Source of the DNA: an uncultured Gammaproteobacteria bacterium
GTDB lineage: Bacteria; Patescibacteriota; Microgenomatia; Levybacterales; UBA12049
Direction of reading: 5' to 3'
Assembly: GCA_964497535.1 (NCBI GenBank)
Contig: CAZCCG010000004.1
Span: 15,218 to 79,217, forward strand
Length of the DNA stretch: 64,000 nt
The notes beneath the pieces are model-generated. The model worked only from the letters and a program-made list of their open reading frames with translations, was not told the origin of the DNA and ran no database searches. Shown here in pieces: positions 1 to 64,000 of this stretch. The position numbers were made by a program, and so were the translations under genes. Positions within the stretch are counted from its first letter, which is position 1; each line of letters begins with the position of its first letter.

Positions 1-765
1 ACTATCCAGTATTTTGGGAAAGATTTACACACAAATAGAGAAGAGATTTTAGAACATGTTAATTTTTCCTCTACCTATACCAACCTTCCCTGGGTAATGA
101 CTGTTAAAGAGTGTCTGACTTTTATTTCTTATCTCTATGATATCCCTCACCGGAAACAAAGAATTGAAAAGATCACTAATATTTTTCAGATCGATTCATT
201 ACTGAATAAACAAATGAGTGAATTATCAGCTGGACAAAAGACGCGTGTCAATCTGGCAAAATCTCTCCTCAATTACCCGAGAGTTCTTTTGCTTGATGAA
301 CCTACTGCCTCTTTAGACCCTGATATAGCAGGATATATTCGAGACTTTTTAGTAAATCAAAGAGAAAAATTTCAAATGTCTATTATTATTACTTCTCACA
401 ATATGAATGAGGTAGAAGAAATTTGCGATCGTGTAGTTTTTATAAACAAAGGGCAGGTCATTGCAGACGATAAACCTGATATCTTGGCAAAAAAGATCGA
501 TGTTAGCCATATTGAACTTCTGGTAAGTAAAGGCTCCGCAGATCTTATCCAATACTGTAAGGATAAAAAGCTTGCATATCATAAAGAAGGCCATTTTATT
601 ATTATTGATGTGCCTGAAAAACAAATTGCGAAATTTCTCCATGAAATAGTGACGGCGGGAATTACGTATGATGAGATAAGTATTGAAAAACCAACTCTTG
701 AAGACTACTTTTTACAAGTAGCTCAACAGAGTCACAAAAAAAGCGAGAAGGAGGATAAAATATGA
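1..765 (+). CDS. ABC transporter ATP-binding protein, 5'-partial (reading frame open to the window start)
   Basis: ABC signature-like 'LSAGQ' followed by Walker B 'LLLDEPTASLDP' and an H-loop. The frame has no stop upstream of the ATG at 97. The stop overlaps the next gene by ATGA. Confidence 0.85.
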   Translation, partial: TIQYFGKDLHTNREEILEHVNFSSTYTNLPWVMTVKECLTFISYLYDIPHRKQRIEKITNIFQIDSLLNKQMSELSAGQKTRVNLAKSLLNYPRVLLLDEPTASLDPDIAGYIRDFLVNQREKFQMSIIITSHNMNEVEEICDRVVFINKGQVIADDKPDILAKKIDVSHIELLVSKGSADLIQYCKDKKLAYHKEGHFIIIDVPEKQIAKFLHEIVTAGITYDEISIEKPTLEDYFLQVAQQSHKKSEKEDKI

Positions 766-1547
766 AACTACATCGTATTTTCGGAGTCATTCTTCGATTT
801 CTCTATCAGTTTCGTCATAGCTATGATCGGCTGTCTGATGCGTTTTATTGGCCAACGATGGATTTATTGTTATGGGGACTCACCAGCGCATATTTCACCA
901 CCTATGTTCCCAACCAGTCTCATTTTATCACTATTATTGTATCTGGAATTTTATTGTGGCTTATTGTTTGGCGCGCTCAATATGAAATTACAGTCGGTGT
1001 TTTATCTGATTTGTGGGATAAAAATTTTATCAATATGTTTATCTCTCCGCTCACCTTTTCTGAATGGCTCATTTCTTTTGTTATCATAGGTCTTATTAAA
1101 GGCCTCGTCAGCATCCTTTTTGCTATGGGTGTCGCGTTCTTATTATATAAAGTGCAGATATTCTTCTATGGATTTTATTTTATTCCATTTCTCATATTAC
1201 TTTTTATGACAGGATGGTGGGTTGGATTTTTTGTAGCAGGTATTATTATTCGATACGGTACTAAAATTCAAACACTTGCTTGGTCTGTTGTAGCACTTCT
1301 TATGCCTTTCTCAGCAATCTATTATCCATTATCGATCTTGCCAAAGTGGGCACAACAGGTATCACTTTTTATCCCAACGAGTTATGTTTTTGAAGGATCA
1401 CGGCAAATAATTCAACATAAAACACTTGATATGAATATGCTTCTTATAAGTTTTGTCATTAATCTCATTTACTTAATATTATCAATTTGGTTTCTAAAAA
1501 GAAGTTTCAACTGCATGTTAAATAAAGGATTAGCAAACTTAAGCTAA
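762..1547 (+). CDS. ABC-2 type transporter permease
   Basis: 261 aa, six hydrophobic helices, 4-bp overlap with the upstream ATPase gene. Confidence 0.75.
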   Translation: MKLHRIFGVILRFLYQFRHSYDRLSDAFYWPTMDLLLWGLTSAYFTTYVPNQSHFITIIVSGILLWLIVWRAQYEITVGVLSDLWDKNFINMFISPLTFSEWLISFVIIGLIKGLVSILFAMGVAFLLYKVQIFFYGFYFIPFLILLFMTGWWVGFFVAGIIIRYGTKIQTLAWSVVALLMPFSAIYYPLSILPKWAQQVSLFIPTSYVFEGSRQIIQHKTLDMNMLLISFVINLIYLILSIWFLKRSFNCMLNKGLANLS

Positions 1548-1565
1548 TCTTGTTATAATCCTCTT

Positions 1566-2021
1566 ATGACAAAGAAACAGCTTCAAGAAGAACTCAAACA
1601 ATCAATGCTGGCAAAAACTGCTGTTAAAACTTCTGTGCTGCGTATGCTTCTGTCGGCAATCGGTTATTATGAAATCCAAAAAGGAGGCGCCGGATACGTC
1701 GCCACCGAGGAAGATGTTTTGACCATTATTCAGAGAGAAGCAAAGCAGAGAAAAGATTCAATTGAGCAATTCCAAAAAGCGGGACGCCAAGATTTGGTTG
1801 ATAAAGAACAAAGTGAACTTGAAATGTTACAAACTTATTTGCCGGCTCAAATGGATGAGGCACAAATTCGGGTCCTTGTCAAAGAAGCAATTCATCAAAC
1901 AGGAGCAACATCAGCACAAGATATGGGGAAAATCATGGGTGCTTTGATGCCAAAAGTCAAAGGGAAAGCAGATGGAAATCTTGTCAACAAAATCGTCCGC
2001 GAACACCTCCAACCAGCATAA
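1566..2021 (+). CDS. GatB/YqeY domain protein
   Basis: 151 aa. N-terminus 'MTKKQL..LKQSMLAK..VLRMLLSAIGYYEI' is typical of the YqeY family. Confidence 0.8.
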   Translation: MTKKQLQEELKQSMLAKTAVKTSVLRMLLSAIGYYEIQKGGAGYVATEEDVLTIIQREAKQRKDSIEQFQKAGRQDLVDKEQSELEMLQTYLPAQMDEAQIRVLVKEAIHQTGATSAQDMGKIMGALMPKVKGKADGNLVNKIVREHLQPA

Positions 2022-2049
2022 TAGGGAATGGCATAGAGCATATGGGTAA

Positions 2050-2098
2050 AACTATACGCTATACGCTAATAACTAAACGCTATTCGTCGCTTTACGCT
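2050..2098. repeat. Copy A of a dispersed ACGCT-unit repeat ('aactatacgctatacgctaataactaaacgct...tacgcttc')
   Basis: Seen directly. Four to five (A/T)ACGCT units lie between the convergent yqeY and secF ends and run into the last ~8 codons of secF. Confidence 0.55.
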
Positions 2099-2987
2099 TC
2101 CTACCCAGCTCATCCCATAAAACCAGAAGTGGAGCTGCGTTAAAGATTGAGGAATAAGTACCTGAAATTACTCCTACAAGAAGAGCTACAATAAACCATT
2201 TTGTGCTTTCCCCTCCAAACAGAAGAAGTGTCAACAAAACCAAAATAACCGTAAGTGAAGTATTCAAAGAACGACCTAATGTTTGAATAATTGATTCATT
2301 TACAACTTTTGCAAAAGATATACCTGGCATGCGGCGTAAATTTTCTCGAATACGATCAAACACAACAATTGTATCGTGGACAGAAAATCCGATCACCGTC
2401 AAAATAGCGGTTACGAACAAGCTATCTATTTCTACATTGAAAAAATGCCCAAGAAGTGAGAAAACTCCCAATAATATCAATACATCATGTAAAAGAGCTA
2501 CAATTGCGCAAATACCAAATCGGATACTACTGGCAGGTTTGGGAACTTTTCGAAATGACCAAGCGATAAAAAGTACAATAAGAACCGATGAAAGAACTAC
2601 TGCTTTGATGGCATTTATTGTCGTTTCGCTACCCACTGTTGGTCCAACCGTTTCAAAACTTACCTCGTGGCTTCCAGGGAATTTGGTAGCAATATTTGTA
2701 GTAATTTGCTTATTTTTCAAAGGTGTGACTTCCTTGGATCGAATAATATACGTTCCTGATCCTGTTTTTTGAATGCCACTTACTTCAATTTTTTGTTTTT
2801 GTAGTTGTGCAGTTATTTCAGTTTTAACTACATTTTCATTTTTATTTAGAATTTGGAACTCCATTCGGCTCCCTCCTACAAAGTCAATGGATGGTTTTAG
2901 CCCAAAAAGAACAAGAGAAATAGTCCCCGGAATAATAACCAGCAGGGAAATGATGAAATAAAGATTTTTTTTACCAATTATGTCCAT
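2073..2987 (-). CDS. secF: Protein-export membrane protein SecF
   Basis: 304 aa with 'FVGGSRMEF' near the N-terminus and six TM helices. It sits immediately downstream of secD. Confidence 0.9.
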   Translation of the reverse strand: MDIIGKKNLYFIISLLVIIPGTISLVLFGLKPSIDFVGGSRMEFQILNKNENVVKTEITAQLQKQKIEVSGIQKTGSGTYIIRSKEVTPLKNKQITTNIATKFPGSHEVSFETVGPTVGSETTINAIKAVVLSSVLIVLFIAWSFRKVPKPASSIRFGICAIVALLHDVLILLGVFSLLGHFFNVEIDSLFVTAILTVIGFSVHDTIVVFDRIRENLRRMPGISFAKVVNESIIQTLGRSLNTSLTVILVLLTLLLFGGESTKWFIVALLVGVISGTYSSIFNAAPLLVLWDELGRKRKATNSV

Positions 2988-3091
2988 ACATTAAATTTAA
3001 AGCTAAAAATGAAAAGTTAAAAGTAAAGGTACTCAACTATAAATAAAAGTACCATAATTTTTAATTTTGCACTTTGATTTTTTAACTTTGT

Positions 3092-4420
3092 CTATCTATA
3101 GATTGTTCTCAAAAATGTCTTGGTTACTACAATTGCTGAAAACATTGATACCAACACTCCAATAGCCAACGTTAGCGCAAACCCTCTCACTATTCCAGTT
3201 CCGAATTGGAAAAGAATTGCACTGGTAATAAGACTTGAAATGTTGGAATCACGAATTGATGTCCATGCCCGTGAAAAACCAAGCTCAATTGCAACATGAC
3301 GGGATTTACCTGCTCGAAGCTCTTCTTTCATTCGTTCAAAAATGAGAATATTGGCATCCACTGCCATACCGATCGACAGAACAAAACCGGCAATTCCCGC
3401 AAGAGTAAGAGTTACAGGAACTAACTTAAAAATTGCCAAGATAAAAAGAGTATAAAGTATCAATGCAAAACTTGCTACCACTCCAAGTCTTCCATACAAA
3501 ACGACCATAAATATGACAACCACAATAAATCCTATAATCCCGGCAAATAAACTTTTCTCCAACGATGACTCGCCAAGCGTTGCACCAATCGTTTGCTGAT
3601 TTAAAAGCTTTAATGGAACACGCAACGAACCGGCATTTAAAAGTGTAGCCAGCTGGCTTACCTGAGCGCTGGTGAAATTACCACTTATTTGTCCGTTATC
3701 GCGAATCGGCTCTTGTACAACAGGGGCTGAAATTACCTGAGTATCTAGGAAAATAACCATGGGTTTTCCTACTAACTTTTGGGTATTATTAAAAAACTTT
3801 TGTTGGCTCTGGGGGATAACCTGAAACGTGACAACAGGCGCCCCGGTTTGTTGATTAAAAGATGCTTGCGCAGTTTTCAGATCAGCACCGGACAAACCGG
3901 TAGGTATCGTATTCTCCAGGGTTGGAAGAGCAGAGGTTGTTGCATCTTTCATCTGCCGAAATTCCAGTTTTGCAGTAGTTCCAACCAATCCTACTGCAGC
4001 ATTGAGATCTGTCACTCCTGGTAATTCTACAATGATTCGTTGCTGGTTATTAACGGTAGCCGTTTGGACCACCGGCTCAGATACTCCAAATAAATTAACC
4101 CGTCGTTCAATAACTGATTTTACACTTTCAATTGCAGCTTTTTGTTGATCTTTGGGAGTATCTTTCATGTCAGCTTGCAATGTTATACTTGTTCCTCCTT
4201 CAAGATCAAGACCTCTATGAAAAGAAAAATCACGAGAGATATGAACCATGTCCAAGATTGATTGAAAACCATACAGAGTAGTATTTATTGAGATTGGTTT
4301 TTGAATAAGAGGAATAGTTGTGCGAGAACGGATAGGCAATACCTGAGGCATATCAATAAGAATTGCCAAAACTGTTACTGCAATAATAATCCAAAAAAAG
4401 AGTCGAGGGTTGTTTTTCAT
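3092..4420 (-). CDS. secD: Protein-export membrane protein SecD
   Basis: 442 aa with an N-terminal TM, a large periplasmic domain and a C-terminal 6-TM bundle ('LDLEGGTSITLQ'). Confidence 0.9.
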   Translation of the reverse strand: MKNNPRLFFWIIIAVTVLAILIDMPQVLPIRSRTTIPLIQKPISINTTLYGFQSILDMVHISRDFSFHRGLDLEGGTSITLQADMKDTPKDQQKAAIESVKSVIERRVNLFGVSEPVVQTATVNNQQRIIVELPGVTDLNAAVGLVGTTAKLEFRQMKDATTSALPTLENTIPTGLSGADLKTAQASFNQQTGAPVVTFQVIPQSQQKFFNNTQKLVGKPMVIFLDTQVISAPVVQEPIRDNGQISGNFTSAQVSQLATLLNAGSLRVPLKLLNQQTIGATLGESSLEKSLFAGIIGFIVVVIFMVVLYGRLGVVASFALILYTLFILAIFKLVPVTLTLAGIAGFVLSIGMAVDANILIFERMKEELRAGKSRHVAIELGFSRAWTSIRDSNISSLITSAILFQFGTGIVRGFALTLAIGVLVSMFSAIVVTKTFLRTIYR

Positions 4421-4992
4421 GAGAGCATTGTTTCTTCATCTCCAATGATCATTACTCTGGAGCCGTAAATAATAGAATAAATAAATGGGTCACTTTTTTT
4501 CTTTCGGAAATTAAATTCATCTTCTGTCATTGCCGTATAGTTGATTTCTCTACTAATTCTATTCTCTTCATTTCGAACCAGTAATGCGAGTTCGGGTAAA
4601 ACTACGGTGCCTACAATAAGAAGGTCAACATCTTCTGCTTTCTTTTTGATTCTTCTGGCGAATCGACCGGAAAACATTACATATTTGAGTCTCCCCAGTT
4701 TGGATCTGTTTTTTAAAATATCTGCTCCCAGACCTAACGTTTTTACTCCAAGATATAGTAAATCAAAGTAAAACGGATAATCTTTATTGAAAAAATAATA
4801 GAGTCTATTGGCTCGCTGTTCGTGTTTGAGAATCCCCTTTTTCTCCAAAAAAGCCAGTTCACGACGCACTGCATTAATTTCATCATCAGTTCTCCGCACC
4901 AATTCGCGCACATGAAACATCTCATACGGAAACGTAAGAAAAACATTGAGCAGTTTTACTCTAGATTTCGATGTAATTAAATCTGCAAACAT
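4417..4992 (-). CDS. Winged-helix DNA-binding domain protein with a C-terminal nucleotidyltransferase-like region; function unknown
   Basis: 191 aa. wHTH-like N-terminus 'VRELVRRTDDEINAVRRELAFLEKKGIL'. Its stop overlaps the secD start by 4 bp. Confidence 0.45.
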   Translation of the reverse strand: MFADLITSKSRVKLLNVFLTFPYEMFHVRELVRRTDDEINAVRRELAFLEKKGILKHEQRANRLYYFFNKDYPFYFDLLYLGVKTLGLGADILKNRSKLGRLKYVMFSGRFARRIKKKAEDVDLLIVGTVVLPELALLVRNEENRISREINYTAMTEDEFNFRKKKSDPFIYSIIYGSRVMIIGDEETMLS

Positions 4993-5079
4993 ATATGTCG
5001 GCCCCCTTTATATTCAAGAGCCGCATTCCCGAAGAGAAGGCAGGGGTAAACCGGTAACATGCTATGGGGACAATAGATG

Positions 5080-6249
5080 TTACTGTACGTCTATCACTCC
5101 ATCGGTAGGCATAATCTCAAACCACATTTTACCACGTTCAAACTTAATTGGCGAGCCGCTATTATCATATATCAATGTTCTGGCCGTGCGTGAAGCTTTT
5201 TTCCATGTTCCTTTTATCTGCTTCCCATCCATAAAGATGTATGCTTTCCCTGTCCCTGTGGTATCAAAAAGTAAATGAGCATTATTTTCATAGCCATCAT
5301 CCGCATGAGTCTGATCCATTGAAAGCACTACTACATCACGGGCACTTAACTGTTTATTGGTATCTTTATCAATATGGGCAACTCCACCATTTGAGCGCAT
5401 ATATAATCCAGTTTTGGGATCATATTTCCAGTCCACAAAGTATGCTTTATATCCTGACCAGAACTCCAGATGAATTAATTGCTGATTCGTCCCTTTTGTG
5501 CCATCTTCAAACGTATAAGGAACGAAATCCTGATTCCATAATGCTCCTGTTTTATCTACGTTGGTGAGATTTCTCTTTTTTGCGGCAAAATCCCACAGTT
5601 TTGAGGTAGTGGAATACATAGTATGCTCGGTAGCCGTATCATGACCTAATCTATCGTAATCTCTCCAAAATGTTGGGAAGCCGATTGAAAATTGATTTAG
5701 GTCGTTATATCCTGCCCAACCATACTCTTCAATTTGTCCCAAAGCATCTGCCGGTCCAGGTGTATTTGCCCCTCCTACATGAGCATAGAGCGGATATGCA
5801 CCATATTCTGAAATCCAATCCAAGAAATATGTTCGGGCTGACCGTACCGGGCCTACCTGTCCCCCGTCTTGGCAATAGAATACATTCAGGGTACGGGTAA
5901 TTCCTCCCTCTGCTACTGTTTCATAGGTAATATCCGCAAATGAAATTCCCGATTGTGGCCTGGCATCTTCATGGTTTTCAATCATGATTCCCAATGGACG
6001 GTGGTTACTCCACCAATCTTTTTGCTCTTTTGAATACTGTACCCCATTTATGGGACATGACTCTGTTTTTGGAGCATTTTCATCAAAAGTGACTCTCCCG
6101 TCGGTTCCTTTTTTCAGGGGAGAGGTAGGATTACTGGTCACATTTGTTGTAGGCTTACCCGGTCTTGAAAAGACGAGATAAGAGATACCAACACAAAGCA
6201 GATATGTAATAACCATAATTACTCCCAATACTAATTTTCTATTCTTCAT
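5080..6249 (-). CDS. DUF3048 (YerB-like) domain lipoprotein/secreted protein
   Basis: 389 aa with a signal anchor and 'RPLGIMIENHEDARPQSGIS', which is characteristic of DUF3048. Confidence 0.7.
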   Translation of the reverse strand: MKNRKLVLGVIMVITYLLCVGISYLVFSRPGKPTTNVTSNPTSPLKKGTDGRVTFDENAPKTESCPINGVQYSKEQKDWWSNHRPLGIMIENHEDARPQSGISFADITYETVAEGGITRTLNVFYCQDGGQVGPVRSARTYFLDWISEYGAYPLYAHVGGANTPGPADALGQIEEYGWAGYNDLNQFSIGFPTFWRDYDRLGHDTATEHTMYSTTSKLWDFAAKKRNLTNVDKTGALWNQDFVPYTFEDGTKGTNQQLIHLEFWSGYKAYFVDWKYDPKTGLYMRSNGGVAHIDKDTNKQLSARDVVVLSMDQTHADDGYENNAHLLFDTTGTGKAYIFMDGKQIKGTWKKASRTARTLIYDNSGSPIKFERGKMWFEIMPTDGVIDVQ

Positions 6250-6709
6250 CTTTTTGTATTTGTTTTAAAGCCTTTTGCTCCTCTACTGATAATTCGTGTG
6301 GTGTACCTTTTCCTTCAGTGACTTGTTTGGCATACCATCTCGTGCCTGACCGTGAGTAAAGACTGGAAATAATAACTCCTGTATTTTTCTTATCGACAAA
6401 GGCTAACGTAAAACTTTGATCTCCTCCGGTATCTTTAAATGGATTAAATCGTAATAATCCTACTTTTTGCAAATGTGACACCCCATCTTTTTCAATTTTA
6501 TCACACCAGAGCTTAAGAGAGTCAATATCCTTTTGTGTTACTTCTCCTTGTTTGAGCAGGTGATTTAAAACATTCGTCAATGTTTTGTTGGAGATATCTT
6601 TTGTAAGGTTATTATAGTGAGATTGCTGCAGCCAAACAAAAATACTCAGGGCAAGAAGCCACAAAAAAATAACACCAACGATAACAACGGGGATAATATT
6701 CTCAGGCAT
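6239..6709 (-). CDS. Membrane-anchored DUF4446-like protein
   Basis: 156 aa with an N-terminal TM and the motif 'LLRFNPFKDTGGDQSFTLAFVD..GVIISSLYSR'. Confidence 0.5.
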   Translation of the reverse strand: MPENIIPVVIVGVIFLWLLALSIFVWLQQSHYNNLTKDISNKTLTNVLNHLLKQGEVTQKDIDSLKLWCDKIEKDGVSHLQKVGLLRFNPFKDTGGDQSFTLAFVDKKNTGVIISSLYSRSGTRWYAKQVTEGKGTPHELSVEEQKALKQIQKDEE

Positions 6710-6731
6710 AGTGTTGCTTTATAGTAGCCTC

Positions 6732-6760
6732 TTGACAGGCTCGTGTCAATAGTGTAATCT
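6732..6760 (+). promoter_or_regulatory. Sigma70-like promoter: TTGACA, 17-nt spacer, TAATCT
   Basis: Seen in sequence. The -10 ends about 13 nt before the ATG at 6774, so the leader is very short. Confidence 0.35.
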
Positions 6761-6773
6761 TTTGCGTATTGCC

Positions 6774-7079
6774 ATGAGTAGACGAAAAAAAACGCGCGAG
6801 CAAAAAAAGATTGCGGACCTGAGAAAAAAACTACAAGAACAAACTTCTCCATCAGTCATGCAAACAAAGGCGTCAGGGCTGCCTTCCCAACCAATGGTAC
6901 GCTATAACATTCCTTTAGCCATAAAGAAAGACTCCTTATATAGCCCTTCATCCTACGTAACAATTGTCCATGATGTGCGTAAAACCTTTCTATTAACAAC
7001 TTCTATAATAACTGTTGAACTGATTCTCTTCTTCTTATTGACACATCATATTGTTACAATTCCAATGCTACGGTATTGA
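6774..7079 (+). CDS. Hypothetical small protein with a basic N-terminus and one C-terminal TM helix
   Basis: The ORF-track ORF 6762..7079 starts with TTG. The first ATG is at 6774, which gives 101 aa, with the promoter-like element directly upstream. No homology was recognised. Confidence 0.3.
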   Translation: MSRRKKTREQKKIADLRKKLQEQTSPSVMQTKASGLPSQPMVRYNIPLAIKKDSLYSPSSYVTIVHDVRKTFLLTTSIITVELILFFLLTHHIVTIPMLRY

Positions 7080-7112
7080 GAGTATATACCTTGAAAGGGG
7101 GTGAATGTTTAT

Positions 7113-7256
7113 ATGGCAACTATGTATTGCGTAAAATGCAGAGCAAAAAAAGAAGACCCAGATGCACAAAAAGTAACCATGAAAAATGGAAAACCTGCTC
7201 TGAAAGGAAAGTGCCCAACTTGTGGCACAGCAATGTTTAAGATCGGAGCAAAGTAA
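7113..7256 (+). CDS. DUF5679-like zinc-ribbon small protein, 47 aa, CxxC...CxxC (absent from the ORF track because it is under 60 aa)
   Basis: Translation is MATMYCVKCRAKKEDPDAQKVTMKNGKPALKGKCPTCGTAMFKIGAK. A strong SD 'AAAGGGGGTGA' lies 9 nt upstream, and hairpins and a terminator follow. Confidence 0.65.
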   Translation: MATMYCVKCRAKKEDPDAQKVTMKNGKPALKGKCPTCGTAMFKIGAK

Positions 7257-7282
7257 GCTTTCATCTTTTACATTCTTGAAAA

Positions 7283-7335
7283 CCCACTCGAGTGGAAACT
7301 TCAAGATAATAAAAACCCCCGTCTTGGGGGTTTTT
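7283..7335. terminator. Palindrome CCACTCGAGTGG followed by an intrinsic terminator AAAAACCCCC-GTCTT-GGGGG-TTTTT, functional on both strands
   Basis: A GC stem flanked by A and T runs lies between convergent genes. These are the DUF5679 gene on the plus strand and korB on the minus strand. Confidence 0.6.
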
Positions 7336-7365
7336 AGTTTGATTCCAAACTTTTAAGAAAAGAAA

Positions 7366-8259
7366 TTAACGAAGTTCTTCAAAAAGAGGATTGATGTCGA
7401 TTGGTTCAATCGATTGTTTGACCAATGGTGTTTGGGCAATTTGGGGGATGCCGTCTTCCCAGGTCGGTCTTTCTTCTACATAAAAGATGCCTGTTGGAAC
7501 CCGTTCTTTTGTTCCTTCGGGCAGCGGACGTTTCAATGGCCATTCTTCTGCTCTTGCAAATGCCTTTGTTTTGTCATGTGGATCATGTCCTTCATTTTCT
7601 ATCTTGTATATCCTTTCATAAAACCATGCGAAAGTATTTTTGTGATTGAAGGTTACACAAGGCTGCATAGAATCAACAATTGAAAAACCTTTATGTTGTA
7701 TGGCTGCACTCAAAAGCTCAGTCTCTTGTTTATTATCTCCTGCAAATCCCCGAGCTACAAAGGTAGCGCCAGCAGAAAGAGTCAATGACAATGGATCAAT
7801 AGGTGCTTCCACAGTTGGTACTGGCGTGGCTTTGTTTGATACTCCAATATCGGTTGCCGGCGAATATTGCCCGGTCGTCAAACCATAGATCTGGTTGTTA
7901 TGAACAAGCAGCGTCAGATTTACATTTCTTCGTGCCGCATGCATTAAATGTCCCAAGCCTTCTCCGTACTGATCCCCATCTCCACCGATAACAATAACCG
8001 TTAACCCATTGTTTGCCAATCTAATACCTTCAGCAACGGGCATAGGACGACCGTGTAAGCCGTTAAATCCGAACGTTTTTACCCAATAGGGCAATTTACT
8101 CGAACAACCAATTCCGGAGATCAATACGACCTCCCAGGGGTTGAGATTCAGTTGGACAATAGCATTTTTGAGAGAAACCCAAATTCCAAAGTCTCCACAT
8201 CCCGGACACCAGTTTGGTTTGTCATAGGTAATTGTTAAATCCTGTAATGTTGTTGCCAT
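7366..8259 (-). CDS. korB: 2-oxoacid:ferredoxin oxidoreductase beta subunit (TPP-binding; KorB/PorB type)
   Basis: 297 aa with 'CPGCGDFG' and the TPP motif 'IGGDGDQYGEG'. Confidence 0.9.
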   Translation of the reverse strand: MATTLQDLTITYDKPNWCPGCGDFGIWVSLKNAIVQLNLNPWEVVLISGIGCSSKLPYWVKTFGFNGLHGRPMPVAEGIRLANNGLTVIVIGGDGDQYGEGLGHLMHAARRNVNLTLLVHNNQIYGLTTGQYSPATDIGVSNKATPVPTVEAPIDPLSLTLSAGATFVARGFAGDNKQETELLSAAIQHKGFSIVDSMQPCVTFNHKNTFAWFYERIYKIENEGHDPHDKTKAFARAEEWPLKRPLPEGTKERVPTGIFYVEERPTWEDGIPQIAQTPLVKQSIEPIDINPLFEELR

Positions 8260-8341
8260 AAGAGTAAATTGTTTTGGGTTATAGGTTCATTGTTCATTGC
8301 TACTATGAACTCTGAACACAGAACTCATAATTGACTTATTT

Positions 8342-10081
8342 TTAAATAAGCGTTTGGACTTTCTCCACAATTTCTTCTGCATAGAATGGTCTTCCGTCAT
8401 ATTTTCTCATATTATGGTTGACAGATAAACCTGTCTTTTCACGAATCAGTCCTTCAAACTGTCCGGTAAAATTTTCTTCTAAAATTAAGGTCTTTTTTGC
8501 GTTCTTAATAACTTGTGCTACAACTTCTGAAGGAAATGGATTCATATAGGCAACTTGTAAAAAATTTACGGTTATTCCTGTATCTTTTAATATACGCATT
8601 GCATCTAGAATTGGAAGTTTGGATGAACCAAACGCAAGCAGAGTTATTTGTGCATCAGATGGCCCTTGTAAATCAGGTGAGGAAATCTCCAATGTTGCTT
8701 GGTCCAGTTTTTTGAATCGTTTGGTCATCATTTTCACCCGTACCGTTGCTTCTTCATTGTATAACCCCTTTTCATCATGCTCATCAGAACCTGACAAGCC
8801 AATTCCTCCTTGTTGTCCCGGTATACTACGGGGAGAAACCCCATCATCTGTTAATTCATATCGTTTGTAATCTTGGATTTGTTTTGCCTGATCATCGTTC
8901 AATAATTTCCCTCGCTCAAGCTTAAAAGCTGCAGCATGATCTTTCAATACTGACTCAAGAACCGAAGCATGAGCTTCCATAATATATTTATCAACCAGTA
9001 CGATTACCTGTAACTGGTATTTTTCAGCCAAATTGAATGCCTGCATCGTATAGGTAAAAAGCTCGACCAGATCTCCGGGCGCTACAATAATACGAGGAAA
9101 ATCACCTTGTGCCGCATGCATTACAAACCGCAGATCTCCTTGATCCGTCCATGTCGGCATACCCGTTGCCGGTCCGGGTCTCATACCCATGATAATAACC
9201 AACGGAGTCTCTGTTTGTGCAGCAAGCCCCAGACTCTCTACCATGAGCGAAAAACCACCTCCGCTGGTAGCAACCATACTTCTGGCTCCGGCAAACGATG
9301 CACCCAGAGCCATATTGATTCCGGCAATTTCATCTTCTGGCTCTTTTGCCACAATGTTGTATTTCAATGCATGCGCTACAAGAGTTGTCATAACGCTATT
9401 AATGGGAGTCATGGGGTAAATTGCGGCGAATTTAAGTCCTGCTCGTATTGCCCCCAATGCAACTGCTTCTCCCCCTCCAAGAAGTATTTTTTCTTGAGGT
9501 TTTTTTTCTACCAATGCTTTGCAGGAAGAGGCAAAATGTTGCTTCACGTAATCAAACCCTGCCTTTGAAGTATTTATATTTTCCGCAATGACCGTTTCTC
9601 CTTTTCTGCCAAAAATATCCTGCAAAATTTTCTGTAATACTTCGTAATCAGGATAAAAAAGAGGCAGAGATGCCCCCACAGCGACAGTATTAACCATCAG
9701 ACGATCGGCTTTTACTTGTTGAGTCAACTCAAGAAATGGAACCGCCAACAATGATACCGTTACGGGAAATTCTCCATCTGCAATTTTTGTCATTGCCGGA
9801 TCATAGAGAACAAAAGCATTGGGTGCCAGTTCATCTTTATGCTTATCTATGGTATCTCGATTTAACGCAACCAGAATATCTACCGGCATTTTTTGAGAAT
9901 GTATTTCGACATCCGCAGCTCTGACATAATAAGCATTATGTCCACCCCGAATTAAAGAGGGATATTCCACATAATCAAAAACAGAAAGTCCAAGACGGGT
10001 AAAAATTTTTGACATCATCGTACCTACCGTCATGATGCCATATCCTGCTTCTCCACCAATTAACCACTGAATATCTACCAT
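8342..10081 (-). CDS. korA: 2-oxoacid:ferredoxin oxidoreductase alpha subunit (fused gamma-alpha, two-subunit OFOR type)
   Basis: 579 aa with an N-terminal gamma-like domain followed by the alpha transketolase-like domain. It lies directly upstream of korB. Confidence 0.9.
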   Translation of the reverse strand: MVDIQWLIGGEAGYGIMTVGTMMSKIFTRLGLSVFDYVEYPSLIRGGHNAYYVRAADVEIHSQKMPVDILVALNRDTIDKHKDELAPNAFVLYDPAMTKIADGEFPVTVSLLAVPFLELTQQVKADRLMVNTVAVGASLPLFYPDYEVLQKILQDIFGRKGETVIAENINTSKAGFDYVKQHFASSCKALVEKKPQEKILLGGGEAVALGAIRAGLKFAAIYPMTPINSVMTTLVAHALKYNIVAKEPEDEIAGINMALGASFAGARSMVATSGGGFSLMVESLGLAAQTETPLVIIMGMRPGPATGMPTWTDQGDLRFVMHAAQGDFPRIIVAPGDLVELFTYTMQAFNLAEKYQLQVIVLVDKYIMEAHASVLESVLKDHAAAFKLERGKLLNDDQAKQIQDYKRYELTDDGVSPRSIPGQQGGIGLSGSDEHDEKGLYNEEATVRVKMMTKRFKKLDQATLEISSPDLQGPSDAQITLLAFGSSKLPILDAMRILKDTGITVNFLQVAYMNPFPSEVVAQVIKNAKKTLILEENFTGQFEGLIREKTGLSVNHNMRKYDGRPFYAEEIVEKVQTLI

Positions 10082-10137
10082 ACTAGTAATTCCTGAACCA
10101 ATTATAAACTAAATCCACATGAATTCCAATATAATCA

Positions 10138-10170
10138 AACTATACGCTAAACGCTTATAACTAAACGCTG
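10138..10170. repeat. Copy B of the dispersed ACGCT-unit repeat ('aaactatacgctaaacgcttataactaaacgctg')
   Basis: Seen directly in the spacer between the ferredoxin gene and korA. It is about 94% identical to copy C at 60616. Confidence 0.55.
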
Positions 10171-10248
10171 ATTATTCACCATAGTGTACTTGAAATCATT
10201 TGCATTACGAAGATTCTAATTTAAAACTTTGCGCTTTGAACTTTCAAC

Positions 10249-10521
10249 TTACTGAGGCCAGACTTGTTTTACTTCATTTCCCGCTTCATCAACTTCAACG
10301 ATAATTATTGCGTTCACCGGACATGATTTTGAAGCATTCAGGATATTTTGTTCTGTGTCATTGATATCGGCATAGTTGACAAAATCCGATGTCATCGTGC
10401 CGTCCTTTTTCTTGATAACAGCTTTACCTTCACTATCCAGATCAAATGCCTGAGGAGCTACTGCGACACAACTTGCCGCACCAATACACATTTCTCGATC
10501 AACTTTTACTTTATATGGCAT
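10249..10521 (-). CDS. Small ferredoxin (single [4Fe-4S]/[3Fe-4S]-type cluster)
   Basis: 90 aa with 'MPYKVKVDREMCIGAASCVAVAP' and 'SCPVNAI'. It is adjacent to the OFOR genes. Confidence 0.8.
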   Translation of the reverse strand: MPYKVKVDREMCIGAASCVAVAPQAFDLDSEGKAVIKKKDGTMTSDFVNYADINDTEQNILNASKSCPVNAIIIVEVDEAGNEVKQVWPQ

Positions 10522-10525
10522 AGTT

Positions 10526-10909
10526 TTATGTTAGACAATCTTGAAGTACCGCAAAAGCCAACAGCGCACATTTCTTTCGTGTCTGCGAAACTTCAATTCC
10601 AAGTAAATTCAGCATATCGTTTTCGTTCATTTTTGTCAACTCTGCTTTTGTTTTTCCTTTTACGTGTTCGGTCAAAATTGACGCACTTGCTATAGCGATG
10701 GCACATCCTTTACCCTGAAACGAAATGTTTTTAATCCCTGTGTCCCTCCTGTCCCTTTTTCCCCCTTTGTCCCATTTTATATACAGTTCTATTTCATCTC
10801 CGCAAAAAGGATTTAATTGCGTTGAGGTACTATCAAATACGAACGGTTTTCCATAGTTTTGCGGCTCCCGATAATGCTCCAGAATTTCTTCTTTATATAG
10901 CATGTCCAT
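10526..10909 (-). CDS. sufU: SufU/IscU-like Fe-S cluster assembly scaffold (SUF-type NifU)
   Basis: 127 aa with 'FCGDEIEL', 'GKGCAIAIASAS' and a C-terminal 'KKCALLAF'. That gives three Cys plus an Asp, typical of SufU. Confidence 0.8.
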   Translation of the reverse strand: MDMLYKEEILEHYREPQNYGKPFVFDSTSTQLNPFCGDEIELYIKWDKGGKRDRRDTGIKNISFQGKGCAIAIASASILTEHVKGKTKAELTKMNENDMLNLLGIEVSQTRKKCALLAFAVLQDCLT

Positions 10910-10933
10910 AGGATAGTTATTTTACCATATTCA

Positions 10934-11704
10934 CTACACCTCTATTGTAACTATCAAAGGCAGATGATCTGAGATATCCACTTGAGGCATACAATGCTCT
11001 GCAACCGCAATATCCGAACTTACAAATACCATATCTACCACTGCTGTTGCATACCCCGGATTTTTCTTTTGTTTCATATTAAAAGTAGAAACCAGTTCGT
11101 CTTTAAAAACATTTTTGAGATGTTTTTGGATATTTTGAATCGTTTGGGTAGCCGGACGTAAATTAAAATCTCCTGCCAGAATAACTGAATCCATATCTTG
11201 AATTTGGTCAATAATTGTATTACTCATATGTATCCTCCGCGGGTTATCCCCACCGTCTAATCCCCATATCCCATGAGTATTAAAAAGATGTAAATTTTTA
11301 TGAGGCAATTGGACGATTACATGTTGCAGGTTATGCGGCCAGAAAGTAAAATCTCCATCTTTTTTCGCATTTTCTTCATTTTCACTATATTCACCATACG
11401 GTACATCATAAAAAATTGTTTCTTTTTCTTCCAATGGAAATTTAGAAAAAATTGCGTTTCCCTGATCTACTTTTCCAAAGTCTGCCCTGTCTAGCATCTC
11501 GGCGGCAAAACGTACATAAGGAAGTGATAACTCAAGCTGTAATACCTCAACTGTTCGATATCGCCGCTCCCACTTTGAATTGGTACCGTTATAAACTTCT
11601 TGGAGACAGAGTATATCTGCATTTGCATTTTTTAAAAAATGCAAAAGGTTATCCATGAACCTTCCCCCATGCAAAATATTGAGATTAATTATTTTTAGTT
11701 TCAT
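10934..11704 (-). CDS. Endonuclease/exonuclease/phosphatase (EEP) family protein
   Basis: 256 aa with 'ILCLQEV' at the N-terminus and 'SDHLPL' at the C-terminus. Confidence 0.8.
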   Translation of the reverse strand: MKLKIINLNILHGGRFMDNLLHFLKNANADILCLQEVYNGTNSKWERRYRTVEVLQLELSLPYVRFAAEMLDRADFGKVDQGNAIFSKFPLEEKETIFYDVPYGEYSENEENAKKDGDFTFWPHNLQHVIVQLPHKNLHLFNTHGIWGLDGGDNPRRIHMSNTIIDQIQDMDSVILAGDFNLRPATQTIQNIQKHLKNVFKDELVSTFNMKQKKNPGYATAVVDMVFVSSDIAVAEHCMPQVDISDHLPLIVTIEV

Positions 11705-12398
11705 CTTCTGTTAGCAGATTGTATAAGACAGGAAACAGTTTTTCTTCCCATTTTGAATATTCTTTTGCACTCGGATGGAGACCATCATATGTCTGTAATG
11801 TTCTATCATTTCCCATTTCTTTTGACAAGCCTGTTACATCAACAACCGGTATACTGCGTCTTTGTGCTTCTTCTTTAATAATCTGGTTGAATTGGTTGAT
11901 TTGTACTAGAACAGTATCTTTACCATAATATTTATGCCAAAATGGTGTCACTGAAAAATCAGGAATTGTCAAAAGTACGATCTTATTCTTTTGCGGCAGC
12001 CGTGATTGAATATAATCTAGAATATAAGAAAGGTTTTTTGCAAATGTTTCAGAAGAAACTCCCTGGACTATATCATTCGTACCCAGCATTACCGTAGCAA
12101 TGATTGGATGAGATGAATCAACAACAGGTAATTCAAATTCTATGGCATCTTGTGTTGTATACCCTGTTATCGAAGGATTTGCTACTAATGTAATCGGTAT
12201 TCCCGCAGATTGTAAGTGCCGGGTTACCAGTGATGGGTAATTATGAGCAGTATCAACATTTTGACCAATAGTATATGAATCACCAATTGCGATATAAGCA
12301 ATTGTAGCGTTATTATTTTTTATCGGAACGTTGGGGACTTTCTGCATAACAATAACTACCAGAAATAATACCACTACAATCGTTAGAACTTTACGCAC
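11685..12398 (-). CDS. SGNH/GDSL hydrolase family protein (secreted)
   Basis: 237 aa with a signal peptide and the blocks 'IGDSYT', 'GTND' and 'DGLHPS'. Confidence 0.8.
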   Translation of the reverse strand: MRKVLTIVVVLFLVVIVMQKVPNVPIKNNNATIAYIAIGDSYTIGQNVDTAHNYPSLVTRHLQSAGIPITLVANPSITGYTTQDAIEFELPVVDSSHPIIATVMLGTNDIVQGVSSETFAKNLSYILDYIQSRLPQKNKIVLLTIPDFSVTPFWHKYYGKDTVLVQINQFNQIIKEEAQRRSIPVVDVTGLSKEMGNDRTLQTYDGLHPSAKEYSKWEEKLFPVLYNLLTEDETKNN

Positions 12399-12422
12399 AT
12401 TGAAAGTATACCAAATACTATA

Positions 12423-13196
12423 TTACTGTAGGTTATATTTTTGTTTGAGGTTATACAAAAACCGGTCTTTTACTACAATATCCTGCAATATTTCAAGTTC
12501 CATCTTATCAAATAACTTATCTTTCTCCTCTTTAGATTTTTTAAGCCACGAGTACCACTGTGATTTTTTGAGTGATTGGTAATTAGCGGCAATCCTGATA
12601 ATTGCATTTTCTATTGTCGAATATACGTTGTGTAATTGTTCAACCGAATAGTCTTCTATATGTTCTATTGATTGTTTCTCATGTATTTGAGCCAGTGTTG
12701 CATAATCATGCTTGCGATATGCTATATTAATCTGCTTCATAATTTCTTCCCTGTTTTTTCTATCATCCGGGCTTTGTGCCAAATCCGGATGAAATAAATG
12801 AACTAATTTTTTCCAAAGTTTTTTAATATCTTCTTTTTCTTCTCCCTCAGTTTCCTCAAAAGCACTCATATCAAAAAAGAACGATTCATCGGATTCATCT
12901 GATTTCCTGAATTGTTTCTTTACTTCTTTCAAAGCCTCTTCATAAGACAAACCTTTATCCATAAGACTATTTATCTTTTTATATTGTATGATTTGCAAAT
13001 CCAAAGCATTATCGCGAATATAGTGGGTGCCGACACGCCGGTTATATTCCTGTTGGACTGCGGTAATTCGCATTTCAAGCTCTTCATATTTTTCAGTGAC
13101 GGTAAAAAGAGCTTTTTTACGCTTTTCGATCACTTTTTGCAATCGTTGTTGTTCTTTCTCCAAATCGCTGAGATGAAGTATCAGATTATTTTGCAT
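12423..13196 (-). CDS. J-domain (DnaJ-like, HPD motif) protein with an N-terminal coiled coil
   Basis: 'LWKKLVHLFHPDLAQSPDDRKNREEIMKQINIAYRK' is J-domain-like. I trimmed the start to the internal ATG at 13196, because the 50 codons upstream in the track ORF cover a structured non-coding region. Confidence 0.6.
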   Translation of the reverse strand: MQNNLILHLSDLEKEQQRLQKVIEKRKKALFTVTEKYEELEMRITAVQQEYNRRVGTHYIRDNALDLQIIQYKKINSLMDKGLSYEEALKEVKKQFRKSDESDESFFFDMSAFEETEGEEKEDIKKLWKKLVHLFHPDLAQSPDDRKNREEIMKQINIAYRKHDYATLAQIHEKQSIEHIEDYSVEQLHNVYSTIENAIIRIAANYQSLKKSQWYSWLKKSKEEKDKLFDKMELEILQDIVVKDRFLYNLKQKYNLQ

Positions 13197-13261
13197 ATGA
13201 ATTGTATATGATATCAAAAATGTGGGAAAATAACAAAAAGACAGCCTGAAAACGCAAATAG

Positions 13262-13357
13262 CGCCGAGTGAAAAAGGCGTTCTTGCTGACGAATAGTCAA
13301 AAACTGTGCAATGTACAGTTACTGATATGTATCGATCGGAAACCAATCACTCGGCGC
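13262..13357. repeat. Long-range inverted repeat GCGCCGAGTG ... CACTCGGCGC (10 bp arms, ~76-nt spacer)
   Basis: Seen directly. It lies upstream of the J-domain gene and at the 5' edge of the GC-rich segment. Confidence 0.4.
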
Positions 13358-13830
13358 TTGAAAGCACCTGAGAAAAGAATTGTTAGGCAGGGGAGAGACG
13401 GGGAATATCCCCGCCTCTCCCCACAACCACCCGCAAGAGAAGCGTAGCGATCAGCTCCTGGCGAAGTGGCCGGCCAACGGGGTGAGGGCGGACGAAGTCA
13501 GGCCATGGATCTTTGGCACATGCTGTGCTAACATCGGTACCTCCCCGAAACGACACTCGGGACTACCCCGAGTTGTCAAAAAAACCACCAAGGGTTTGCC
13601 AGAGAAAAGCTCCCGCTAGGCCGTAGCGAGACGGGAGATGTGGCGAAGATGGACGAAACCCAGACCCCCCTGATCAGATCCCAAACCAAATGGGCGAGTC
13701 GCGAGACCGAACCATGTGGTACCCCCCATTAAAACGGATCCGCAGTTTATTCCTGCAAGGGCAGCCCTTTCTCCACACCACCTACAGTCCTAGGTGGCCA
13801 GTGGAAAGAAAAGATAAATAGTTATCTACT
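13346..13830. other. GC-rich, highly structured non-coding segment; candidate large structured RNA or foreign DNA; strand unknown
   Basis: It is ~55-60% GC against a ~36% background. A 14-bp hairpin GGGGAGAGACGGGG-AATAT-CCCCGCCTCTCCCC lies at 13390-13422, with further stems at 13546-13562 and 13777-13798. It holds duplicated modules ('CGTAGCGA...GGCGAAG' twice), and all six reading frames are closed. Confidence 0.35.
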
Positions 13831-14005
13831 CATTCCACCGGTCACACTAAAAAATGGTATACAATTCTTAATAAACTCAACGTGCTAAAAAAAGAGAGGA
13901 ATTATTTATATGGCTGAATTTAGCTCTACAATAACTCCTGCCAAACGAAATACTAACAGAGATGATATACAAAATCAATAACCATTTCTTTGATATAATC
14001 ACGAG

Positions 14006-14500
14006 ATGGAATACAAAAATGTAGTTACAAATTTCGTGAAGGCATGGAATTTTACCAGGTCCGAAACCGTAGAAATCCTGCAGAGTCTCGATGATGATAA
14101 ATTACAGTTTCAACCAAAAGGAGAAAAGTGGCAATCGCTCTATTGGCAATTTGGCTGCATGGGGCGAACCCAGATAGTCTATACGCAGGCAATTATAACT
14201 GGCCGTATGGATTTTTCGCTCTTTCATTCAGACCAACTTCCGAAAAAGAATGATTTTCAGACAAAAGAGCAAATACAGGATTTTTTGGGAAAAGCGAATA
14301 AGGATTGGAGAGAGGCAATTGTATCACGAAGAAAAGAGGAAAATTTTACAGTGAAGTGGCCGGGATTTAACAAACCATTCATTAACCACATAGCAAGCCT
14401 TGCAGAACATGAACGGCTCCATCATGGACAATTGATTTCTTATTTTACAATGGCTGATTTTCAATTACCAAAAATCTTTAAATCAAATTGGGCATTATAA
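14006..14500 (+). CDS. DinB/YfiT-like (DinB_2 superfamily) metal-dependent protein
   Basis: 164 aa with a C-terminal 'SLAEHERLHHGQL' His cluster typical of the DinB family. The gene is AT-rich, and an extended -10 TGATATAAT sits 6 nt before the ATG. Confidence 0.65.
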   Translation: MEYKNVVTNFVKAWNFTRSETVEILQSLDDDKLQFQPKGEKWQSLYWQFGCMGRTQIVYTQAIITGRMDFSLFHSDQLPKKNDFQTKEQIQDFLGKANKDWREAIVSRRKEENFTVKWPGFNKPFINHIASLAEHERLHHGQLISYFTMADFQLPKIFKSNWAL

Positions 14501-14763
14501 CTACCTCTTTAAACGATTGAGCGCCGTGAATTAAAAGAACTTGAGAGATTGTGGTATACAACTGTCACTTCATTATGCAACAACTGTTACGCATTCTCTT
14601 CTGCTCCAATCCACGGCGCAATGGGAACCAAAACATACGAAAATCCTTTCGAAAAAGCGATGGAACACCCACCGGACAGCAAGGTAGGGCTCCTTACCGA
14701 TCCGATGGGTGTCTCCCAAAGCTTTAGCCAGACGGCTGAGTTGCCATCAGGCTACCGGATAGA

Positions 14764-15084
14764 TCAACCGGGACGGGGAGACAGGCCGAGCTGAGTTCTC
14801 ATCTTGGGATCGGACAAGACCACCACGAGCGTAGCGACGAGATACAGAACCACGAGGACTGGGACTGCCGGCAAGGCTAAATTTGCCACTGCCACCCAAG
14901 CCAGGACGGCACCGCCGCCGTAGACCCCGAAGGCTACCAATGCAGGGGTCGAGCCCTTCTCCAGCATGAGAAGCACTACGCCCAAGACAATCATGGGAGC
15001 CAAAAGCGCCACGCCGAGCATGAGCCGGTCGACCAGGAATAAAGAAACCACGTAGGCTGCCAGAGGCACGAGAACTCGCAACAT
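14764..15084 (-). CDS. Small hydrophobic membrane protein (3 predicted TM helices), GC3-rich and foreign-looking
   Basis: 106 aa, rich in Ala, Val and Leu. A consensus SD 'AAGGAGGA' lies 7 nt upstream of the ATG. It is about 60% GC, in sharp contrast to its neighbours. Confidence 0.5.
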   Translation of the reverse strand: MLRVLVPLAAYVVSLFLVDRLMLGVALLAPMIVLGVVLLMLEKGSTPALVAFGVYGGGAVLAWVAVANLALPAVPVLVVLYLVATLVVVLSDPKMRTQLGLSPRPG

Positions 15085-15416
15085 GTTGTTGTCCTCCTTG
15101 GACTGAAACGAACCACGTGCAGCTTCACCTATCCTCCTTTCTCCATGACTCTACGAGTCTTGAATGAAAGTGCCCTGTAGGACCAGGCGAAGAACCGCCA
15201 AGAAAAGACTTATATAAATCTTCTCTTGGCGATTCTCAGCCCGAACACATACCTATCTAAAAGAATTTTCGTAATTGTTAATGTACAGAAAAATTGGCAG
15301 AATAATACAAAACGCATTTTGCTTTGTACTATGGATTGCCAGAAGCATCGTAACAACGGACGAGCAAAAAGAATGTAATTCAGATTACATACTTACAAGT
15401 CATAGAGGATTATAGT

Positions 15417-16631
15417 TTATTTTTCGAGAAATATTTTTTGTGCCTTTTTAATTCCTTTTATCAGATTATCTACATCTTTTTTATCATTATAGAGATAAAA
15501 ACTGACACGTGCTGTCGCCGGTAATCCCAATGTTGTATGCAAAGGCATTGCACAATGATGTCCGGCACGGATACAAATCCCCTCTTCACCTAAAACTTGC
15601 GCAATATCATGAGGATGGATTCCATCAATTGTAAAACTAATAATTCCACTCCTCTTGGTACTAACTTTTGGTCCATATATTCGCATTCCTTCAATCTTTT
15701 CCATACACTCTAAGCAATACGCTATTAGCATTCTCTCCTGTTTTGCAATCGTATCCATTCCAATACTGTCCAGATAATCAATAGCTGCACCCAGACTAAT
15801 AATTCCCGAAATATCAGGAGTTCCTGCTTCAAACTTATCGGGAACCTTAGCAAACGTTGTCTGATCAATTGTAACTTTCCTAACCATTTCCCCACCAAAT
15901 AAAAAGGGAGGCATGTCCTCAAGTAATTTTTTCCGACCATATAAGACCCCTATTCCTGTTGATGCCATCATTTTGTGTCCGGAGAATACCAGAAAATCAC
16001 ATCCCAAATCCTGAACATCAACTTTCATATGAGGGACAGATTGCGCAGCATCTACTAAAACTATTAAACTCGGATTTATCTTTTTACAATCAGCTATTAT
16101 TTTTTTTAATGGATTTATTGTTCCCAAAACATTTGATACATGAGTAATCGCTAATAATTTCGCCTTTTTAATATTTAATATTTTATCTTTAATATCGAGG
16201 AAACCATTATCATTAATACCAATAACTTCAAACAAAACTTGCTTTTTTAAAGCAAGTTGCTGCCAAGGAACAAAGTTACTATGATGTTCCATAATCGTCC
16301 CTGCGATTACATCATCAGGATTTATATTTATATCTCCCCACGTATTCATGACCAAGTTAATTGCCTCAGTAGTATTGCGAACAAAAATAATCTCTGATGA
16401 TTCTGAAGCATTCAGAAATGCTGCAACTTTTTGTCTTACTTCTTCAACTTTTGCAGTAGCTCTCTCAGCAATTGGATAAAGCCCCCGCTTTACATTCGCA
16501 TTATAATTTTTGTAATAGTTCATCAGGGCATCCAAAACTATCTGAGGTTTTTGACTCGTTGCCGCAGAATCCAAATAAACTAACTTCTTATTATTTTTTA
16601 AAATCGGAAAATCGTTTTTATAACTTTTCAT
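15417..16631 (-). CDS. sufS: Cysteine desulfurase SufS (class V aminotransferase)
   Basis: 404 aa with a PLP-lysine region 'SGHKMMASTGIGVLYG'. It is in the suf operon. Confidence 0.9.
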   Translation of the reverse strand: MKSYKNDFPILKNNKKLVYLDSAATSQKPQIVLDALMNYYKNYNANVKRGLYPIAERATAKVEEVRQKVAAFLNASESSEIIFVRNTTEAINLVMNTWGDININPDDVIAGTIMEHHSNFVPWQQLALKKQVLFEVIGINDNGFLDIKDKILNIKKAKLLAITHVSNVLGTINPLKKIIADCKKINPSLIVLVDAAQSVPHMKVDVQDLGCDFLVFSGHKMMASTGIGVLYGRKKLLEDMPPFLFGGEMVRKVTIDQTTFAKVPDKFEAGTPDISGIISLGAAIDYLDSIGMDTIAKQERMLIAYCLECMEKIEGMRIYGPKVSTKRSGIISFTIDGIHPHDIAQVLGEEGICIRAGHHCAMPLHTTLGLPATARVSFYLYNDKKDVDNLIKGIKKAQKIFLEK

Positions 16632-17200
16632 GCCAAAATATGGTCCAATTGTTTTTTTACAACTACTTGTTCTACCCCTGGTAATTGGAGAATAAGCGGG
16701 TTAAAAAATCCTCGGATAATCAGTTTTTCTGCTTCTTGCTCCGACAACCCTCTGCTTCGCAAATAAAACATTTGATTCTCATCAGGCCGTCCAATCGTTG
16801 AAGCATGACCAGCTTTCAGATCATTTTCATCAATTTCCAAAGAAGGAACAGATCGTCCTTTTGAGTCATCAAATAACAAGATTTTTGAAGCAAAATATCC
16901 ATCAGCACCCTTAGCACCCTTGGCAATATGGATCATCCCATCATTGTTAAATGTGGCATGGTTTTTAAATACCCCCCGTATTGTGGTAAGACTTTTGGTA
17001 CGCTGCCCTTTGTGAGTAACATGAGTATTAAATACTATAGAAGAATTCCCCGTTCCATAAAATAACCCTACGATTTTTGCAGTTGAATTATTTCCTAACA
17101 ATTTGACAGAGATTAAAACTTCCGTTTCATCTCCGTTTATCCATACAAACGGAATAACTTTCTCTTCTCCAGCTTTTATAACAAACTTTAATTCCTTCAT
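16628..17200 (-). CDS. sufD: Fe-S cluster assembly protein SufD (short form)
   Basis: 190 aa SufB/SufD C-terminal beta-helix domain. It overlaps sufS by 4 bp. Confidence 0.7.
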   Translation of the reverse strand: MKELKFVIKAGEEKVIPFVWINGDETEVLISVKLLGNNSTAKIVGLFYGTGNSSIVFNTHVTHKGQRTKSLTTIRGVFKNHATFNNDGMIHIAKGAKGADGYFASKILLFDDSKGRSVPSLEIDENDLKAGHASTIGRPDENQMFYLRSRGLSEQEAEKLIIRGFFNPLILQLPGVEQVVVKKQLDHILA

Positions 17201-17243
17201 TTTTCATTTCCTATATACTAAATACTAGATACAATATACGATT

Positions 17244-18647
17244 TTACCCCACGGCACCGGTCATTTCCAGTTGAATCAAACGATTCAGCTCAACCGCGTA
17301 TTCCATTGGTAACTCACGAACAATCGGCTCTACAAATCCATTCACAATCATTACTTCTGCTTGTGCTTGAGAGATTCCACGTGATTGAAAATAAAACAAT
17401 TGTTCTTCTCCTATTTTTGAAACAGAGGCCTCATGCCCGATTGTAACCCGCTCCTCATTAATTTCCATCGTGGGATAGGTATCAGAACGGCTTTTTTCAT
17501 CTAAAATAAGCGCGTCACACCTGACAGTAGATTTAGAATTTTTTGCACCTTTTATAACCTTTAGTAATCCTCTATATGACGTCCGCCCGCCATCTTTTGA
17601 AATCGATTTAGATGTAATAACGGAAGTTGTTTCAGGAGCTAAATGAATTGCCTTTCCCCCCGCATCCTGATGTTGGCCCTTGCCCGCAAACGCGAGAGAT
17701 AATATTTCTCCCCGGGCCTTTCTTCCCTTTAAATAAATGGAAGGATATTTCATTGTAAGCTGGGAACCCAAATTACCGTCAATCCATTCTCCAAAGCCTT
17801 CCTCCTCGACAAACATGCGCTTGGTTACTAAGTTATAAACATTCTTACTCCAATTTTGAATAGTAGTATATCGAACCCGCGCTCCTTTTTTGACAAGAAT
17901 TTCTACAACAGCGGAATGAAGGGAATCGGTTGTAAAAATAGGGGCAGTGCATCCTTCAACATAATGAACATATGACCCCTCATCGGCAATAATTAATGTT
18001 CTCTCAAATTGACCCATATTCTTAGCATTAATACGAAAATACGCCTGGAGCGGCAGTTCAACGTGCACTCCTTTGGGAACATAAATAAATGACCCTCCTG
18101 ACCATACGGCAGTATTTAAAGCGGCAAATTTATTGTCTGCCGCAGGAATGATTGTTCCAAAATATTGTTTGATGATTTCAGGATATTTATGAATTGCCGT
18201 ATCCGTATCACAAAAAATGACACCCTTTTTTTCGAGCATTTTTGAAATACTATGATAGACAACTTCCGAATCATACTGTGCTCCTACCCCTGCAAGAAAT
18301 TTTCTCTCAGCCTGCGGAATTCCGATTTTCTCATAGGTATTTCGAATATCATCGGGTAGAAGATCCCAGGAAGCAGCCTGTTTTTCGGTAGATTTTACAT
18401 AGTAATAAATATTGTCAAAGTTTATCCGGGTAAGATCTCCTCCCCACATTGGCAATTGCTTGGCAAAAAAAAGCTTTAATGCTTTCAGCCGGATATCCAG
18501 CATCCATGATGGTTCATTTTTGATTCCGGAAATTTCTCGTACTGTTTTTTCCGATAGCCCTTTTTGAGTTGAATAAAATGGTTGCTCTTTATCATGAAAA
18601 CCAAATGGATAGGACACATCAAACTGCTGCATATCCCTCCTTTTCAA
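17244..18647 (-). CDS. sufB: Fe-S cluster assembly protein SufB
   Basis: 467 aa with typical SufB length and sequence. Confidence 0.9.
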
Positions 18648-19371
18648 TAATTCTTACCAGAGCCATTTTCCCCGACTTTTTAATTAATCCATCCATAAGG
18701 ACATGAACATAGGTGGGTCGTAAATAATGAAGAATTCGTTGGTAATGAGTAATCAAAAGTATACCAATATTATATTGTTTTACTGCCGATTGTATTGCTG
18801 TCGCAACAACTTTGAGACTATCTACATCAAGACCTGAATCTATTTCATCCAAAATTGCGAATTTGGGTTTGAGTACCAAAAGTTGCGCTATTTCCGCACG
18901 TTTTTTCTCCCCTCCTGAAAACCCTTCATTTAAAGATCGTTGCATAAATTCTTGTGGTAAATTTACAGCCTTCAATGCTTCCCCAACTATCTTTTTAAAT
19001 TCTGAAAGGGGGATTTTTTGCTCAGGATATAATGCCTTATATGCTGTTCTTAGAAATGCCAGTACAGAGACACCGCTTATCTCAACAGGCTGCTGGAAAG
19101 AGATAAATAGACCCATTCGTGCCTTTTCCTCAGGCAATAATTCCTTCATATCTTTTGTGTTTATTTGGAACTTGAACTTTGAAACATGATCTTGAATAGT
19201 ATATCCGGGACTGCCCATCAAACTTAATGCCAATGTAGTTTTTCCTGCACCGTTGGGGCCCATAATTGCATGTACTTCTCCGCTTTTTATTTCTAAATTA
19301 ATTCCTTTTAGAATTTCTTTATCTGCAATACCTGAATGTAAGTTTTTAACAGTTAAAATATTTTTTTTCAT
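18619..19371 (-). CDS. sufC: Fe-S cluster assembly ATPase SufC
   Basis: Walker A 'GPNGAGKTT' plus the ABC signature and Walker B. I set the start at the internal ATG at 19371, which overlaps the rrf2 stop by ATGA. Confidence 0.9.
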
Positions 19372-19781
19372 AACGAATGTGATGATTTTAAATCTTTCAG
19401 ACTCAAGGTATATATTTTTTCCAACAATTGATTGTTTACTCGTCGAATGGAAAGCCCATGTGGACATGTTTTTACAGAGCATTTACCATCTTTTGTATCT
19501 TGGCAACAGGAAAACAATGATTTTGTGGATAAACTCTCCAAGACTTTTCCCAATTGAATATCTTCAGGTTTTTTTGCAAGCAGATATCCTCCCTGTTTTC
19601 CTTCTATTGCGCGGATGATTCCGGCATTTCGTAAAAGTAACGCGATCTTCCGCAGAAATAAAATTGATAACTGATGTTTTTGGGCAACTTCAGATAAAGG
19701 CAACGGCTTACTCTTTACGGCATCAATAAGCTCATTGAGTAAAATAATGGCGTAATCTTCTTTTTTTGAAACCTGAATCAT
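19368..19781 (-). CDS. Rrf2-family transcriptional regulator (IscR/SufR-like), with a C-terminal Cys cluster
   Basis: 137 aa with an N-terminal wHTH and 'CCQDTKDGKCSVKTC'. It is the first gene of the suf operon. Confidence 0.85.
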   Translation of the reverse strand: MIQVSKKEDYAIILLNELIDAVKSKPLPLSEVAQKHQLSILFLRKIALLLRNAGIIRAIEGKQGGYLLAKKPEDIQLGKVLESLSTKSLFSCCQDTKDGKCSVKTCPHGLSIRRVNNQLLEKIYTLSLKDLKSSHSL

Positions 19782-19852
19782 ACCAAAGTAACCTCTGTAT
19801 TATCTATACTTATACCAAAGTAGTGTTAGTTTACTATGTGCTACTGAAGATG

Positions 19853-21418
19853 TCAATTCTTATTTCCCAGAGGTACTAACTTGTAGATTTCGACAACGGA
19901 TATTTTCCAATGTCCCGCAATATCAGCAGAACCAAAACCTGCCACTTCCCATAATGAATTGCCTAGCGGCTTACAATCAGGATATTCACAAATAACTAGA
20001 AGTTGTTTTGTCACGGTAGTACGATTAGGATCTACAACAGAATTTTGTATAACAACCGGAGGGTTCCCCCACAATGTCAAAAAATATCTATATGCATGAT
20101 CTGAGTTACCACTGGTCAGCAGTGCCAGATTAAATGGTTTTCCCTGGGCTTTATCAAAAACAAACCGTGAAATTTCCTCAGTCTGATTCAGTTGTTTATT
20201 CGCGGGATATAGAACCGGTGATTTTTGCAGACAAAGAAACAAAAAAAGAACAAAACTAATTACAGCTATCCCTTTGTACAAATGATTCTTCTTCCATAAA
20301 AACGCCATAAATGCGCCTAAAAATAAAAATGGTATAGGAAAAAGGAATTGAAAATAGTAATCATAAATCGGCTTTTTATAAAAGCCAAACATTACTATTC
20401 CAATCCCAAACCAGAGAAGGAGTAATGTATATTCAAGGAATTTAGTATCACGCTTTTTCAAAGTCTGCCGATAGTGCCAGAAAAAGAAGAGAGTAAGGAC
20501 TACCCCTACCAAAATCGATACAATAAACAACACTATATCTCGTGATGTTGCCATCTGTTCAATATGAGAATACGGAGGAAAATCCACCAGCAGTCGTGAG
20601 AACAATCTGAAGAAAACATTACCGATATTGGCTAAAAAATCTGCTCCTGCTCCGGTATCTTTTGAGAAAAAAATAAAATTGATTATATTTTTACTATTTT
20701 CAAATCCATGCCTGAATTCAAAAGCTAAAAAGGGCGAAAAACCTACAAGAAAGCCCACTAGGATTATTAATCCACGCTTGATATATTCCTTGATATTTGT
20801 AACAAATTTTGTAGATTTATAAAAAAATGTTCCAACAAATGTATAAAGAATAATAATTAATCCCAAAAATGTTTCAATGTAATGGAGTTGAATATCAATT
20901 CCGTAGAGTATTCCGACAATAAGAAAAAGCCATATTTTATTTTTAGCAATTGCTTTATACAAAACATACAACGTGAGCAGCGTAAATAGCGGCATAACAT
21001 TAGGATTCCAAGAAGATCTTGATGAGATAACAGCAAGCGGAGAAATTGCATAGAAAAAGGCTGCAATTAACCCTGAAGTTTTATTATAAAATTCTGCTCC
21101 AACTTTATAAATAAACCAAACGGTCACAACACCAAGCAATGCGACAAAAATTGATGGACCAACCGGATGACGAAAGATAAAATAGAAGGGGGTTACTAAA
21201 TAGTAATAAATTGGCCCCATGTAGAATCCCCCTACAGATGCGGTGGGACCCAGTAAGGTAAATTTCCTATGTACAATATTCTCAAGAACCAACGAATCTC
21301 TCCCTTCATCGCCAAGAAAAGTCATGTAGTCTGCTATATGATATAGTCTTAAAAAAGCAGCTACTACTAGAATAAGAAGAAGAATTATTATCTCTTTTTT
21401 TTTAAGAATTTTTTGCAT
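19853..21418 (-). CDS. Glycosyltransferase family 39 / ArnT-PMT-like polytopic membrane glycosyltransferase
   Basis: 521 aa with about 12 TM helices and an N-terminal 'FLGDEGRD'-type loop. Confidence 0.7.
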   Translation of the reverse strand: MQKILKKKEIIILLLILVVAAFLRLYHIADYMTFLGDEGRDSLVLENIVHRKFTLLGPTASVGGFYMGPIYYYLVTPFYFIFRHPVGPSIFVALLGVVTVWFIYKVGAEFYNKTSGLIAAFFYAISPLAVISSRSSWNPNVMPLFTLLTLYVLYKAIAKNKIWLFLIVGILYGIDIQLHYIETFLGLIIILYTFVGTFFYKSTKFVTNIKEYIKRGLIILVGFLVGFSPFLAFEFRHGFENSKNIINFIFFSKDTGAGADFLANIGNVFFRLFSRLLVDFPPYSHIEQMATSRDIVLFIVSILVGVVLTLFFFWHYRQTLKKRDTKFLEYTLLLLWFGIGIVMFGFYKKPIYDYYFQFLFPIPFLFLGAFMAFLWKKNHLYKGIAVISFVLFLFLCLQKSPVLYPANKQLNQTEEISRFVFDKAQGKPFNLALLTSGNSDHAYRYFLTLWGNPPVVIQNSVVDPNRTTVTKQLLVICEYPDCKPLGNSLWEVAGFGSADIAGHWKISVVEIYKLVPLGNKN

Positions 21419-22637
21419 CTTTTAAATATTGTGTCTTCCAAATAATTTTATTGTAAATAAGGTAATTGAGGGGAATAACGACTAAAATAATTGTTGGAAT
21501 TAAAATTGCAATTCTAACCGGAACCGTATAAGAGAATAGTTTAACACTCGTGCCCATATAATTAATAGCAATAGAAACTGCCAACACTTGAACTAAAATT
21601 GAAGCCAGGGATGTAAGATTGAATTTCAGTAACCGGATAATTCCGGGTGAACTTTCTTTTAATTTCCTTGTATCTCCAAATGTCCAGAAGTTATTAATTA
21701 AAAAATTTGAGATAATTGCTGACTCAGCCCCAATTCCTACAGCAATTGCATTCCCCAGTCCCGCAACAGTATCGTGAAAAAAACCGGCTTGGTACGGAAA
21801 AAGAAGTCCTGCCAAGCCAAAAGCCACCCCTGTTAAAATAGATCCTTCCTGAGTCCCTATTTGTACAACAAATCCTGTTCCTCCAACAATAAGGAACCGG
21901 ATAAACCGTTGTGAATCACGTAATCTCAACCGTACCACCAATGCAAAGGAATCATAAAGATTATTGGTATCCATTTTACTTTTTCCCTTTGTCCGCTCAT
22001 AAAAAATAATAGGAACCTCTTTTACTTTCGCGCCAAGTTTGGCTATTTCATATAGTATTTGCAGCTTGTATGCATAATCCTTTGAATAGAGATGATCTAA
22101 ATTTACTTTTTTAAGGTATGCTGTCTTTGTGAGTTTAAATCCTGAAGTCATATCATGAATATTAAAATTAAGCCAAACAATTCTCGCAAAAAGACTCCCA
22201 AAGATGCTTTTTATTTTTCGATCAAAACCCCATTCTTTTGGAATTTGACCACCGGGAATATACCTACTACCAATAACATAATCTGCACCTTCATCCATTG
22301 CTTTAATAAGACGAGGAATATCATGAGGGTCATGTTGAAAATCAGCATCAAATTCTATAACTGCATCTGCATGCATTTTTTCCATTGCATATTTCATTGC
22401 CCGTATATATGCTGACCCTAACCCTTGCTTATCTCCTTCCAATAACTCTATATTTTTCCATTGCTTCATATAAGAACGGACAACATCCGCCGTACCATCA
22501 GGAGATTTGTCATCGGCAATCAGTAAATACATGGTATGATTTTTTACTTTTGGGAAAACTTCTTTTTCCAAAAGTGGAATCATTTTCTCCATATTTACTT
22601 TTTCGTTATACGTTGGGGAAATAACCACTATTTTCAT
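21402..22637 (-). CDS. GT2 polyprenyl-phosphate glycosyltransferase (DPM1-like) fused to a C-terminal GtrA-like membrane domain
   Basis: N-terminal 'ISPTYNEK' and 'ADD' DXD region, with a C-terminal 4-TM GtrA-like domain. Confidence 0.75.
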   Translation of the reverse strand: MKIVVISPTYNEKVNMEKMIPLLEKEVFPKVKNHTMYLLIADDKSPDGTADVVRSYMKQWKNIELLEGDKQGLGSAYIRAMKYAMEKMHADAVIEFDADFQHDPHDIPRLIKAMDEGADYVIGSRYIPGGQIPKEWGFDRKIKSIFGSLFARIVWLNFNIHDMTSGFKLTKTAYLKKVNLDHLYSKDYAYKLQILYEIAKLGAKVKEVPIIFYERTKGKSKMDTNNLYDSFALVVRLRLRDSQRFIRFLIVGGTGFVVQIGTQEGSILTGVAFGLAGLLFPYQAGFFHDTVAGLGNAIAVGIGAESAIISNFLINNFWTFGDTRKLKESSPGIIRLLKFNLTSLASILVQVLAVSIAINYMGTSVKLFSYTVPVRIAILIPTIILVVIPLNYLIYNKIIWKTQYLKDAKNS

Positions 22638-22644
22638 ATATTTA

Positions 22645-23460
22645 TTATACCGATGCGTTTTCTGTAGTTTTATAATTATTTATATGATGACTCTTCTGAT
22701 TTTTCGCTGAATAATGCTGGGGGTTAACCAACAATTCTTTCATCCGTGCACCAATGACATATTGCATCAAGTTAATAATATATTGTACAGGAGTTATTTT
22801 GGAATGTCCAAGCACCCGATCCGTAGCATGAAAAGGCACCTCTGCGATTTTAAATCCATCTTGTACCGCCTTATGTAAAAAAGCCACATTAAATGTATAT
22901 CCGGTATACATTTTTGCTTTATTTTTTTCTTTTAGAATCACTTCTTTTCTTATTGCTCGATACCCGCCTGTCCAATCATGGATAGAAAAACGGAACAATA
23001 TTACCCGTACCAAATAATTTCCGCAAATTGAGAATATTTTTCTATGGAGTCCCCAATTGGAAGGGATTGATCCTCCATTACTATATCGGGTCCCAATTAC
23101 AATATCATATCCTTGATCAATTTTCTTTAAAAACTCCCCGATTTTTAATGGATCATGAAAAAAATCGGCATCCATAGTGAAAATAATCTCAGCATGCATA
23201 TTTTTCCGAGAGTAATCCATTCCTCTTACATAAGCTGCACCTAAACCTTTTTTAGGACCACTGCTAAGCTCTAGATTTTTCCATTTTTTCATCATTTTTT
23301 TTACTTCATGTGCCGTCCCATCTGGCGATGAATCATCACAAACTAAAATATTCATAGAATGTTTTTTAATCGTAGGGAAAACTTTACTCTCCAATATTGT
23401 AATTAGTTTTTCAATATTGCCTTTTTCGTTATATGTTGGAAGAATAATAACTACTTTCAT
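22645..23460 (-). CDS. GT2 glycosyltransferase (dolichol-phosphate-mannose synthase-like)
   Basis: 271 aa with 'ILPTYNEKGNI' and the DXD motif 'CDDSSPDGT'. Confidence 0.8.
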   Translation of the reverse strand: MKVVIILPTYNEKGNIEKLITILESKVFPTIKKHSMNILVCDDSSPDGTAHEVKKMMKKWKNLELSSGPKKGLGAAYVRGMDYSRKNMHAEIIFTMDADFFHDPLKIGEFLKKIDQGYDIVIGTRYSNGGSIPSNWGLHRKIFSICGNYLVRVILFRFSIHDWTGGYRAIRKEVILKEKNKAKMYTGYTFNVAFLHKAVQDGFKIAEVPFHATDRVLGHSKITPVQYIINLMQYVIGARMKELLVNPQHYSAKNQKSHHINNYKTTENASV

Positions 23461-23471
23461 TGTTTATATTT

Positions 23472-24431
23472 TCAAACTGTTTTAAAATAGTCAATTGTTG
23501 CTTTAAGTCCATCTTGTAAACTTACTTTCGGTTTCCAGGAAAGTAATTTTTGTGCTTTTGTTATATCCGGACACCGTTTTTTCGGATCATCCTGGGGAAG
23601 CTGTTTGAATATAATTTCTGATTGTGTTGCAGTCATTTCCTTGATAATGGTAGCAAGCTCTTCAACAGTCCGTTCATCAGGGTTACCCAGATTAATAACC
23701 TCACCCTTTGTCCCGGAAGTAATCATTGCACTAAGAAGTCCCTCAACTAAATCGCTGACGTAACAAAAGCTTCTCGTTTGTAGTCCTTCCCCGTAAATAG
23801 TCATAGGACTCTGGGCTAACGCTTGAGTTATAAAATTTGATACCACCCTTCCGTCGTCTTTTTGCATATAAGGTCCATAGGTATTAAAAATCCGTACAAT
23901 GCGAACATCGATGTAAAATTTTCGAAGATATGCAAATGTTATTGCTTCACCAAAACGTTTTGCCTCATCATAAACTGAACGTACACCATTTGGATTTACA
24001 TTTCCAAAATAGGTTTCCACTTGTGGTGATATTTGAGGATCTCCATACACTTCAGATGTTGAAGCAAATAGAAAAGTACTATTATTTTTTCTCGCTAATT
24101 CGAGTAAGTGATAAGTACCGGTAGAATTAACTAGTAAAGTTTCTATAGGATAATTAATATAGCTTGTTTTACTCTCCTTATTTGGTGAAGCGGGACTTGC
24201 AAGATGGAAAATATAATCAATCGTACCGAACTTTTCAAGAGAGGATATATCTTTTATAATATCAAGTTCAACAAAAGTGAAATTTTTTTGTGAAGAAAGG
24301 TCTTTTATATTGTCTTTATTTCCCGTAAGAAGATTGTCAACACAAATTACGTCATAGTACTGTTTCAGAAGCTTTCTGCAAAGATGAGAGCCAATGAAGC
24401 CTGCTCCTCCTGCTATTAGTGCTTTTTTCAT
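23472..24431 (-). CDS. UDP-glucuronate decarboxylase / UDP-xylose synthase-like SDR
   Basis: 'GGAGFIGSHL' with a UXS-like length and motifs. The ugd gene is nearby. Confidence 0.75.
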   Translation of the reverse strand: MKKALIAGGAGFIGSHLCRKLLKQYYDVICVDNLLTGNKDNIKDLSSQKNFTFVELDIIKDISSLEKFGTIDYIFHLASPASPNKESKTSYINYPIETLLVNSTGTYHLLELARKNNSTFLFASTSEVYGDPQISPQVETYFGNVNPNGVRSVYDEAKRFGEAITFAYLRKFYIDVRIVRIFNTYGPYMQKDDGRVVSNFITQALAQSPMTIYGEGLQTRSFCYVSDLVEGLLSAMITSGTKGEVINLGNPDERTVEELATIIKEMTATQSEIIFKQLPQDDPKKRCPDITKAQKLLSWKPKVSLQDGLKATIDYFKTV

Positions 24432-25403
24432 TCAGCTCTTCTCCTGTTCACGCTCCAAATCTGCTTTTACCATCATTTCAACAAGCTGCTTAAAGCTTGT
24501 TTTTGGTTCCCACCCTAAAACTTTTTTTGCTTTACTATAATCTCCAACCAACAAATCAACCTCTGCCGGGCGGAGATATTTGTCATTATTAGACTCAACA
24601 TATTGCTGCCAATCATGTATACCAACTGCATCAAATGCCAACTCAACAAATTCACGCACAGAATGAGTTTCTCCAGTAGCAATTACATAATCATCAGGCT
24701 TATCTTGCTGCATCATCAACCACATTGCCTCTATATAGTCACCCGCAAATCCCCAATCTCTCTTAGAGTCCATATTCCCAAGTACTAATCGAGATTGTTT
24801 TCCCAGTGAAATTCTGGCTACCGCATGGCTTATTTTCCGAGTAACAAATTCTAGTCCTCGTCGAGGTGATTCGTGATTAAATAATATACCGGAGCACGCG
24901 AACATATCATAACTTTCTCTATAATTCACGGTTATATAATGCCCATATACTTTTGCAACTCCGTAAGGACTGCGGGGATAAAAACGAGTTGTTTCTTTTT
25001 GCGGTGTTTCGATAACTTTTCCAAACATTTCTGAAGATGATGCTTGATAAAATTTTATTGAAGGATTAACCCGTCTCACTGCTTCCAATACGCGCGTAAC
25101 ACCTAAACCCGTATACTCTCCGGTTAGTACTGCTTGATTCCAGGATGTTTTTACAAATGACTGAGCCGCGAGATTATAAACTTCATCCGGATGAGAATAT
25201 TCTATTGCTTCTGTTAATGAACTTTGATCAAGTAAATCTGCAGACAGAATTTCTATTTGGTCCTCAAAGTGCTTGATACGTTCATTATTAACGGTACTGG
25301 TACGTCGTGTAGTACCATATACTTTATATCCTTTTTTCAGCAATAACTCAGCCAGATAAGAAGCATCCTGGCCAGTAACACCTGTAATAAGTGCTCTTTT
25401 CAT
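24432..25403 (-). CDS. gmd: GDP-mannose 4,6-dehydratase
   Basis: '[26 protein letters not shown]' is a canonical GMD N-terminus. Confidence 0.9.
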
Positions 25404-25414
25404 ATAATCCTATT

Positions 25415-26368
25415 TTATACAATATTTCGCCAATAGTCGAGGGTCCTTTTTAGTGTCTCTTCAATCGGAACTTTTGGCTGCCAGCCCGTAATCATATGAA
25501 GCTTTGAATAATCACATACAATATCTGCAATATCACTGGGACGAAGTAATTGTTGATCTGTTTCTATAGTAATTTTTGTTAATGAAAGTTCAAGCAATTT
25601 TTTTAGTATGTCTGCTATTTTATAACTTTTTCCCGAACCGATGTTATACACTTCTCCTGGTAGCCCTTTTTCCAGAATCAAATGATAAGCACGCACCATA
25701 TCGGAGACATCGGTAAAATCACGCTTTGACTCAAGATTTCCAACATGCATTATCGGTTCTTGTTTCTTTTTTTCAATCTCGGCAATCTGTTTGGAAAAAG
25801 CAGATATAACAAATTGAGGAGATAATCGGGGACCTACATGATTAAAGGGTCGAATCCGAATAATGGGGATGTTATACGTTATGAAATATTGTAGACCCAA
25901 GTAATCCTGTGCGATCTTAGAAACTGCATAAGGACTTGTTGGACGCAGAGGTGTATTTTCCTTAACTGGAAGATCCTGCGGAGCTATCATCCCATACATA
26001 TCTCCTGATGCGACAATGAGTACTCGTGTATGAAAAAGTTTTTGTTTTCGCAGAGCCTCAAGGACATTCACTTCTGCGGTAATGTTATTTGTCAAAAATG
26101 ATGATGGGTTTTTAAAACTATCCGCAGGAGAAGGTAATGCAGCTAAATGATAAATAAAGTCAGGATGGACAGAGCCAATGATATCTGAAATTTTTTGCTC
26201 GTCTTGTAGATCTACCTGGATTAACTGAATATCTGCAGAAGTTATATTTTTTTTACTATCTGTTGTTAGGTATGTTCCAGATATTTCAAATTCATGAAGA
26301 GATTCCAGATAATGAGCTAGATGGCTTCCTGCAAAACCAGTAATTCCTGTTATAAAAACTTTTTTCAT
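25415..26368 (-). CDS. NAD-dependent epimerase/dehydratase, likely GDP-4-keto-6-deoxy-D-mannose reductase (Rmd-like)
   Basis: 'ITGITGFAGSHL'. It is immediately downstream of gmd. Confidence 0.6.
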   Translation of the reverse strand: MKKVFITGITGFAGSHLAHYLESLHEFEISGTYLTTDSKKNITSADIQLIQVDLQDEQKISDIIGSVHPDFIYHLAALPSPADSFKNPSSFLTNNITAEVNVLEALRKQKLFHTRVLIVASGDMYGMIAPQDLPVKENTPLRPTSPYAVSKIAQDYLGLQYFITYNIPIIRIRPFNHVGPRLSPQFVISAFSKQIAEIEKKKQEPIMHVGNLESKRDFTDVSDMVRAYHLILEKGLPGEVYNIGSGKSYKIADILKKLLELSLTKITIETDQQLLRPSDIADIVCDYSKLHMITGWQPKVPIEETLKRTLDYWRNIV

Positions 26369-27678
26369 CTGCCAACACCTATATAGGTAAACCCTAATTC
26401 GCGGGCTTTATGAGGATCATAAATATTTCTTCCATCTATTAAATTTGGTTTTCGCAAAAGTTTTTTGATTTTTGAAAGATCCAGTTGACGAAATTCATTC
26501 CATTCCGTAGCAATAATTAAAGCATCAGCATCTTTTGCTGCAGTATAAGCATCCTGAGTAAACAAAACAGAATCCCCCATTATCCGTTCCGCATTTTTCA
26601 TAGCAACTGGATCATAGGCTTGAATTATTATCCCTGACTTCAGCAATTCTTTTATAATAGTCAAAGCCGGTGCTTCTCTCATATCATCAGTGTCGGGCTT
26701 GAAGGATAATCCTAAAATGCCTACTTTTTGTCCTTTCAGGTTATCTCCCAATAATTTTCTCGTTTTATCTACAATTCCTATCATTGCTTGCTTATTGATA
26801 TGTTCTACAATCTTGAGCAATTGGAAATCATATCCATAATCTCCGGCGATTGAAATAAGAGCTTTGACATCTTTAGGAAAACAGCTACCGCCATACCCTG
26901 CTCCTGCATTGAGAAATGAACCACCGATACGCTTATCAAGTCCGATTGCTTCCAAAACGGTTGGCCCATCAGCATATGCATGCTCACAAAGTTGTGCAAT
27001 TGCATTAGCAAAAGAGATCTTTGTCGCTAAAAATGCATTTGATGCATACTTAATCATTTCTGCAGTTTCAATCGTAGTAAGTACTAACTTTGTAGGGTTG
27101 GTCTCATTATTTACAATAGGCATATGAAGTTCTACCAAAAGATTCTTAGCTTTTTTTGACTCTGTCCCAATAACAACGCGGTCAGGATGGAATGTATCTC
27201 CAATTGCCTGGCCTTCCCTCAGAAATTCCGGTACTGATGCGATATCAAATTCTGCACTATGAGATTTAACCTGCTCAATAACTTCTTTCACTTTTTTATT
27301 TGTGCCTACAGGAACGGTACTTTTTGTAATAACGACTGTATATCCTTCTAGGTTTTCTCCCACTTTTTTAGCTACATCAAATACAACAGAAAGATCTGCG
27401 GAACCATCAGGCTGGGGAGGAGTACCAACTGCAATGAACACAACATCAGACTGAGGAATTGCGGGAGAATAATCTAAGGTAAATAAGAGACGTTTGGCTT
27501 TAACATTTCTTTTTACAATTTCATCAAGACCAGGTTCATATATAGGAATCATACCTTTTTTTAAGTCTTCCACTTTTTCAGGAGTATGTCCAATAACCCA
27601 AACTGTATTTCCTAAGTCAGCAAAAACAGCAGCCGTAACGAGTCCTACATATCCGTGTCCAATAAATGTAATTGTCAT
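26365..27678 (-). CDS. ugd: UDP-glucose 6-dehydrogenase
   Basis: 'GHGYVGL' Rossmann motif and the catalytic 'GGSCFPKD'. Confidence 0.85.
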   Translation of the reverse strand: MTITFIGHGYVGLVTAAVFADLGNTVWVIGHTPEKVEDLKKGMIPIYEPGLDEIVKRNVKAKRLLFTLDYSPAIPQSDVVFIAVGTPPQPDGSADLSVVFDVAKKVGENLEGYTVVITKSTVPVGTNKKVKEVIEQVKSHSAEFDIASVPEFLREGQAIGDTFHPDRVVIGTESKKAKNLLVELHMPIVNNETNPTKLVLTTIETAEMIKYASNAFLATKISFANAIAQLCEHAYADGPTVLEAIGLDKRIGGSFLNAGAGYGGSCFPKDVKALISIAGDYGYDFQLLKIVEHINKQAMIGIVDKTRKLLGDNLKGQKVGILGLSFKPDTDDMREAPALTIIKELLKSGIIIQAYDPVAMKNAERIMGDSVLFTQDAYTAAKDADALIIATEWNEFRQLDLSKIKKLLRKPNLIDGRNIYDPHKARELGFTYIGVGR

Positions 27679-27701
27679 ATTATAATTTAAAAAATTGAAT
27701 T

Positions 27702-28637
27702 CTACACTCTCATTTGGTCTTTCACCTGTATTAGTCCTTCTTCCAAACTCTTCGTCATTATCCCTAAGGTTTCTATTTTAGCATTTTTTAGCGTTAAATT
27801 AAAAGGCCGTTTTGCACGACCATGAAAAAATTCGTCGCGGGTTGTTGTAGCAATCAAATCTTCTTCAAAACCAAATACTTTCGCAACGAGACGTGCCGCT
27901 TCATAAGGAGATATTGCTTGATTTCCTACCGTATGAAAAATCCCTGTCAGCTCTTTTTCTATCAAAACATCAAAAATAGTGGCAAAATCATCAATAAACG
28001 TCGGGCAGATAATGTGATCCGTGATCATAGAAAGTTTTTGATTTGCAGATAACCGTTCTATAATAAAACGGATAAAATCCTTTTTAACAAAATCTGACCT
28101 ATAAGGATAGGCAAGACGCATAATAGCCCATGGTATCTTACTCTGTTTGACCCTATTCTCCCCCTCATATTTCGTCCTCCCATACCAGTCTATAGGATTT
28201 GGTTTATCATCTTCTGTATACCCATTTAACGGAGCATCATCTCCACTAAAAACAAAATCCGTCGAGACATATATAATTTTTTTACCCGTCTGTTCACATG
28301 CCGATACAACGTTTTGAGTACCCATTACATTGATTGCCCACGCGGTTTGTTTTTCTTTCCACTCTTTTTCTTGTTCTTCTATATCTTTATATCCCAATAT
28401 CTTACTGTCTTCTTCATGATCTCTTTCACATCCGTCGACATCGGCTTTTGCAGCCAGATGGAATACAACTGAAGCGTCTGATTTTTTAATTTCATGATAA
28501 ATCAACTCTTTATTAGTTATATCTATTCCACTACTTCGGCTAACAAATTCAAATTCATATCGGTTCTGAAGTAGTTGCTCCACTCGTGAACCTACTAATC
28601 CAGACAATCCAATACCAAGAATTTTATGTTTATTCAT
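27702..28637 (-). CDS. dTDP-4-dehydrorhamnose reductase-like (RmlD family) with insertions
   Basis: 'YGRTK' catalytic motif and a 'WAINV'-like block. Confidence 0.65.
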   Translation of the reverse strand: MNKHKILGIGLSGLVGSRVEQLLQNRYEFEFVSRSSGIDITNKELIYHEIKKSDASVVFHLAAKADVDGCERDHEEDSKILGYKDIEEQEKEWKEKQTAWAINVMGTQNVVSACEQTGKKIIYVSTDFVFSGDDAPLNGYTEDDKPNPIDWYGRTKYEGENRVKQSKIPWAIMRLAYPYRSDFVKKDFIRFIIERLSANQKLSMITDHIICPTFIDDFATIFDVLIEKELTGIFHTVGNQAISPYEAARLVAKVFGFEEDLIATTTRDEFFHGRAKRPFNLTLKNAKIETLGIMTKSLEEGLIQVKDQMRV

Positions 28638-28640
28638 ATG

Positions 28641-29120
28641 CTATTTGCTCGTGAAAAAGGGTACAGAAAATGGCGTTTCTAGATAATCATAATATCGTTT
28701 GATAGTGGACAAATGATCAAATGCAAATTGTTCGTCGGGAGGTAAATCTGTTTGTGACACCCATTTAATTTCTGTTACCTCCTTATTCAAAGTCGGTTTA
28801 CCCCCAATTACTTCTGCTATAAATCGGAATTCCACATTCTGTCTATCTTCTTTCGGTCTATGAGGACTATCTATTATTTCAAAAAGCATTTTAATTTTTC
28901 CGTTAAATCCTGTTTCTTCTCTCAATTCCCGTAATGCTCCTTGCTCTACATTTTCATCTCTGTCCAAAAATCCTCCCGGTACAGTATATTTATAGGGATT
29001 TGTAACATTTTTTGAGCGTTTTATGAGAAGGACTTGCTTCTGTTCGTTTAGGATAATTACTGCAACAGTTACGTGTCTAAAAAGAACCTGATGGCCGTTT
29101 TCCAAGGTACATTTAATCAT
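28641..29120 (-). CDS. NUDIX hydrolase
   Basis: Nudix box 'GGFLDRDENVEQGALRELREETG'. Confidence 0.8.
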   Translation of the reverse strand: MIKCTLENGHQVLFRHVTVAVIILNEQKQVLLIKRSKNVTNPYKYTVPGGFLDRDENVEQGALRELREETGFNGKIKMLFEIIDSPHRPKEDRQNVEFRFIAEVIGGKPTLNKEVTEIKWVSQTDLPPDEQFAFDHLSTIKRYYDYLETPFSVPFFTSK

Positions 29121-30130
29121 CTATTTTGATATTGCTTGGTGTAATATTCATGGTATGCACCACTTTTAACTCGTTTCCACCAATCCTGATGTGTTGTATA
29201 CCACTGTACCGTTTTTATAAGCCATTCTTCAAAGGTATGTCGTGGCTCCCATCCTAATTCTGTTTTGATCTTAGACCAATCTACATCATATCTCCTATCA
29301 TGTCCCGGTCGATCCTTTACAAATTTTATTGAGGCTTCATTTTTATCCATAATTTTTAAAATTCTTTTTACAACTTCTACATTGGGAATTAATTTGGTCA
29401 TCCCTCCTACAACATATGTTTCTCCGATTTTTCCATCGGATAACACCATATCAATTGCCCGACAGTGGTCTTCAACATACAACCAATCCCGGACATACAA
29501 CCCATCACCATATACGGGCACTTTTTTACCTTCTAAAATATTTGTGATTGCCAATGGAATCAATTTTTCAGGGAACATATAGGGACCAAAGTTATTGGAA
29601 CAATTTGTAATGGTAATCGGCAAATTATAGGTAGTATGGTAGGCCCTTACAAAATGATCTGAAGCAGCTTTACTAGCTGCATAAGGACTTCGAGGAGCAT
29701 AAGCAGTATTTTCGTCAAATTTTTTCGGATCATCAAGGCTTAGGCTACCAAATACTTCGTCTGTTGAAACATGATGAAACCGTTTTACTTTTAACTCAAG
29801 GGCAGCATTCAAAAGTACTTGAGTACCTAATACATTTGTCAAAACAAACGGGGAGGGATCCATAATAGAGCGGTCAACATGGGTCTCTGCTGCAAAATTT
29901 ACTACAATATCACACTCCTGCATTGCTTTCTCAACAGCTTTTCCGTCACAAATATCACCATGAACAAATATATAATTTGGGTTATGCTCAACTTGCGCAA
30001 GGTTCTCTAAATTTCCTGCATACGTCAACTTATCAAAGTTAACAATAGAATCAGCAGGGTGGTTTTTCATCCAGTATAAAATAAAATTTGAGCCAATAAA
30101 ACCAGCTCCGCCTGTTACAAACAATCTCAT
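29117..30130 (-). CDS. rmlB: dTDP-glucose 4,6-dehydratase
   Basis: 'VTGGAGFIGSNF' with typical RmlB length. Confidence 0.9.
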   Translation of the reverse strand: MRLFVTGGAGFIGSNFILYWMKNHPADSIVNFDKLTYAGNLENLAQVEHNPNYIFVHGDICDGKAVEKAMQECDIVVNFAAETHVDRSIMDPSPFVLTNVLGTQVLLNAALELKVKRFHHVSTDEVFGSLSLDDPKKFDENTAYAPRSPYAASKAASDHFVRAYHTTYNLPITITNCSNNFGPYMFPEKLIPLAITNILEGKKVPVYGDGLYVRDWLYVEDHCRAIDMVLSDGKIGETYVVGGMTKLIPNVEVVKRILKIMDKNEASIKFVKDRPGHDRRYDVDWSKIKTELGWEPRHTFEEWLIKTVQWYTTHQDWWKRVKSGAYHEYYTKQYQNR

Positions 30131-30254
30131 ATTTTATCCTTTCTTATAATGCATTGACGGGTGGCACGACTGGAAGGGCTCCCGACAGCACGCATCTTGA
30201 TAAACATCAAGGAGTACTGACTGAAGGGAAAGTCGCGATAGGAGCCGTCAAAAA

Positions 30255-30794
30255 TCATAATTTTTTTTCCTTTCTCAATTTATCTAACATCAGTATCCCA
30301 ATCATGCTTGCTGAGTGATTAATTTCACCACTCATTACTTTTGCCACCGCCTCCTGCAATGACATTTTTATAACTTCTATATCTTCATCTTCTTCCGGTT
30401 TTGCTTGCCCAAATGTTAAATCTTTTGCCAAGAATAAATGTGCTTGAGCCCGAAAAACGCTTCCTGCCAGTTCAATACGCGATAATTCCTCCCATTGGTT
30501 TGCGGATATTCCTGTTTCTTCTATTAATTCCCGTTTTGCTGCCTGGACTGAAGTCTCTCCTGTATCGATAAACCCTGCCATTGCTTCAAGTGTTTTTTTC
30601 TCAAGCATGTAGCGATATTGGGATACAAGATAAAGTTCATATGAATTGGTTAATGGAAAAACGGTAACAGTTGGATTTCTTCTGGCAATATGATGTATTT
30701 TTTCTTTTTTATTTGGGCGCTGTAGCTTGAGTTCTTCAACAGTAAATAGCTTTGCTTTAAAAGCAGTCTTTTGTGAAACAATCTTTGACTTCAT
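30255..30794 (-). CDS. NUDIX hydrolase (ADP-ribose or nucleotide-sugar pyrophosphatase-like)
   Basis: Nudix box 'GFIDTGETSVQAAKRELIEETGI'. Confidence 0.8.
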   Translation of the reverse strand: MKSKIVSQKTAFKAKLFTVEELKLQRPNKKEKIHHIARRNPTVTVFPLTNSYELYLVSQYRYMLEKKTLEAMAGFIDTGETSVQAAKRELIEETGISANQWEELSRIELAGSVFRAQAHLFLAKDLTFGQAKPEEDEDIEVIKMSLQEAVAKVMSGEINHSASMIGILMLDKLRKEKKL

Positions 30795-31219
30795 TTTACT
30801 ATTCCGTTTTTAAGGTCCTCTTCACTATACTCCACTTGTTCATCTTTCAAATTTGGGTCATAGGCAGGATCCGGATAATTTATAAGCCATGCTTCCTCAT
30901 CACCAATATTAAGCAATCCTGTTGCAATATCTTTGGGAATAAATAACCGTTGAGGATTGGCTGCATCTAGTATATGTTCTTCACGATCTTGTTGTCCCGG
31001 AGTCTGAAGAATAATCTTCATTTTCCCTTTCAAACAAATATACCGTGCTGCCCGTACTCGGTGAAGATGATACCCTTTGAATGCACCTGGAGCTGCTGAG
31101 GTAAGATAAGCAACGGTCTTTTCTCCATCTTTGTAAAGCTCAATGAGAAACCCATTTTCATTATTATTGTGATCTTTCGTTAAAACTTTTTTTGCTTCTT
31201 CTACAACTGCGATACTCAT
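30791..31219 (-). CDS. Cupin-fold sugar epimerase/isomerase (RmlC-like or FdtA/WxcM-like)
   Basis: 142 aa. A small cupin with 'GYHLH' inside the rml cluster. Confidence 0.5.
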   Translation of the reverse strand: MSIAVVEEAKKVLTKDHNNNENGFLIELYKDGEKTVAYLTSAAPGAFKGYHLHRVRAARYICLKGKMKIILQTPGQQDREEHILDAANPQRLFIPKDIATGLLNIGDEEAWLINYPDPAYDPNLKDEQVEYSEEDLKNGIVK

Positions 31220-31956
31220 GACAAGTCACCTGCCTTTATTTTTTCTGCAACTAAATTATTTGCCCGTAGCAGTTCATCATATGATGTTCCCGCATCTATC
31301 CACCAATCCAAAAGTTCCCCATGTAATGTTCCTTCTTTTAAATACATGTTATTCAAATCAGTTACTTCTAATTCACCTCGAGCAGAGGGCTTTAACTGTT
31401 GTATAAATTCAAAAACTCTCTCATCGTACATATAAAGACCTGTCTGTGCAATATTTGATTTCGGATGCTCCGGTTTTTCCTCTATAGACAGAACTTTCCC
31501 CTTCTCGTCCATTTCGATTACTCCATATTGTCCGGAGTCTGTAGGCATTTTTACTCCATAGACGACTGCTCCTTTATCTCTCTTATAAAAACTTTCTATA
31601 ACCGGTTGTAAATCTACATTAAAAATGTTATCTCCCAGCGTAACTAATATTCGCTCCTCTTTTGCAAATTCTTTTGCATATGAAATTCCGTCGGATATTC
31701 CTCCTTTGGGATTCTGTTGAACTCCATAATAAATTCTTAAACCAAATTCTTCGCCGGCTTTAAGTAAATTGGCGAAATGGCCTGCGTGATCCGGAGATGT
31801 AAGAAGAAGAACTTCTTTGATACCTGCTTTTACCATAGTATCAATGGAATAATAGATCATCGGCTTATTGTATACCGGAAGAAGATGCTTATTAGTAACC
31901 CACGTAAGAGGTCGAAGCCTCGTAGCTAATCCTCCTGCTAGAATTACGCCTTTCAC
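31216..31956 (-). CDS. Sugar-phosphate nucleotidyltransferase (short RmlA-like glucose-1-phosphate thymidylyltransferase)
   Basis: 'GVILAGGLATRLRPLT' signature. Confidence 0.8.
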   Translation of the reverse strand: MKGVILAGGLATRLRPLTWVTNKHLLPVYNKPMIYYSIDTMVKAGIKEVLLLTSPDHAGHFANLLKAGEEFGLRIYYGVQQNPKGGISDGISYAKEFAKEERILVTLGDNIFNVDLQPVIESFYKRDKGAVVYGVKMPTDSGQYGVIEMDEKGKVLSIEEKPEHPKSNIAQTGLYMYDERVFEFIQQLKPSARGELEVTDLNNMYLKEGTLHGELLDWWIDAGTSYDELLRANNLVAEKIKAGDLS

Positions 31957-32223
31957 TTAGAATCCTCCTTTCACAAAGAAGAAAAATATAGCAATACCGA
32001 TACTGCTCATAAGTACATATTCTACCACAATTTTTACTGTTATGTTATGGTCTAGATAATGATGCAAAATACCCAAGATAACATAAAAAAATGCCATCAG
32101 GACAACTATACCCGTTTGTAACTGGAGATTTGTCCGAGATTGCAAGGCTACAACAAATCCTAACAGTAACATGAAAATGAGAATTATGTAATATCCCCGA
32201 TGATGTCTCAAGTCTTTTAACAT
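31957..32223 (-). CDS. Small membrane protein, hypothetical
   Basis: 88 aa with 3 TM helices. Confidence 0.35.
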   Translation of the reverse strand: MLKDLRHHRGYYIILIFMLLLGFVVALQSRTNLQLQTGIVVLMAFFYVILGILHHYLDHNITVKIVVEYVLMSSIGIAIFFFFVKGGF

Positions 32224-33095
32224 TATAAGGTAATCCCCCTTCCAAAGAGAAGTATTAACATAAGTATTGTCGTTAGGAACAAAATATGATCAACATTATG
32301 CCCTACAATTCTCACAATCCTTCGTCGTTGTACCAGTATCATATCGACAATTAATACAAATATAAAGAGGAAAAGTATAAGGATTGCAATATTTGACGCA
32401 ATTACTTTACTATCAAAAAATGGTTGTTTTATGATCGAACCAATAACAATACCATTTGAAGACGGTAGCACCGGCACAGTAGGATTCACAATCTGAGCCG
32501 GTTGATCTGTGATCGATCCAGTGGCTATCGTATCTGTCTGGTTCCCAAACATCTCAACTACCAGTGTTGTATTCTCACCCAAAAGCTTCCCATCCATAAT
32601 TGCGAAACCAATATCCTGATAATTAGGTGATAACATATTTTGACGATGTGTGGGACTTGCCATCCATGCATCCACTACATCAGATGAGTCTGTAAAGCCA
32701 CGAGCCAAATTTTCTCCTGCATACACATAACTATAACCCGAATTTTTAATAAATACCCAAGGAGTAGTTCCATCAGGAGCATTATGTGCCCAGAAATTCT
32801 TTACAAACATATATTTTGCTTTCATAAGTGCTGCCTGAGACAATTCAGAATTAAGGCTGAGTGGATTCATCCCATGAGCGATACGTTGCTGGTTGGTTAA
32901 GGCCAAAAGATCCTGGGCGCTGATATCAGTCGTTACACCTAAAACTCCGGAATAATTTGTTTTAACAGAAGAAAGAAATAACCCAGTCAGTATCAAAAAT
33001 GTAATAAGAAGTATAAGGGAGAAATGATGAAGGACTTTGGGTCGATGATTATTGGAAGACCGCGGTAAAAAAAGATGGTGCAGAAAATCTTTCAT
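32223..33095 (-). CDS. CAP/SCP/PR-1 (YkwD-like) domain secreted protein with a membrane anchor
   Basis: 'GENLARGF..SPTHRQNMLSPNYQDIGFA'. I moved the start to the internal ATG at 33095, because the longer ORF would overlap tsaB. Confidence 0.65.
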   Translation of the reverse strand: MKDFLHHLFLPRSSNNHRPKVLHHFSLILLITFLILTGLFLSSVKTNYSGVLGVTTDISAQDLLALTNQQRIAHGMNPLSLNSELSQAALMKAKYMFVKNFWAHNAPDGTTPWVFIKNSGYSYVYAGENLARGFTDSSDVVDAWMASPTHRQNMLSPNYQDIGFAIMDGKLLGENTTLVVEMFGNQTDTIATGSITDQPAQIVNPTVPVLPSSNGIVIGSIIKQPFFDSKVIASNIAILILFLFIFVLIVDMILVQRRRIVRIVGHNVDHILFLTTILMLILLFGRGITL

Positions 33096-33132
33096 GAAAT
33101 AAAGTCTTGATTGTATATCTACTTCCAGTATA

Positions 33133-33471
33133 TCACTCATACACCGGCTCGGCAAAGTCACCAATCGGTTTCCCATTAACAGGGATAGTAAGTGAGTATG
33201 CCAATGCATTTGCGATAGAAATTCCAACCCGAAGTCCGGTAAATGATCCCGGTCCCTGCGCAACTTCAATAGACGTAATATCTGTAGGGTCTAAATGGTG
33301 TTCTGCTAATATTTCTTCAACCAATGGTAAAACTACCTGTGACTTTTGCACACCAATCTCTTCTCTTTTTTCATAGGATTTCCCATCAATCCTCAAGCCA
33401 ACCACAATTTCCTTATTACTCGAAGTATCAATTGATAAAACTATCTCCTTAATTCCTAATTCATAATTCAT
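33133..33471 (-). CDS. tsaB: TsaB (YeaZ)-like protein, N-terminal domain only (113 aa; truncated or minimal)
   Basis: 'IVLSIDTSSN...VAQGPGSFTGLRVGISIANALAYS'. The start overlaps the tsaC stop by ATGA. Confidence 0.65.
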   Translation of the reverse strand: MNYELGIKEIVLSIDTSSNKEIVVGLRIDGKSYEKREEIGVQKSQVVLPLVEEILAEHHLDPTDITSIEVAQGPGSFTGLRVGISIANALAYSLTIPVNGKPIGDFAEPVYE

Positions 33472-34058
33472 AATTCTAAAGATACTGCCCCTTCCCGTAG
33501 AATTTTCCAGGGTTTTTGAGTACAATCAATAACCGTCGATGCCTGCTTGAATAGTACTTCTCCTTGGACTACACAATCTACCAGTTTCAAAAGTCTTGAA
33601 TCAAGTTCTTCAAAAGAATATGGTGTTTTTTTTCCATGAAAGTTCGCAGAAGGACCAAGAATTGGAAGTCCAAGTTCACGAATAAGCGTTCGTGCTAGCG
33701 GATGGTTGGGAATACGAACTCCAAGTGTTGTACTTTTTCCCCGGACAAGTTCCGGAATTTTTTCTGTTTTACACGGCAGAACAATTGTCAAAGCACCCGG
33801 CCAGTATGGCTCAATAAGATTATTAATAACCTCTTTCGGAATAGGTTGTAAATAATCCTGTGCCATTTTGACCGTATCAACCAGAACCGGGGTTGCTTTC
33901 GTTGGCGGCCTTTTTCTGATTTCAAATAATCGCTTGACTGCTTTTTCATTATCAATCCTGCATCCGATTCCATAAGCAGTATCGGTAGGGAAAACTACAA
34001 TCCCCCCGTTTTTTAAAACATCAATCGCTTCCTTAATATTTAGATTATCTATTTTCAT
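33468..34058 (-). CDS. tsaC: L-threonylcarbamoyladenylate synthase TsaC/Sua5 (YrdC domain)
   Basis: 'VVFPTDTAYGIGC' YrdC signature. Confidence 0.85.
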   Translation of the reverse strand: MKIDNLNIKEAIDVLKNGGIVVFPTDTAYGIGCRIDNEKAVKRLFEIRKRPPTKATPVLVDTVKMAQDYLQPIPKEVINNLIEPYWPGALTIVLPCKTEKIPELVRGKSTTLGVRIPNHPLARTLIRELGLPILGPSANFHGKKTPYSFEELDSRLLKLVDCVVQGEVLFKQASTVIDCTQKPWKILREGAVSLEL

Positions 34059-34109
34059 ATGGTATAAAATATCAAAAATTAAACATTAAATATATTTCAT
34101 ATTTACTAT

Positions 34110-34541
34110 TTAATATTTACTATGAATCATTATCTCTCTCCTATTTCCTCCCAAATCTCTGAAATGAATTTCTGTTCTTTTTTCAGGTAATAACTTCCCG
34201 AGCTTTTCCGGCCATTCGATTACTACAATAGCATTTTTATCTTCTAATAACTCCCCCAGACCTATATTCTTTAAATCAACCTCTGTTTGTGTTCTGTATA
34301 AATCGATATGATACAAACTCTTTCCTTTTATTTCATATTTCCTTGCAATAATAAATGTAGGAGAAATGATGCGTTGTTCAATTCCTAACCCTTTTGCCAA
34401 ACCTTGCACAAAAGTAGTTTTACCACTTCCTAAATCACCATATAACAAAAGGGCAACTCCGGGTGTTATTTGTTTTGATAAAATACTACCCGCTGATTGC
34501 GTTTCTTCAAAGCTCTTTGTCTCTATTCTACTTTCTCCCAT
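34110..34541 (-). CDS. tsaE: tRNA t6A biosynthesis ATPase TsaE (YjeE)
   Basis: P-loop 'GDLGSGKTTF'. Confidence 0.85.
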   Translation of the reverse strand: MGESRIETKSFEETQSAGSILSKQITPGVALLLYGDLGSGKTTFVQGLAKGLGIEQRIISPTFIIARKYEIKGKSLYHIDLYRTQTEVDLKNIGLGELLEDKNAIVVIEWPEKLGKLLPEKRTEIHFRDLGGNRREIMIHSKY

Positions 34542-35470
34542 AATAATTTCTTAATTCTACCACGAAATTGGAAAACGGCACAGCCAAGGATCAGGAGAAT
34601 TCCACTTATCACTGTGGCTATCGGAAACAAAGACTGATTGGTTACCCCCTGTACTGATACTTTATTTATTTTGTGGGGAGTCGGTAGTATCGGAGCAGAA
34701 ACACTGGCAGTAAGCACTGAGGAGGAGGAACTTACCAATACCTGGGTATCAGATAATTTAGATAAAGCGGTAGGGGAACTACCGGTAGAAACGTATACAA
34801 CACTTGATGATAATTGAGATATTTTTGTGGTGGGATTAGCTGGCTTTGAAGTAATTGTTGGAGCAAATGTTACCGTAGGTTTTGGAGTCACGCTCGGCTT
34901 AGACGATGGTGTTGGTGAAGCCGGTTTTGGCGTGGAACTAGGTTTTATGGTCGGTGTAGGAAGAGTTGTTAGGGTAGGAGGAATAATTGTAGGGGTTACC
35001 GTAGGCGCTGGTATGGAAGAATTATTGCTTGACCCTTTTGAAGGTGAATTAAAAATCACCCATCCTCCTAATCCATCTGTATTTCTCCCAAAAGTTGCAT
35101 TTACACCCGGACTGATTTCATATGCATAACTATCTATAACGGTTGTTCCATTCAGAAGTTGTAGGACATCAGATGTCGAGGTATTTAGGTTAAAATAACT
35201 ACTTTCGAATACTTTAAATTCGTGCGGTGAAATAATAGTTCCCGACGGAATTACAAACTTTTCCGATCCACCTGAGTCATCAATGAACCATCCGCCAATA
35301 TCGAGAGGACTTGATCCAATGTTATAAAGCTCTACCCATTGCTGGCTGGAAGGATCAACAAGGAATTCATTAATTACGATATCTGCAGCAAAAACTTCTT
35401 GAGGAACAAAAAAACAACCTAAAATAAATAAGGCAATAGAAAACAGGTGGGCAGTCTGTCTTGGGCTCAT
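34523..35470 (-). CDS. Secreted lamin-tail-domain (LTD) protein with a Pro/Thr/Ser-rich linker and a C-terminal TM anchor
   Basis: Signal peptide, 'INEFLVDPSSQQWVELYN' LTD fold, then a PT-rich low-complexity stretch and a C-terminal hydrophobic helix. Confidence 0.6.
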   Translation of the reverse strand: MSPRQTAHLFSIALFILGCFFVPQEVFAADIVINEFLVDPSSQQWVELYNIGSSPLDIGGWFIDDSGGSEKFVIPSGTIISPHEFKVFESSYFNLNTSTSDVLQLLNGTTVIDSYAYEISPGVNATFGRNTDGLGGWVIFNSPSKGSSNNSSIPAPTVTPTIIPPTLTTLPTPTIKPSSTPKPASPTPSSKPSVTPKPTVTFAPTITSKPANPTTKISQLSSSVVYVSTGSSPTALSKLSDTQVLVSSSSSVLTASVSAPILPTPHKINKVSVQGVTNQSLFPIATVISGILLILGCAVFQFRGRIKKLLWEKVE

Positions 35471-35525
35471 TGCTCTTCTTTAAGAATAGCATTCTTGTGT
35501 AAAAAAACAAGAGGAGAGAACGTTC

Positions 35526-36752
35526 TTAAAATGCTACTCTATCAATTTCAAAAATGCTACCAACACTATAGTTATCTGTAAAGGAAATTTTATGACCTCC
35601 TTCAATATAGGGATCATTCATGGTATAACTTCCATTAGAACCGCTCAGAATGACAACAAAATGAGTACCGCCATACGCACGAATACCTACAACTACCGGA
35701 CCACTTCCCAAAGCTGAATCAAGCGCTGCACCGATACGTTGAGAGGTAGCACCATCGGCTGAAATCGTATATTGTAAATATGCAGGATAATAAGAAGCAA
35801 AATTAGAAGAGTTTGAATTAATTGTTTGAGGTGTTACACCCCGATGGCCATAGTGAGTATACATCATTGCCATAGACGTAACCAGACATCCATCACTCGC
35901 TATAGTATATCCTGTTCCGTTAAGAGAGTTCCCTCCCCACTGACTATCTCTTTGATTATAATAACACCCCCAATCATCACACACTGTTTGGTTTCCAAGT
36001 AGTGATGCTCCTCCAAAATTTGCTGTAAACCTGGAAAACCCTGCTAGTTGAGCTTTTGCCTGTGAAAGTAACCGCTGATAGTTTGCTTCGCTTCCTTGTG
36101 TCTGAGCAAGCAGCGCCTGCTTGTTTTGTTTATCAGCAGCCAGTTGCTTTGTGTAACCCTCAAGCTGTGTTTTTAAAGCTTCTACTTTTTTCTTTTTATC
36201 CTCAAGAATACCTTTTTGATTTTGATAATCGTCTTTTGCTTGTTGAGCTTCTGTCAACAATTTTTTATCATGAGCCTGTACGATTCTTAAGTAATTTGCT
36301 TTGAAAAAGAAATCGGATGCACCATTTGCCGACATAAGAACTTGAAGAGGCGCTACTGAACCAACTTCATAGGTATGGACAACTCTATGGAAAAGCACCT
36401 TTGAAAGATCACTTAAAGATGTTTCCAAATGGGAAATTTTGTGGGCTGCCAGGTCAATATCTTCTGTTAATGATTTAATTTGTGATTCTGTAGAATTAAT
36501 CCTGAGTTCTGTCAATTTAATCTGACTATCCATCGCGGAAATTTGATTAGAAAAAGTGTTTTCCTGGTTTTTTAGATCACCAATTTTATTTTCTAAATCT
36601 TTTATCTGCTGCTGAAGCTGCGTCTTTTGGTCAGAGTTTGAACTGGTTGATGTGGGAGTAGGAGTTACCGTTTGAGCAAAAGAAGAATTGTTACCCAATA
36701 CCAAAAATAAAAAAACCCATAGTATAAAAATTGGAAGAGATAGTTTCCTCAT
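35526..36752 (-). CDS. PcsB-like protein: a secreted coiled coil plus a C-terminal papain-like (CHAP/C39-like) peptidase domain
   Basis: Signal peptide, ~200 aa of heptad-rich coiled coil, and a C-terminal Cys/His domain ('ASDGCLVTSMAMM', 'GGTHFVV'). It lies directly upstream of ftsX and ftsE. Confidence 0.5.
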   Translation of the reverse strand: MRKLSLPIFILWVFLFLVLGNNSSFAQTVTPTPTSTSSNSDQKTQLQQQIKDLENKIGDLKNQENTFSNQISAMDSQIKLTELRINSTESQIKSLTEDIDLAAHKISHLETSLSDLSKVLFHRVVHTYEVGSVAPLQVLMSANGASDFFFKANYLRIVQAHDKKLLTEAQQAKDDYQNQKGILEDKKKKVEALKTQLEGYTKQLAADKQNKQALLAQTQGSEANYQRLLSQAKAQLAGFSRFTANFGGASLLGNQTVCDDWGCYYNQRDSQWGGNSLNGTGYTIASDGCLVTSMAMMYTHYGHRGVTPQTINSNSSNFASYYPAYLQYTISADGATSQRIGAALDSALGSGPVVVGIRAYGGTHFVVILSGSNGSYTMNDPYIEGGHKISFTDNYSVGSIFEIDRVAF

Positions 36753-36819
36753 AAAAAATTTTGCTGTTTAATCTTATTTTAAAAGACACCTGTAAATAAT
36801 TACTTTATATTTAACCTCA

Positions 36820-37686
36820 TTATTTGAGATAGCGAAGAACAGCTAAAAAGCTGGAAACAACACCCAGAAATATTGCAAAAACAAATTCTGCTGCGAGTAA
36901 TTCCAACAAGAAGAGCGGATGAACCGGCAGAATAGGGATTCCTCGTAAAAAAGTCGTTAGAAGCGGTGTCGCATACCACAAAGCACCTACAGATATCGAC
37001 CATCCAATAAAGGCTCCAATAAGACCATATATAACCCCTTCCAGAATAAACGGCCATCTTACATACCAGTTGGTTGCACCGATCAACCGCATGATTTCAA
37101 TCTCTTCTCTTTTTTGGGAAATCTTAATTCCTATGATAATCATCATAATAAATATAGAATCCAAGGCGAGTATTATAATAAGTCCGATTCCAATTTTTCG
37201 AAGCGCTGATGTCCATTTTGTCAAATTGGATACAACATCTTTTGGAAATATGACTTCCTGGACAATCGAAGAGTTGTCTAGAGTATGAGAAATACCTGCC
37301 AAATCATTAATATCTTTGGTAGAAATTTCCAAAGAGGAAGGCAGCATATCTGCTGTTACAAATTCCAAAAGAAGCGGGTCATCTTTAAATTTATCCTTAT
37401 ATATTTTTAAGGCTTGTTGTTTGGAGACAAATCGCACAGAGGAAACTTTTCCGCTGGATACTAATTGGCTTTTAAGTGCAGTAATATTTTCCGGACGAGC
37501 TTCATCTTTGAAAAATACATTTACTTGAGGAAGTGATTCAAAATAAGAAATTATTTTTGCGGATCCGAAAATAATAAATGTAAAAATTGATGCGACAAAA
37601 AATGTCTGGAGGATGATAAAAATAGCGGCAAATGCCTGATAAGGGGATCTTCGAATATGATGCCATGCTGTCTTAAAATGCTTCAT
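36820..37686 (-). CDS. ftsX: Cell-division ABC transporter permease FtsX
   Basis: 288 aa with 4 TM helices and a large extracellular loop. It overlaps ftsE by 4 bp. Confidence 0.85.
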   Translation of the reverse strand: MKHFKTAWHHIRRSPYQAFAAIFIILQTFFVASIFTFIIFGSAKIISYFESLPQVNVFFKDEARPENITALKSQLVSSGKVSSVRFVSKQQALKIYKDKFKDDPLLLEFVTADMLPSSLEISTKDINDLAGISHTLDNSSIVQEVIFPKDVVSNLTKWTSALRKIGIGLIIILALDSIFIMMIIIGIKISQKREEIEIMRLIGATNWYVRWPFILEGVIYGLIGAFIGWSISVGALWYATPLLTTFLRGIPILPVHPLFLLELLAAEFVFAIFLGVVSSFLAVLRYLK

Positions 37687-38363
37687 TTATGATATTTCCC
37701 TCCTTTTTCATCCCTGGCAATTCTTCCTTTTTCAAGGGCAATAACTCTTTTTTTAAGCGTATTCACAATATCTGCGTTATGAGTTGCCATAATAACAGTT
37801 GTACCTCGTTTATTAATCTCTTCAAGCAATGCTACAATTTCATTACTGGTTTTTGGATCTAAATTGCCGGTGGGTTCATCTGCCAACAAAATATCAGGTG
37901 ATAAAACCAGTGCTCGAGCAATTGCTGCTCGCTGCAGTTCTCCTCCGGAGAGTTGAACAGGAAATTTATCTTTATGGGTTTCTATACCTACCAAAGCCAT
38001 TACCTCATCTACTTTTTGGACTGCTTCAGGTTTTTTTACGCCGGCAACTTCAAGCGGCAAAACAATATTTTCGAAAATAGTTCTATCAACTAAAAGCTTC
38101 AGGTTTTGAAATACAACACCTATTTTTTTTCTATAATGAGGGAGTTTTTTACGAGGAAGTTTAACCAAATTAAAATCACTTACAACTATTTCGCCGGATG
38201 TTGGAAGAGTATCCCGAATAAGAAGACGAAAGAGGGTTGTTTTACCTGATCCGGTTGGACCCACTAAAAAAACAAATTCACCTTTTTCAATAGTTATATT
38301 GATATCTACCAAACCGGAGACTCCGGTTCCAAATACCTTAGATACTTTTTCCAAACGTATCAT
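37683..38363 (-). CDS. ftsE: Cell-division ATP-binding protein FtsE
   Basis: Walker A 'GPTGSGKTT', signature 'LSGGELQR' and Walker B. Confidence 0.9.
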   Translation of the reverse strand: MIRLEKVSKVFGTGVSGLVDINITIEKGEFVFLVGPTGSGKTTLFRLLIRDTLPTSGEIVVSDFNLVKLPRKKLPHYRKKIGVVFQNLKLLVDRTIFENIVLPLEVAGVKKPEAVQKVDEVMALVGIETHKDKFPVQLSGGELQRAAIARALVLSPDILLADEPTGNLDPKTSNEIVALLEEINKRGTTVIMATHNADIVNTLKKRVIALEKGRIARDEKGGKYHK

Positions 38364-38399
38364 ACATTGATTTTCTTTCCTTCGGAAATTAAAATACTA

Positions 38400-38843
38400 T
38401 TACAGCACTTCTATCTTCCCAACATCCATTAACCATCCTGCTTTCTGAGCTTTTTGCGTCTGTCCCCATACTTTTACTTTGTGCTTTAAATACTTTGATA
38501 AATCAATAATTGATGACGTCAAATATACATTTTGGCTGTCTCCTCCCGGTCGTACTAAATGATATTGACCTTCTCCATCAATACCCCCATCCTGCAAAAC
38601 TCCTTCTGTTGTATCTTTAAATGTTTCAATATCGTTCGTGCCCTCAACTGTTCCTTTGGCAACTGATGCCCCTCCTACTGAAGGAATAGCAGAACTCAAA
38701 CTTCCCCCTTGAGCACGAGGAGCTATGATATATCCTGTTCCGATACCTAACATGGCAACAACAACTAAAACCAAAATAACCTTTCCGGTCATCAATGGCC
38801 CGTCTGTTTGGTTAAAATCATGAAGTAATGAAGAATCATTCAT
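38400..38843 (-). CDS. Hypothetical membrane-anchored protein
   Basis: 147 aa with one TM helix. No homology was recognised. Confidence 0.35.
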   Translation of the reverse strand: MNDSSLLHDFNQTDGPLMTGKVILVLVVVAMLGIGTGYIIAPRAQGGSLSSAIPSVGGASVAKGTVEGTNDIETFKDTTEGVLQDGGIDGEGQYHLVRPGGDSQNVYLTSSIIDLSKYLKHKVKVWGQTQKAQKAGWLMDVGKIEVL

Positions 38844-39105
38844 AATCTGTTATATCTTTCACCTCCCTCTCTTTTTATTACTATTAATAGAAGAACTAAG
38901 TCCTATAAATATATTATAGGCAACTCCCGCAAAACCCGATTGGGTGAGAGGGGATAGGTTACTCTTTAAGTAAAGCATAAATCCTTGTTTTTGGCAACCC
39001 TACGGCTTCATAAATTCCCTGTTTGAAGCTAAAATCATGTACGAAAATTGAGAGTATTTTATAATTATTACACTAAAATAGATGAGATGTCAAAAATGAG
39101 AACCA

Positions 39106-39627
39106 TTAATATAAATCTTTATGCAGAAAGCGTGCAAGAGCAAAAGCAACTCCGTGCTCAACTCCTGTCGCACGAGTTACAACTCCTTTGGTCATAATAC
39201 CAAACATACCGATTCCTTCTCCTATTTTTTTGGTACCAAATAGCTCATCTACTGCTTGCTCTAAATTTTTACCGTTTTTAATTTTATCAATAACAATTGG
39301 GGGCAACACAAGCCCTCCTGATGCTCCCACTCCCACAGAACCCGTTCTGTCAACAATAACAACCAATGAATGTTCAAACCACCCATGTTTGTATTCTTGC
39401 AAACCTCCTTCTATACCTACACCAAATTGTGCGTCTTTTACTTTTTTTAAAGCATTCTTAGCACGATTAAATGCTCCCTGATACATTTCATCTATATTCA
39501 TCGGTTGATCAGAAACTCCCGATGAGACAGTAACACCTGCCACTGTAACATCTTTAAAATGCTTGGAAAAAATAGTTTTGACTGGTGTTATTTTGGTCGG
39601 ATTGGTAGACCCAACAGCAATAAGCAT
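39106..39627 (-). CDS. Inosine/xanthosine triphosphatase (YjjX/DUF84 family)
   Basis: 'MLIAVGSTNPTKI' N-terminus and the 'GVGIEGG' block. Confidence 0.65.
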   Translation of the reverse strand: MLIAVGSTNPTKITPVKTIFSKHFKDVTVAGVTVSSGVSDQPMNIDEMYQGAFNRAKNALKKVKDAQFGVGIEGGLQEYKHGWFEHSLVVIVDRTGSVGVGASGGLVLPPIVIDKIKNGKNLEQAVDELFGTKKIGEGIGMFGIMTKGVVTRATGVEHGVAFALARFLHKDLY

Positions 39628-39629
39628 AG

Positions 39630-40637
39630 TTAAGAAAGTTTCCGTAGCTCTTCTTCAATAAATCTACCCAAATCTCCATTGAGTACAGCCTCTGTATTTG
39701 AAGTTTCATAATCAGTACGGAGATCTTTTACCATATGATAGGGATGTAATACATATGAACGAATCTGGTTACCCCATCCGGGAGTTTTATATCCACCTTT
39801 AAGTTTTGTTTCTTCTTTTTTACGTTGTTCTTCCTGGATAATCCACAGTTTTGCGCGCAGTAATTTAAGGGCATTTTCCCGATTTTGTCCTTGATACCGC
39901 TCTGTCTGGGCTGTCACGACAATTCCTGATGGGAGATGCTTGAGCCGTACTGCTGTTGAGACTTTATTTACATTTTGACCTCCATGTCCACCCGCTCTAT
40001 AAAATTCCCACTCCAAATCGTCTTCTTTTATCTCAACCTGGCTGTTGTCTTCAACCAACGGCAATACCTCAACCAAAGCAAAAGATGTTTGACGCAATTT
40101 GTCGGCATTAAAGGGAGATTGACGCACCAATCGATGCGTCCCGGCTTCATGTTTGAGCATTCCATACGCATACGATCCTTCTATGGTCACTGTTATACTC
40201 TTTAATCCCGCTTCTTCGCCAGGAACTTCTTCGATTACTTCAAATTTCCATCCTTTTTGTTCAAAAAACCGGGTGTACATCCGATATAACATTTCAGCCC
40301 AATCCATTGCCTCAGTTCCCCCTTGACCTGAATGAATTGCGACAATTGCAGGTCCATTGTCATAGGGTCCTGAAAAATACAGGAATGTTTCCAGTTTATC
40401 CAGAAGTTGGGCGGCATCTTCTTGTTCCCCATTATTGACAAGCTCCTGCAAAAACTCCGCATCCTCTACTTCTTTTTGAAGTACAGAAAGCTCCTTCATT
40501 TTTTGGGCGGCTTTTTGGTGCTCTTGCCAAAATGAAGCACTCATGCTTTCAACTTCAATTTCACGAATTTTTTTCTTTTTCTCAGGAATGTTAAGTTTTT
40601 CCAGAAGTTTGTGTGTTCGCTGTGCAAGATCTTCCAT
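39630..40637 (-). CDS. prfB: Peptide chain release factor 2
   Basis: The 'SPF' tripeptide is specific to RF2, and 'GGQ' is present. The ORF is continuous, with no +1 frameshift site. Confidence 0.9.
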   Translation of the reverse strand: MEDLAQRTHKLLEKLNIPEKKKKIREIEVESMSASFWQEHQKAAQKMKELSVLQKEVEDAEFLQELVNNGEQEDAAQLLDKLETFLYFSGPYDNGPAIVAIHSGQGGTEAMDWAEMLYRMYTRFFEQKGWKFEVIEEVPGEEAGLKSITVTIEGSYAYGMLKHEAGTHRLVRQSPFNADKLRQTSFALVEVLPLVEDNSQVEIKEDDLEWEFYRAGGHGGQNVNKVSTAVRLKHLPSGIVVTAQTERYQGQNRENALKLLRAKLWIIQEEQRKKEETKLKGGYKTPGWGNQIRSYVLHPYHMVKDLRTDYETSNTEAVLNGDLGRFIEEELRKLS

Positions 40638-40641
40638 ATTA

Positions 40642-41907
40642 TTAATGAATAATAAATGATCCCAATAATACTAAAGCAGCAGCTGTCATACTGATAGTAA
40701 TAATCCATCCAGCAATATTTGATGGAAGAGAATTTGTATGCTTTCCCATGATTGATTTATTATTGCCAATAAGCATTATTAAAACCAGAAGAGGAGGTGC
40801 AATAATACCATTTAAAACCGCTGTGTAATATAACATTTTAAATGGCTCAATTGCAGTAAAATTAATAAGCAGTCCCAAAAGCGTTGCTATTGTTATAATC
40901 CCGTAAAATCCATGTGCTTTGGTAAACTTTCTATATAACCCTTCTTTCAAACCGAATGCTTCGGCAAATGCGTATGAAGCTGAACCTGCCAAGACAGGAA
41001 CTGCTAAAAGACCTGTCCCGATAATTCCTAAGGCAAAAAGAAGAAACGCAAAATCTCCTACCAATGGCTTGAGCGCTTGCGCTGCTTGATTGGCAGTTTC
41101 AATATTGGTGATTCCATGAGTATGTAACTGAGCTGCAGTAACCAAAATAATAAAAAACATCACTATCTGTGAAAAAAACATTCCAATAACGGTATCAAGC
41201 CGCATAACATGAATATCTTTATTTGTTATTTTTGGTATACCTTTTCCCATAATTCGTAATTTCCCCTCCGCTACTTCTTCTTCCACTTCTTCCCCTGCTT
41301 GCCAGAAAAATAAATACGGAGAAATTGTTGTTCCTAAAATAGCAACAATATTTACTAGGTATGTGTTACTCCATACAACTGTCGGGACAAGAGTTGACCC
41401 AAGTGCCTTAACCCAATCAATATGGATTACAAAAGCGGCAATAATATAAGCACAAAGTGAAAGAGTAAGATATTTGAGAAACTTCGCGTATACTTTATAA
41501 GAAACAAACACTTCCAAAATTAATGTGATAATTGTCATTGTAATAAGACATATGATGAAATGGACTCCAAAAACCATTTGGGCAGAAGCAGCCATTGCGC
41601 CCAGATCTGCTCCGATATTTACCGTATTTGCAATCAGAAGCAATACCACTGCTATATATAAAACTTGCTTTGAATAATGGGTTCTGATAACCCCTGCCAA
41701 TCCTTTTCCTGAAACGATACCGATTCTTCCACACATTTCCTGGATAACCGTCATAAACGGAAAGCAAAACAGCACTGTCCATAACTGTGCATATCCAAAT
41801 AAGGCACCTGTTTGTGAATAGGTACCAATCCCTGAGGGATCATCATCTGATGCACCTGTTATAAAACCTGGCCCAAGTATTTTCAATAATTTCTTAATTT
41901 TTTTCAT
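40642..41907 (-). CDS. mntH: NRAMP-family divalent metal (Mn2+/Fe2+) transporter
   Basis: 'GPGFITGASDDDPSGI' Nramp signature and 11 TM helices. Confidence 0.9.
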   Translation of the reverse strand: MKKIKKLLKILGPGFITGASDDDPSGIGTYSQTGALFGYAQLWTVLFCFPFMTVIQEMCGRIGIVSGKGLAGVIRTHYSKQVLYIAVVLLLIANTVNIGADLGAMAASAQMVFGVHFIICLITMTIITLILEVFVSYKVYAKFLKYLTLSLCAYIIAAFVIHIDWVKALGSTLVPTVVWSNTYLVNIVAILGTTISPYLFFWQAGEEVEEEVAEGKLRIMGKGIPKITNKDIHVMRLDTVIGMFFSQIVMFFIILVTAAQLHTHGITNIETANQAAQALKPLVGDFAFLLFALGIIGTGLLAVPVLAGSASYAFAEAFGLKEGLYRKFTKAHGFYGIITIATLLGLLINFTAIEPFKMLYYTAVLNGIIAPPLLVLIMLIGNNKSIMGKHTNSLPSNIAGWIITISMTAAALVLLGSFIIH

Positions 41908-41921
41908 AGGGATACCTCGTA

Positions 41922-42320
41922 TTATAAACTATTGCAAATTTGTTGGCAGCTTTGTTTCACTTGATCTTTCGGCGCATTTTCCAGGGTTTTTAGATCATTC
42001 AGGATCTTTTGTACTTGAGGGGAGGAAGAAGCAACCTCTGCTATATCTACTTTTTCGGCTTCTTTTTTAATTTCATCAAATTTACCCTGGAATGTTTTAG
42101 ATGAAGAATCCAAAAACGGGGCTGCAAATGTTGTTCTATTTTGATTACTTGATCCTTCTTTTAACTTTTTATTTTCTGTTGAAGTACCCAAAACGTCATC
42201 TAACGTTGTGTCTTTCACTACATATTGATTTCGGTCTGTACGTGGACTATTAAAATATGCATATGCGCCTACTGCAAATAAACACACAACCATTCCCATG
42301 ACGATTATGAACTTTTTCAT
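41922..42320 (-). CDS. Hypothetical secreted protein
   Basis: 132 aa with a signal peptide. Its stop overlaps the next gene. Confidence 0.35.
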   Translation of the reverse strand: MKKFIIVMGMVVCLFAVGAYAYFNSPRTDRNQYVVKDTTLDDVLGTSTENKKLKEGSSNQNRTTFAAPFLDSSSKTFQGKFDEIKKEAEKVDIAEVASSSPQVQKILNDLKTLENAPKDQVKQSCQQICNSL

Positions 42321-43321
42321 GCTGAAACACCATTTTGAGGAGTATGGGCAATATAAAGAGTAATATTCTCAAGAGTTGTATTCACAATTCGCTGCAGAGC
42401 TTCTGTGCTATTGAACGCATTATGGGGGGTAATTAAAACATTCTTTCGTGTAAGAAGAACATGATTCAACAATTGGGTTTTTATATCACATTCCTTGAGA
42501 AATTGTTCTGTAAGAAGCTGCCGTTCTTCTTTTACCATACATTCTTCTTCCAAAACATCAAGGCCTGCAGCGTGCAGGTACCCTTCATCAAGACCTTTAA
42601 GAATTGCTTCTGTCTCCACCAAACCACCTCTGGCAGTATTTAAAAGCACGCTTCCTTTTTTAAATTGAACAATATTTTCTTTATTTATGAAATAATGGGT
42701 TTGCTTCGTATAGGGAAGATGCAGGGTGACAACATCGCAAGAGCGTAATAATGTGGACATATCTGTAAATTTGAAACCATACTTCCCTGCTAATTCATCA
42801 TCAGGAGTATGCGTATATGCAAGGATATTCATTCCCAGCCCTTTTGCGATTTGTATAACTGCCAACCCAATATTACCGGTTCCAACTACTCCCAGAGTTT
42901 TCCCATACAAATCAAACCCTCTCAACCCATCCAGACTAAAATCACCATCCCTGGTTCTTTCAATCGAGGGAATAAGACAGCGGGAAATTGCCAGGAGAAG
43001 CGCTATCGTGTGCTCAGCAACCGTATGTGTTCCATATACCGGAACAGTACAAACCAGTATATTTTTGTCTTTACATGCAGAGATATCAATATGGTCATAG
43101 CCGGTAGATCGAGTTGCGACCATTTGCAGGGCAGGCAACTGAGTGATCATTTCCCGCGAAATTTCTGAGTATATAAAAATAGAAATAATATCCGCATCTT
43201 TTGCTTCCGTACTATTTTCCATTGTCAGTGGGTACTTGGTAAAAGACAATGAATGACCAGTGAGTTTTTTTTGAATATATGGAATTTCCCAATCTTCTAT
43301 TTCAAAAAATGCAATTTTCAT
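42317..43321 (-). CDS. D-isomer-specific 2-hydroxyacid dehydrogenase (D-lactate or phosphoglycerate dehydrogenase-like)
   Basis: 'GVVGTGNIGLAV' NAD-binding motif and a catalytic R/E/H arrangement. Confidence 0.85.
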   Translation of the reverse strand: MKIAFFEIEDWEIPYIQKKLTGHSLSFTKYPLTMENSTEAKDADIISIFIYSEISREMITQLPALQMVATRSTGYDHIDISACKDKNILVCTVPVYGTHTVAEHTIALLLAISRCLIPSIERTRDGDFSLDGLRGFDLYGKTLGVVGTGNIGLAVIQIAKGLGMNILAYTHTPDDELAGKYGFKFTDMSTLLRSCDVVTLHLPYTKQTHYFINKENIVQFKKGSVLLNTARGGLVETEAILKGLDEGYLHAAGLDVLEEECMVKEERQLLTEQFLKECDIKTQLLNHVLLTRKNVLITPHNAFNSTEALQRIVNTTLENITLYIAHTPQNGVSA

Positions 43322-43381
43322 TATGGTCTATATCATATCATATGGATACTGTTCCACAGTAGGTACTGATATTTATCAGTA

Positions 43382-43960
43382 TCACTCAAGGATCGACCGC
43401 AATTTTTTAAAGTCTTCCATGAATATTTTTTTTAATGGAGGAAATCTGAGTGCTGCTGCAGGATGATATTCTACAACAAATTTTCTTCCATCTTTTTCCA
43501 CTATATCTCCATGTCTTTTGGCTATAGGAATATCTTCGTTAAAAATTGCCCAGGCTGCTACTTTACCCAGCAAAACGATAAATTGGGGCTGTATGATATC
43601 CAGTTGTCCAAAAAGATGTTTTCTCCCATGATAAATTTGTTTTTTAGATGGTGTACCTTGTACTGGCAAGTATTTTACAGCACTTGTAATAAAAATATCA
43701 TCTTCAATTAGCCCTATTTCACGGATTAAACTCCTCAATAGTTGCCCTGACCGTCCAATAAAAGGACGCCCTGTCAGAGCTTCTTGTCTGCCAGGAGCTT
43801 CTCCAACAAATATAATTTCTGCATTTGGGTTGCCTTCTCCTGCAACTGCTTTTCCTGTTGTCCCTATATGGCACTGCGCACATGAATCAATTTCCTGAGC
43901 AATTCTTAAAAGCTCTTTTTCTTTTTTCATATCCATATTGTAATCATCAATTATAAGCAT
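43382..43960 (-). CDS. Uracil-DNA glycosylase, family 4 (Fe-S type)
   Basis: 'CAQCHIGTTGKAVAGEGNPNAEIIFVGEAPG' is the family-4 UDG signature. Confidence 0.85.
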   Translation of the reverse strand: MLIIDDYNMDMKKEKELLRIAQEIDSCAQCHIGTTGKAVAGEGNPNAEIIFVGEAPGRQEALTGRPFIGRSGQLLRSLIREIGLIEDDIFITSAVKYLPVQGTPSKKQIYHGRKHLFGQLDIIQPQFIVLLGKVAAWAIFNEDIPIAKRHGDIVEKDGRKFVVEYHPAAALRFPPLKKIFMEDFKKLRSILE

Positions 43961-43981
43961 TACTACCGGAGGATTTTACCA

Positions 43982-45187
43982 TTAAAGATAGGAGGCATGA
44001 CGATCTAAGAAAGAAAGAATAGTTTCGGGACCCTTTGTTTTTGGATGAAACTCATCACCTATAACGATTTTTCTTTTTTTCTCAACAAAAGGTATCTCAA
44101 ACTCATAGCAGTGATCTCCTTTACAAAGACGTTTCTTCATGAATGTAATTTTTTCTCCTGCAAATCGTTCTATTTCTTTTTCTATAAACAAATGGCTGAG
44201 CCTGGAACCTCCGACTACTATAAAAGTTGCATTTGTACCTAAACCCCCGAATAACCCCATTGATAAATCAGCATAGCTATCTCCTGCAATTAAAAGATCC
44301 AATTTACTTCTTTTTATTCCAAGTAACTTACAAAGCTTTTTTACAATATGTTCTGTAGCACGTACTTTTTTTGCTCTCGGTGGGGTTACGTGCACAAAAT
44401 ATTTTCCCACAATTGGATTACTATCATCGGTAATATCCATATGTATAATTTGTTTAATAACCTCTTTCGGTACATTTGAATCGTTTTTTAATGAATACAT
44501 GCGTTTTAAAAATTCTTTTTTTGCTTCAAGATTATCAAAAAACAGTTGAATCCTATAATCGGGAGGAAATACATTTGTTTCATACTTATCATATCGATTC
44601 TGGATATCGATAGCGGAAAGATTTGCCAACTTACCAAAACTATTGATGTAACTAATCACCTGTAGGGTTCCAATGCGCCATTCATGTGATTTTTGGGAAT
44701 ATCGTTTTTCAAAACTTATATCATGAATATATCCGCCGTTTTTCTGTCGTATTAATATTTTGGTGCCTGATGATCCAACAATAATATCTGGATCAAGTAC
44801 TCCGAGTGGTTCATAATCCTCAGGAGGTATATAGGAAAACCGTCCATTTTCAAATGACAACCGTGGTTCAGGACGAGAGAATCCAAATTTCTGAGACTTA
44901 CGAAATTCTGTTCCACTCATGACCATTTCTTCTGTACGGGATGTCACAAAGACAAGAGAATATCCCAATTGAGTAAGCCGTTTCCGTACCATATTAGCTG
45001 CTTTTGGAGCTGCGCCCGTAAGTGTTGAATCAATATCAAAAAAGGCAATCCGTAATGGATGTTGGTTTTCCTGAGATTTTTTTAAATGTGAGAGGATAAT
45101 ACTTTCCGAATAAGGAGTTGAGGAACGAGGTTCTTCGGAGGATATGCTAAGGTTTTTCAACCTAGGATTTTTTTTATTAGTATTCAA
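43982..45187 (-). CDS. HAD-superfamily (IIB, SPP-like) hydrolase
   Basis: 'FFDIDSTLTG' motif I and a C-terminal 'AGDSYADLSM' motif. Confidence 0.55.
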   Translation of the reverse strand: MNTNKKNPRLKNLSISSEEPRSSTPYSESIILSHLKKSQENQHPLRIAFFDIDSTLTGAAPKAANMVRKRLTQLGYSLVFVTSRTEEMVMSGTEFRKSQKFGFSRPEPRLSFENGRFSYIPPEDYEPLGVLDPDIIVGSSGTKILIRQKNGGYIHDISFEKRYSQKSHEWRIGTLQVISYINSFGKLANLSAIDIQNRYDKYETNVFPPDYRIQLFFDNLEAKKEFLKRMYSLKNDSNVPKEVIKQIIHMDITDDSNPIVGKYFVHVTPPRAKKVRATEHIVKKLCKLLGIKRSKLDLLIAGDSYADLSMGLFGGLGTNATFIVVGGSRLSHLFIEKEIERFAGEKITFMKKRLCKGDHCYEFEIPFVEKKRKIVIGDEFHPKTKGPETILSFLDRHASYL

Positions 45188-45324
45188 TTGGACAGATTGT
45201 GATAAGTCTATATAAAATCATCCTCCTTTATATTTACTATACACTCAAATACAATGCTTGTCAAACTCAGCATTTGAGCTATTATATAGGAGGATTCCTG
45301 AAAATAAAGATGATAATTATAAGA

Positions 45325-46026
45325 TCAATAATTAACCAGAGGAATAATATTTGCCTGTTTACGCAGGTTCGCAATAAGCTGGGTGAATTTATTTTGTAAT
45401 ACCTGCTGCTCAAGCTGCTGTTTTATGCTTTTCTTAATCTGAGTCATATTGGCATTCTCAGGAATTGATGCTTTGTTTTGTTCAATGTAATCATTTACTT
45501 GTTTATCGGTAATAGTTATGGGACCAACCATTTTCTGCGCCAGCTTTTGGATTTTTATCTGCTCCATTAATTGATCTTTGGTCAAACCCTGTGTAGCAAG
45601 TGCTTGATCCAAAGTTTGGCCTTGCTTTGCAAGGCTATCTTCTATCTTTTTCATTTCCTTATTAATATCGGCATCAGAAACGGTAATATTTTTCTTTTTT
45701 GCTTCCTGGACAACAAGCGTTTGTACAATTAAGTTTTCAAGAACTTGTTTACCACCTTGTTGTTCCAACTGTTGAATTACTGCTAACCGGCTAATCGGCT
45801 GCCCATTTACCACAGCTACCATAAAAAGACTTCGAGCAGAATAAAGAAGAAAAAGGATAATAAGAATAGCTAAGGTAATTATGACTACCTTTTTGCTTAC
45901 TCTCATTTCAGAAATACCCTCTTTTTTTGTGTATGTTTCAGCAGAAGCTACTGATGCATTTGATTCTACCGGCTTTCTGGTTTTGTGAGATGCAGATGAA
46001 GCTTTTTTCGTTTTACTGACTGCCAT
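45325..46026 (-). CDS. SurA N-terminal-domain / PrsA-like periplasmic chaperone, membrane-anchored
   Basis: 233 aa with a basic N-terminus, a TM helix and 'AVVNGQPISR...' SurA_N-like region. Confidence 0.55.
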   Translation of the reverse strand: MAVSKTKKASSASHKTRKPVESNASVASAETYTKKEGISEMRVSKKVVIITLAILIILFLLYSARSLFMVAVVNGQPISRLAVIQQLEQQGGKQVLENLIVQTLVVQEAKKKNITVSDADINKEMKKIEDSLAKQGQTLDQALATQGLTKDQLMEQIKIQKLAQKMVGPITITDKQVNDYIEQNKASIPENANMTQIKKSIKQQLEQQVLQNKFTQLIANLRKQANIIPLVNY

Positions 46027-46070
46027 ATTTGAGAATTATAACACAACTTTATTGAAATAAAAGCCCCATT

Positions 46071-48809
46071 TTAATTAGGGTAATGACATTTTTTATACTT
46101 TTTTCCGCTCCCGCACCAACAAGGGTCATTCCGTCCCAATTTTGTTTTATTATTGCTTGCTGTTGACTGACTCTGAGACATATTCGAACTACTCCTTGCG
46201 GTAGTCTGTAGACGGTGGACTGTAGACTGACTAACCTCGCTTTCCGGGGTATTTACCCTTATATGCATATGAGGCAATGGATCTTGTCCTTCCTGCTGAA
46301 CATGTATTTTATAGATTCGGTGAACAATTTCATCATCAATTGCTGCCATCAGTTGTTCAAACATTTTAAATGCTTCATTTTTATACTCAACCAGCGGATC
46401 TCTCTGTCCGTACCCTCGAAGTCCAATACCCTGACGTAAATTCTCTATCGCGTCTAAATGATCCATCCAAAATGTATCCATAACTGATAACATAACAAAT
46501 TGTTCAATTTGTCGATTAACAGAAGTTCCTAAATCTTTTTCACGTTTTTGATACAAATCACTTGCCAAGTTGGTTAAAAATTCAATTTTTTCTTCCAAAG
46601 ATACTACCTGCTCCAGTTGAGTAACCAGTTGTTTCTGTGATGCTTCATCAAATGGAATAATAGAACAAAAGTCTCCGACAATCTTTTCATTTGAAGAACC
46701 CAAATTATCAAGGATATCCTGAGCATGCACTGTTACCAAAGAAGCAATAGAATTTTGGATCTTTTCAATAATTTGAGGTTTTAATACGTCTTCCGTTTCT
46801 TGGGAGGAACCCATTTCCAAAATACTTTTTCGAGCTTTATAAATAATTTCCCGTTGTCTGTTCAGTACATCATCATATTCAACGAGATGTTTTCGGGCAT
46901 CAAAATGAAATCCCTCTACTTTTACTTGTGCCTGTTCAATTGCGCGAGAAACAAGAGGATGTTGCAAAGGAGTATCTTCTGGCATGTTAAACCGCGTCAT
47001 CAGATTGGCAATCGTGTCTCCTCCAAAGAGTCTCATAATATCATCATCTAATGCTACAAAAAATTGAGAATGCCCAGGATCCCCTTGACGTCCTGATCGA
47101 CCCCTCAGCTGATTATCAATTCGCCGTGATTCATGCCGTTCTGTTCCAATGACATATAACCCTCCCAAAGCAACTACCTCATCATGATTTTTTTGCCATG
47201 TATCCCACTCTTTTGTCCCTCGTAAGTCCCGACCATCCAAACCTTTTGGACTATCTCCTCCTAAAATAATATCGACTCCCCGCCCTGCCATATTGGTAGC
47301 TACTGTTACAGCACCTTTGGTACCTGCCATAGCAATAATTTCTGCCTCTCTCTCATGATTTTTCGCATTTAATACCTCATGTTTGATACCGCGTCTTTTT
47401 AATGCTTGGGAAATTATTTCATTTTTATCAATAGCTGTAGTACCAACCAACACCGGCTGACCGGTTTTATGTATTTGTTCTATTTGAGAGGCGATAGCGG
47501 CAATTTTTCCTCCTTCTGTCTTATAAATAGCATCGGACTCATCAATACGAGTTACTTGTCTATGTGTTGGAATTACAACGACATCAACCTTGTAAATTTT
47601 GTGGAATTCTTCCGCTTCTGTTGCAGCTGTTCCGGTCATGCCTGCTAATTTTTCATACATGCGGAAATAATTTTGGAGAGATACTGTTGCCAATGTTTTT
47701 GATTCTTTTTGAATTGGAACATTTTCTTTGGCTTCAATCGCCTGATGCAGTCCTTCTGAAAGTCTTCTGCCTATCATAAGCCGACCCGTAAACTCATCTA
47801 CAAGGATTACTTGATTATCTTTAACAATATAATCCCGTTCCTTCTGAAATAATGTCCTGGCTTTAAGAGCTGCTTCTAAATGATACACCGTATCAAAATC
47901 TTTTTCATAAATATTTTGTATTCCGAATAATTTTTCTATTTTTGAAATCCCATGATCTGTCAGATGTGCAGTTTTTAATTTTTCATCAACTTTATAATCA
48001 ACGTCAGAGTTTAATTTTTCAACAACTTTAGCATATTCATAGTATTTTTCAGAAGGTCTTTCATCCGGAGCTGAGATAATATGAGGAGTCCGTGCCTCAT
48101 CAATAAGAACCGAATCGACTTCATCGATAATGGCAAAATAATGCCCCCGTTGACGAAGATTTCCCAAATCTTGTTCCATATTATCCCGCAAGTAATCAAA
48201 ACCAAATTCAGAATTGATCCCGTATACGACATCTGCTTCATATGCCTGTTGTCGGCTAATGGGTTTTAAATGAACAAGTCGGAAATCCGAAGCGGAATTA
48301 TTGGAGAATTCTGGATCATATAAAAATGCTTGCTCACTAATAATGGAACTGACAGATAATCCCAGGAAATGAAAAATCGGACCCATCCATCCAGCATCTC
48401 GCCTGGCCAAGTAATCATTTACTGTAACCAAGTGCACATTTTTTCCAGTTAATGCATTGAGATATAATGCTGGGACTGCCGATAACGTTTTTCCTTCGCC
48501 AGTTTTTTGTTCTGCGATTTTTCCTTCTGATAATACCATTGCTGCCATCAACTGTACATCAAAATGCCGTAATCCTGTAGTCCTTTTTGCCGCTTCTCTT
48601 ACATATGAAAATGCTTGCGGTAATATTTCTATTATTGTTTCTCCATTTTGAAGTCTCTCTTTTAACTCTTGAGTTTTTTTAGGAAAATCTTTATCTTTGA
48701 GTTTTTTTGCTTCTTCTTCAAATGTATTGATTTGATCAACAAGGGGTTTTAGTCTCGTGATTTCTTTTTCATTAGAATCAAAGAACTTGTTCAGAAAAGG
48801 AATTTGCAT
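46071..48809 (-). CDS. secA: Preprotein translocase ATPase SecA
   Basis: 912 aa with a DEAD-like motor and a C-terminal zinc finger 'CWCGSGKKYKKCH'. An extended -10 TGGTAAAAT sits 6 nt upstream of the ATG. Confidence 0.95.
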   Translation of the reverse strand: MQIPFLNKFFDSNEKEITRLKPLVDQINTFEEEAKKLKDKDFPKKTQELKERLQNGETIIEILPQAFSYVREAAKRTTGLRHFDVQLMAAMVLSEGKIAEQKTGEGKTLSAVPALYLNALTGKNVHLVTVNDYLARRDAGWMGPIFHFLGLSVSSIISEQAFLYDPEFSNNSASDFRLVHLKPISRQQAYEADVVYGINSEFGFDYLRDNMEQDLGNLRQRGHYFAIIDEVDSVLIDEARTPHIISAPDERPSEKYYEYAKVVEKLNSDVDYKVDEKLKTAHLTDHGISKIEKLFGIQNIYEKDFDTVYHLEAALKARTLFQKERDYIVKDNQVILVDEFTGRLMIGRRLSEGLHQAIEAKENVPIQKESKTLATVSLQNYFRMYEKLAGMTGTAATEAEEFHKIYKVDVVVIPTHRQVTRIDESDAIYKTEGGKIAAIASQIEQIHKTGQPVLVGTTAIDKNEIISQALKRRGIKHEVLNAKNHEREAEIIAMAGTKGAVTVATNMAGRGVDIILGGDSPKGLDGRDLRGTKEWDTWQKNHDEVVALGGLYVIGTERHESRRIDNQLRGRSGRQGDPGHSQFFVALDDDIMRLFGGDTIANLMTRFNMPEDTPLQHPLVSRAIEQAQVKVEGFHFDARKHLVEYDDVLNRQREIIYKARKSILEMGSSQETEDVLKPQIIEKIQNSIASLVTVHAQDILDNLGSSNEKIVGDFCSIIPFDEASQKQLVTQLEQVVSLEEKIEFLTNLASDLYQKREKDLGTSVNRQIEQFVMLSVMDTFWMDHLDAIENLRQGIGLRGYGQRDPLVEYKNEAFKMFEQLMAAIDDEIVHRIYKIHVQQEGQDPLPHMHIRVNTPESEVSQSTVHRLQTTARSSSNMSQSQSTASNNKTKLGRNDPCWCGSGKKYKKCHYPN

Positions 48810-48964
48810 GCTTCTATTTTACCATATTTCACCTGTATCTGTCTGTTTTAAAACCAATAAAAACCCCCACACGAGGGTTCGGGCAGGGGTTTTACCAACT
48901 GATCAATTGGTAATTGAACACTAATTTGTCAAAAAAGACAATGACAAATTAGCAACTTACCAAT

Positions 48965-49033
48965 TTATCTTCTTGTCTTTCTTTTTGCTGTCTTTTTCTT
49001 TGCTGCTTTTTTTACTTTTCTTTTTGCTGCCAT
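48965..49033 (-). CDS. Very basic 22-aa peptide (MAAKRKVKKAAKKKTAKRKTRR); candidate small ribosomal or nucleoid-associated protein
   Basis: Near-perfect SD 'AAGGAGGTGA' 6 nt upstream of the ATG. It lies between serS and secA on the same strand and is followed by a GC hairpin and T-run. It is too short for the ORF track. Confidence 0.3.
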   Translation of the reverse strand: MAAKRKVKKAAKKKTAKRKTRR

Positions 49034-49340
49034 GTCAATCACCTCCTTCTTCCTGTCTAAAATGAATTCTTTTTATGCAAGAAATACAGGTTAAGTTAAG
49101 TGTGAAATAATAAAAAATATTTGTCAAGCATTTTTCATTGCCTCAAAATCATTTATTTAGATTGATATATCAATAAAAATCATCATGTGTAAATTATTAC
49201 TTTTTTTTTACATGTGAGGCTAAATAATAAAAAATATTTGAAGCAAAAAATTTTAGATTTCTTATTATAAATTTATTATTACTAAATAAAATTTAATTAA
49301 CAAATTTTTCAGAAACTAATTGAGTAGAAATTATGGAGTA

Positions 49341-50630
49341 TTATTGAGAAATTGACGAAGTTATTTTATCTTTTCCCATGTATTTTTGTAAAACTTGAGG
49401 AACTATTACCGATCCATCTTTCTGTTGGTAATTTTCCAAAATAGCAATAATTGTTCTACCAATTGCAAAAGCTGTACCATTTAATATTTGGATGTATTTC
49501 TTTTCCATACCATCTTGGTATTTAATATTAAACCTCCTCGATTGGAAATCAGTAACAGTTGAAACAGAAGTTACCTCACGATATTTATTTTGTCCGGGCA
49601 TCCATGCTTCAATATCATATTTACGCGCTGCAGGAAATCCTAAATCTCCTGTACACATCTTTATTACTTGATAAGGTATATCCAATGCTTGAAATAACTT
49701 TTCTTCCAAAGAGAGCAGATATTCATGTTCTTTATCATCCTCACCTTCCGCAACAAAAGAAACCATTTCTATTTTGTCGAATTGGTGAACACGTAAGATA
49801 CCACGAGTATCTTTTCCATAAGTCCCTGCTTCTCTTCTAAAAGCGGAAGAAAAACCAACATATCGTTTTGGCAAACTTTTTTTAGGTAATACTTCATTCA
49901 TAAGCATTGGAACAATGGCGTGCTCTGCTGTTCCTACTAAATAAAATTCTTTTTTTTCTCCTGTATCATTCACATAATAGTAATCTTCATTGCCGCCGGC
50001 CTGCCAATATCCAAGCCCTTGAGTAATATCTTTCTGAATTAGAACAGGAGGGATAATTGGAATAAATTCTTCTTTTAGTAAAGTCTCCAAAGCAAATTGA
50101 ACTAATGCGAACTCTAACAAGACCGCATCATTTTTTAAGTAAGCAAATCTGGTCCCTGACACTTTTGCGGCAGTTTTGACATCAATAATATCCAATGCTT
50201 CCCCCAGTTCTAAGTGGTCTTTTGGTAGAAAGTTAAAATGAGGCGGTTCTTTAAATTTTCTAATTACTTCATTTCCAGAATCATCTTTACCCACCGTGAC
50301 ATCTTTTTTTGCCAGATTGGGTATTTTCAAAAGCTCCTGATGAAGCTCTTCTTTTAAATCTGCTAAATCTTTTTCTTTTTTATCCAGGGTATTTTTTAAT
50401 TCTCTCCCTTTTTCTATATTTTTTTCTTTAGCATATATATTTCTTTCTTGTTGCAGTTGTTGGACTTGAGTATTGAAACTTCTATACTCAGTATCAAGAT
50501 GAAGAATGTGATCAATGTTTACCACAATACCCTTATCTCTCGCAGATCTTTGGACAAGAGATGGGTTTTCTCTTATAAATTGAATATCTATCATAATGAA
50601 ATTGTTCTGTGTTCTGAGTTCGTAGTTCAT
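49341..50630 (-). CDS. serS: Seryl-tRNA synthetase
   Basis: 429 aa with an N-terminal coiled-coil arm and class II motifs. Confidence 0.95.
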   Translation of the reverse strand: MNYELRTQNNFIMIDIQFIRENPSLVQRSARDKGIVVNIDHILHLDTEYRSFNTQVQQLQQERNIYAKEKNIEKGRELKNTLDKKEKDLADLKEELHQELLKIPNLAKKDVTVGKDDSGNEVIRKFKEPPHFNFLPKDHLELGEALDIIDVKTAAKVSGTRFAYLKNDAVLLEFALVQFALETLLKEEFIPIIPPVLIQKDITQGLGYWQAGGNEDYYYVNDTGEKKEFYLVGTAEHAIVPMLMNEVLPKKSLPKRYVGFSSAFRREAGTYGKDTRGILRVHQFDKIEMVSFVAEGEDDKEHEYLLSLEEKLFQALDIPYQVIKMCTGDLGFPAARKYDIEAWMPGQNKYREVTSVSTVTDFQSRRFNIKYQDGMEKKYIQILNGTAFAIGRTIIAILENYQQKDGSVIVPQVLQKYMGKDKITSSISQ

Positions 50631-50661
50631 TGTTTCCTCTGAACCATGAACCCATAACTCA

Positions 50662-51282
50662 TTACTTATTTGTTAATTCAAGAATCTTTTTCACCGTGGG
50701 TTTAATTTTTACCACTGCTTTATATCTGTGATTATACTCTGCCATTTCTTCTTTGGTCAATTCACTTTCATGATAATGCTTCTCAAGCGTTGGTAAATAG
50801 AAAAATGAACGATATGGATACCCTTGTAATAATTTTAAATTTGGTTGTTTGGAAATAATGCCTGAAACCGATCCTATTTCGCTCCATACTGTTCCATCCG
50901 GTAACGCAAATGAGATATACAATTTAAATTCGGCTCCTCTATTATCATCAGAAAGTCCTGAAGCAACTTTCTTCATATGCTCAACGAGATCTTCATCAGT
51001 AGTATGAGGACCAAGCCACCGATGGCTTTTGAGCCCCGGTGCACCACCAAGTGCCTTAATTTCCAATCCTCCGTCATCTGAGATTGCAGGTAAACCACTT
51101 TTTTCTGCGTAGGTTTTTGCTTTCAACTCTGCATTTTCCTGATAAGTTTTCCCTGTTTCTTCAACATCCAAATCTATACCTACATCTGTTAAAGAAACAA
51201 GCTCAAGAGGAAGATCTGAGAAAAAATCTTTATACTCACGCAGCTTACCCGGATTGGTTGTACCAATAAGAAGTTTTTTCAT
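50662..51282 (-). CDS. rdgB: Non-canonical purine NTP pyrophosphatase (RdgB/Ham1)
   Basis: 'IGTTNPGKLRE' Ham1 signature. Confidence 0.85.
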   Translation of the reverse strand: MKKLLIGTTNPGKLREYKDFFSDLPLELVSLTDVGIDLDVEETGKTYQENAELKAKTYAEKSGLPAISDDGGLEIKALGGAPGLKSHRWLGPHTTDEDLVEHMKKVASGLSDDNRGAEFKLYISFALPDGTVWSEIGSVSGIISKQPNLKLLQGYPYRSFFYLPTLEKHYHESELTKEEMAEYNHRYKAVVKIKPTVKKILELTNK

Positions 51283-52811
51283 GAATTGGAAACATCTATA
51301 AATCTATTTTTTATAAATTCTTTGTCCAACGATAGTATGAACCATCCGGCTTTTGGTCCATGGTCTTTTCCGATCAAACTTTTGTAAATTGCCGCAAAGG
51401 CATCCTTTGATGGTATATCTAATTCTTTTGCCCATTCAAATAGTTGTTTTTGTAAATCATCTGCATTCCAATCTTTATTTAATTCATCAGCAACCTTTTT
51501 TAGATATTCTTTTTGTTTTTCTGTTACATTTTTCGCCGACTCCGGCACTTCTTGCTGAACCAGGAACTTTTCCGATTCAGGGGCATACTTCTCCACCCAG
51601 GCACGTGCATACAATGCCCAATCTTTTGCTCCTGCTTTTTCTATCTCCTCCTCCAAATTTGGCATTTGTACCCATTGGGCGAGTGTGGAAAATCTCACGT
51701 TAGGAGGTATTTTTACCTGAGTACTGACTTGTGATAGTTCAAAAACTCTTGCTAAATCTTGGTCTGTTTTATGCAAATATGCATCGGCAGCTTTTTGATA
51801 CTCGTCAAATAATTTTGGTATCGTATCTTTTTCAGATGGGTCAAAATTTGTTTGTTGCCGGATATCCATCTTTACAATAAGAAAACGGATCAGTTCAGGG
51901 GGAAGAATCGTCAACATATCTCCTGCGCTAAATCCTCTCCCTTTTGAAGAAGACATTTTTTTACCACCAATAAGCATAAACTCATAGCTAATTGGATACG
52001 GAACCGGATAATGCAAAATACGTTGGGCAACCAACGTAGCAAGATCATGTGAACCTCCTGCACTCATATGATCCTTTCCTGCTCCTTCAACTGTTACACC
52101 AATTGCTTGCCATTTGACAGGCCATTCAACTTTCCATGGCATTTTTCCTTTCATACCTGACTCATTACTAAAGGGAGAGGTTTTCCCTTCATAATCGCAT
52201 CCCTTTGTCCAATTTGTTGCATCCACCGGACAACGATAATATACATACTCACCATCCCAATTATAGACACGTGTTGTTGAAACTTTACCGCATGATTCAC
52301 AATATACTTGGAATGGATACCAGTCTTTGGCAATTTCTTTTTTGTATAATTCCCGGTAGATATCTCTTACTTTTTCAGCATTATCAAGTATTGTTTTAAT
52401 GCCTGCATTCATTTTACCGCTCGTATACAAATCTTTTGTCCAGAGAATCTGGGGATCAGAACCAATGGTATTGAATACTTTTTTAAATTCAAGAGCATAA
52501 TACTGGGCAAAATCCTTATAACCCTCAACAGGAGATGGAATCATAAAAAGCGGCATACCCAGGTATTTTTCAAATTCTTCTTTGGGAAGATATGACGGGA
52601 TATCATCCATTGGGTCATGGTTTTCAAAAACATAGGTGTATTTTGCTTTTACTCCCTGAGCCAGTAAGGCTTTATAGACCAGATCATGAAACACCACACC
52701 AAATAAAGCCCCAACATGGACTCTTCCGGAAGGAGTTTTCATATCATCTACCCACTCAAGTGGTAGCTTTCTTTCTTTTAAATCTAATGCAACTTTATCA
52801 GCCCAAAACAT
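51279..52811 (-). CDS. Lysyl-tRNA synthetase, class I (archaeal/spirochaete type)
   Basis: 'SGRVHVGAL' HIGH-type motif, class I LysRS length and a KMSKS-like 'KMSSSKG'. Confidence 0.9.
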   Translation of the reverse strand: MFWADKVALDLKERKLPLEWVDDMKTPSGRVHVGALFGVVFHDLVYKALLAQGVKAKYTYVFENHDPMDDIPSYLPKEEFEKYLGMPLFMIPSPVEGYKDFAQYYALEFKKVFNTIGSDPQILWTKDLYTSGKMNAGIKTILDNAEKVRDIYRELYKKEIAKDWYPFQVYCESCGKVSTTRVYNWDGEYVYYRCPVDATNWTKGCDYEGKTSPFSNESGMKGKMPWKVEWPVKWQAIGVTVEGAGKDHMSAGGSHDLATLVAQRILHYPVPYPISYEFMLIGGKKMSSSKGRGFSAGDMLTILPPELIRFLIVKMDIRQQTNFDPSEKDTIPKLFDEYQKAADAYLHKTDQDLARVFELSQVSTQVKIPPNVRFSTLAQWVQMPNLEEEIEKAGAKDWALYARAWVEKYAPESEKFLVQQEVPESAKNVTEKQKEYLKKVADELNKDWNADDLQKQLFEWAKELDIPSKDAFAAIYKSLIGKDHGPKAGWFILSLDKEFIKNRFIDVSNS

Positions 52812-52830
52812 AATGTAATGATATCACCTT

Positions 52831-54186
52831 CTATCTTATAAATGCACCATACAGAGCACGAACGGTACGGCTAATGTCTTCTTCAGGAACTGCGATAACA
52901 ATACTATTTCCATGAATCCTTTGTATCTGAGCAGAAACATTGATTTGTGCTTCATCAAGAGCTGTATAGAGTAATCTATTTATATGAGTTGCACGACTTG
53001 GTATGCCTTGCCCAACTATGGATACTAATCCAATTCCTGTTACAATCGAAATATTGTCAGGTGCTATGCCTCTACGAATTTCATCCATAACCTCTTGTTC
53101 ATTTCCTCCAACAGCTTCTGTACTTACTACAACAGACATTTCATCTTCTCCGGTAGGAACATGCTCAAAAGGGATACCTTTTTCATGGAATGCCTTTAGT
53201 ACCGCTTCCCCAATTCCCTCTTGCGCATTCATTCCATACTTTTCGACTTGAAAAGACTCAAAACCTCCTTTAGCCGCAATACCAACAATGTTTTCGTGAG
53301 GCAAACACTCTCTGTTGCGTACAATCATTGTCCCTGGATGAGCTGGGTTAAATGTATTACGAATATTTATTGGTATTCCAATCTCAGCAACCGGTAAAAT
53401 TGAATCCATTTGTAAAACTTCTGTTCCTCTTTGTCCCATTTCTCTTATTTCTGCATATGTCATTTCGTTGACTAATCGTGCATCAGGAATTATTCGGGGA
53501 TCTACCATACTAATTCCTGACACATCTGTCCAATTCTCATATAATACCCCTTCATTTCCTTCTTGGCTTGCCACTCCCCGTGCAATTACTGCTCCTGTAA
53601 TATCTGACCCCCCCCGCGCAAAACATTTAATAACTCTGTCTCGCGTTTTACCATAAAATCCAGGAATTACATACACAGTACCCGGGGATAATTGTTCTTT
53701 CATAGTTTCATACGTACTTGGGTCGACCTCTCCATTTTCTTTTAATGTTATTAAGCGTGCAGCATCTACAAATGCTCCTCCCATAAACTCTGCAAATACT
53801 TGTGCAGTTACCCATTCTCCTCGTGAAGCAATCCAGTCGCGAGTCTGTTCTTGAGCAATCCCTTCTTGTACTGTATTTAACCACCCCACAACAGAGGAGT
53901 GACACTCCAACTCTCTTCCAATCCCCTCAAATCTTTCCGAAACATGTGTAAATGCCTCATCAAATGGCATACCCTGTTCAATACAGCTATTACACGCCAA
54001 AAGTAAATCTGTAACTTTGTTGTCTTCCGGATTCCGTTTACCCGGAGCAGATACAATAACATATCTTCTATCAGTCTCTGCCTGAACAATTTCTACTACC
54101 TGTCGGATTCTTTCTCCATCTGCTAAGGAGCTCCCACCAAATTTTGCCACGATTGGCCCTCTCGGACCTTCTTCAATACCTCTCAT
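52831..54186 (-). CDS. lysC: Aspartate kinase
   Basis: 'IVAKFGGSSLA' N-terminus and C-terminal ACT domains. Confidence 0.9.
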   Translation of the reverse strand: MRGIEEGPRGPIVAKFGGSSLADGERIRQVVEIVQAETDRRYVIVSAPGKRNPEDNKVTDLLLACNSCIEQGMPFDEAFTHVSERFEGIGRELECHSSVVGWLNTVQEGIAQEQTRDWIASRGEWVTAQVFAEFMGGAFVDAARLITLKENGEVDPSTYETMKEQLSPGTVYVIPGFYGKTRDRVIKCFARGGSDITGAVIARGVASQEGNEGVLYENWTDVSGISMVDPRIIPDARLVNEMTYAEIREMGQRGTEVLQMDSILPVAEIGIPINIRNTFNPAHPGTMIVRNRECLPHENIVGIAAKGGFESFQVEKYGMNAQEGIGEAVLKAFHEKGIPFEHVPTGEDEMSVVVSTEAVGGNEQEVMDEIRRGIAPDNISIVTGIGLVSIVGQGIPSRATHINRLLYTALDEAQINVSAQIQRIHGNSIVIAVPEEDISRTVRALYGAFIR

Positions 54187-54190
54187 ACAC

Positions 54191-54260
54191 TAAAAAACCC
54201 CTCTGCGAGGGGCGTCTTCTGTCTATTTCACGCAGAAAAACCCCTTAGAAGGGTTGTTTC
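54191..54260 (-). terminator. Two tandem intrinsic terminators downstream of greA (CCCCTCGCAGAGGGG+T5 and CCCTTCTAAGGGG+T5 on the minus strand)
   Basis: GC stems followed by T-runs, seen directly. Confidence 0.55.
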
Positions 54261-54295
54261 TTGGACGTTTTGGTAATAAATATGCTATTCATATA

Positions 54296-54772
54296 TTATT
54301 CTATTTCTACTACTGTATATAATATTTTTCCTGCCGGTGCTTCTACTTCTACTTTTTCTCCAATTTCTTTTCCTATGAGAGATTTTCCCAGCGGTGATTC
54401 ATGGGAGATCTTTTTTTCAGCAGGATCTGCTTCCCACTCTCCTACAACCATATATATTTCTTTTTTTCCATCCCGTTTTACCGTCACTTTTGACCCTAAT
54501 TGAATTGCCTTGCCAGCCTTTCCGGTAGTTCTCTCTTCCTGGATGACAACCGCTTGTTTTAATAATTCTTCCAGTTCATCAATCCTACCATCAATAAAGG
54601 ATAGCTCATCGCGTGCTGCAACATATTCTGCATTTTCGGATAAATCACCCATGTTGCGTGCATCAGTAACACGATTGACAACCTCGGGGCGTTTTACTTT
54701 AGTAAGTTCATCGTGTTCTTTTTTAAGAGACTCAAGACCTTCGGCTGTAAGATAAATTTTCTTATTTGTCAT
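54296..54772 (-). CDS. greA: Transcription elongation factor GreA
   Basis: 158 aa with an N-terminal coiled coil and a C-terminal FKBP-like domain. Confidence 0.9.
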   Translation of the reverse strand: MTNKKIYLTAEGLESLKKEHDELTKVKRPEVVNRVTDARNMGDLSENAEYVAARDELSFIDGRIDELEELLKQAVVIQEERTTGKAGKAIQLGSKVTVKRDGKKEIYMVVGEWEADPAEKKISHESPLGKSLIGKEIGEKVEVEAPAGKILYTVVEIE

Positions 54773-54857
54773 ATTTACAAAGAAAGTCCTCTTTTTATCA
54801 AGGGACTTTTCCGCTATAAATTAGCCTAGTGCATAGTATAGTATGAAATATTTTTTG

Positions 54858-55766
54858 TCAATAACCTCTAGTATGACCAGCCTCAAATTCTATCTTATAG
54901 GACTTTGAATGCAGCTTCCGTACTATCGACTGGTATTTGTTTAAACTATATGTTCGATAGTCAAACGGATGAAAAGCAAGCAGAGTATCCGATATAGTTT
55001 CATTGGTAATTCCTTTTTTCATATACCAATATTGAATTTTTTTAGCAATGGGTTCCAATAGTAGCGCTCCGTGTAATAGAATGGAATTTTTATGAGGCTT
55101 TTTAAAAAATGGTGTACTAAAGGCCCTGGCATTTGGTAAATAGACTTGTGTCCATCTGTTCTTTTCAAAGAATCGTTTATATACATCAGAACGTTCAAAC
55201 AAAGGAACCATTTGAGTAATTTCATGTGCCGTAAAAAGATCATGTCTTTTTTTTGGAAGTTGCATGGAATCTTGCGTGACAAGCATATTCACACATATTT
55301 TATTTGAGGTATGCTTTCCCAGTTTTTTCCGTCTTTTTCCCAAAAATTCCAAAACTATGAGTAGTAAGAAACGGCTGATCCATAATGCCCTTGGATACGT
55401 AATAATAAAAAAATCAATATCGTCGTTTTCCGAAGCATTGTGGATAGCAACTCCTCCACTTAATCCTATAAAACTAATTGTAGGAATCGCACTTAGTAAG
55501 CGTGCTACCTTTTTTGCTTTATAATATTTTTCTTGGCTTATTTTTTCTCTTTGTAACCGCTTTTTAACAATAGATTCACTCCCTTTAAGCATATAATACC
55601 CTTGTTGATAGGAAACAACGGAGGAAACCTGGGTAAGAGCTTTCTTCAATGCACGTTTTGAATAGAATTTATCTGCTATCAGATATCTCCATAATTCATC
55701 TTCATTTAAAGGAAAATGAAAAATACCGGCATAGATAAGGGTTTGAAGAATGAGACTACCGTCCAT
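54858..55766 (-). CDS. Nucleotidyltransferase-fold (Pol-beta superfamily) protein, function unknown
   Basis: 'GLSGGVAIHNASENDDIDFFII' matches the G[SG]...[DE]x[DE] NTase signature. Confidence 0.4.
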   Translation of the reverse strand: MDGSLILQTLIYAGIFHFPLNEDELWRYLIADKFYSKRALKKALTQVSSVVSYQQGYYMLKGSESIVKKRLQREKISQEKYYKAKKVARLLSAIPTISFIGLSGGVAIHNASENDDIDFFIITYPRALWISRFLLLIVLEFLGKRRKKLGKHTSNKICVNMLVTQDSMQLPKKRHDLFTAHEITQMVPLFERSDVYKRFFEKNRWTQVYLPNARAFSTPFFKKPHKNSILLHGALLLEPIAKKIQYWYMKKGITNETISDTLLAFHPFDYRTYSLNKYQSIVRKLHSKSYKIEFEAGHTRGY

Positions 55767-57243
55767 ATTGGTTCAATACGGAGTTTACTCCTTGAGCAAG
55801 AGTTGCAACTACAGTCTGCACTGAAGAATTACTCAGCAATGAGTTAATAGCATTTTCCATATATCCATTGAGGACAGCATTAAAGCTATCTTCCGCCTTT
55901 GCATTTACCTGAATAAAAGGAGAAGAAACAGCAGTAGCCGCCTGACTTACAAAAGGTGCTACAAGTGGATTGTCTTTCACGCTGGCCGCTAAATCAGTCC
56001 GGGCATACGGCTCGCCAAATAAGCGGGTTTTTGATTCTTCCGCGAATAATTTCTGCTCTGTTTCTTTCTGAGTAAGATATTTCATGAAAAGTAAGGCTTC
56101 CTTTTGATGTTTGCTTTTTGCAGATACCCCCTCTACCCAATAGCTGGCTATTGTCATGTCGCGTCCCGGTAAATGAGGCACCGGATATACTCCGAAATTC
56201 AAGTTGGGATTCATACTTTTTATCGTAAATATATCCCATGAGTATCCTAAGTACATTGCAAGATTCCCTTTGGAAAACGCAATAATAGATTCATCAAGTG
56301 TATCATTCCAAACGTTATTTGAACTTTTTGCAAAACCCGTATAATACTCAAATGCTTTTTGAGCATTGGCAGATGTAGCGGTAAAATCGGTAAATTTTGC
56401 TCCGGATTGCGCTAGAAATAAGGAAATAATATCAGGTGCATGGGTAATGTTGCTATAAGTACCCAGTGCAGCACCGGCTGTTTTTATTTTACCATCACTA
56501 TCTTTTACTGTCATTTCCTGTGCAGCTCGTGTAAAATCATTCCAATCAGTTGGAACTTGTCTTCCGCTTGCCTTGAGAATATCCTCATTAACAAAAAGTG
56601 CCAGATTATCAATTTCAATAGGAATTCCATAAATCGCGCCATTTTTTACAAGATCGGAATATGCAACAGGATAGAAATTTGTTTTGAACTCTGCTGGCGT
56701 AATCACGTCCGATGACATGGGAAGTAAAATCCCGGATAGTGGCAAAACCCAGGTATTATGGAAACGGAAAATATCAGGACCGGTACCGTTTTTAACCCGG
56801 GTAAGAAGGCGCTGCTGATATTGATCACTATCCTGCTGTACATACTCTATCGTAATAGTAGGATATTTATGCCCAAAGTCTGAAATAATACTCTGCATTG
56901 TATTTTTATCTTCCCATAACCCCCAATAGGTAAGTGTTACCTTTTCAGGTTTTTTATTGAAGAATGAAGAAACCCCAGAGATTATTAAAAAAAGTAATCC
57001 ACCCGCAATCAACACAGCAACTATTCCTATCAATAGTTTTTTTATTGGAAATGATGAAGGAGGAGATGGTGGAGGCATTGACGGCGGAGGTGATGACACA
57101 ACAGGAGGAGATGGTGGCACAGCCGCAGCTTCTTGAGGCTGTCTACTATCAGGCTCTGGCTGCAGTTGTACCGGTGGTGTACTGGTTGAAGCCGCACTCG
57201 GTGCAGCTTGCTGATTTTTTGAGGGATATAAATTATCATCCAT
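55756..57243 (-). CDS. ABC transporter substrate-binding protein (family 1, sugar-type) with a Pro-rich N-terminal region and a TM anchor
   Basis: SBP_bac_1-like body. I chose the ATG at 57243, because the track ORF start at 57285 would overlap the divergent vanW-like gene. Confidence 0.7.
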   Translation of the reverse strand: MDDNLYPSKNQQAAPSAASTSTPPVQLQPEPDSRQPQEAAAVPPSPPVVSSPPPSMPPPSPPSSFPIKKLLIGIVAVLIAGGLLFLIISGVSSFFNKKPEKVTLTYWGLWEDKNTMQSIISDFGHKYPTITIEYVQQDSDQYQQRLLTRVKNGTGPDIFRFHNTWVLPLSGILLPMSSDVITPAEFKTNFYPVAYSDLVKNGAIYGIPIEIDNLALFVNEDILKASGRQVPTDWNDFTRAAQEMTVKDSDGKIKTAGAALGTYSNITHAPDIISLFLAQSGAKFTDFTATSANAQKAFEYYTGFAKSSNNVWNDTLDESIIAFSKGNLAMYLGYSWDIFTIKSMNPNLNFGVYPVPHLPGRDMTIASYWVEGVSAKSKHQKEALLFMKYLTQKETEQKLFAEESKTRLFGEPYARTDLAASVKDNPLVAPFVSQAATAVSSPFIQVNAKAEDSFNAVLNGYMENAINSLLSNSSVQTVVATLAQGVNSVLNQYGR

Positions 57244-57269
57244 AGCTAATACTACATTTATAGTATAAT

Positions 57270-58706
57270 ATGAGCGAAGAATCAATGAAACAAGTTATTT
57301 TTATCCACAAGAAATACATTGCCCCAAAATTACGAGTATTTTTTTGGTTTTCCACCGGAGCACTTCTTGGACTCTTTTTTTTGGTAAGTTTTGCTTTTAT
57401 TTATTTCGAAAAGACATACTCCAATCAAATCTATCCTGGTATTATGGTCAACGGAACAAACTTTGGCGGGAAAACAAAAGATGCTGTTGAAACATTTTAT
57501 GCTAAAAAAAATAAATCAATTGAAAACACAAAATTTGTATTTCAAATTATGGACAGCCAAGCTTCAATTTCGGCTAAAGACTTAAAATTGGGATATGACG
57601 AAAAGCTTTTAGCAAATCAGGCTTACAGTATTGGCCGTTCGGATAATGCATTTTCCAACATCAGCTTGATTATGCAAGCGTATCTGAATGGTCTTAATCT
57701 TCCTCCTTCTTATAAATACTCTCAAAATGCATTGGATACAGTATTGTTACCCCTCAAAAAAGACCTGACAGTTGCTCCTGTGGATGCTCTTTTTACATTT
57801 GAAAATGGAAAAGTGACAGCATTTCGACCTTCGTCAAACGGACAAGAACCAGACATACAATCTGTACAAACAAAAATCTCATCCCTGATACCTACTTTGT
57901 TTTATGAAAGGAACCCTCAATTGGTTAAGCTTACCATTCCTATCAAAGATGTAAAACCTTCAGTATCAACAGATGAAGTAAATTCATTTGGTATCCGAGA
58001 ACTCATTGGAACCGGAACATCTCTTTTTCAAGGTTCATCTGATACTCGAATTTTCAATGTTACCCTCGCATCCAGTAAAGTAAATGGGGTATTAATCCCA
58101 CCCAACGAAACATTTTCATTTAATAAGGTCTTAGGAGATATCTCATCGTTCACGGGATTTAAGCAAGCATATGTTATAGAGAATGGTAAAACAGTACTGG
58201 GTGACGGTGGAGGAGTATGCCAAGTATCAACCACGCTCTTTCGTGCAGTTTTAGATGCAGGGCTTCCTATTGTCGAACGCCATGCCCATGCGTATAGGGT
58301 ACATTACTATGAGGAAGACTCACCACCCGGTATTGATGCTACTATTTATATACCAGGTGTAGATTTCAAATTCAAAAATGATACTGGACATTCAATCCTG
58401 GTTCAAAGTGTTGTTGATCCACAAACACTTCGATTAACATTTTATTTGTATGGAACAAAAGATAATCGTGAAATCAGTATGAGCCAGCCGGTTATAACTT
58501 CACAAACCCCTGCTCCGGAGCCAAGTTACCAGGATGATCCTACTCTTCCAAAAGGAACAGTCAAGCAAGTTGACTTTGCTGCAGCAGGAGCAACTATTTA
58601 TTTCACTCGTACGGTAAAAAAGAATGGAAAAACAATTATTACCGATCGTTTCGATTCAAATTTCAAACCTTGGCAAGCAGTATTTTTACGCGGCACAAAA
58701 GAATAA
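57270..58706 (+). CDS. VanW-family protein, membrane-anchored
   Basis: 'GGGVCQVSTTLFRAVLDAGLPIVERHAH' is the VanW-domain core. Confidence 0.8.
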   Translation: MSEESMKQVIFIHKKYIAPKLRVFFWFSTGALLGLFFLVSFAFIYFEKTYSNQIYPGIMVNGTNFGGKTKDAVETFYAKKNKSIENTKFVFQIMDSQASISAKDLKLGYDEKLLANQAYSIGRSDNAFSNISLIMQAYLNGLNLPPSYKYSQNALDTVLLPLKKDLTVAPVDALFTFENGKVTAFRPSSNGQEPDIQSVQTKISSLIPTLFYERNPQLVKLTIPIKDVKPSVSTDEVNSFGIRELIGTGTSLFQGSSDTRIFNVTLASSKVNGVLIPPNETFSFNKVLGDISSFTGFKQAYVIENGKTVLGDGGGVCQVSTTLFRAVLDAGLPIVERHAHAYRVHYYEEDSPPGIDATIYIPGVDFKFKNDTGHSILVQSVVDPQTLRLTFYLYGTKDNREISMSQPVITSQTPAPEPSYQDDPTLPKGTVKQVDFAAAGATIYFTRTVKKNGKTIITDRFDSNFKPWQAVFLRGTKE

Positions 58707-58730
58707 GATAACTGAAACTTTAAGACCCGT

Positions 58731-59213
58731 ATGAGGAAACAACTCTATCTGGAAGAAGCTATATTGGTAAGTAAGAAGTTACATGATCAGGGGAAAAAAA
58801 TTGTTTTAGCAGGCGGTGTTTTTGATATTTTGCATGCTGGTCATATTGCGTTTCTTCAAAAGAGCAAAGAGGCTGCAGATATTCTTTTTGTTATGGTTGA
58901 AAATGACCAAACAGTACAACGAATAAAAGGTCCAAATCGCCCCATAAATACACAGAAGCAACGAGCAAGCATTGTTGCATCACTTCCGTCGGTTGATTTT
59001 GTAATACTATTGCCACCTTTAACTAAACATGACGAGTATGATTCACTTGTACAACATTTGAAACCTGATATAATAGCCACAACCGCCCCCGATTCACATC
59101 GGGTTCATAAAGAACGCCAAGCACAAAAATATAATGCGCGCGTTGTTGATGTGCTGAATCGGATCGGTACCATCTCAACAACACAACTTATTGCATCAAC
59201 GCATAAAAAATAA
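58731..59213 (+). CDS. Cytidylyltransferase-family nucleotidyltransferase (RfaE domain II / GlpC-like)
   Basis: 'GGVFDILHAGHIAFL' (HxGH) and an 'RIKGPNRPIN' block resembling ADP-heptose synthase domain II. Confidence 0.6.
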   Translation: MRKQLYLEEAILVSKKLHDQGKKIVLAGGVFDILHAGHIAFLQKSKEAADILFVMVENDQTVQRIKGPNRPINTQKQRASIVASLPSVDFVILLPPLTKHDEYDSLVQHLKPDIIATTAPDSHRVHKERQAQKYNARVVDVLNRIGTISTTQLIASTHKK

Positions 59214-59215
59214 TT

Positions 59216-59677
59216 ATGAAAAAAGTTCTACTGGGATTGGCACTATTATTGTTATTATTTATAATCGGCCTATTTATTATACTCAATAAATCTCAATTTA
59301 CTCCAAATACGCCTACTGCAAAAATAGGGGCTGCTACTTTTTCTCTGCTTATTGCGCGCCAAGAACCAGAAAGACAATTGGGGCTCTCAGGCCGGCCAAA
59401 TCTGCCACAGGATCAAGGAATGATTTTCCTTTTTGATAATCCCGATTATTACTCATTTTGGATGAGAGATATGAAATTTCCCATTGATATTATTTATATC
59501 CGTGATGGGCAAATTGTTACCATATTTCCCAATGTTATGCCTCCCCGATCACCTCAAGATACTCTTCCTATTTACAAACCTATGGCACCGGCCGATCAAG
59601 TACTGGAAATCAATGCCGGCCTCTCACGAAAATACGGCTTTAAACCAGGAGATACCGTAACTATTAAGAATCTCTAA
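59216..59677 (+). CDS. DUF192 domain protein
   Basis: 'GLSGRPNLPQDQGMIFLF....FWMRDMKFPIDIIYI' is typical of DUF192. Confidence 0.7.
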   Translation: MKKVLLGLALLLLLFIIGLFIILNKSQFTPNTPTAKIGAATFSLLIARQEPERQLGLSGRPNLPQDQGMIFLFDNPDYYSFWMRDMKFPIDIIYIRDGQIVTIFPNVMPPRSPQDTLPIYKPMAPADQVLEINAGLSRKYGFKPGDTVTIKNL

Positions 59678-59679
59678 TC

Positions 59680-60777
59680 ATGAAAATACTTGGTATTGAA
59701 ACCTCGTGTGACGAAACAGCTGCTGCAATTGTAGAGAGAAAAGATAACAATCTCCCTCTTACAATCCTTTCAAGCGTTTTATCGACCTCTCTCAATCTGC
59801 ACGCAAAAACAGGAGGTATAATTCCTGAGGTTGCGGCACGTCAACAACTCAACTATATTCTCCCGGTACTAGAAAATGTTTTGCAAACCGCCAAAATCAA
59901 GCCACAAGAATTGGACGCGATTGCAGTAACGTATGGACCGGGGTTGATTGGCTCACTCTTGGTGGGAGTAGAAACCGCAAAAACACTTTCCTATATTTGG
60001 AAAAAACCGCTTATTCCGGTAAATCACCTCTATGGACATATCTATGCAAATTGGATTTCACCCACACTGACAGAACAAATATCCTTTCCCGCTATTGCCC
60101 TGATTATTTCAGGTGGACATACAGATCTGGTATATATGGAAAGCCATGGAACACTGAAATGGATTGGGGGAACAAGAGATGATGCGGCAGGAGAATGCTT
60201 TGACAAATGCGCCAGACTTTTGGGGTATGATTATCCCGGTGGGCCTAAGATATCGCGACTGGCCATCTTTGGTAAACCGAATGCATTTTTACTTCCGAGA
60301 CCCATGATTGACAAAAGTGATTTTGACTTCTCGTTTTCTGGATTAAAAACTGCCTTTATGAGACTGGTCTATGACCATTTTCCGGTCAAAAATACATCCC
60401 CACATTCAGATAAATACCACTGGCAACACATAATATTAGAAAAAAACATGTCCGAATCTCAAAAACAAACCCTATATAATATTTGTGCATCATTAGAACA
60501 GGCCATTATCGATGTCCTCATCAAAAAAACAATGACAGCTGCTGAAAAATACAACGTAAAGAGCATACTTGTGGGTGGTGGTGTAGCCTCGAATAAAAAT
60601 TTGAGGACTCAATTAGAACTAAACGCTAAACGCTTACAACTAAACGCTGCCCTATTTGTTCCACCACCTCATCTGTGTACCGATAACGGTGCTATGATCG
60701 CGTCTGCGGCTCTCTTTCATTATCATCCTCATGACTTTGAAAATGTAACAGCAAATCCACAACTTTACTTTGACTAA
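59680..60777 (+). CDS. tsaD: tRNA N6-adenosine threonylcarbamoyltransferase TsaD (Kae1/Gcp)
   Basis: 'MKILGIETSCDETAAAIV' and a conserved His pair 'HLYGH'. It contains repeat copy C in frame. Confidence 0.9.
   Translation: MKILGIETSCDETAAAIVERKDNNLPLTILSSVLSTSLNLHAKTGGIIPEVAARQQLNYILPVLENVLQTAKIKPQELDAIAVTYGPGLIGSLLVGVETAKTLSYIWKKPLIPVNHLYGHIYANWISPTLTEQISFPAIALIISGGHTDLVYMESHGTLKWIGGTRDDAAGECFDKCARLLGYDYPGGPKISRLAIFGKPNAFLLPRPMIDKSDFDFSFSGLKTAFMRLVYDHFPVKNTSPHSDKYHWQHIILEKNMSESQKQTLYNICASLEQAIIDVLIKKTMTAAEKYNVKSILVGGGVASNKNLRTQLELNAKRLQLNAALFVPPPHLCTDNGAMIASAALFHYHPHDFENVTANPQLYFD
60616..60649. repeat. Copy C of the dispersed ACGCT-unit repeat, in-frame inside tsaD (encodes LELNAKRLQLNAA)
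   Basis: 'gaactaaacgctaaacgcttacaactaaacgctg', about 94% identical to copy B. Confidence 0.55.
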
Positions 60778-60867
60778 CGATATTACTCTTGACATCAATT
60801 GGACTGTATCAATAATTCAAAAAGAGAATTACATCTTTAACTAAGAAAGCAATGGTATAATAACCAT

Positions 60868-61884
60868 ATGCAAAGTGAACTGCTCATTATCGCTGTCGTT
60901 CTTATTGTTGGATTTGTAATCCTCTTCTATCTTCTGAATAAAAAGATTTCCGATTTAAGCAAACCCAAAGATGATGGTGTACTCTTGGAATGGCTCAAAA
61001 GTATGCAGGTATCAATAGATACTACTCAAAAAACTCTCAATGAGGCCATGCGAACTAATTCTACAGACATGGCAAAGGTTTTACAGGAAAATTCAAAGCA
61101 ACTCAATGAGCGTTTGGATAAAGCGGCTGCAGTCATTCGGGATGTTGGAAAAGAAGTAGGACACATGAGTGAAATCGGAAGAAGCATGAAAGAACTCCAG
61201 GATTTTCTTAAAAGCCCCAAGCTTCGAGGCAATATTGGAGAACAAGTATTAAAAGATCTCATTTCCCAAATGTTTCCAAAAAATAGCTTTCATCTCCAAT
61301 ATCTTTTTAAAAATGGCGAGCGGGTTGATGCGGCAATCCAAACAGATGCGGGCATTCTGCCTATCGATTCTAAATTCCCCATGGAGAACTTTCAACGTAT
61401 GATGAAATCTCAATCAAACCCCCAGGAGTATTCTGCCATACAGAAAGATTTTACGAGGGATGTAAAGAAACATATTGACGCGATTTCAAAAAAATATATC
61501 CTCCCTGATGAAGGAACTATGGATTTTGCACTCATGTATGTACCAAGCGAATCAGTATATTATGAAGTAGTAAATGATATGACACTAATGGAATATGCAC
61601 GAAGATCGAGAGTGTATATTGTGTCTCCTTCGACATTATATGTCCATTTACAAACAATACTTTTATCTTTTGAAGGAAAAAAAATCGAATCGAAATCAAA
61701 GGAAGTTTTTAAGACTCTGCGCGCAATACAGATTGATTATGAAAAAATACAGGACAATTTGGGAATACTGGGCAGGCATTTAAATAATGCATCCTCACAA
61801 CTCCAACAAGTAACAGGAGGATTTGTACAACTCGGGCAAAAAATAAATTCCACAAAATCTCTGGAAGAAAAGATGCTCCCTTAA
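60868..61884 (+). CDS. rmuC: DNA recombination protein RmuC
   Basis: N-terminal TM and coiled coil, then a RmuC nuclease-like domain ('ILPIDSKFP'). Confidence 0.8.
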   Translation: MQSELLIIAVVLIVGFVILFYLLNKKISDLSKPKDDGVLLEWLKSMQVSIDTTQKTLNEAMRTNSTDMAKVLQENSKQLNERLDKAAAVIRDVGKEVGHMSEIGRSMKELQDFLKSPKLRGNIGEQVLKDLISQMFPKNSFHLQYLFKNGERVDAAIQTDAGILPIDSKFPMENFQRMMKSQSNPQEYSAIQKDFTRDVKKHIDAISKKYILPDEGTMDFALMYVPSESVYYEVVNDMTLMEYARRSRVYIVSPSTLYVHLQTILLSFEGKKIESKSKEVFKTLRAIQIDYEKIQDNLGILGRHLNNASSQLQQVTGGFVQLGQKINSTKSLEEKMLP

Positions 61885-61962
61885 TAGTTTCATTGAAAAC
61901 TATTTCCAGATATGCTACGGTAAATAGAGAGATAAAATATTGAAACTAAAGGAGGTGAATGA

Positions 61963-62385
61963 ATGAGTAATAAAATAATTATTGCACTGGTCGTTTTGAT
62001 TGTTGTGGTAGGAGGAATACTTCTCTTAGTAACCGGGCAAAAGAAATCTTCATCCGAGATGACGAGTTCAAACCCGTCACAACAAACGAATCCAGCCAAT
62101 AGTCCGCAAAATCAACAAAACGCTACAGTAACTCTTACCAATTCTGGTTTTGATCCTGCTACTCTTACCGTAAAGCCTGGTACTCGAGTCATATGGGTAA
62201 ATAAAATGGGGGAGGCAGCTACTGTAAATTCAGCTGAATATCCGAATAATTTGGCATATCCGCCATTAAATTTAGGCGAATTTAATACCGGATCATCAGT
62301 ACAACTTGTATTCGATAAACCAGGTACTTACAAGTACTACGATTATAAACACCGAACAAATACCGGTGTTATTATAGTCAAATAG
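61963..62385 (+). CDS. Secreted cupredoxin-like-fold protein lacking copper ligands, hypothetical
   Basis: Signal anchor followed by beta-rich 'TVTLTNSGFDPATLTVKPGTRVIWVNK'. There is no Cys or Met ligand set. Confidence 0.4.
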   Translation: MSNKIIIALVVLIVVVGGILLLVTGQKKSSSEMTSSNPSQQTNPANSPQNQQNATVTLTNSGFDPATLTVKPGTRVIWVNKMGEAATVNSAEYPNNLAYPPLNLGEFNTGSSVQLVFDKPGTYKYYDYKHRTNTGVIIVK

Positions 62386-62442
62386 ACGAATTAAGATACT
62401 GGAGATCGATATTTTTCATAGCTTTTTAAGAGGCATTTGTTT

Positions 62443-62470
62443 TTGTACCTACGCCATTATATGGTAAAAT
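62443..62470 (+). promoter_or_regulatory. Promoter TTGTAC, 16-nt spacer, TGgTAAAAT (extended -10), ending 6 nt before the ATG; a leaderless transcript is predicted
   Basis: Seen in sequence. The -10 is the same element as the one upstream of secA. Confidence 0.45.
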
Positions 62471-62476
62471 AAATGT

Positions 62477-64000
62477 ATGGCAGACTCCCCTCTTTTGAAT
62501 CCCAATCAAATAACTGCAATTGAGCATACTCAAGGACCGCTTCTTATTATTGCTGGTGCAGGTACCGGCAAGACAACCGTTGTAACAGAGCGGATCAAAC
62601 ATCTCATTCTCAAAAAAAATGTCCTCCCCTCTCAAATTTTAGCATTAACTTTTACTGAGAAAGCTGCACAAGAAATGGAAGAACGTATAGATATGGCAAT
62701 GCCATATGGCTATAGCCAAATGTGGATTCTTACCTTTCATGCTTTTTGTGACAGGATTTTACGGAATGAAGCCGTACATCTGGGACTCACTCCCTCTTAC
62801 CGGCTCATGACTGAATCCCAAAGTATCCTTTTCCTGCGTAAAAATTTATTTAAGTTTGAATTGGATTATTTCAGACCATTGGGAAATCCCCATAAGTTTT
62901 TGGAGGGAATGCTTCAACATTTCTCAAGACTTTCCGACGAAGATATAAGTCCCCAGGATTATCTGAAATACGCACAGGAAATTTCAAAGGGTGCTCATGA
63001 TGCTAATTCATCTCTTAAACCATCAGCTGATAGCATGGAAATCAAAAAAACTGTTGAACTTGCAAAAGCGTTTGCGATGTATGAAACGTTAAAAGCAGAA
63101 GCGGGAGTTATGGATTTCTCAAACCTCATTACAAATACACTTGCATTATTTCGAGAACGTCCCAATATATTAGCCAACTATCAAAAGCAATTTGAATATA
63201 TCTTAGTCGATGAATTTCAGGATACCAATTATGCCCAGAATATGTTGGCCATTTCACTGGCAGGAGATAAAAAAAATATTGCTGTTGTGGGAGACGACGA
63301 CCAAGCAATTTATCGATGGCGCGGAGCAGCTTTATCCAATATGCTTCAATTCACTTCCCATTTTCAAGATGCAAAGATTGTAACCCTAACCCAAAATTAT
63401 CGTTCCACTCAAGAAATTTTAGATAAATCCTATCAACTTATCTCTTTTAATAACCCTGATAGACTTGAAGTTCAGCAGCACATTGATAAGAAGCTTATTG
63501 CAGAAAGAAAAACCAAACAATACCCGATTGAACTGCTGTACGAAGAACGAGTTGAAGATGAGGCAGAATGTGTTACTAAAAAAATTGAAGAACTAATGCA
63601 AAAAGAGCACTATACCTATAGAGATTTTGCTATTTTAATCCGCGCCAATGATCATGCTCAACCATTTGTAAGATCATTACAACGTAGTAATATCCCCTTT
63701 CAATTTCTGGGTCCTGGTCGGCTTTTTCGGCAAGAAGAAATAAAAGACCTTATTGCGTACTTAAAAGTTTTATATGACTTTGGGGATTCTTTGTCTTTGT
63801 ATCGTCTTCTCTCCCTACCTATATTTGATATTTCTGCCCGCGATATTGCAGCCCTTATGATCGTAGCCCGCAAAAAAAATCTTTCTTTATTCGAAGCTCT
63901 GGAAAAAGCATCAGAAGAACCTGGAGATCAAAAAGAATTTCTCTCAAATGAACAAACAAGAGAAAAAATTATAACAATTTTAGAAATGCTTAGACGACAT
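62477..64000 (+). CDS. UvrD/PcrA/Rep-family ATP-dependent DNA helicase, 3'-partial (runs off the window)
   Basis: Walker A 'AGAGTGKTT', 'LVDEFQDTN' (motif II) and 'VGDDDQAIYRWRGA' (motif III). The frame is open to 64000. Confidence 0.9.
   Translation, partial: MADSPLLNPNQITAIEHTQGPLLIIAGAGTGKTTVVTERIKHLILKKNVLPSQILALTFTEKAAQEMEERIDMAMPYGYSQMWILTFHAFCDRILRNEAVHLGLTPSYRLMTESQSILFLRKNLFKFELDYFRPLGNPHKFLEGMLQHFSRLSDEDISPQDYLKYAQEISKGAHDANSSLKPSADSMEIKKTVELAKAFAMYETLKAEAGVMDFSNLITNTLALFRERPNILANYQKQFEYILVDEFQDTNYAQNMLAISLAGDKKNIAVVGDDDQAIYRWRGAALSNMLQFTSHFQDAKIVTLTQNYRSTQEILDKSYQLISFNNPDRLEVQQHIDKKLIAERKTKQYPIELLYEERVEDEAECVTKKIEELMQKEHYTYRDFAILIRANDHAQPFVRSLQRSNIPFQFLGPGRLFRQEEIKDLIAYLKVLYDFGDSLSLYRLLSLPIFDISARDIAALMIVARKKNLSLFEALEKASEEPGDQKEFLSNEQTREKIITILEMLRRH

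Follow-up and report, generated by a model that had tools for sequence, protein, structure and literature searches.

What are two sharply GC-rich patches of DNA doing beside the suf genes of an AT-rich genome, and do they belong together? The window (the whole stretch of DNA analyzed here, 64 kb) has a mean GC content of 37.6%, and in 150-nt windows it contains only two strong GC-rich patches, a left arm at ~13300-13825 and a right arm at ~14580-15210, with cores (~13360-13800 and 14600-15200) of 55-60% GC and maxima of 0.63-0.65 against the window mean of 0.376. These arms do flank an AT-rich gene, as the original prediction had it. We propose, with about as much confidence as doubt, that they are not transposon ends; they would be two minus-strand modules of foreign composition within a lineage-specific 4.5-kb insertion.

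A locus that comes from a metagenome-assembled genome, and whose arms found no homologue in our searches, could reflect chimeric assembly or an accident of composition, devoid of biological meaning. That explanation is scarcely credible, as independent Logan contigs of run SRR9179562 reproduce all junctions at 100% identity (spanning the J-domain gene, the left arm and DinB, and also DinB, the right arm and sufS), and the ORF periodicity, structure z-scores and paired rods described below lie far from chance.

The extent of the insertion follows from comparison of gene order with relatives, and two features define its frame.

10904-15416, no strand: lineage-specific block of 4.5 kb between nifU (10526-10903) and sufS (15417-16631)
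14006-14500, plus strand: DinB_2-family gene (Pfam E=1.3e-8), AT-rich and host-like in composition

In the Levybacteria loci L025 and L026 the flanking genes are adjacent, only 27 nt separating the sufS stop codon from the nifU ATG, and gene order on both sides is shared with the window for > 8 kb; a clean empty site, which the original prediction expected of an insertion, is thus present. A further locus, L024, carries other genes at this junction. The relatives are distant (SufS identity 67-68%), and the arms are absent from the loci of the nearest among them. The insert is not the ~1.9-kb element first supposed; it comprises, besides the two arms and DinB, genes for an EEP nuclease/phosphatase, a GDSL lipase and a J-domain protein, all three of host-like composition. 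A scan of genome contigs with the J-domain protein gave best matches of 36-47% identity and no close relative, its homologues elsewhere (≤38% identity) are not syntenic, and exact look-ups of the window proteins mostly returned no match. No recombinase, integrase or transposase gene was found in the island, in keeping with the earlier description, or anywhere across 1-35 kb. A reduced candidate-phyla genome thus tolerates 4.5 kb of accessory and foreign DNA inside its essential iron-sulfur operon (sufCBDS-nifU), and the sufS-nifU junction is a variable spot.

The gene between the arms was correctly recognized as DinB-like, and its host-style leaderless promoter also stands: TGATATAAT lies at 13991-13999, 6 nt before the DinB ATG, in a style common to many other genes of the window. 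Homologues 60-65% identical to DinB occur in unrelated, nonsyntenic contexts that lack GC islands. We conclude that DinB, which lies on the opposite strand, is a gene of ordinary host style and not the cargo of a composite element.

To what degree are the arms related to each other? The original prediction had tied them together by shared motifs, which are present, with small corrections. The nine-letter motif GCGTAGCGA is exact at 13442 and 14829 only, the site at 13621 reading CCGTAGCGA (8 of 9 letters), and coordinates move by 0-1 nt; the 8-mer CGTAGCGA occurs at 13443, 13622 and 14830. GGCGAAG, displaced by one position, is found at 13460, 13642 and 15186, and its six copies in the window compare with 3.6 expected (13 of 100 shuffles reach six). 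AATGTACAG occurs at 13310 and 15280, the second copy falling outside the right arm whose edge it was thought to mark, and two copies are reached by 5 of 100 shuffles. Relatedness of the arms on the strength of these 7-9-nt motifs does not survive comparison with shuffles: the arm cores have four 9-mers in common versus 1.6 ± 1.6 in dinucleotide shuffles (at least four in 33 of 300) and 27 7-mers versus 21.6 ± 5.6 (54 of 300 reach 27), and the best arm-arm local alignment scores 23 versus 21 ± 2. Collinear similarity across whole units is likewise weak (z=1.9-2.5) once regional composition is preserved.

These comparisons bear directly on the idea that the arms are the two ends, now decayed, of a composite mobile or integrative element with DinB as cargo. 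DinB is flanked by two arms of like orientation with similar boundary hairpins, and the different contexts of DinB homologues in other genomes imply that the DinB gene does move. Nevertheless, the idea is largely refuted and we regard it as very improbable: the arms are neither inverted nor direct terminal repeats, their bodies cannot be aligned and share k-mers at chance level, no transposase or recombinase remnant is present (the left arm has no coding signal and the sole ORF of the right arm encodes a small membrane protein), DinB matches the host in composition and in the leaderless style of its promoter, and the inserted block reaches 2.3 kb further left than the element proposed.

To characterize the content of the arms, we begin with the right one, whose features are the following.

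15085-15241, minus strand: structured 5' leader of ORF106, which includes H_R and a second hairpin closed by CUUUC/GAAAG
15186-15241, minus strand: H_R, 27-bp hairpin in the ORF106 leader, AT-rich at the apex; its plus strand contains AAGAAAAGA
14764-15084, minus strand: ORF106, gene encoding a protein of 106 aa that has four hydrophobic segments
14665-14712, minus strand: T_R, long, GC-rich terminator-like hairpin followed by a U-rich tract
~14520-14619, minus strand: E2, 99-nt rod hairpin with feet GCGCCGTGAATT / AATCCACGGCGC

To judge from its codon-level signals, the right arm is mainly a minus-strand protein-coding gene, ORF106. Base composition by codon position departs from uniformity with a chi-square of 44 (p=7e-8), exceeding 500 of 500 stop-free shuffles, and the reading frame is periodic in every 90-nt window, local periodicity being confined to ~15095-14766. 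GC content at codon positions 1/2/3 is 0.70/0.40/0.69, the third-position value contrasting with 0.26-0.36 in host genes. A Shine-Dalgarno site (AAGGAGGA, 15092-15099), 7 nt ahead of the ATG, provides a strong RBS in a window where such sites are rare (~4 of 57 genes). Charged residues are restricted to positions 3, 19-20, 42-43 and 92-104, and the AlphaFold2 model is all-helical (pLDDT 81). Three-base periodicity, RBS and protein-like segment organization are together characteristic of a coding gene, and the suggestion of a duplicated structured RNA is not upheld, the right arm being mostly protein-coding. Excess structure in the right unit lies outside ORF106 only: fold z is 0 for the coding region, -9.0 on the minus strand (-4.4 on the plus) for the leader and -5.3 for the 3' region (14620-14763).

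ORF106 is an orphan in the databases searched. Searching 1.84 billion representative proteins with phmmer retrieved ORF106 itself and two low-complexity matches and no homologue; Pfam, NCBIfam, PHROGs and PADLOC gave no accepted match, and a Foldseek comparison of the AlphaFold2 model with the PDB gave none at E≤0.001. A weak match to Dexa_ind was dismissed, as it falls under that family's cut-off.

The left arm (~450 nt in total, 57% GC) has the same boundary features around a different interior.

13797-13848, minus strand: H_L, hairpin that marks the left unit's 5' boundary, GC-rich at the foot and AT-rich at the apex; its plus strand contains AAGAAAAGA
13423-13796, minus strand (by analogy with the right unit): left-arm body, 374 nt, ~57% GC, non-coding and highly structured
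13390-13422, minus strand: T_L, GC-rich terminator-like hairpin of 15 bp, its minus-strand stem perfect with one G.U, followed by a U-rich stretch
13260-13358, minus strand: E1, 99-nt rod hairpin whose 12-bp foot pairs perfectly (AGCGCCGAGTGA / TCACTCGGCGCT), with an interior of 40% GC

No window of the left arm has codon periodicity, and its ORFs of 79, 57 and 46 aa are without periodicity or family matches. Fold z for 13360-13850 is -5.4 on the plus strand and -4.3 on the minus, against ~0 for controls (DinB, sufS and the J-domain gene) and for the equally GC-rich ORF106. The slightly better plus-strand value makes the strand of the left arm uncertain; by analogy with the right unit it may be read on the minus strand. 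The claim of two related structured elements is partly right: the units have boundary hairpins in common and are not structured RNAs of one kind. Descent of the left arm from a decayed ORF106 paralogue was rejected (no tblastn match, no local periodicity), as was a known RNA (RNase P, tmRNA, group I/II introns, OLE, GOLLD, ROOL or HEARO), given no Rfam match. In Rfam (4227 families) nothing across the whole window reached the gathering threshold, relaxation to E≤10 over 13100-15450 yielded hairpin-type noise only, and the loci of five relatives produced no credible match; ARAGORN detected neither a tRNA nor a tmRNA, and metagenome contigs contained no match to an exact 22-mer taken from the left arm.

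These properties raise the possibility that the left arm represents a novel large, structured ncRNA with a function of its own. OLE RNA works with the membrane protein OapA, and by analogy the left-arm RNA might partner the ORF106 protein. In its favor are ~450 nt of 57% GC in a 37.6% GC genome, a z of -5.4 versus 0 for ORF106, the missing coding signal and Rfam family, and a neighboring orphan gene for a protein of four hydrophobic segments. In addition, the established criterion in searches for large ncRNAs is a long, GC-rich intergenic region within an AT-rich genome, as set out in two studies (PMC6429828, PMC8723152), and the left arm is such a region. On the other hand, no second example was found, hence no covariation; the arm lies within an insertion missing from the nearest relatives, and thus is not a conserved core RNA; and proximity is the sole tie between it and ORF106. 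We consider this interpretation rather unlikely.

The boundaries of the arms carry a real common feature that the original prediction had missed, namely a 99-nt rod with GCGCCG...CGGCGC feet at the left edge of each. The rod starts lie 1260 nt apart, E2 beginning 20 nt past the stop codon of DinB, in the space where DinB and ORF106 converge. E1 has a fold z of ~ -5.5 to -6.2, and 11 of 12 positions are paired in the E2 foot. The 64 kb contain two matches to the pattern GCGCCG-N(85-87)-CGGCGC; none of 100 shuffles contains it, and it is absent from ~100 kb of relatives' loci. The rods are ~55-60% alike (z=3.0), their feet differing at positions 7, 10 and 11 without loss of pairing, and H_L and H_R are also similar (z=2.6-3.5).

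Most of the boundary hairpins prefer the minus strand. Predicted folding energies (kcal/mol, minus versus plus) are -41.4 versus -31.1 for E2 (with seven G.U pairs on the minus strand), -40.1 versus -25.1 for H_R (five G.U pairs), -37.5 versus -25.9 for T_R and -32.9 versus -28.7 for T_L, so the minus-strand fold is more stable by 4-15 kcal/mol. The difference arises because A.C mismatches of the plus strand become G.U pairs on the minus strand, and in E2, H_R and T_R this asymmetry points to a function in RNA and not in duplex or cruciform DNA. T_R looks like the terminator of ORF106 and T_L like that of the left unit, on the basis of these folds; a canonical U-tail directly behind the stem is missing from both. 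A scan for promoter and terminator consensus sequences found no excess over shuffle expectation, its promoter calls being weak.

We propose that both arms are separate GC-rich modules read leftwards, as is the suf-nifU operon around them, in an insertion at the sufS-nifU junction of a Levybacteria-like (Patescibacteria) genome. The right module would be self-contained, with a 5' hairpin, a structured Shine-Dalgarno leader, ORF106, a terminator-like hairpin and a 99-nt rod. The left module would repeat the layout of hairpin, terminator-like hairpin and rod around its 374-nt, strongly structured body; since the layout is shared and the body is non-coding and structured, it may be a non-coding RNA or a non-coding relative of the same cassette type. 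We infer RNA-level roles for the hairpins, namely those of 5' stabilizer, terminator and 3' rod. The composition suggests that the modules were acquired by horizontal transfer, probably both by the same route.

The same hairpins admit a different reading, in which the modules are mobile cassette-like units and the rods, perhaps also the H hairpins, serve as DNA sites for recombination or transposition (like integron attC sites, MITE terminal repeats or IS200/IS605-type hairpin ends), the enzyme being encoded elsewhere in the genome. The two units have unrelated interiors of foreign composition between similar ends, two 99-nt palindromes 1.26 kb apart match attC length and cassette spacing, the pairing of the rod feet withstands sequence change, and the junction varies among relatives. 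However, no RYYYAAC/GTTRRRY core occurs in E1, E2, H_L or H_R or in their 10-15-nt flanks on either strand, 1-35 kb contains no integrase or transposase, the 64 kb contain just two rods and the ~100 kb of loci from relatives lack them, and the A.C-to-G.U asymmetry of E2, H_R and T_R favors RNA over DNA function. A target-site duplication is not evident either, since the flanks (E1 AAAT|...|TGAA, E2 ATTG|...|AATG) contain no visible direct repeat. DNA mobility through the rods is therefore unlikely.

Searches for further copies bear on all of these readings. No homologue of the arms, ORF106 or the rods emerged from the DNA, protein and pattern searches run: blastn in distant mode found no match for either arm in plasmids or for the whole island in phages, the 15 rod-pattern matches in viral contigs all lie in GC-rich phage DNA and thus appear random, and a single match in metagenome contigs is likewise GC-rich and random. 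Every reading here rests on one instance of the arms, ORF106 and the rods, so the function of the arms is assigned by inference, and the locus is of value mainly as a lead. It supplies two candidates, a small membrane protein and a structured RNA of ~0.45 kb, each of them an orphan. A bolder and decidedly unlikely proposal is that both units belong to a kind of small mobile RNA/gene cassette not yet described in candidate-phyla bacteria, delimited by a hairpin at the 5' side and a 99-nt rod with GC-rich feet; the left unit would then be a novel large, structured ncRNA that possibly acts with the ORF106 protein. If more rod-bounded units exist, they would constitute a new cassette-like vehicle by which genes and RNAs are transferred in Patescibacteria.

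Comparison with known systems places the modules near several classes. A composite transposon or IS-bounded element was rejected, as the arms are not alignable copies and their ORFs have no Pfam, NCBIfam or PHROG match. At 99 bp, with terminal inverted repeats, the rods fall within the MITE/ERIC-like size range (50-500 bp), and they resemble ERIC/IRU, Correia, RUP and MITE-like elements in their length of ~100 bp, their intergenic position by gene ends and their folding on one strand as long RNA with G.U pairs; unlike such repeats, the two divergent copies seen in the 64 kb are not scattered, both lying beside GC-rich modules. As two imperfect palindromes within 4 kb and with no integrase nearby, E1 and E2 also agree in size and spacing with a CALIN, a cluster of attC sites that lacks an integrase (at least two palindromic sites of 57-141 nt), and like integron attachment sites they end (3') units of unrelated, foreign-looking, partly non-coding content; in contrast to integron cassettes, they lack the R''/R' core motifs, have a host-type opposite-strand gene between them and show a strand asymmetry that suggests RNA function. 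The left arm differs from the large ncRNAs OLE, GOLLD, ROOL and raiA as a single instance that matches none of 4227 Rfam families and is absent in the nearest relatives, while sharing with them a long, GC-rich, intergenic, non-coding sequence of excess predicted structure in an AT-rich genome. Finally, the right arm departs from moron- or islet-type gene units in having no recognizable prophage or clear promoter and in its extra 99-nt rod and non-coding sister unit, and it resembles them as one small gene with its own RBS, structured leader and terminator-like hairpin, of high GC3 (0.69 versus ~0.3 in the host) and placed between genes that are adjacent in relatives.

In 150-nt windows, only two stretches rise far above the window's mean GC content of 37.6%, the left and right arms, which lie on either side of a DinB_2-family gene (DinB) of host-like composition.

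Features of the arms and the gene between them (plus-strand order; for hairpins, stability on the minus/plus strand in kcal/mol)
13260–13358: E1, 99-nt rod hairpin of the left arm; −36.4/−39.4
~13300–13825: left arm (GC peaks in both arms 0.63–0.65)
13390–13422: T_L, strong GC hairpin, terminator-like, left unit; −32.9/−28.7
13797–13848: H_L, 5' boundary hairpin, AT-rich apex containing AAGAAAAGA; −22.0/−20.9
14006–14500: DinB, between the arms (Pfam E = 1.3e-8)
14521–14619: E2, 99-nt rod hairpin of the right arm; −41.4/−31.1
~14580–15210: right arm
14665–14712: T_R, strong GC hairpin, terminator-like, right unit; −37.5/−25.9
14764–15084, minus strand: ORF106, right-arm gene with a 106-aa product
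15186–15241: H_R, 5' boundary hairpin, AT-rich apex containing AAGAAAAGA; −40.1/−25.1

Upstream of DinB, TGATATAAT lies at 13991–13999, 6 nt from the ATG. Among the starts of the 57 window ORFs of at least 150 aa, most lack a Shine–Dalgarno site, and in many a TATAAT-like box stands 6–12 nt ahead of the ATG, which suggests leaderless mRNAs; the "host-style leaderless promoter" originally ascribed to DinB is therefore an apt description. A strong AGGAGG-type site precedes only about four genes (starts 762, 31956 and 37686, plus ORF106). Two moderately GC-rich stretches (0.56–0.59), 9025–9361 in the POR alpha gene and 57025–57249 in the ORF at 55756–57285, fall inside long ORFs and are therefore probably coding, unlike the intergenic arms. 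Long gaps between ORFs of at least 150 aa (38364–39105, 48810–49340 and 34059–34522) are AT-rich, opposite in composition to the arms; GC drops to 24% at 49001–49500, and AT-rich palindromes occupy 34067–34118 and 49153–49294. The full 64 kb is devoid of tRNA genes, and no Rfam family reaches its gathering score there.

The original prediction related the arms through shared motifs, as possible ends of a decayed mobile or integrative element with DinB as cargo, or as a duplicated RNA element. The motifs exist, with coordinates shifted by 0–1: GGCGAAG occurs at 13460, 13642 and 15186, and AATGTACAG at 13310 and 15280; GCGTAGCGA has exact copies at 13442 and 14829 alone, whereas its supposed middle site, at 13622, retains just the 8-mer CGTAGCGA. 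Compared with dinucleotide shuffles of the two GC-rich cores, however, this sharing is unremarkable: the cores have four 9-mers in common against 1.6 ± 1.6 (at least four in 33 of 300 shuffles) and twenty-seven 7-mers against 21.6 ± 5.6 (reached in 54 of 300), and no local alignment between them exceeds a score of 23, with 21 ± 2 for shuffles. Sharing of the cited motifs is thus no more than expected by chance. A composite element with DinB as cargo is unsupported. Within the left arm, CGTAGCGA-N(9-12)-GGCGAAG-W-TGG occurs twice, ~180 nt apart (13443–13466 and 13622–13648); the right arm lacks the pair in that form.

What the arms do have in common is their boundary hairpins. The plus-strand order in each is a rod, an A-rich spacer of 31–45 nt, a strong GC hairpin, a GC-rich body and a hairpin with an AT-rich apex. 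Each rod, at the left edge, has GCGCCG...CGGCGC feet and an interior of 36–40% GC; GCGCCG-N(60-90)-CGGCGC has two matches in the 64 kb, whereas 100 shuffles yield none, and a scan for GC-footed inverted repeats found no intergenic example in the window beyond E1 and E2 and none in ~100 kb of relatives' loci. The feet of E1 and E2 differ at positions 7, 10 and 11 with pairing kept. Alignment gives z = 3.0 for E1 against E2 and z = 2.6–3.5 for H_L against H_R. With regional composition preserved, the whole units show only weak collinear similarity (z = 1.9–2.5).

Most of these hairpins are markedly stabler on the minus strand, where A·C mismatches of the plus strand become G·U pairs; H_L differs only slightly between strands, and E1 is slightly stabler on the plus strand. 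Such asymmetry points to RNA-level elements in transcripts of the minus strand, which is also the strand that encodes ORF106. In this direction, each unit comprises a 5' hairpin, the body, a terminator-like hairpin with a U-rich tract, and the rod; placement of the left unit on the minus strand rests mostly on analogy with the right. The main rival explanation is that the units were mobilized cassette-style, with the rods as the sites used; however, attC core motifs are absent, the strand asymmetry is of the RNA type, and, as originally noted for the island, no recombinase or transposase was found between window positions 1 and 35 kb. The most plausible role of the hairpins would be at the RNA level: 5' stabilizer, terminator and 3' rod.

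The coding signal of ORF106 is strong. Its base-by-codon-position chi-square is 44 (p = 7e-8; maximum 22 in 500 stop-free shuffles), second codon positions are enriched in T in each 90-nt window between ~15095 and 14766 and not outside, and AAGGAGGA lies 7 nt upstream of the ATG. GC at codon positions 1/2/3 is 0.70/0.40/0.69, against a GC3 of 0.26–0.36 in host genes. The product has four hydrophobic segments, with charged residues confined to 3, 19–20, 42–43 and 92–104, and its AlphaFold2 model is all-helical (pLDDT 81) with no meaningful fold match. No homologue was found among 1.84 billion representative proteins, and Pfam, NCBIfam, PHROGs and PADLOC gave no match. The ORF106 frame itself folds no better than shuffles (z = 0), while its minus-strand leader (15085–15250) folds at z = −9.0 and the region 3' of it (14620–14763) at z = −5.3.

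The left arm shows no codon periodicity in any frame or at any scale; its short ORFs match no family, and ORF106 does not align to it. Positions 13360–13850 fold far better than shuffles (z = −5.4 plus, −4.3 minus), both halves contributing, against z ~0 for DinB, sufS, the J-domain gene and the equally GC-rich ORF106. Neither tRNA nor tmRNA was detected in this arm, nor any Rfam match at gathering score (only noise at E ≤ 10). A 27-codon minus-strand ORF, MLAQHVPKIHGLTSSALTPLAGHFARS (13451–13534), has GGAGG (complement of 13540–13544) 5 nt ahead of its ATG, which by rough estimate is compatible with chance.

Both units lie in the 4.5 kb (10904–15416) that separate nifU (10526–10903) from sufS (15417–16631), along with DinB and with genes for an EEP-family protein, a GDSL lipase and the J-domain protein. 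The closest SufS proteins are from Candidatus Levybacteria (Microgenomates; 67–68% identity). Two Levybacteria loci, L025 and L026 (GCA_001782355.1 and an ENA contig), share with the window the order sufC-B-D-S, nifU, ferredoxin, POR alpha/beta, DUF4446, DUF3048, SecD; in both, 27 nt separate the sufS stop from the nifU ATG (L025 9225–9254). Because a third, L024, holds a NUDIX gene and two small ORFs here (9212–10498), the junction is, on sequence comparison, variable in this lineage. No arm-like GC island or arm similarity appears in the relatives' loci, and DinB homologues (60–65% identity) occur in unrelated contexts. An assembly chimera is unlikely, because every junction recurs at 100% identity in two Logan contigs (run SRR9179562). 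These two contigs overlap by 12 nt within DinB (14083–14094), where one stops and the other starts, at a guess because of a coverage drop or a variant. Another GC-rich, foreign-looking gene, dissimilar to the arms, lies in an unrelated AT-rich genome (37% GC): the protein-coding gene at 14838–15613 of locus L003 (55–63% GC), followed by the hairpin CCCAGGAGG...CCTCCTGGG.

The best-supported reading is that the arms are two separate leftward transcription units of foreign composition with common boundary hairpins, one an orphan small membrane-protein gene and the other a highly structured non-coding stretch, and that both occupy a suf-nifU operon junction prone to insertions. We infer the function of both from intrinsic signals only. 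No second instance was found in plasmids and phages, viral contigs, metagenome contigs or protein libraries, and the nearest sequenced relatives are distant. Among known systems, the rods E1 and E2 look most like transcribed palindromic repeats of the ERIC or Correia type.

Follow-up and report, generated by a model that had tools for sequence, protein, structure and literature searches.

A GC-rich, ORF-less segment in the sufS-sufU gap of a Candidatus Levybacteria genome as a possible member of a pair of acquired cassette-like units

In the 64-kb stretch of DNA analysed here (the window), a GC-rich non-coding segment at 13346-13830 (island 1) is best explained, tentatively and with somewhat less than even confidence, as one of two cassette-like GC-rich units acquired horizontally by a Candidatus Levybacteria genome, namely the one that lacks an ORF. 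Each unit comprises an inverted-repeat element of ~100 bp (E1 or E2), a strong hairpin with a U-rich tract on the minus strand, a body of ~340 nt and one or two more hairpins. The body of the second unit is an orphan gene on the minus strand encoding a 106-AA membrane protein (ORF106), and that of the first is non-coding and shows no detectable structure. On this reading, the stems of island 1 would serve as boundary or terminator-like hairpins and not as the scaffold of a large RNA, and E may mark the border at which the units insert or recombine. Of the two origins proposed in the initial annotation of island 1, an undescribed large structured RNA and a relic of foreign DNA, the second fits better, because the insertion that carries island 1 is absent from syntenic relatives and its composition is common with that of island 2, where codon usage is foreign; the version in which the relic is a pseudogenised, horizontally transferred gene remained without support.

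Genomic setting of the two islands

Judged by its SufS homologues, of which the nearest show 64-68% identity, the genome belongs to Candidatus Levybacteria (CPR). In four relatives (L006-L010) the genes are arranged as GT2-PMT-(Rrf2)-sufC-sufB-sufD-sufS-(0, 1 or 3 small genes)-sufU-Fer4-POR-...-DUF4446-DUF3048, and outside the gap between sufS and sufU the window follows the same order. This gap (10934-15417) constitutes a 4.5-kb insertion that is absent from the four syntenic relatives and contains an Exo_endo_phos gene, a GDSL lipase, a J-domain protein, island 1, a DinB_2 gene and island 2. No GC-rich segment and no E core was found in the sufS-sufU slot of these four. Island 1 is shown by this comparison to lie inside a lineage-specific insertion.

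Relatives of the neighbouring genes were found in other settings. Homologues of DinB_2 at 60-65% identity (L001, L002, L033-L036) occur in other contexts, with neither an island nor E beside them; the one in L036 belongs to the same POR/Fer4/sufU cluster but occupies another position in it. For the J-domain neighbour, a scan of species-representative genomes returned a single relative at 36% (L004), which has no upstream island, and a peptide scan of the IMG/VR viral collection gave no match. PADLOC revealed no defence systems, and Pfam annotation of the ORFs from 97 to 43960 brought up no recombinase, transposase or reverse transcriptase.

As the source is a metagenome-assembled genome and the change of composition is abrupt, the islands could in principle stem from an assembly chimera, in which GC-rich reads of another organism were joined into the Levybacteria contig. 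However, two independent Logan contigs from SRR9179562 match the window at 100% identity, one over 9911-14094 (L032) and the other over 14083-16029 (L003), and together they reproduce both edges of both islands; because of this match, the four GC/AT junctions are not the artefact of one assembler. A chimera would also need four joins within 2 kb, and E1 and E2 tie the islands to their AT-rich flanks. We consider this explanation barely credible.

Composition, coding signal and folding of island 1

The GC spike described in the initial annotation was confirmed. The GC content of island 1 is 56% vs. 37% for the genome; in 200-nt windows it amounts to 0.55-0.60 across 13300-13800 and to 0.29-0.40 on both flanks. 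In the whole window there are three segments with GC >= 0.52, island 1 among them. Its base composition is A.282, T.163, C.287 and G.268, vs. A.30, T.32, C.21 and G.17 for the whole window.

All six frames of island 1 are closed, as claimed from the outset, the longest ORF being 79 AA, and the number of stops per frame (3-6) is about that predicted from composition. The period-3 power was 0.23 (p = 0.94), and among sub-windows of 60-120 nt a lone marginal signal was seen, at 13423-13482 (p = 0.02). The same test was significant in 38 of 43 344-nt windows of native genes (88% power) and in all windows of a GC-rich gene of L004. Six-frame translation of island 1 yielded no Pfam domains, tblastn of ORF106 against it showed no similarity, and an exact look-up in the protein collection indicated that none of its ORFs was ever called as a gene. 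With no period-3 signal and no six-frame Pfam match, island 1 is not recognisable as a fragment of a protein gene, an origin that the initial annotation had considered. Stop-codon recoding was also rejected: one frame on the minus strand (frame 2) contains three TAG codons and a TGA, and it shows no periodicity.

With regard to folding, the low-coordinate end of island 1 carries a GC-rich hairpin at 13390-13422 (no strand assigned), found both by repeat search and by folding, that consists of 15-nt arms and a 3-nt loop. It was noticed already in the initial annotation, and no other GC-rich hairpin in the window is as strong; 14 of its 15 pairs are of the Watson-Crick type, and the pairing probabilities are 0.98-1.0. 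The single A.C mismatch of the plus strand becomes G.U in minus-strand RNA, the only form in which the stem is perfect. A U-rich tract, CUUUUCUCAGG (13367-13378, minus strand), starts ~10 nt past the hairpin, and the two may constitute a non-canonical terminator-like signal, i.e. a putative terminator. The terminator role is uncertain, because no U-run immediately adjoins the stem and because the hairpin is unlike the one clear native terminator, at 7308-7338.

At the high-coordinate end we found a compound hairpin, CTTTCTCCAC-A-CCACCTA ... TAGGTGG-CCA-GTGGAAAG (13767-13808, no strand assigned), with fold z-scores of -4.8 / -4.5; the CCACCTA/TAGGTGG stem reported earlier is present in it at 13778-13784 / 13791-13797. 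The hairpin GACA-CTCGGG-ACTAC-CCCGAG-T-TGTC occupies 13552-13577 (no strand assigned) and has pairing probabilities of 0.87-1.0 on both strands. Its CTCGGG-ACTAC-CCCGAG part had been described as well; the stem exists, but it lies at 13556-13572 and not at 13546-13562. A further hairpin (13610-13637), followed by GCUUUUCUCUGG on the minus strand, was flagged as terminator-like by a consensus scan (13599-13637, minus strand).

When folding energies were expressed as z-scores vs. dinucleotide shuffles, whole island 1 gave -4.0 on the plus and -2.8 on the minus strand, while the central 344 nt (13423-13766) gave -1.05 and +0.77, respectively, and in mid-island most 120-nt sliding windows had z near 0. 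This central body (no strand assigned) is GC-rich, non-coding and not structured above shuffles. The whole-island z-score comes from the end hairpins, and structure is confined to the ends of island 1. The fold z-score check suggested in the initial annotation thus gave a signal for the island as a whole and none for its centre, and the term hairpin-dense is apt for the ends but not for the middle. The two duplicated 50-nt modules that had been proposed do align as described (pairwise p = 0.0025); yet in shuffled versions of island 1 the best window pair equals their score in 13% of trials (p about 0.13), and under stricter scoring the likeness between the island halves does not exceed that of shuffles.

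The same results bear on the proposal that island 1 is an undescribed large structured ncRNA of ~480 nt, the GC content of which would be kept by selection for structure and the promoter of which would lie either inside E1 on the plus strand or at 13944-13917 on the minus strand. An ORF-free, GC-rich intergenic segment in an AT-rich genome, with GC edges that are sharp despite AT pressure, is consistent with this proposal, and so are the whole-island z-score on the plus strand and the nested long-range helices predicted there with a probability of 0.36-0.64. Island 1 is also of the type that makes up the search space of the GC-IGR pipeline, which seeks novel ncRNAs in long GC-rich intergenic regions (PMC11109978). 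However, the body folds no better than shuffles and the z-score derives from the hairpins at the two ends; the hairpin loops of island 1 are of neither GNRA nor UNCG type, and only 4 of the 112 pairs in its plus-strand fold are G.U. Island 1 is missing in syntenic relatives and has no homologue in the collections searched, and its sister of the same composition, island 2, is an mRNA and not a structured RNA.

Searches for known RNA families point in the same direction. Rfam 15, which covers RNase P, tmRNA, SRP, 6S, group I/II introns, riboswitches, OLE, GOLLD, ROOL, HEARO, raiA and others, gave no match at gathering thresholds in the whole window. At E <= 10, the region 13100-15400 returned sub-threshold, hairpin-type matches only, of 14-27 bits (miRNA precursors, lncRNA, HIV_GSL3 and DUF3800-XI). 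ARAGORN found neither tRNA nor tmRNA in the window. These results agree with the initial annotation, which had seen no RNase P, tmRNA, SRP, group II or riboswitch hallmarks; the large structured RNA that it put forward received no support, and the cmscan run against all Rfam models that it recommended assigned no family at the gathering threshold. A retron or DGR RNA was rejected, as the neighbours contain no RT domain and no repeat pair was found. All in all, we regard a large structured ncRNA as unlikely, though worth keeping in view.

Island 2, ORF106 and the inverted-repeat elements

A second GC island that contains a real ORF, and that was absent from the initial annotation, is located at 14600-15250 (island 2, minus strand). 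It is 56% GC, with A.280, T.156, C.301 and G.263, and the strand-specific base composition of the two islands is indistinguishable. The ORF106 gene spans 14764-15084 on the minus strand, with the ATG at 15084 and a Shine-Dalgarno sequence, AAGGAGGA, at 15092-15099. The period-3 power of ORF106 amounts to 6.5 vs. 0.74 +/- 0.44 in shuffles (p < 0.0005), the signal is significant in most 60-120-nt windows, and GC1/2/3 is.70/.40/.69, with GC3 of native genes at.26-.36. Based on the period-3 power, on the Shine-Dalgarno sequence and gene layout, and on GC3 relative to native genes, ORF106 is a coding sequence with a codon usage that does not belong to this genome. The product has about three hydrophobic segments and is a predicted membrane protein.

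ORF106 has no close company among known proteins. A word-seeded search of 5.8 billion proteins returned only ORF106 itself, and HMMER, run exhaustively over 1.84 billion representatives, returned it together with two giant proteins, each matching in several short stretches, which are probably low-complexity matches. A peptide scan of IMG/VR gave no match. A type I toxin-antitoxin system was rejected, as island 1 lacks an ORF and ORF106 has 106 AA vs. <= ~60 AA for a single-TM toxin.

Three hairpins accompany the gene. The one 3' of ORF106 (14665-14712, minus strand) is long, has a fold z of -6.1 on the minus strand and is followed there by CGCUUUUUCG, which makes it terminator-like. Between the sufS stop codon and ORF106 lies a hairpin with 28-nt arms (15186-15241, no strand assigned; fold z -8.0 on the minus strand), and at the far end of island 2 another one, at 15136-15172 (strand not given), was found by repeat search and in fold windows. 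The layout of the units is alike: in both, the next feature after E is a strong hairpin (13390-13422 and 14665-14712) followed by a U-rich tract on the minus strand, and the far end is occupied by hairpins, at 13767-13808 in island 1 and at 15136-15172 and 15186-15241 in island 2. This common layout is a matter of architecture and composition only; outside E, no significant sequence similarity links the two islands.

One could also ask whether island 1 is a heavily decayed pseudogene of a minus-strand hydrophobic-protein cassette that has lost its frame. The strand-specific composition, T-rich and A-poor on the minus strand as in ORF106, and the similar flanking layout (E, hairpin, a body of similar length, hairpin) would suit such an origin, as would the one marginal period-3 window at 13423-13482. 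Still, windows of 60-120 nt elsewhere in island 1 show no period-3 signal, in contrast to most of those in ORF106; the stop counts equal random expectation, and neither the six-frame Pfam search nor tblastn with ORF106 gave any similarity. Moreover, decay that wiped out the periodicity would be expected to have lowered the GC content and blurred the edges as well. A decayed gene appears to us quite unlikely.

Each island adjoins an inverted-repeat element at its low-coordinate edge. E1 (13260-13358, no strand assigned) is ~100 bp long and has perfect 12-mer arms at 13260-13271 / 13347-13358 around an AT-rich spacer of 75 nt; it corresponds to the long-range inverted repeat of the initial annotation, where the arms were given as 10 bp. 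A second copy, E2 (14520-14619, no strand assigned), which the initial annotation did not contain, starts 20 nt past the DinB_2 stop codon and has arms matching at 11 of 12 positions (14521-14532 / 14608-14619), with a 75-nt spacer as in E1. The two are in direct orientation and bracket island 1 together with DinB_2.

The arms of the elements are AGCGCCGAGTGA/TCACTCGGCGCT and GCGCCGTGAATT/AATCCACGGCGC. Both copies have a common core in the same order, AGCGCCGnG...AAAAG...TTG-N16-AACTGT...CCAATC...CnCGGCGC, and GCGCCGNG occurs four times in 64 kb, each time in an arm of E1 or E2. Several arm positions change between the copies and remain complementary, for example GCGCCG-A-G/C-T-CGGCGC in E1 vs. 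GCGCCG-T-G/C-A-CGGCGC in E2. In the window, 12-nt inverted repeats with loops of 60-100 nt occur at chance frequency; it is through the shared core, spacer and position that the pair, as read from its sequence, is non-random, and the comparison of the two copies shows them to be related to each other. With regard to an invertible promoter (inverton), the promoter-like hexamers inside E are only weak, and the annotated part of the window showed no recombinase. A LexA or IscR operator inside E1 was tried and rejected, the palindromes being absent from E2.

Searches for further copies and for relatives of the islands returned chance matches or nothing. Neither island matched a plasmid or phage in blastn. 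The E pattern had 21 matches in IMG/VR viral contigs, which were chance matches in GC-rich phages; in JGI metagenomes the strict left-half pattern had none and the right-half pattern had 6, also by chance. The module motif of island 1 matched viral contigs three times, by chance as well. Elsewhere in the window, no second copy of any part of the islands was found at E <= 1, and Tandem Repeats Finder reported nothing relevant. Within the Rfam, plasmid, phage, viral and JGI metagenome searches, both islands and E are shown to be orphan at the level of sequence.

Relation to known systems and possible transcription

Island 1 most resembles a laterally acquired orphan islet, and its layout recalls attC cassettes or MITE-associated cargo. 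With horizontally acquired orphan islets it has in common a foreign composition, the foreign codon usage of its sister, sharp borders and orphan content, as well as absence from syntenic relatives and a slot that varies between relatives. Classical genomic islands typically have tRNA, integrase and direct-repeat borders, none of which is found here; the present units are only 0.5-0.7 kb and have an inverted-repeat element on one side each.

The likeness to integron cassettes, including ORF-less ones, lies in small units with one ORF or none and in orphan content. E resembles attC sites in that it is an imperfect inverted repeat of ~100 bp that follows the unit on the minus strand in direct orientation, with pairing better kept than sequence. 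However, the attC cores R'' RYYYAAC and R' GTTRRRY are absent from the E arms (AGCGCCGnG...); a lone GCCTAAC occurs at 13383-13389 (minus strand), with no GTTRRRY partner within 13200-13380. In addition, there is no integron integrase nearby (no IntI or recombinase was found by Pfam among the candidate-gene ORFs of 97-43960), the sites number only two and DinB_2 is oppositely oriented. An integron attC identity of E was rejected on the grounds of the absent cores and IntI.

MITE-like repeats (Correia/NEMIS, ERIC, RPE) share with E a length of ~100 bp, terminal inverted repeats, an AT-rich interior, promoter-like hexamers inside it and an intergenic position next to gene starts or ends. E differs from them in its two copies only in 64 kb, in that no target-site duplication was noticed, and in that both copies are tied to GC islands and not scattered intergenically. 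As for the large RNAs OLE, GOLLD, ROOL, raiA and HEARO, island 1 resembles them in its size of ~0.5 kb, its GC excess over the genome and its want of an ORF; unlike them, it has no cmscan match, a body with structure no greater than shuffles and no family of homologues.

Another candidate reading is an active site-specific cassette or mobile system, in which E would be a recombination site and a recombinase encoded elsewhere would insert, excise or invert E plus a GC-rich unit. In its favour, two direct copies of E bracket island 1 and DinB_2 and each adjoin a GC island, the arm changes are compensatory, the units sit in a hypervariable slot, and a DinB_2 homologue is found elsewhere in the same gene cluster in L036. 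Against this, the annotated part of the window contains no recombinase, the E arms are without integron attC cores, no target-site duplication or flanking direct repeat was noticed by eye at the unit edges, and the viral and JGI metagenome collections hold no further copy of E. An active system of this kind is improbable. Also to be given low credence is the view that E1 and E2 are recombination sites of an undescribed CPR cassette or mobile system that carries GC-rich foreign units into variable slots, with island 1 as an ORF-less cassette expressed as an ncRNA.

In the preferred reading, a pair of acquired cassette-like units, a foreign origin of island 1 is suggested by composition and codon usage. 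Against it, no homologue of the islands or of E that would point to a donor or to mobility turned up in the collections searched. It also has to be weighed that sharp-edged, 56% GC non-coding DNA under AT pressure could be under selection, for example as RNA.

Of the two strands, minus is the more likely to be transcribed, if island 1 is transcribed at all, since it is the sense strand of sister unit 2, since only in its RNA do the arms at 13390-13422 pair without a mismatch, since both hairpin-plus-U-rich sites are on this strand, and since a promoter-like site at 13944-13917 points that way. The latter is a sigma-70-like match, TTGGCA-16-TAAATT (13917-13944, minus strand), which points into island 1 and is a match to consensus only. 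Transcription would start near 13910 and stop at one of two hairpins with U tracts, 13631-13601 or 13422-13367. The non-coding transcript would be ~0.3-0.55 kb long and would end before the promoter of the J-domain gene.

In our view, island 1 is of a known kind, of which it is an orphan example of modest novelty, and the E-bounded units have a small probability of representing something new among CPR bacteria. On the ordinary reading, a long, GC-rich, ORF-free and hairpin-bearing intergenic segment is insufficient for calling a structured RNA in AT-rich CPR genomes. The present one would be a case for caution, with a fold signal that comes from two boundary hairpins and a context that points to recently acquired DNA. 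The analysis also puts on record a hypervariable slot within the suf-POR gene cluster of Levybacteria and a related inverted-repeat pair tied to units of foreign composition. Should E prove to be a recombination site, it would offer a first handle on the uptake of small orphan cassettes by small-genome CPR bacteria.

Paired inverted-repeat elements and GC-rich islands

The window carries two related inverted-repeat elements of about 100 bp each in direct orientation, E1 at 13260-13358 and E2 at 14520-14619. They share a GC-rich core and have spacers of the same length, 75 nt, the differences between their arms are compensatory, and each adjoins a GC-rich island. E2 begins 20 nt after the stop codon of the DinB_2 gene, which lies between the two islands. 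Island 2 (14600-15250) is GC-rich and has the same strand-specific composition as island 1, the non-coding segment at 13346-13830. Island 2 contains an orphan gene on the minus strand, ORF106 (14764-15084), whose 106-AA product has approximately three TM segments. The period-3 signal of ORF106 is strong and its codon usage is foreign; no homologues were found in protein libraries of 5.8 billion and 1.84 billion entries.

A small ORF and hairpins around the islands

Between island 1 and DinB_2 we found a plus-strand ORF of 23 codons (MAEFSSTITPAKRNTNRDDIQNQ; 13912-13983), preceded by GAGAGGAA and overlapping divergent promoter-like sites. At the other end, between ORF106 and the sufS stop codon, lies a hairpin (15186-15241) with 28-nt arms that are 82% complementary and have no loop gap; on the minus strand it folds with z = -8, and it is not followed by a U-run. 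A useful contrast with the island hairpins is provided by the textbook bidirectional intrinsic terminator at 7308-7338 (AAAAACCCCC-GTCTT-GGGGGTTTTT), the only clear native terminator hairpin recovered in the strong-hairpin scan.

Within DinB_2, one Logan contig of SRR9179562 ends and another begins, with an overlap of 12 nt (14083-14094). The cause of this break could be a graph branch (strain variation) or locally low coverage.

Variability of the sufS-sufU junction

The gap between sufS and sufU holds six items over 4.5 kb in the window (10934-15417), vs. 0, 1 or 3 small genes in the syntenic relatives (L006-L010), and in Levybacteria this junction is a hypervariable slot. A DinB_2 homologue with 65% identity is present in another genome (contig L036, 3001-3495), where it is inserted in the same suf/POR cluster, with POR on one side and Fer4 on the other; this position suggests that the DinB_2 gene moves around within the suf/POR neighbourhood.

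A separate GC-rich ORF of approximately 258 AA (53-57% GC), with a strong period-3 signal, was observed at 10838-11613 of L004, the contig with a J-domain relative. L004 is CPR-like, with 37% GC, and its record is labelled 'Gammaproteobacteria'. GC-rich genes of this kind may recur in such genomes.
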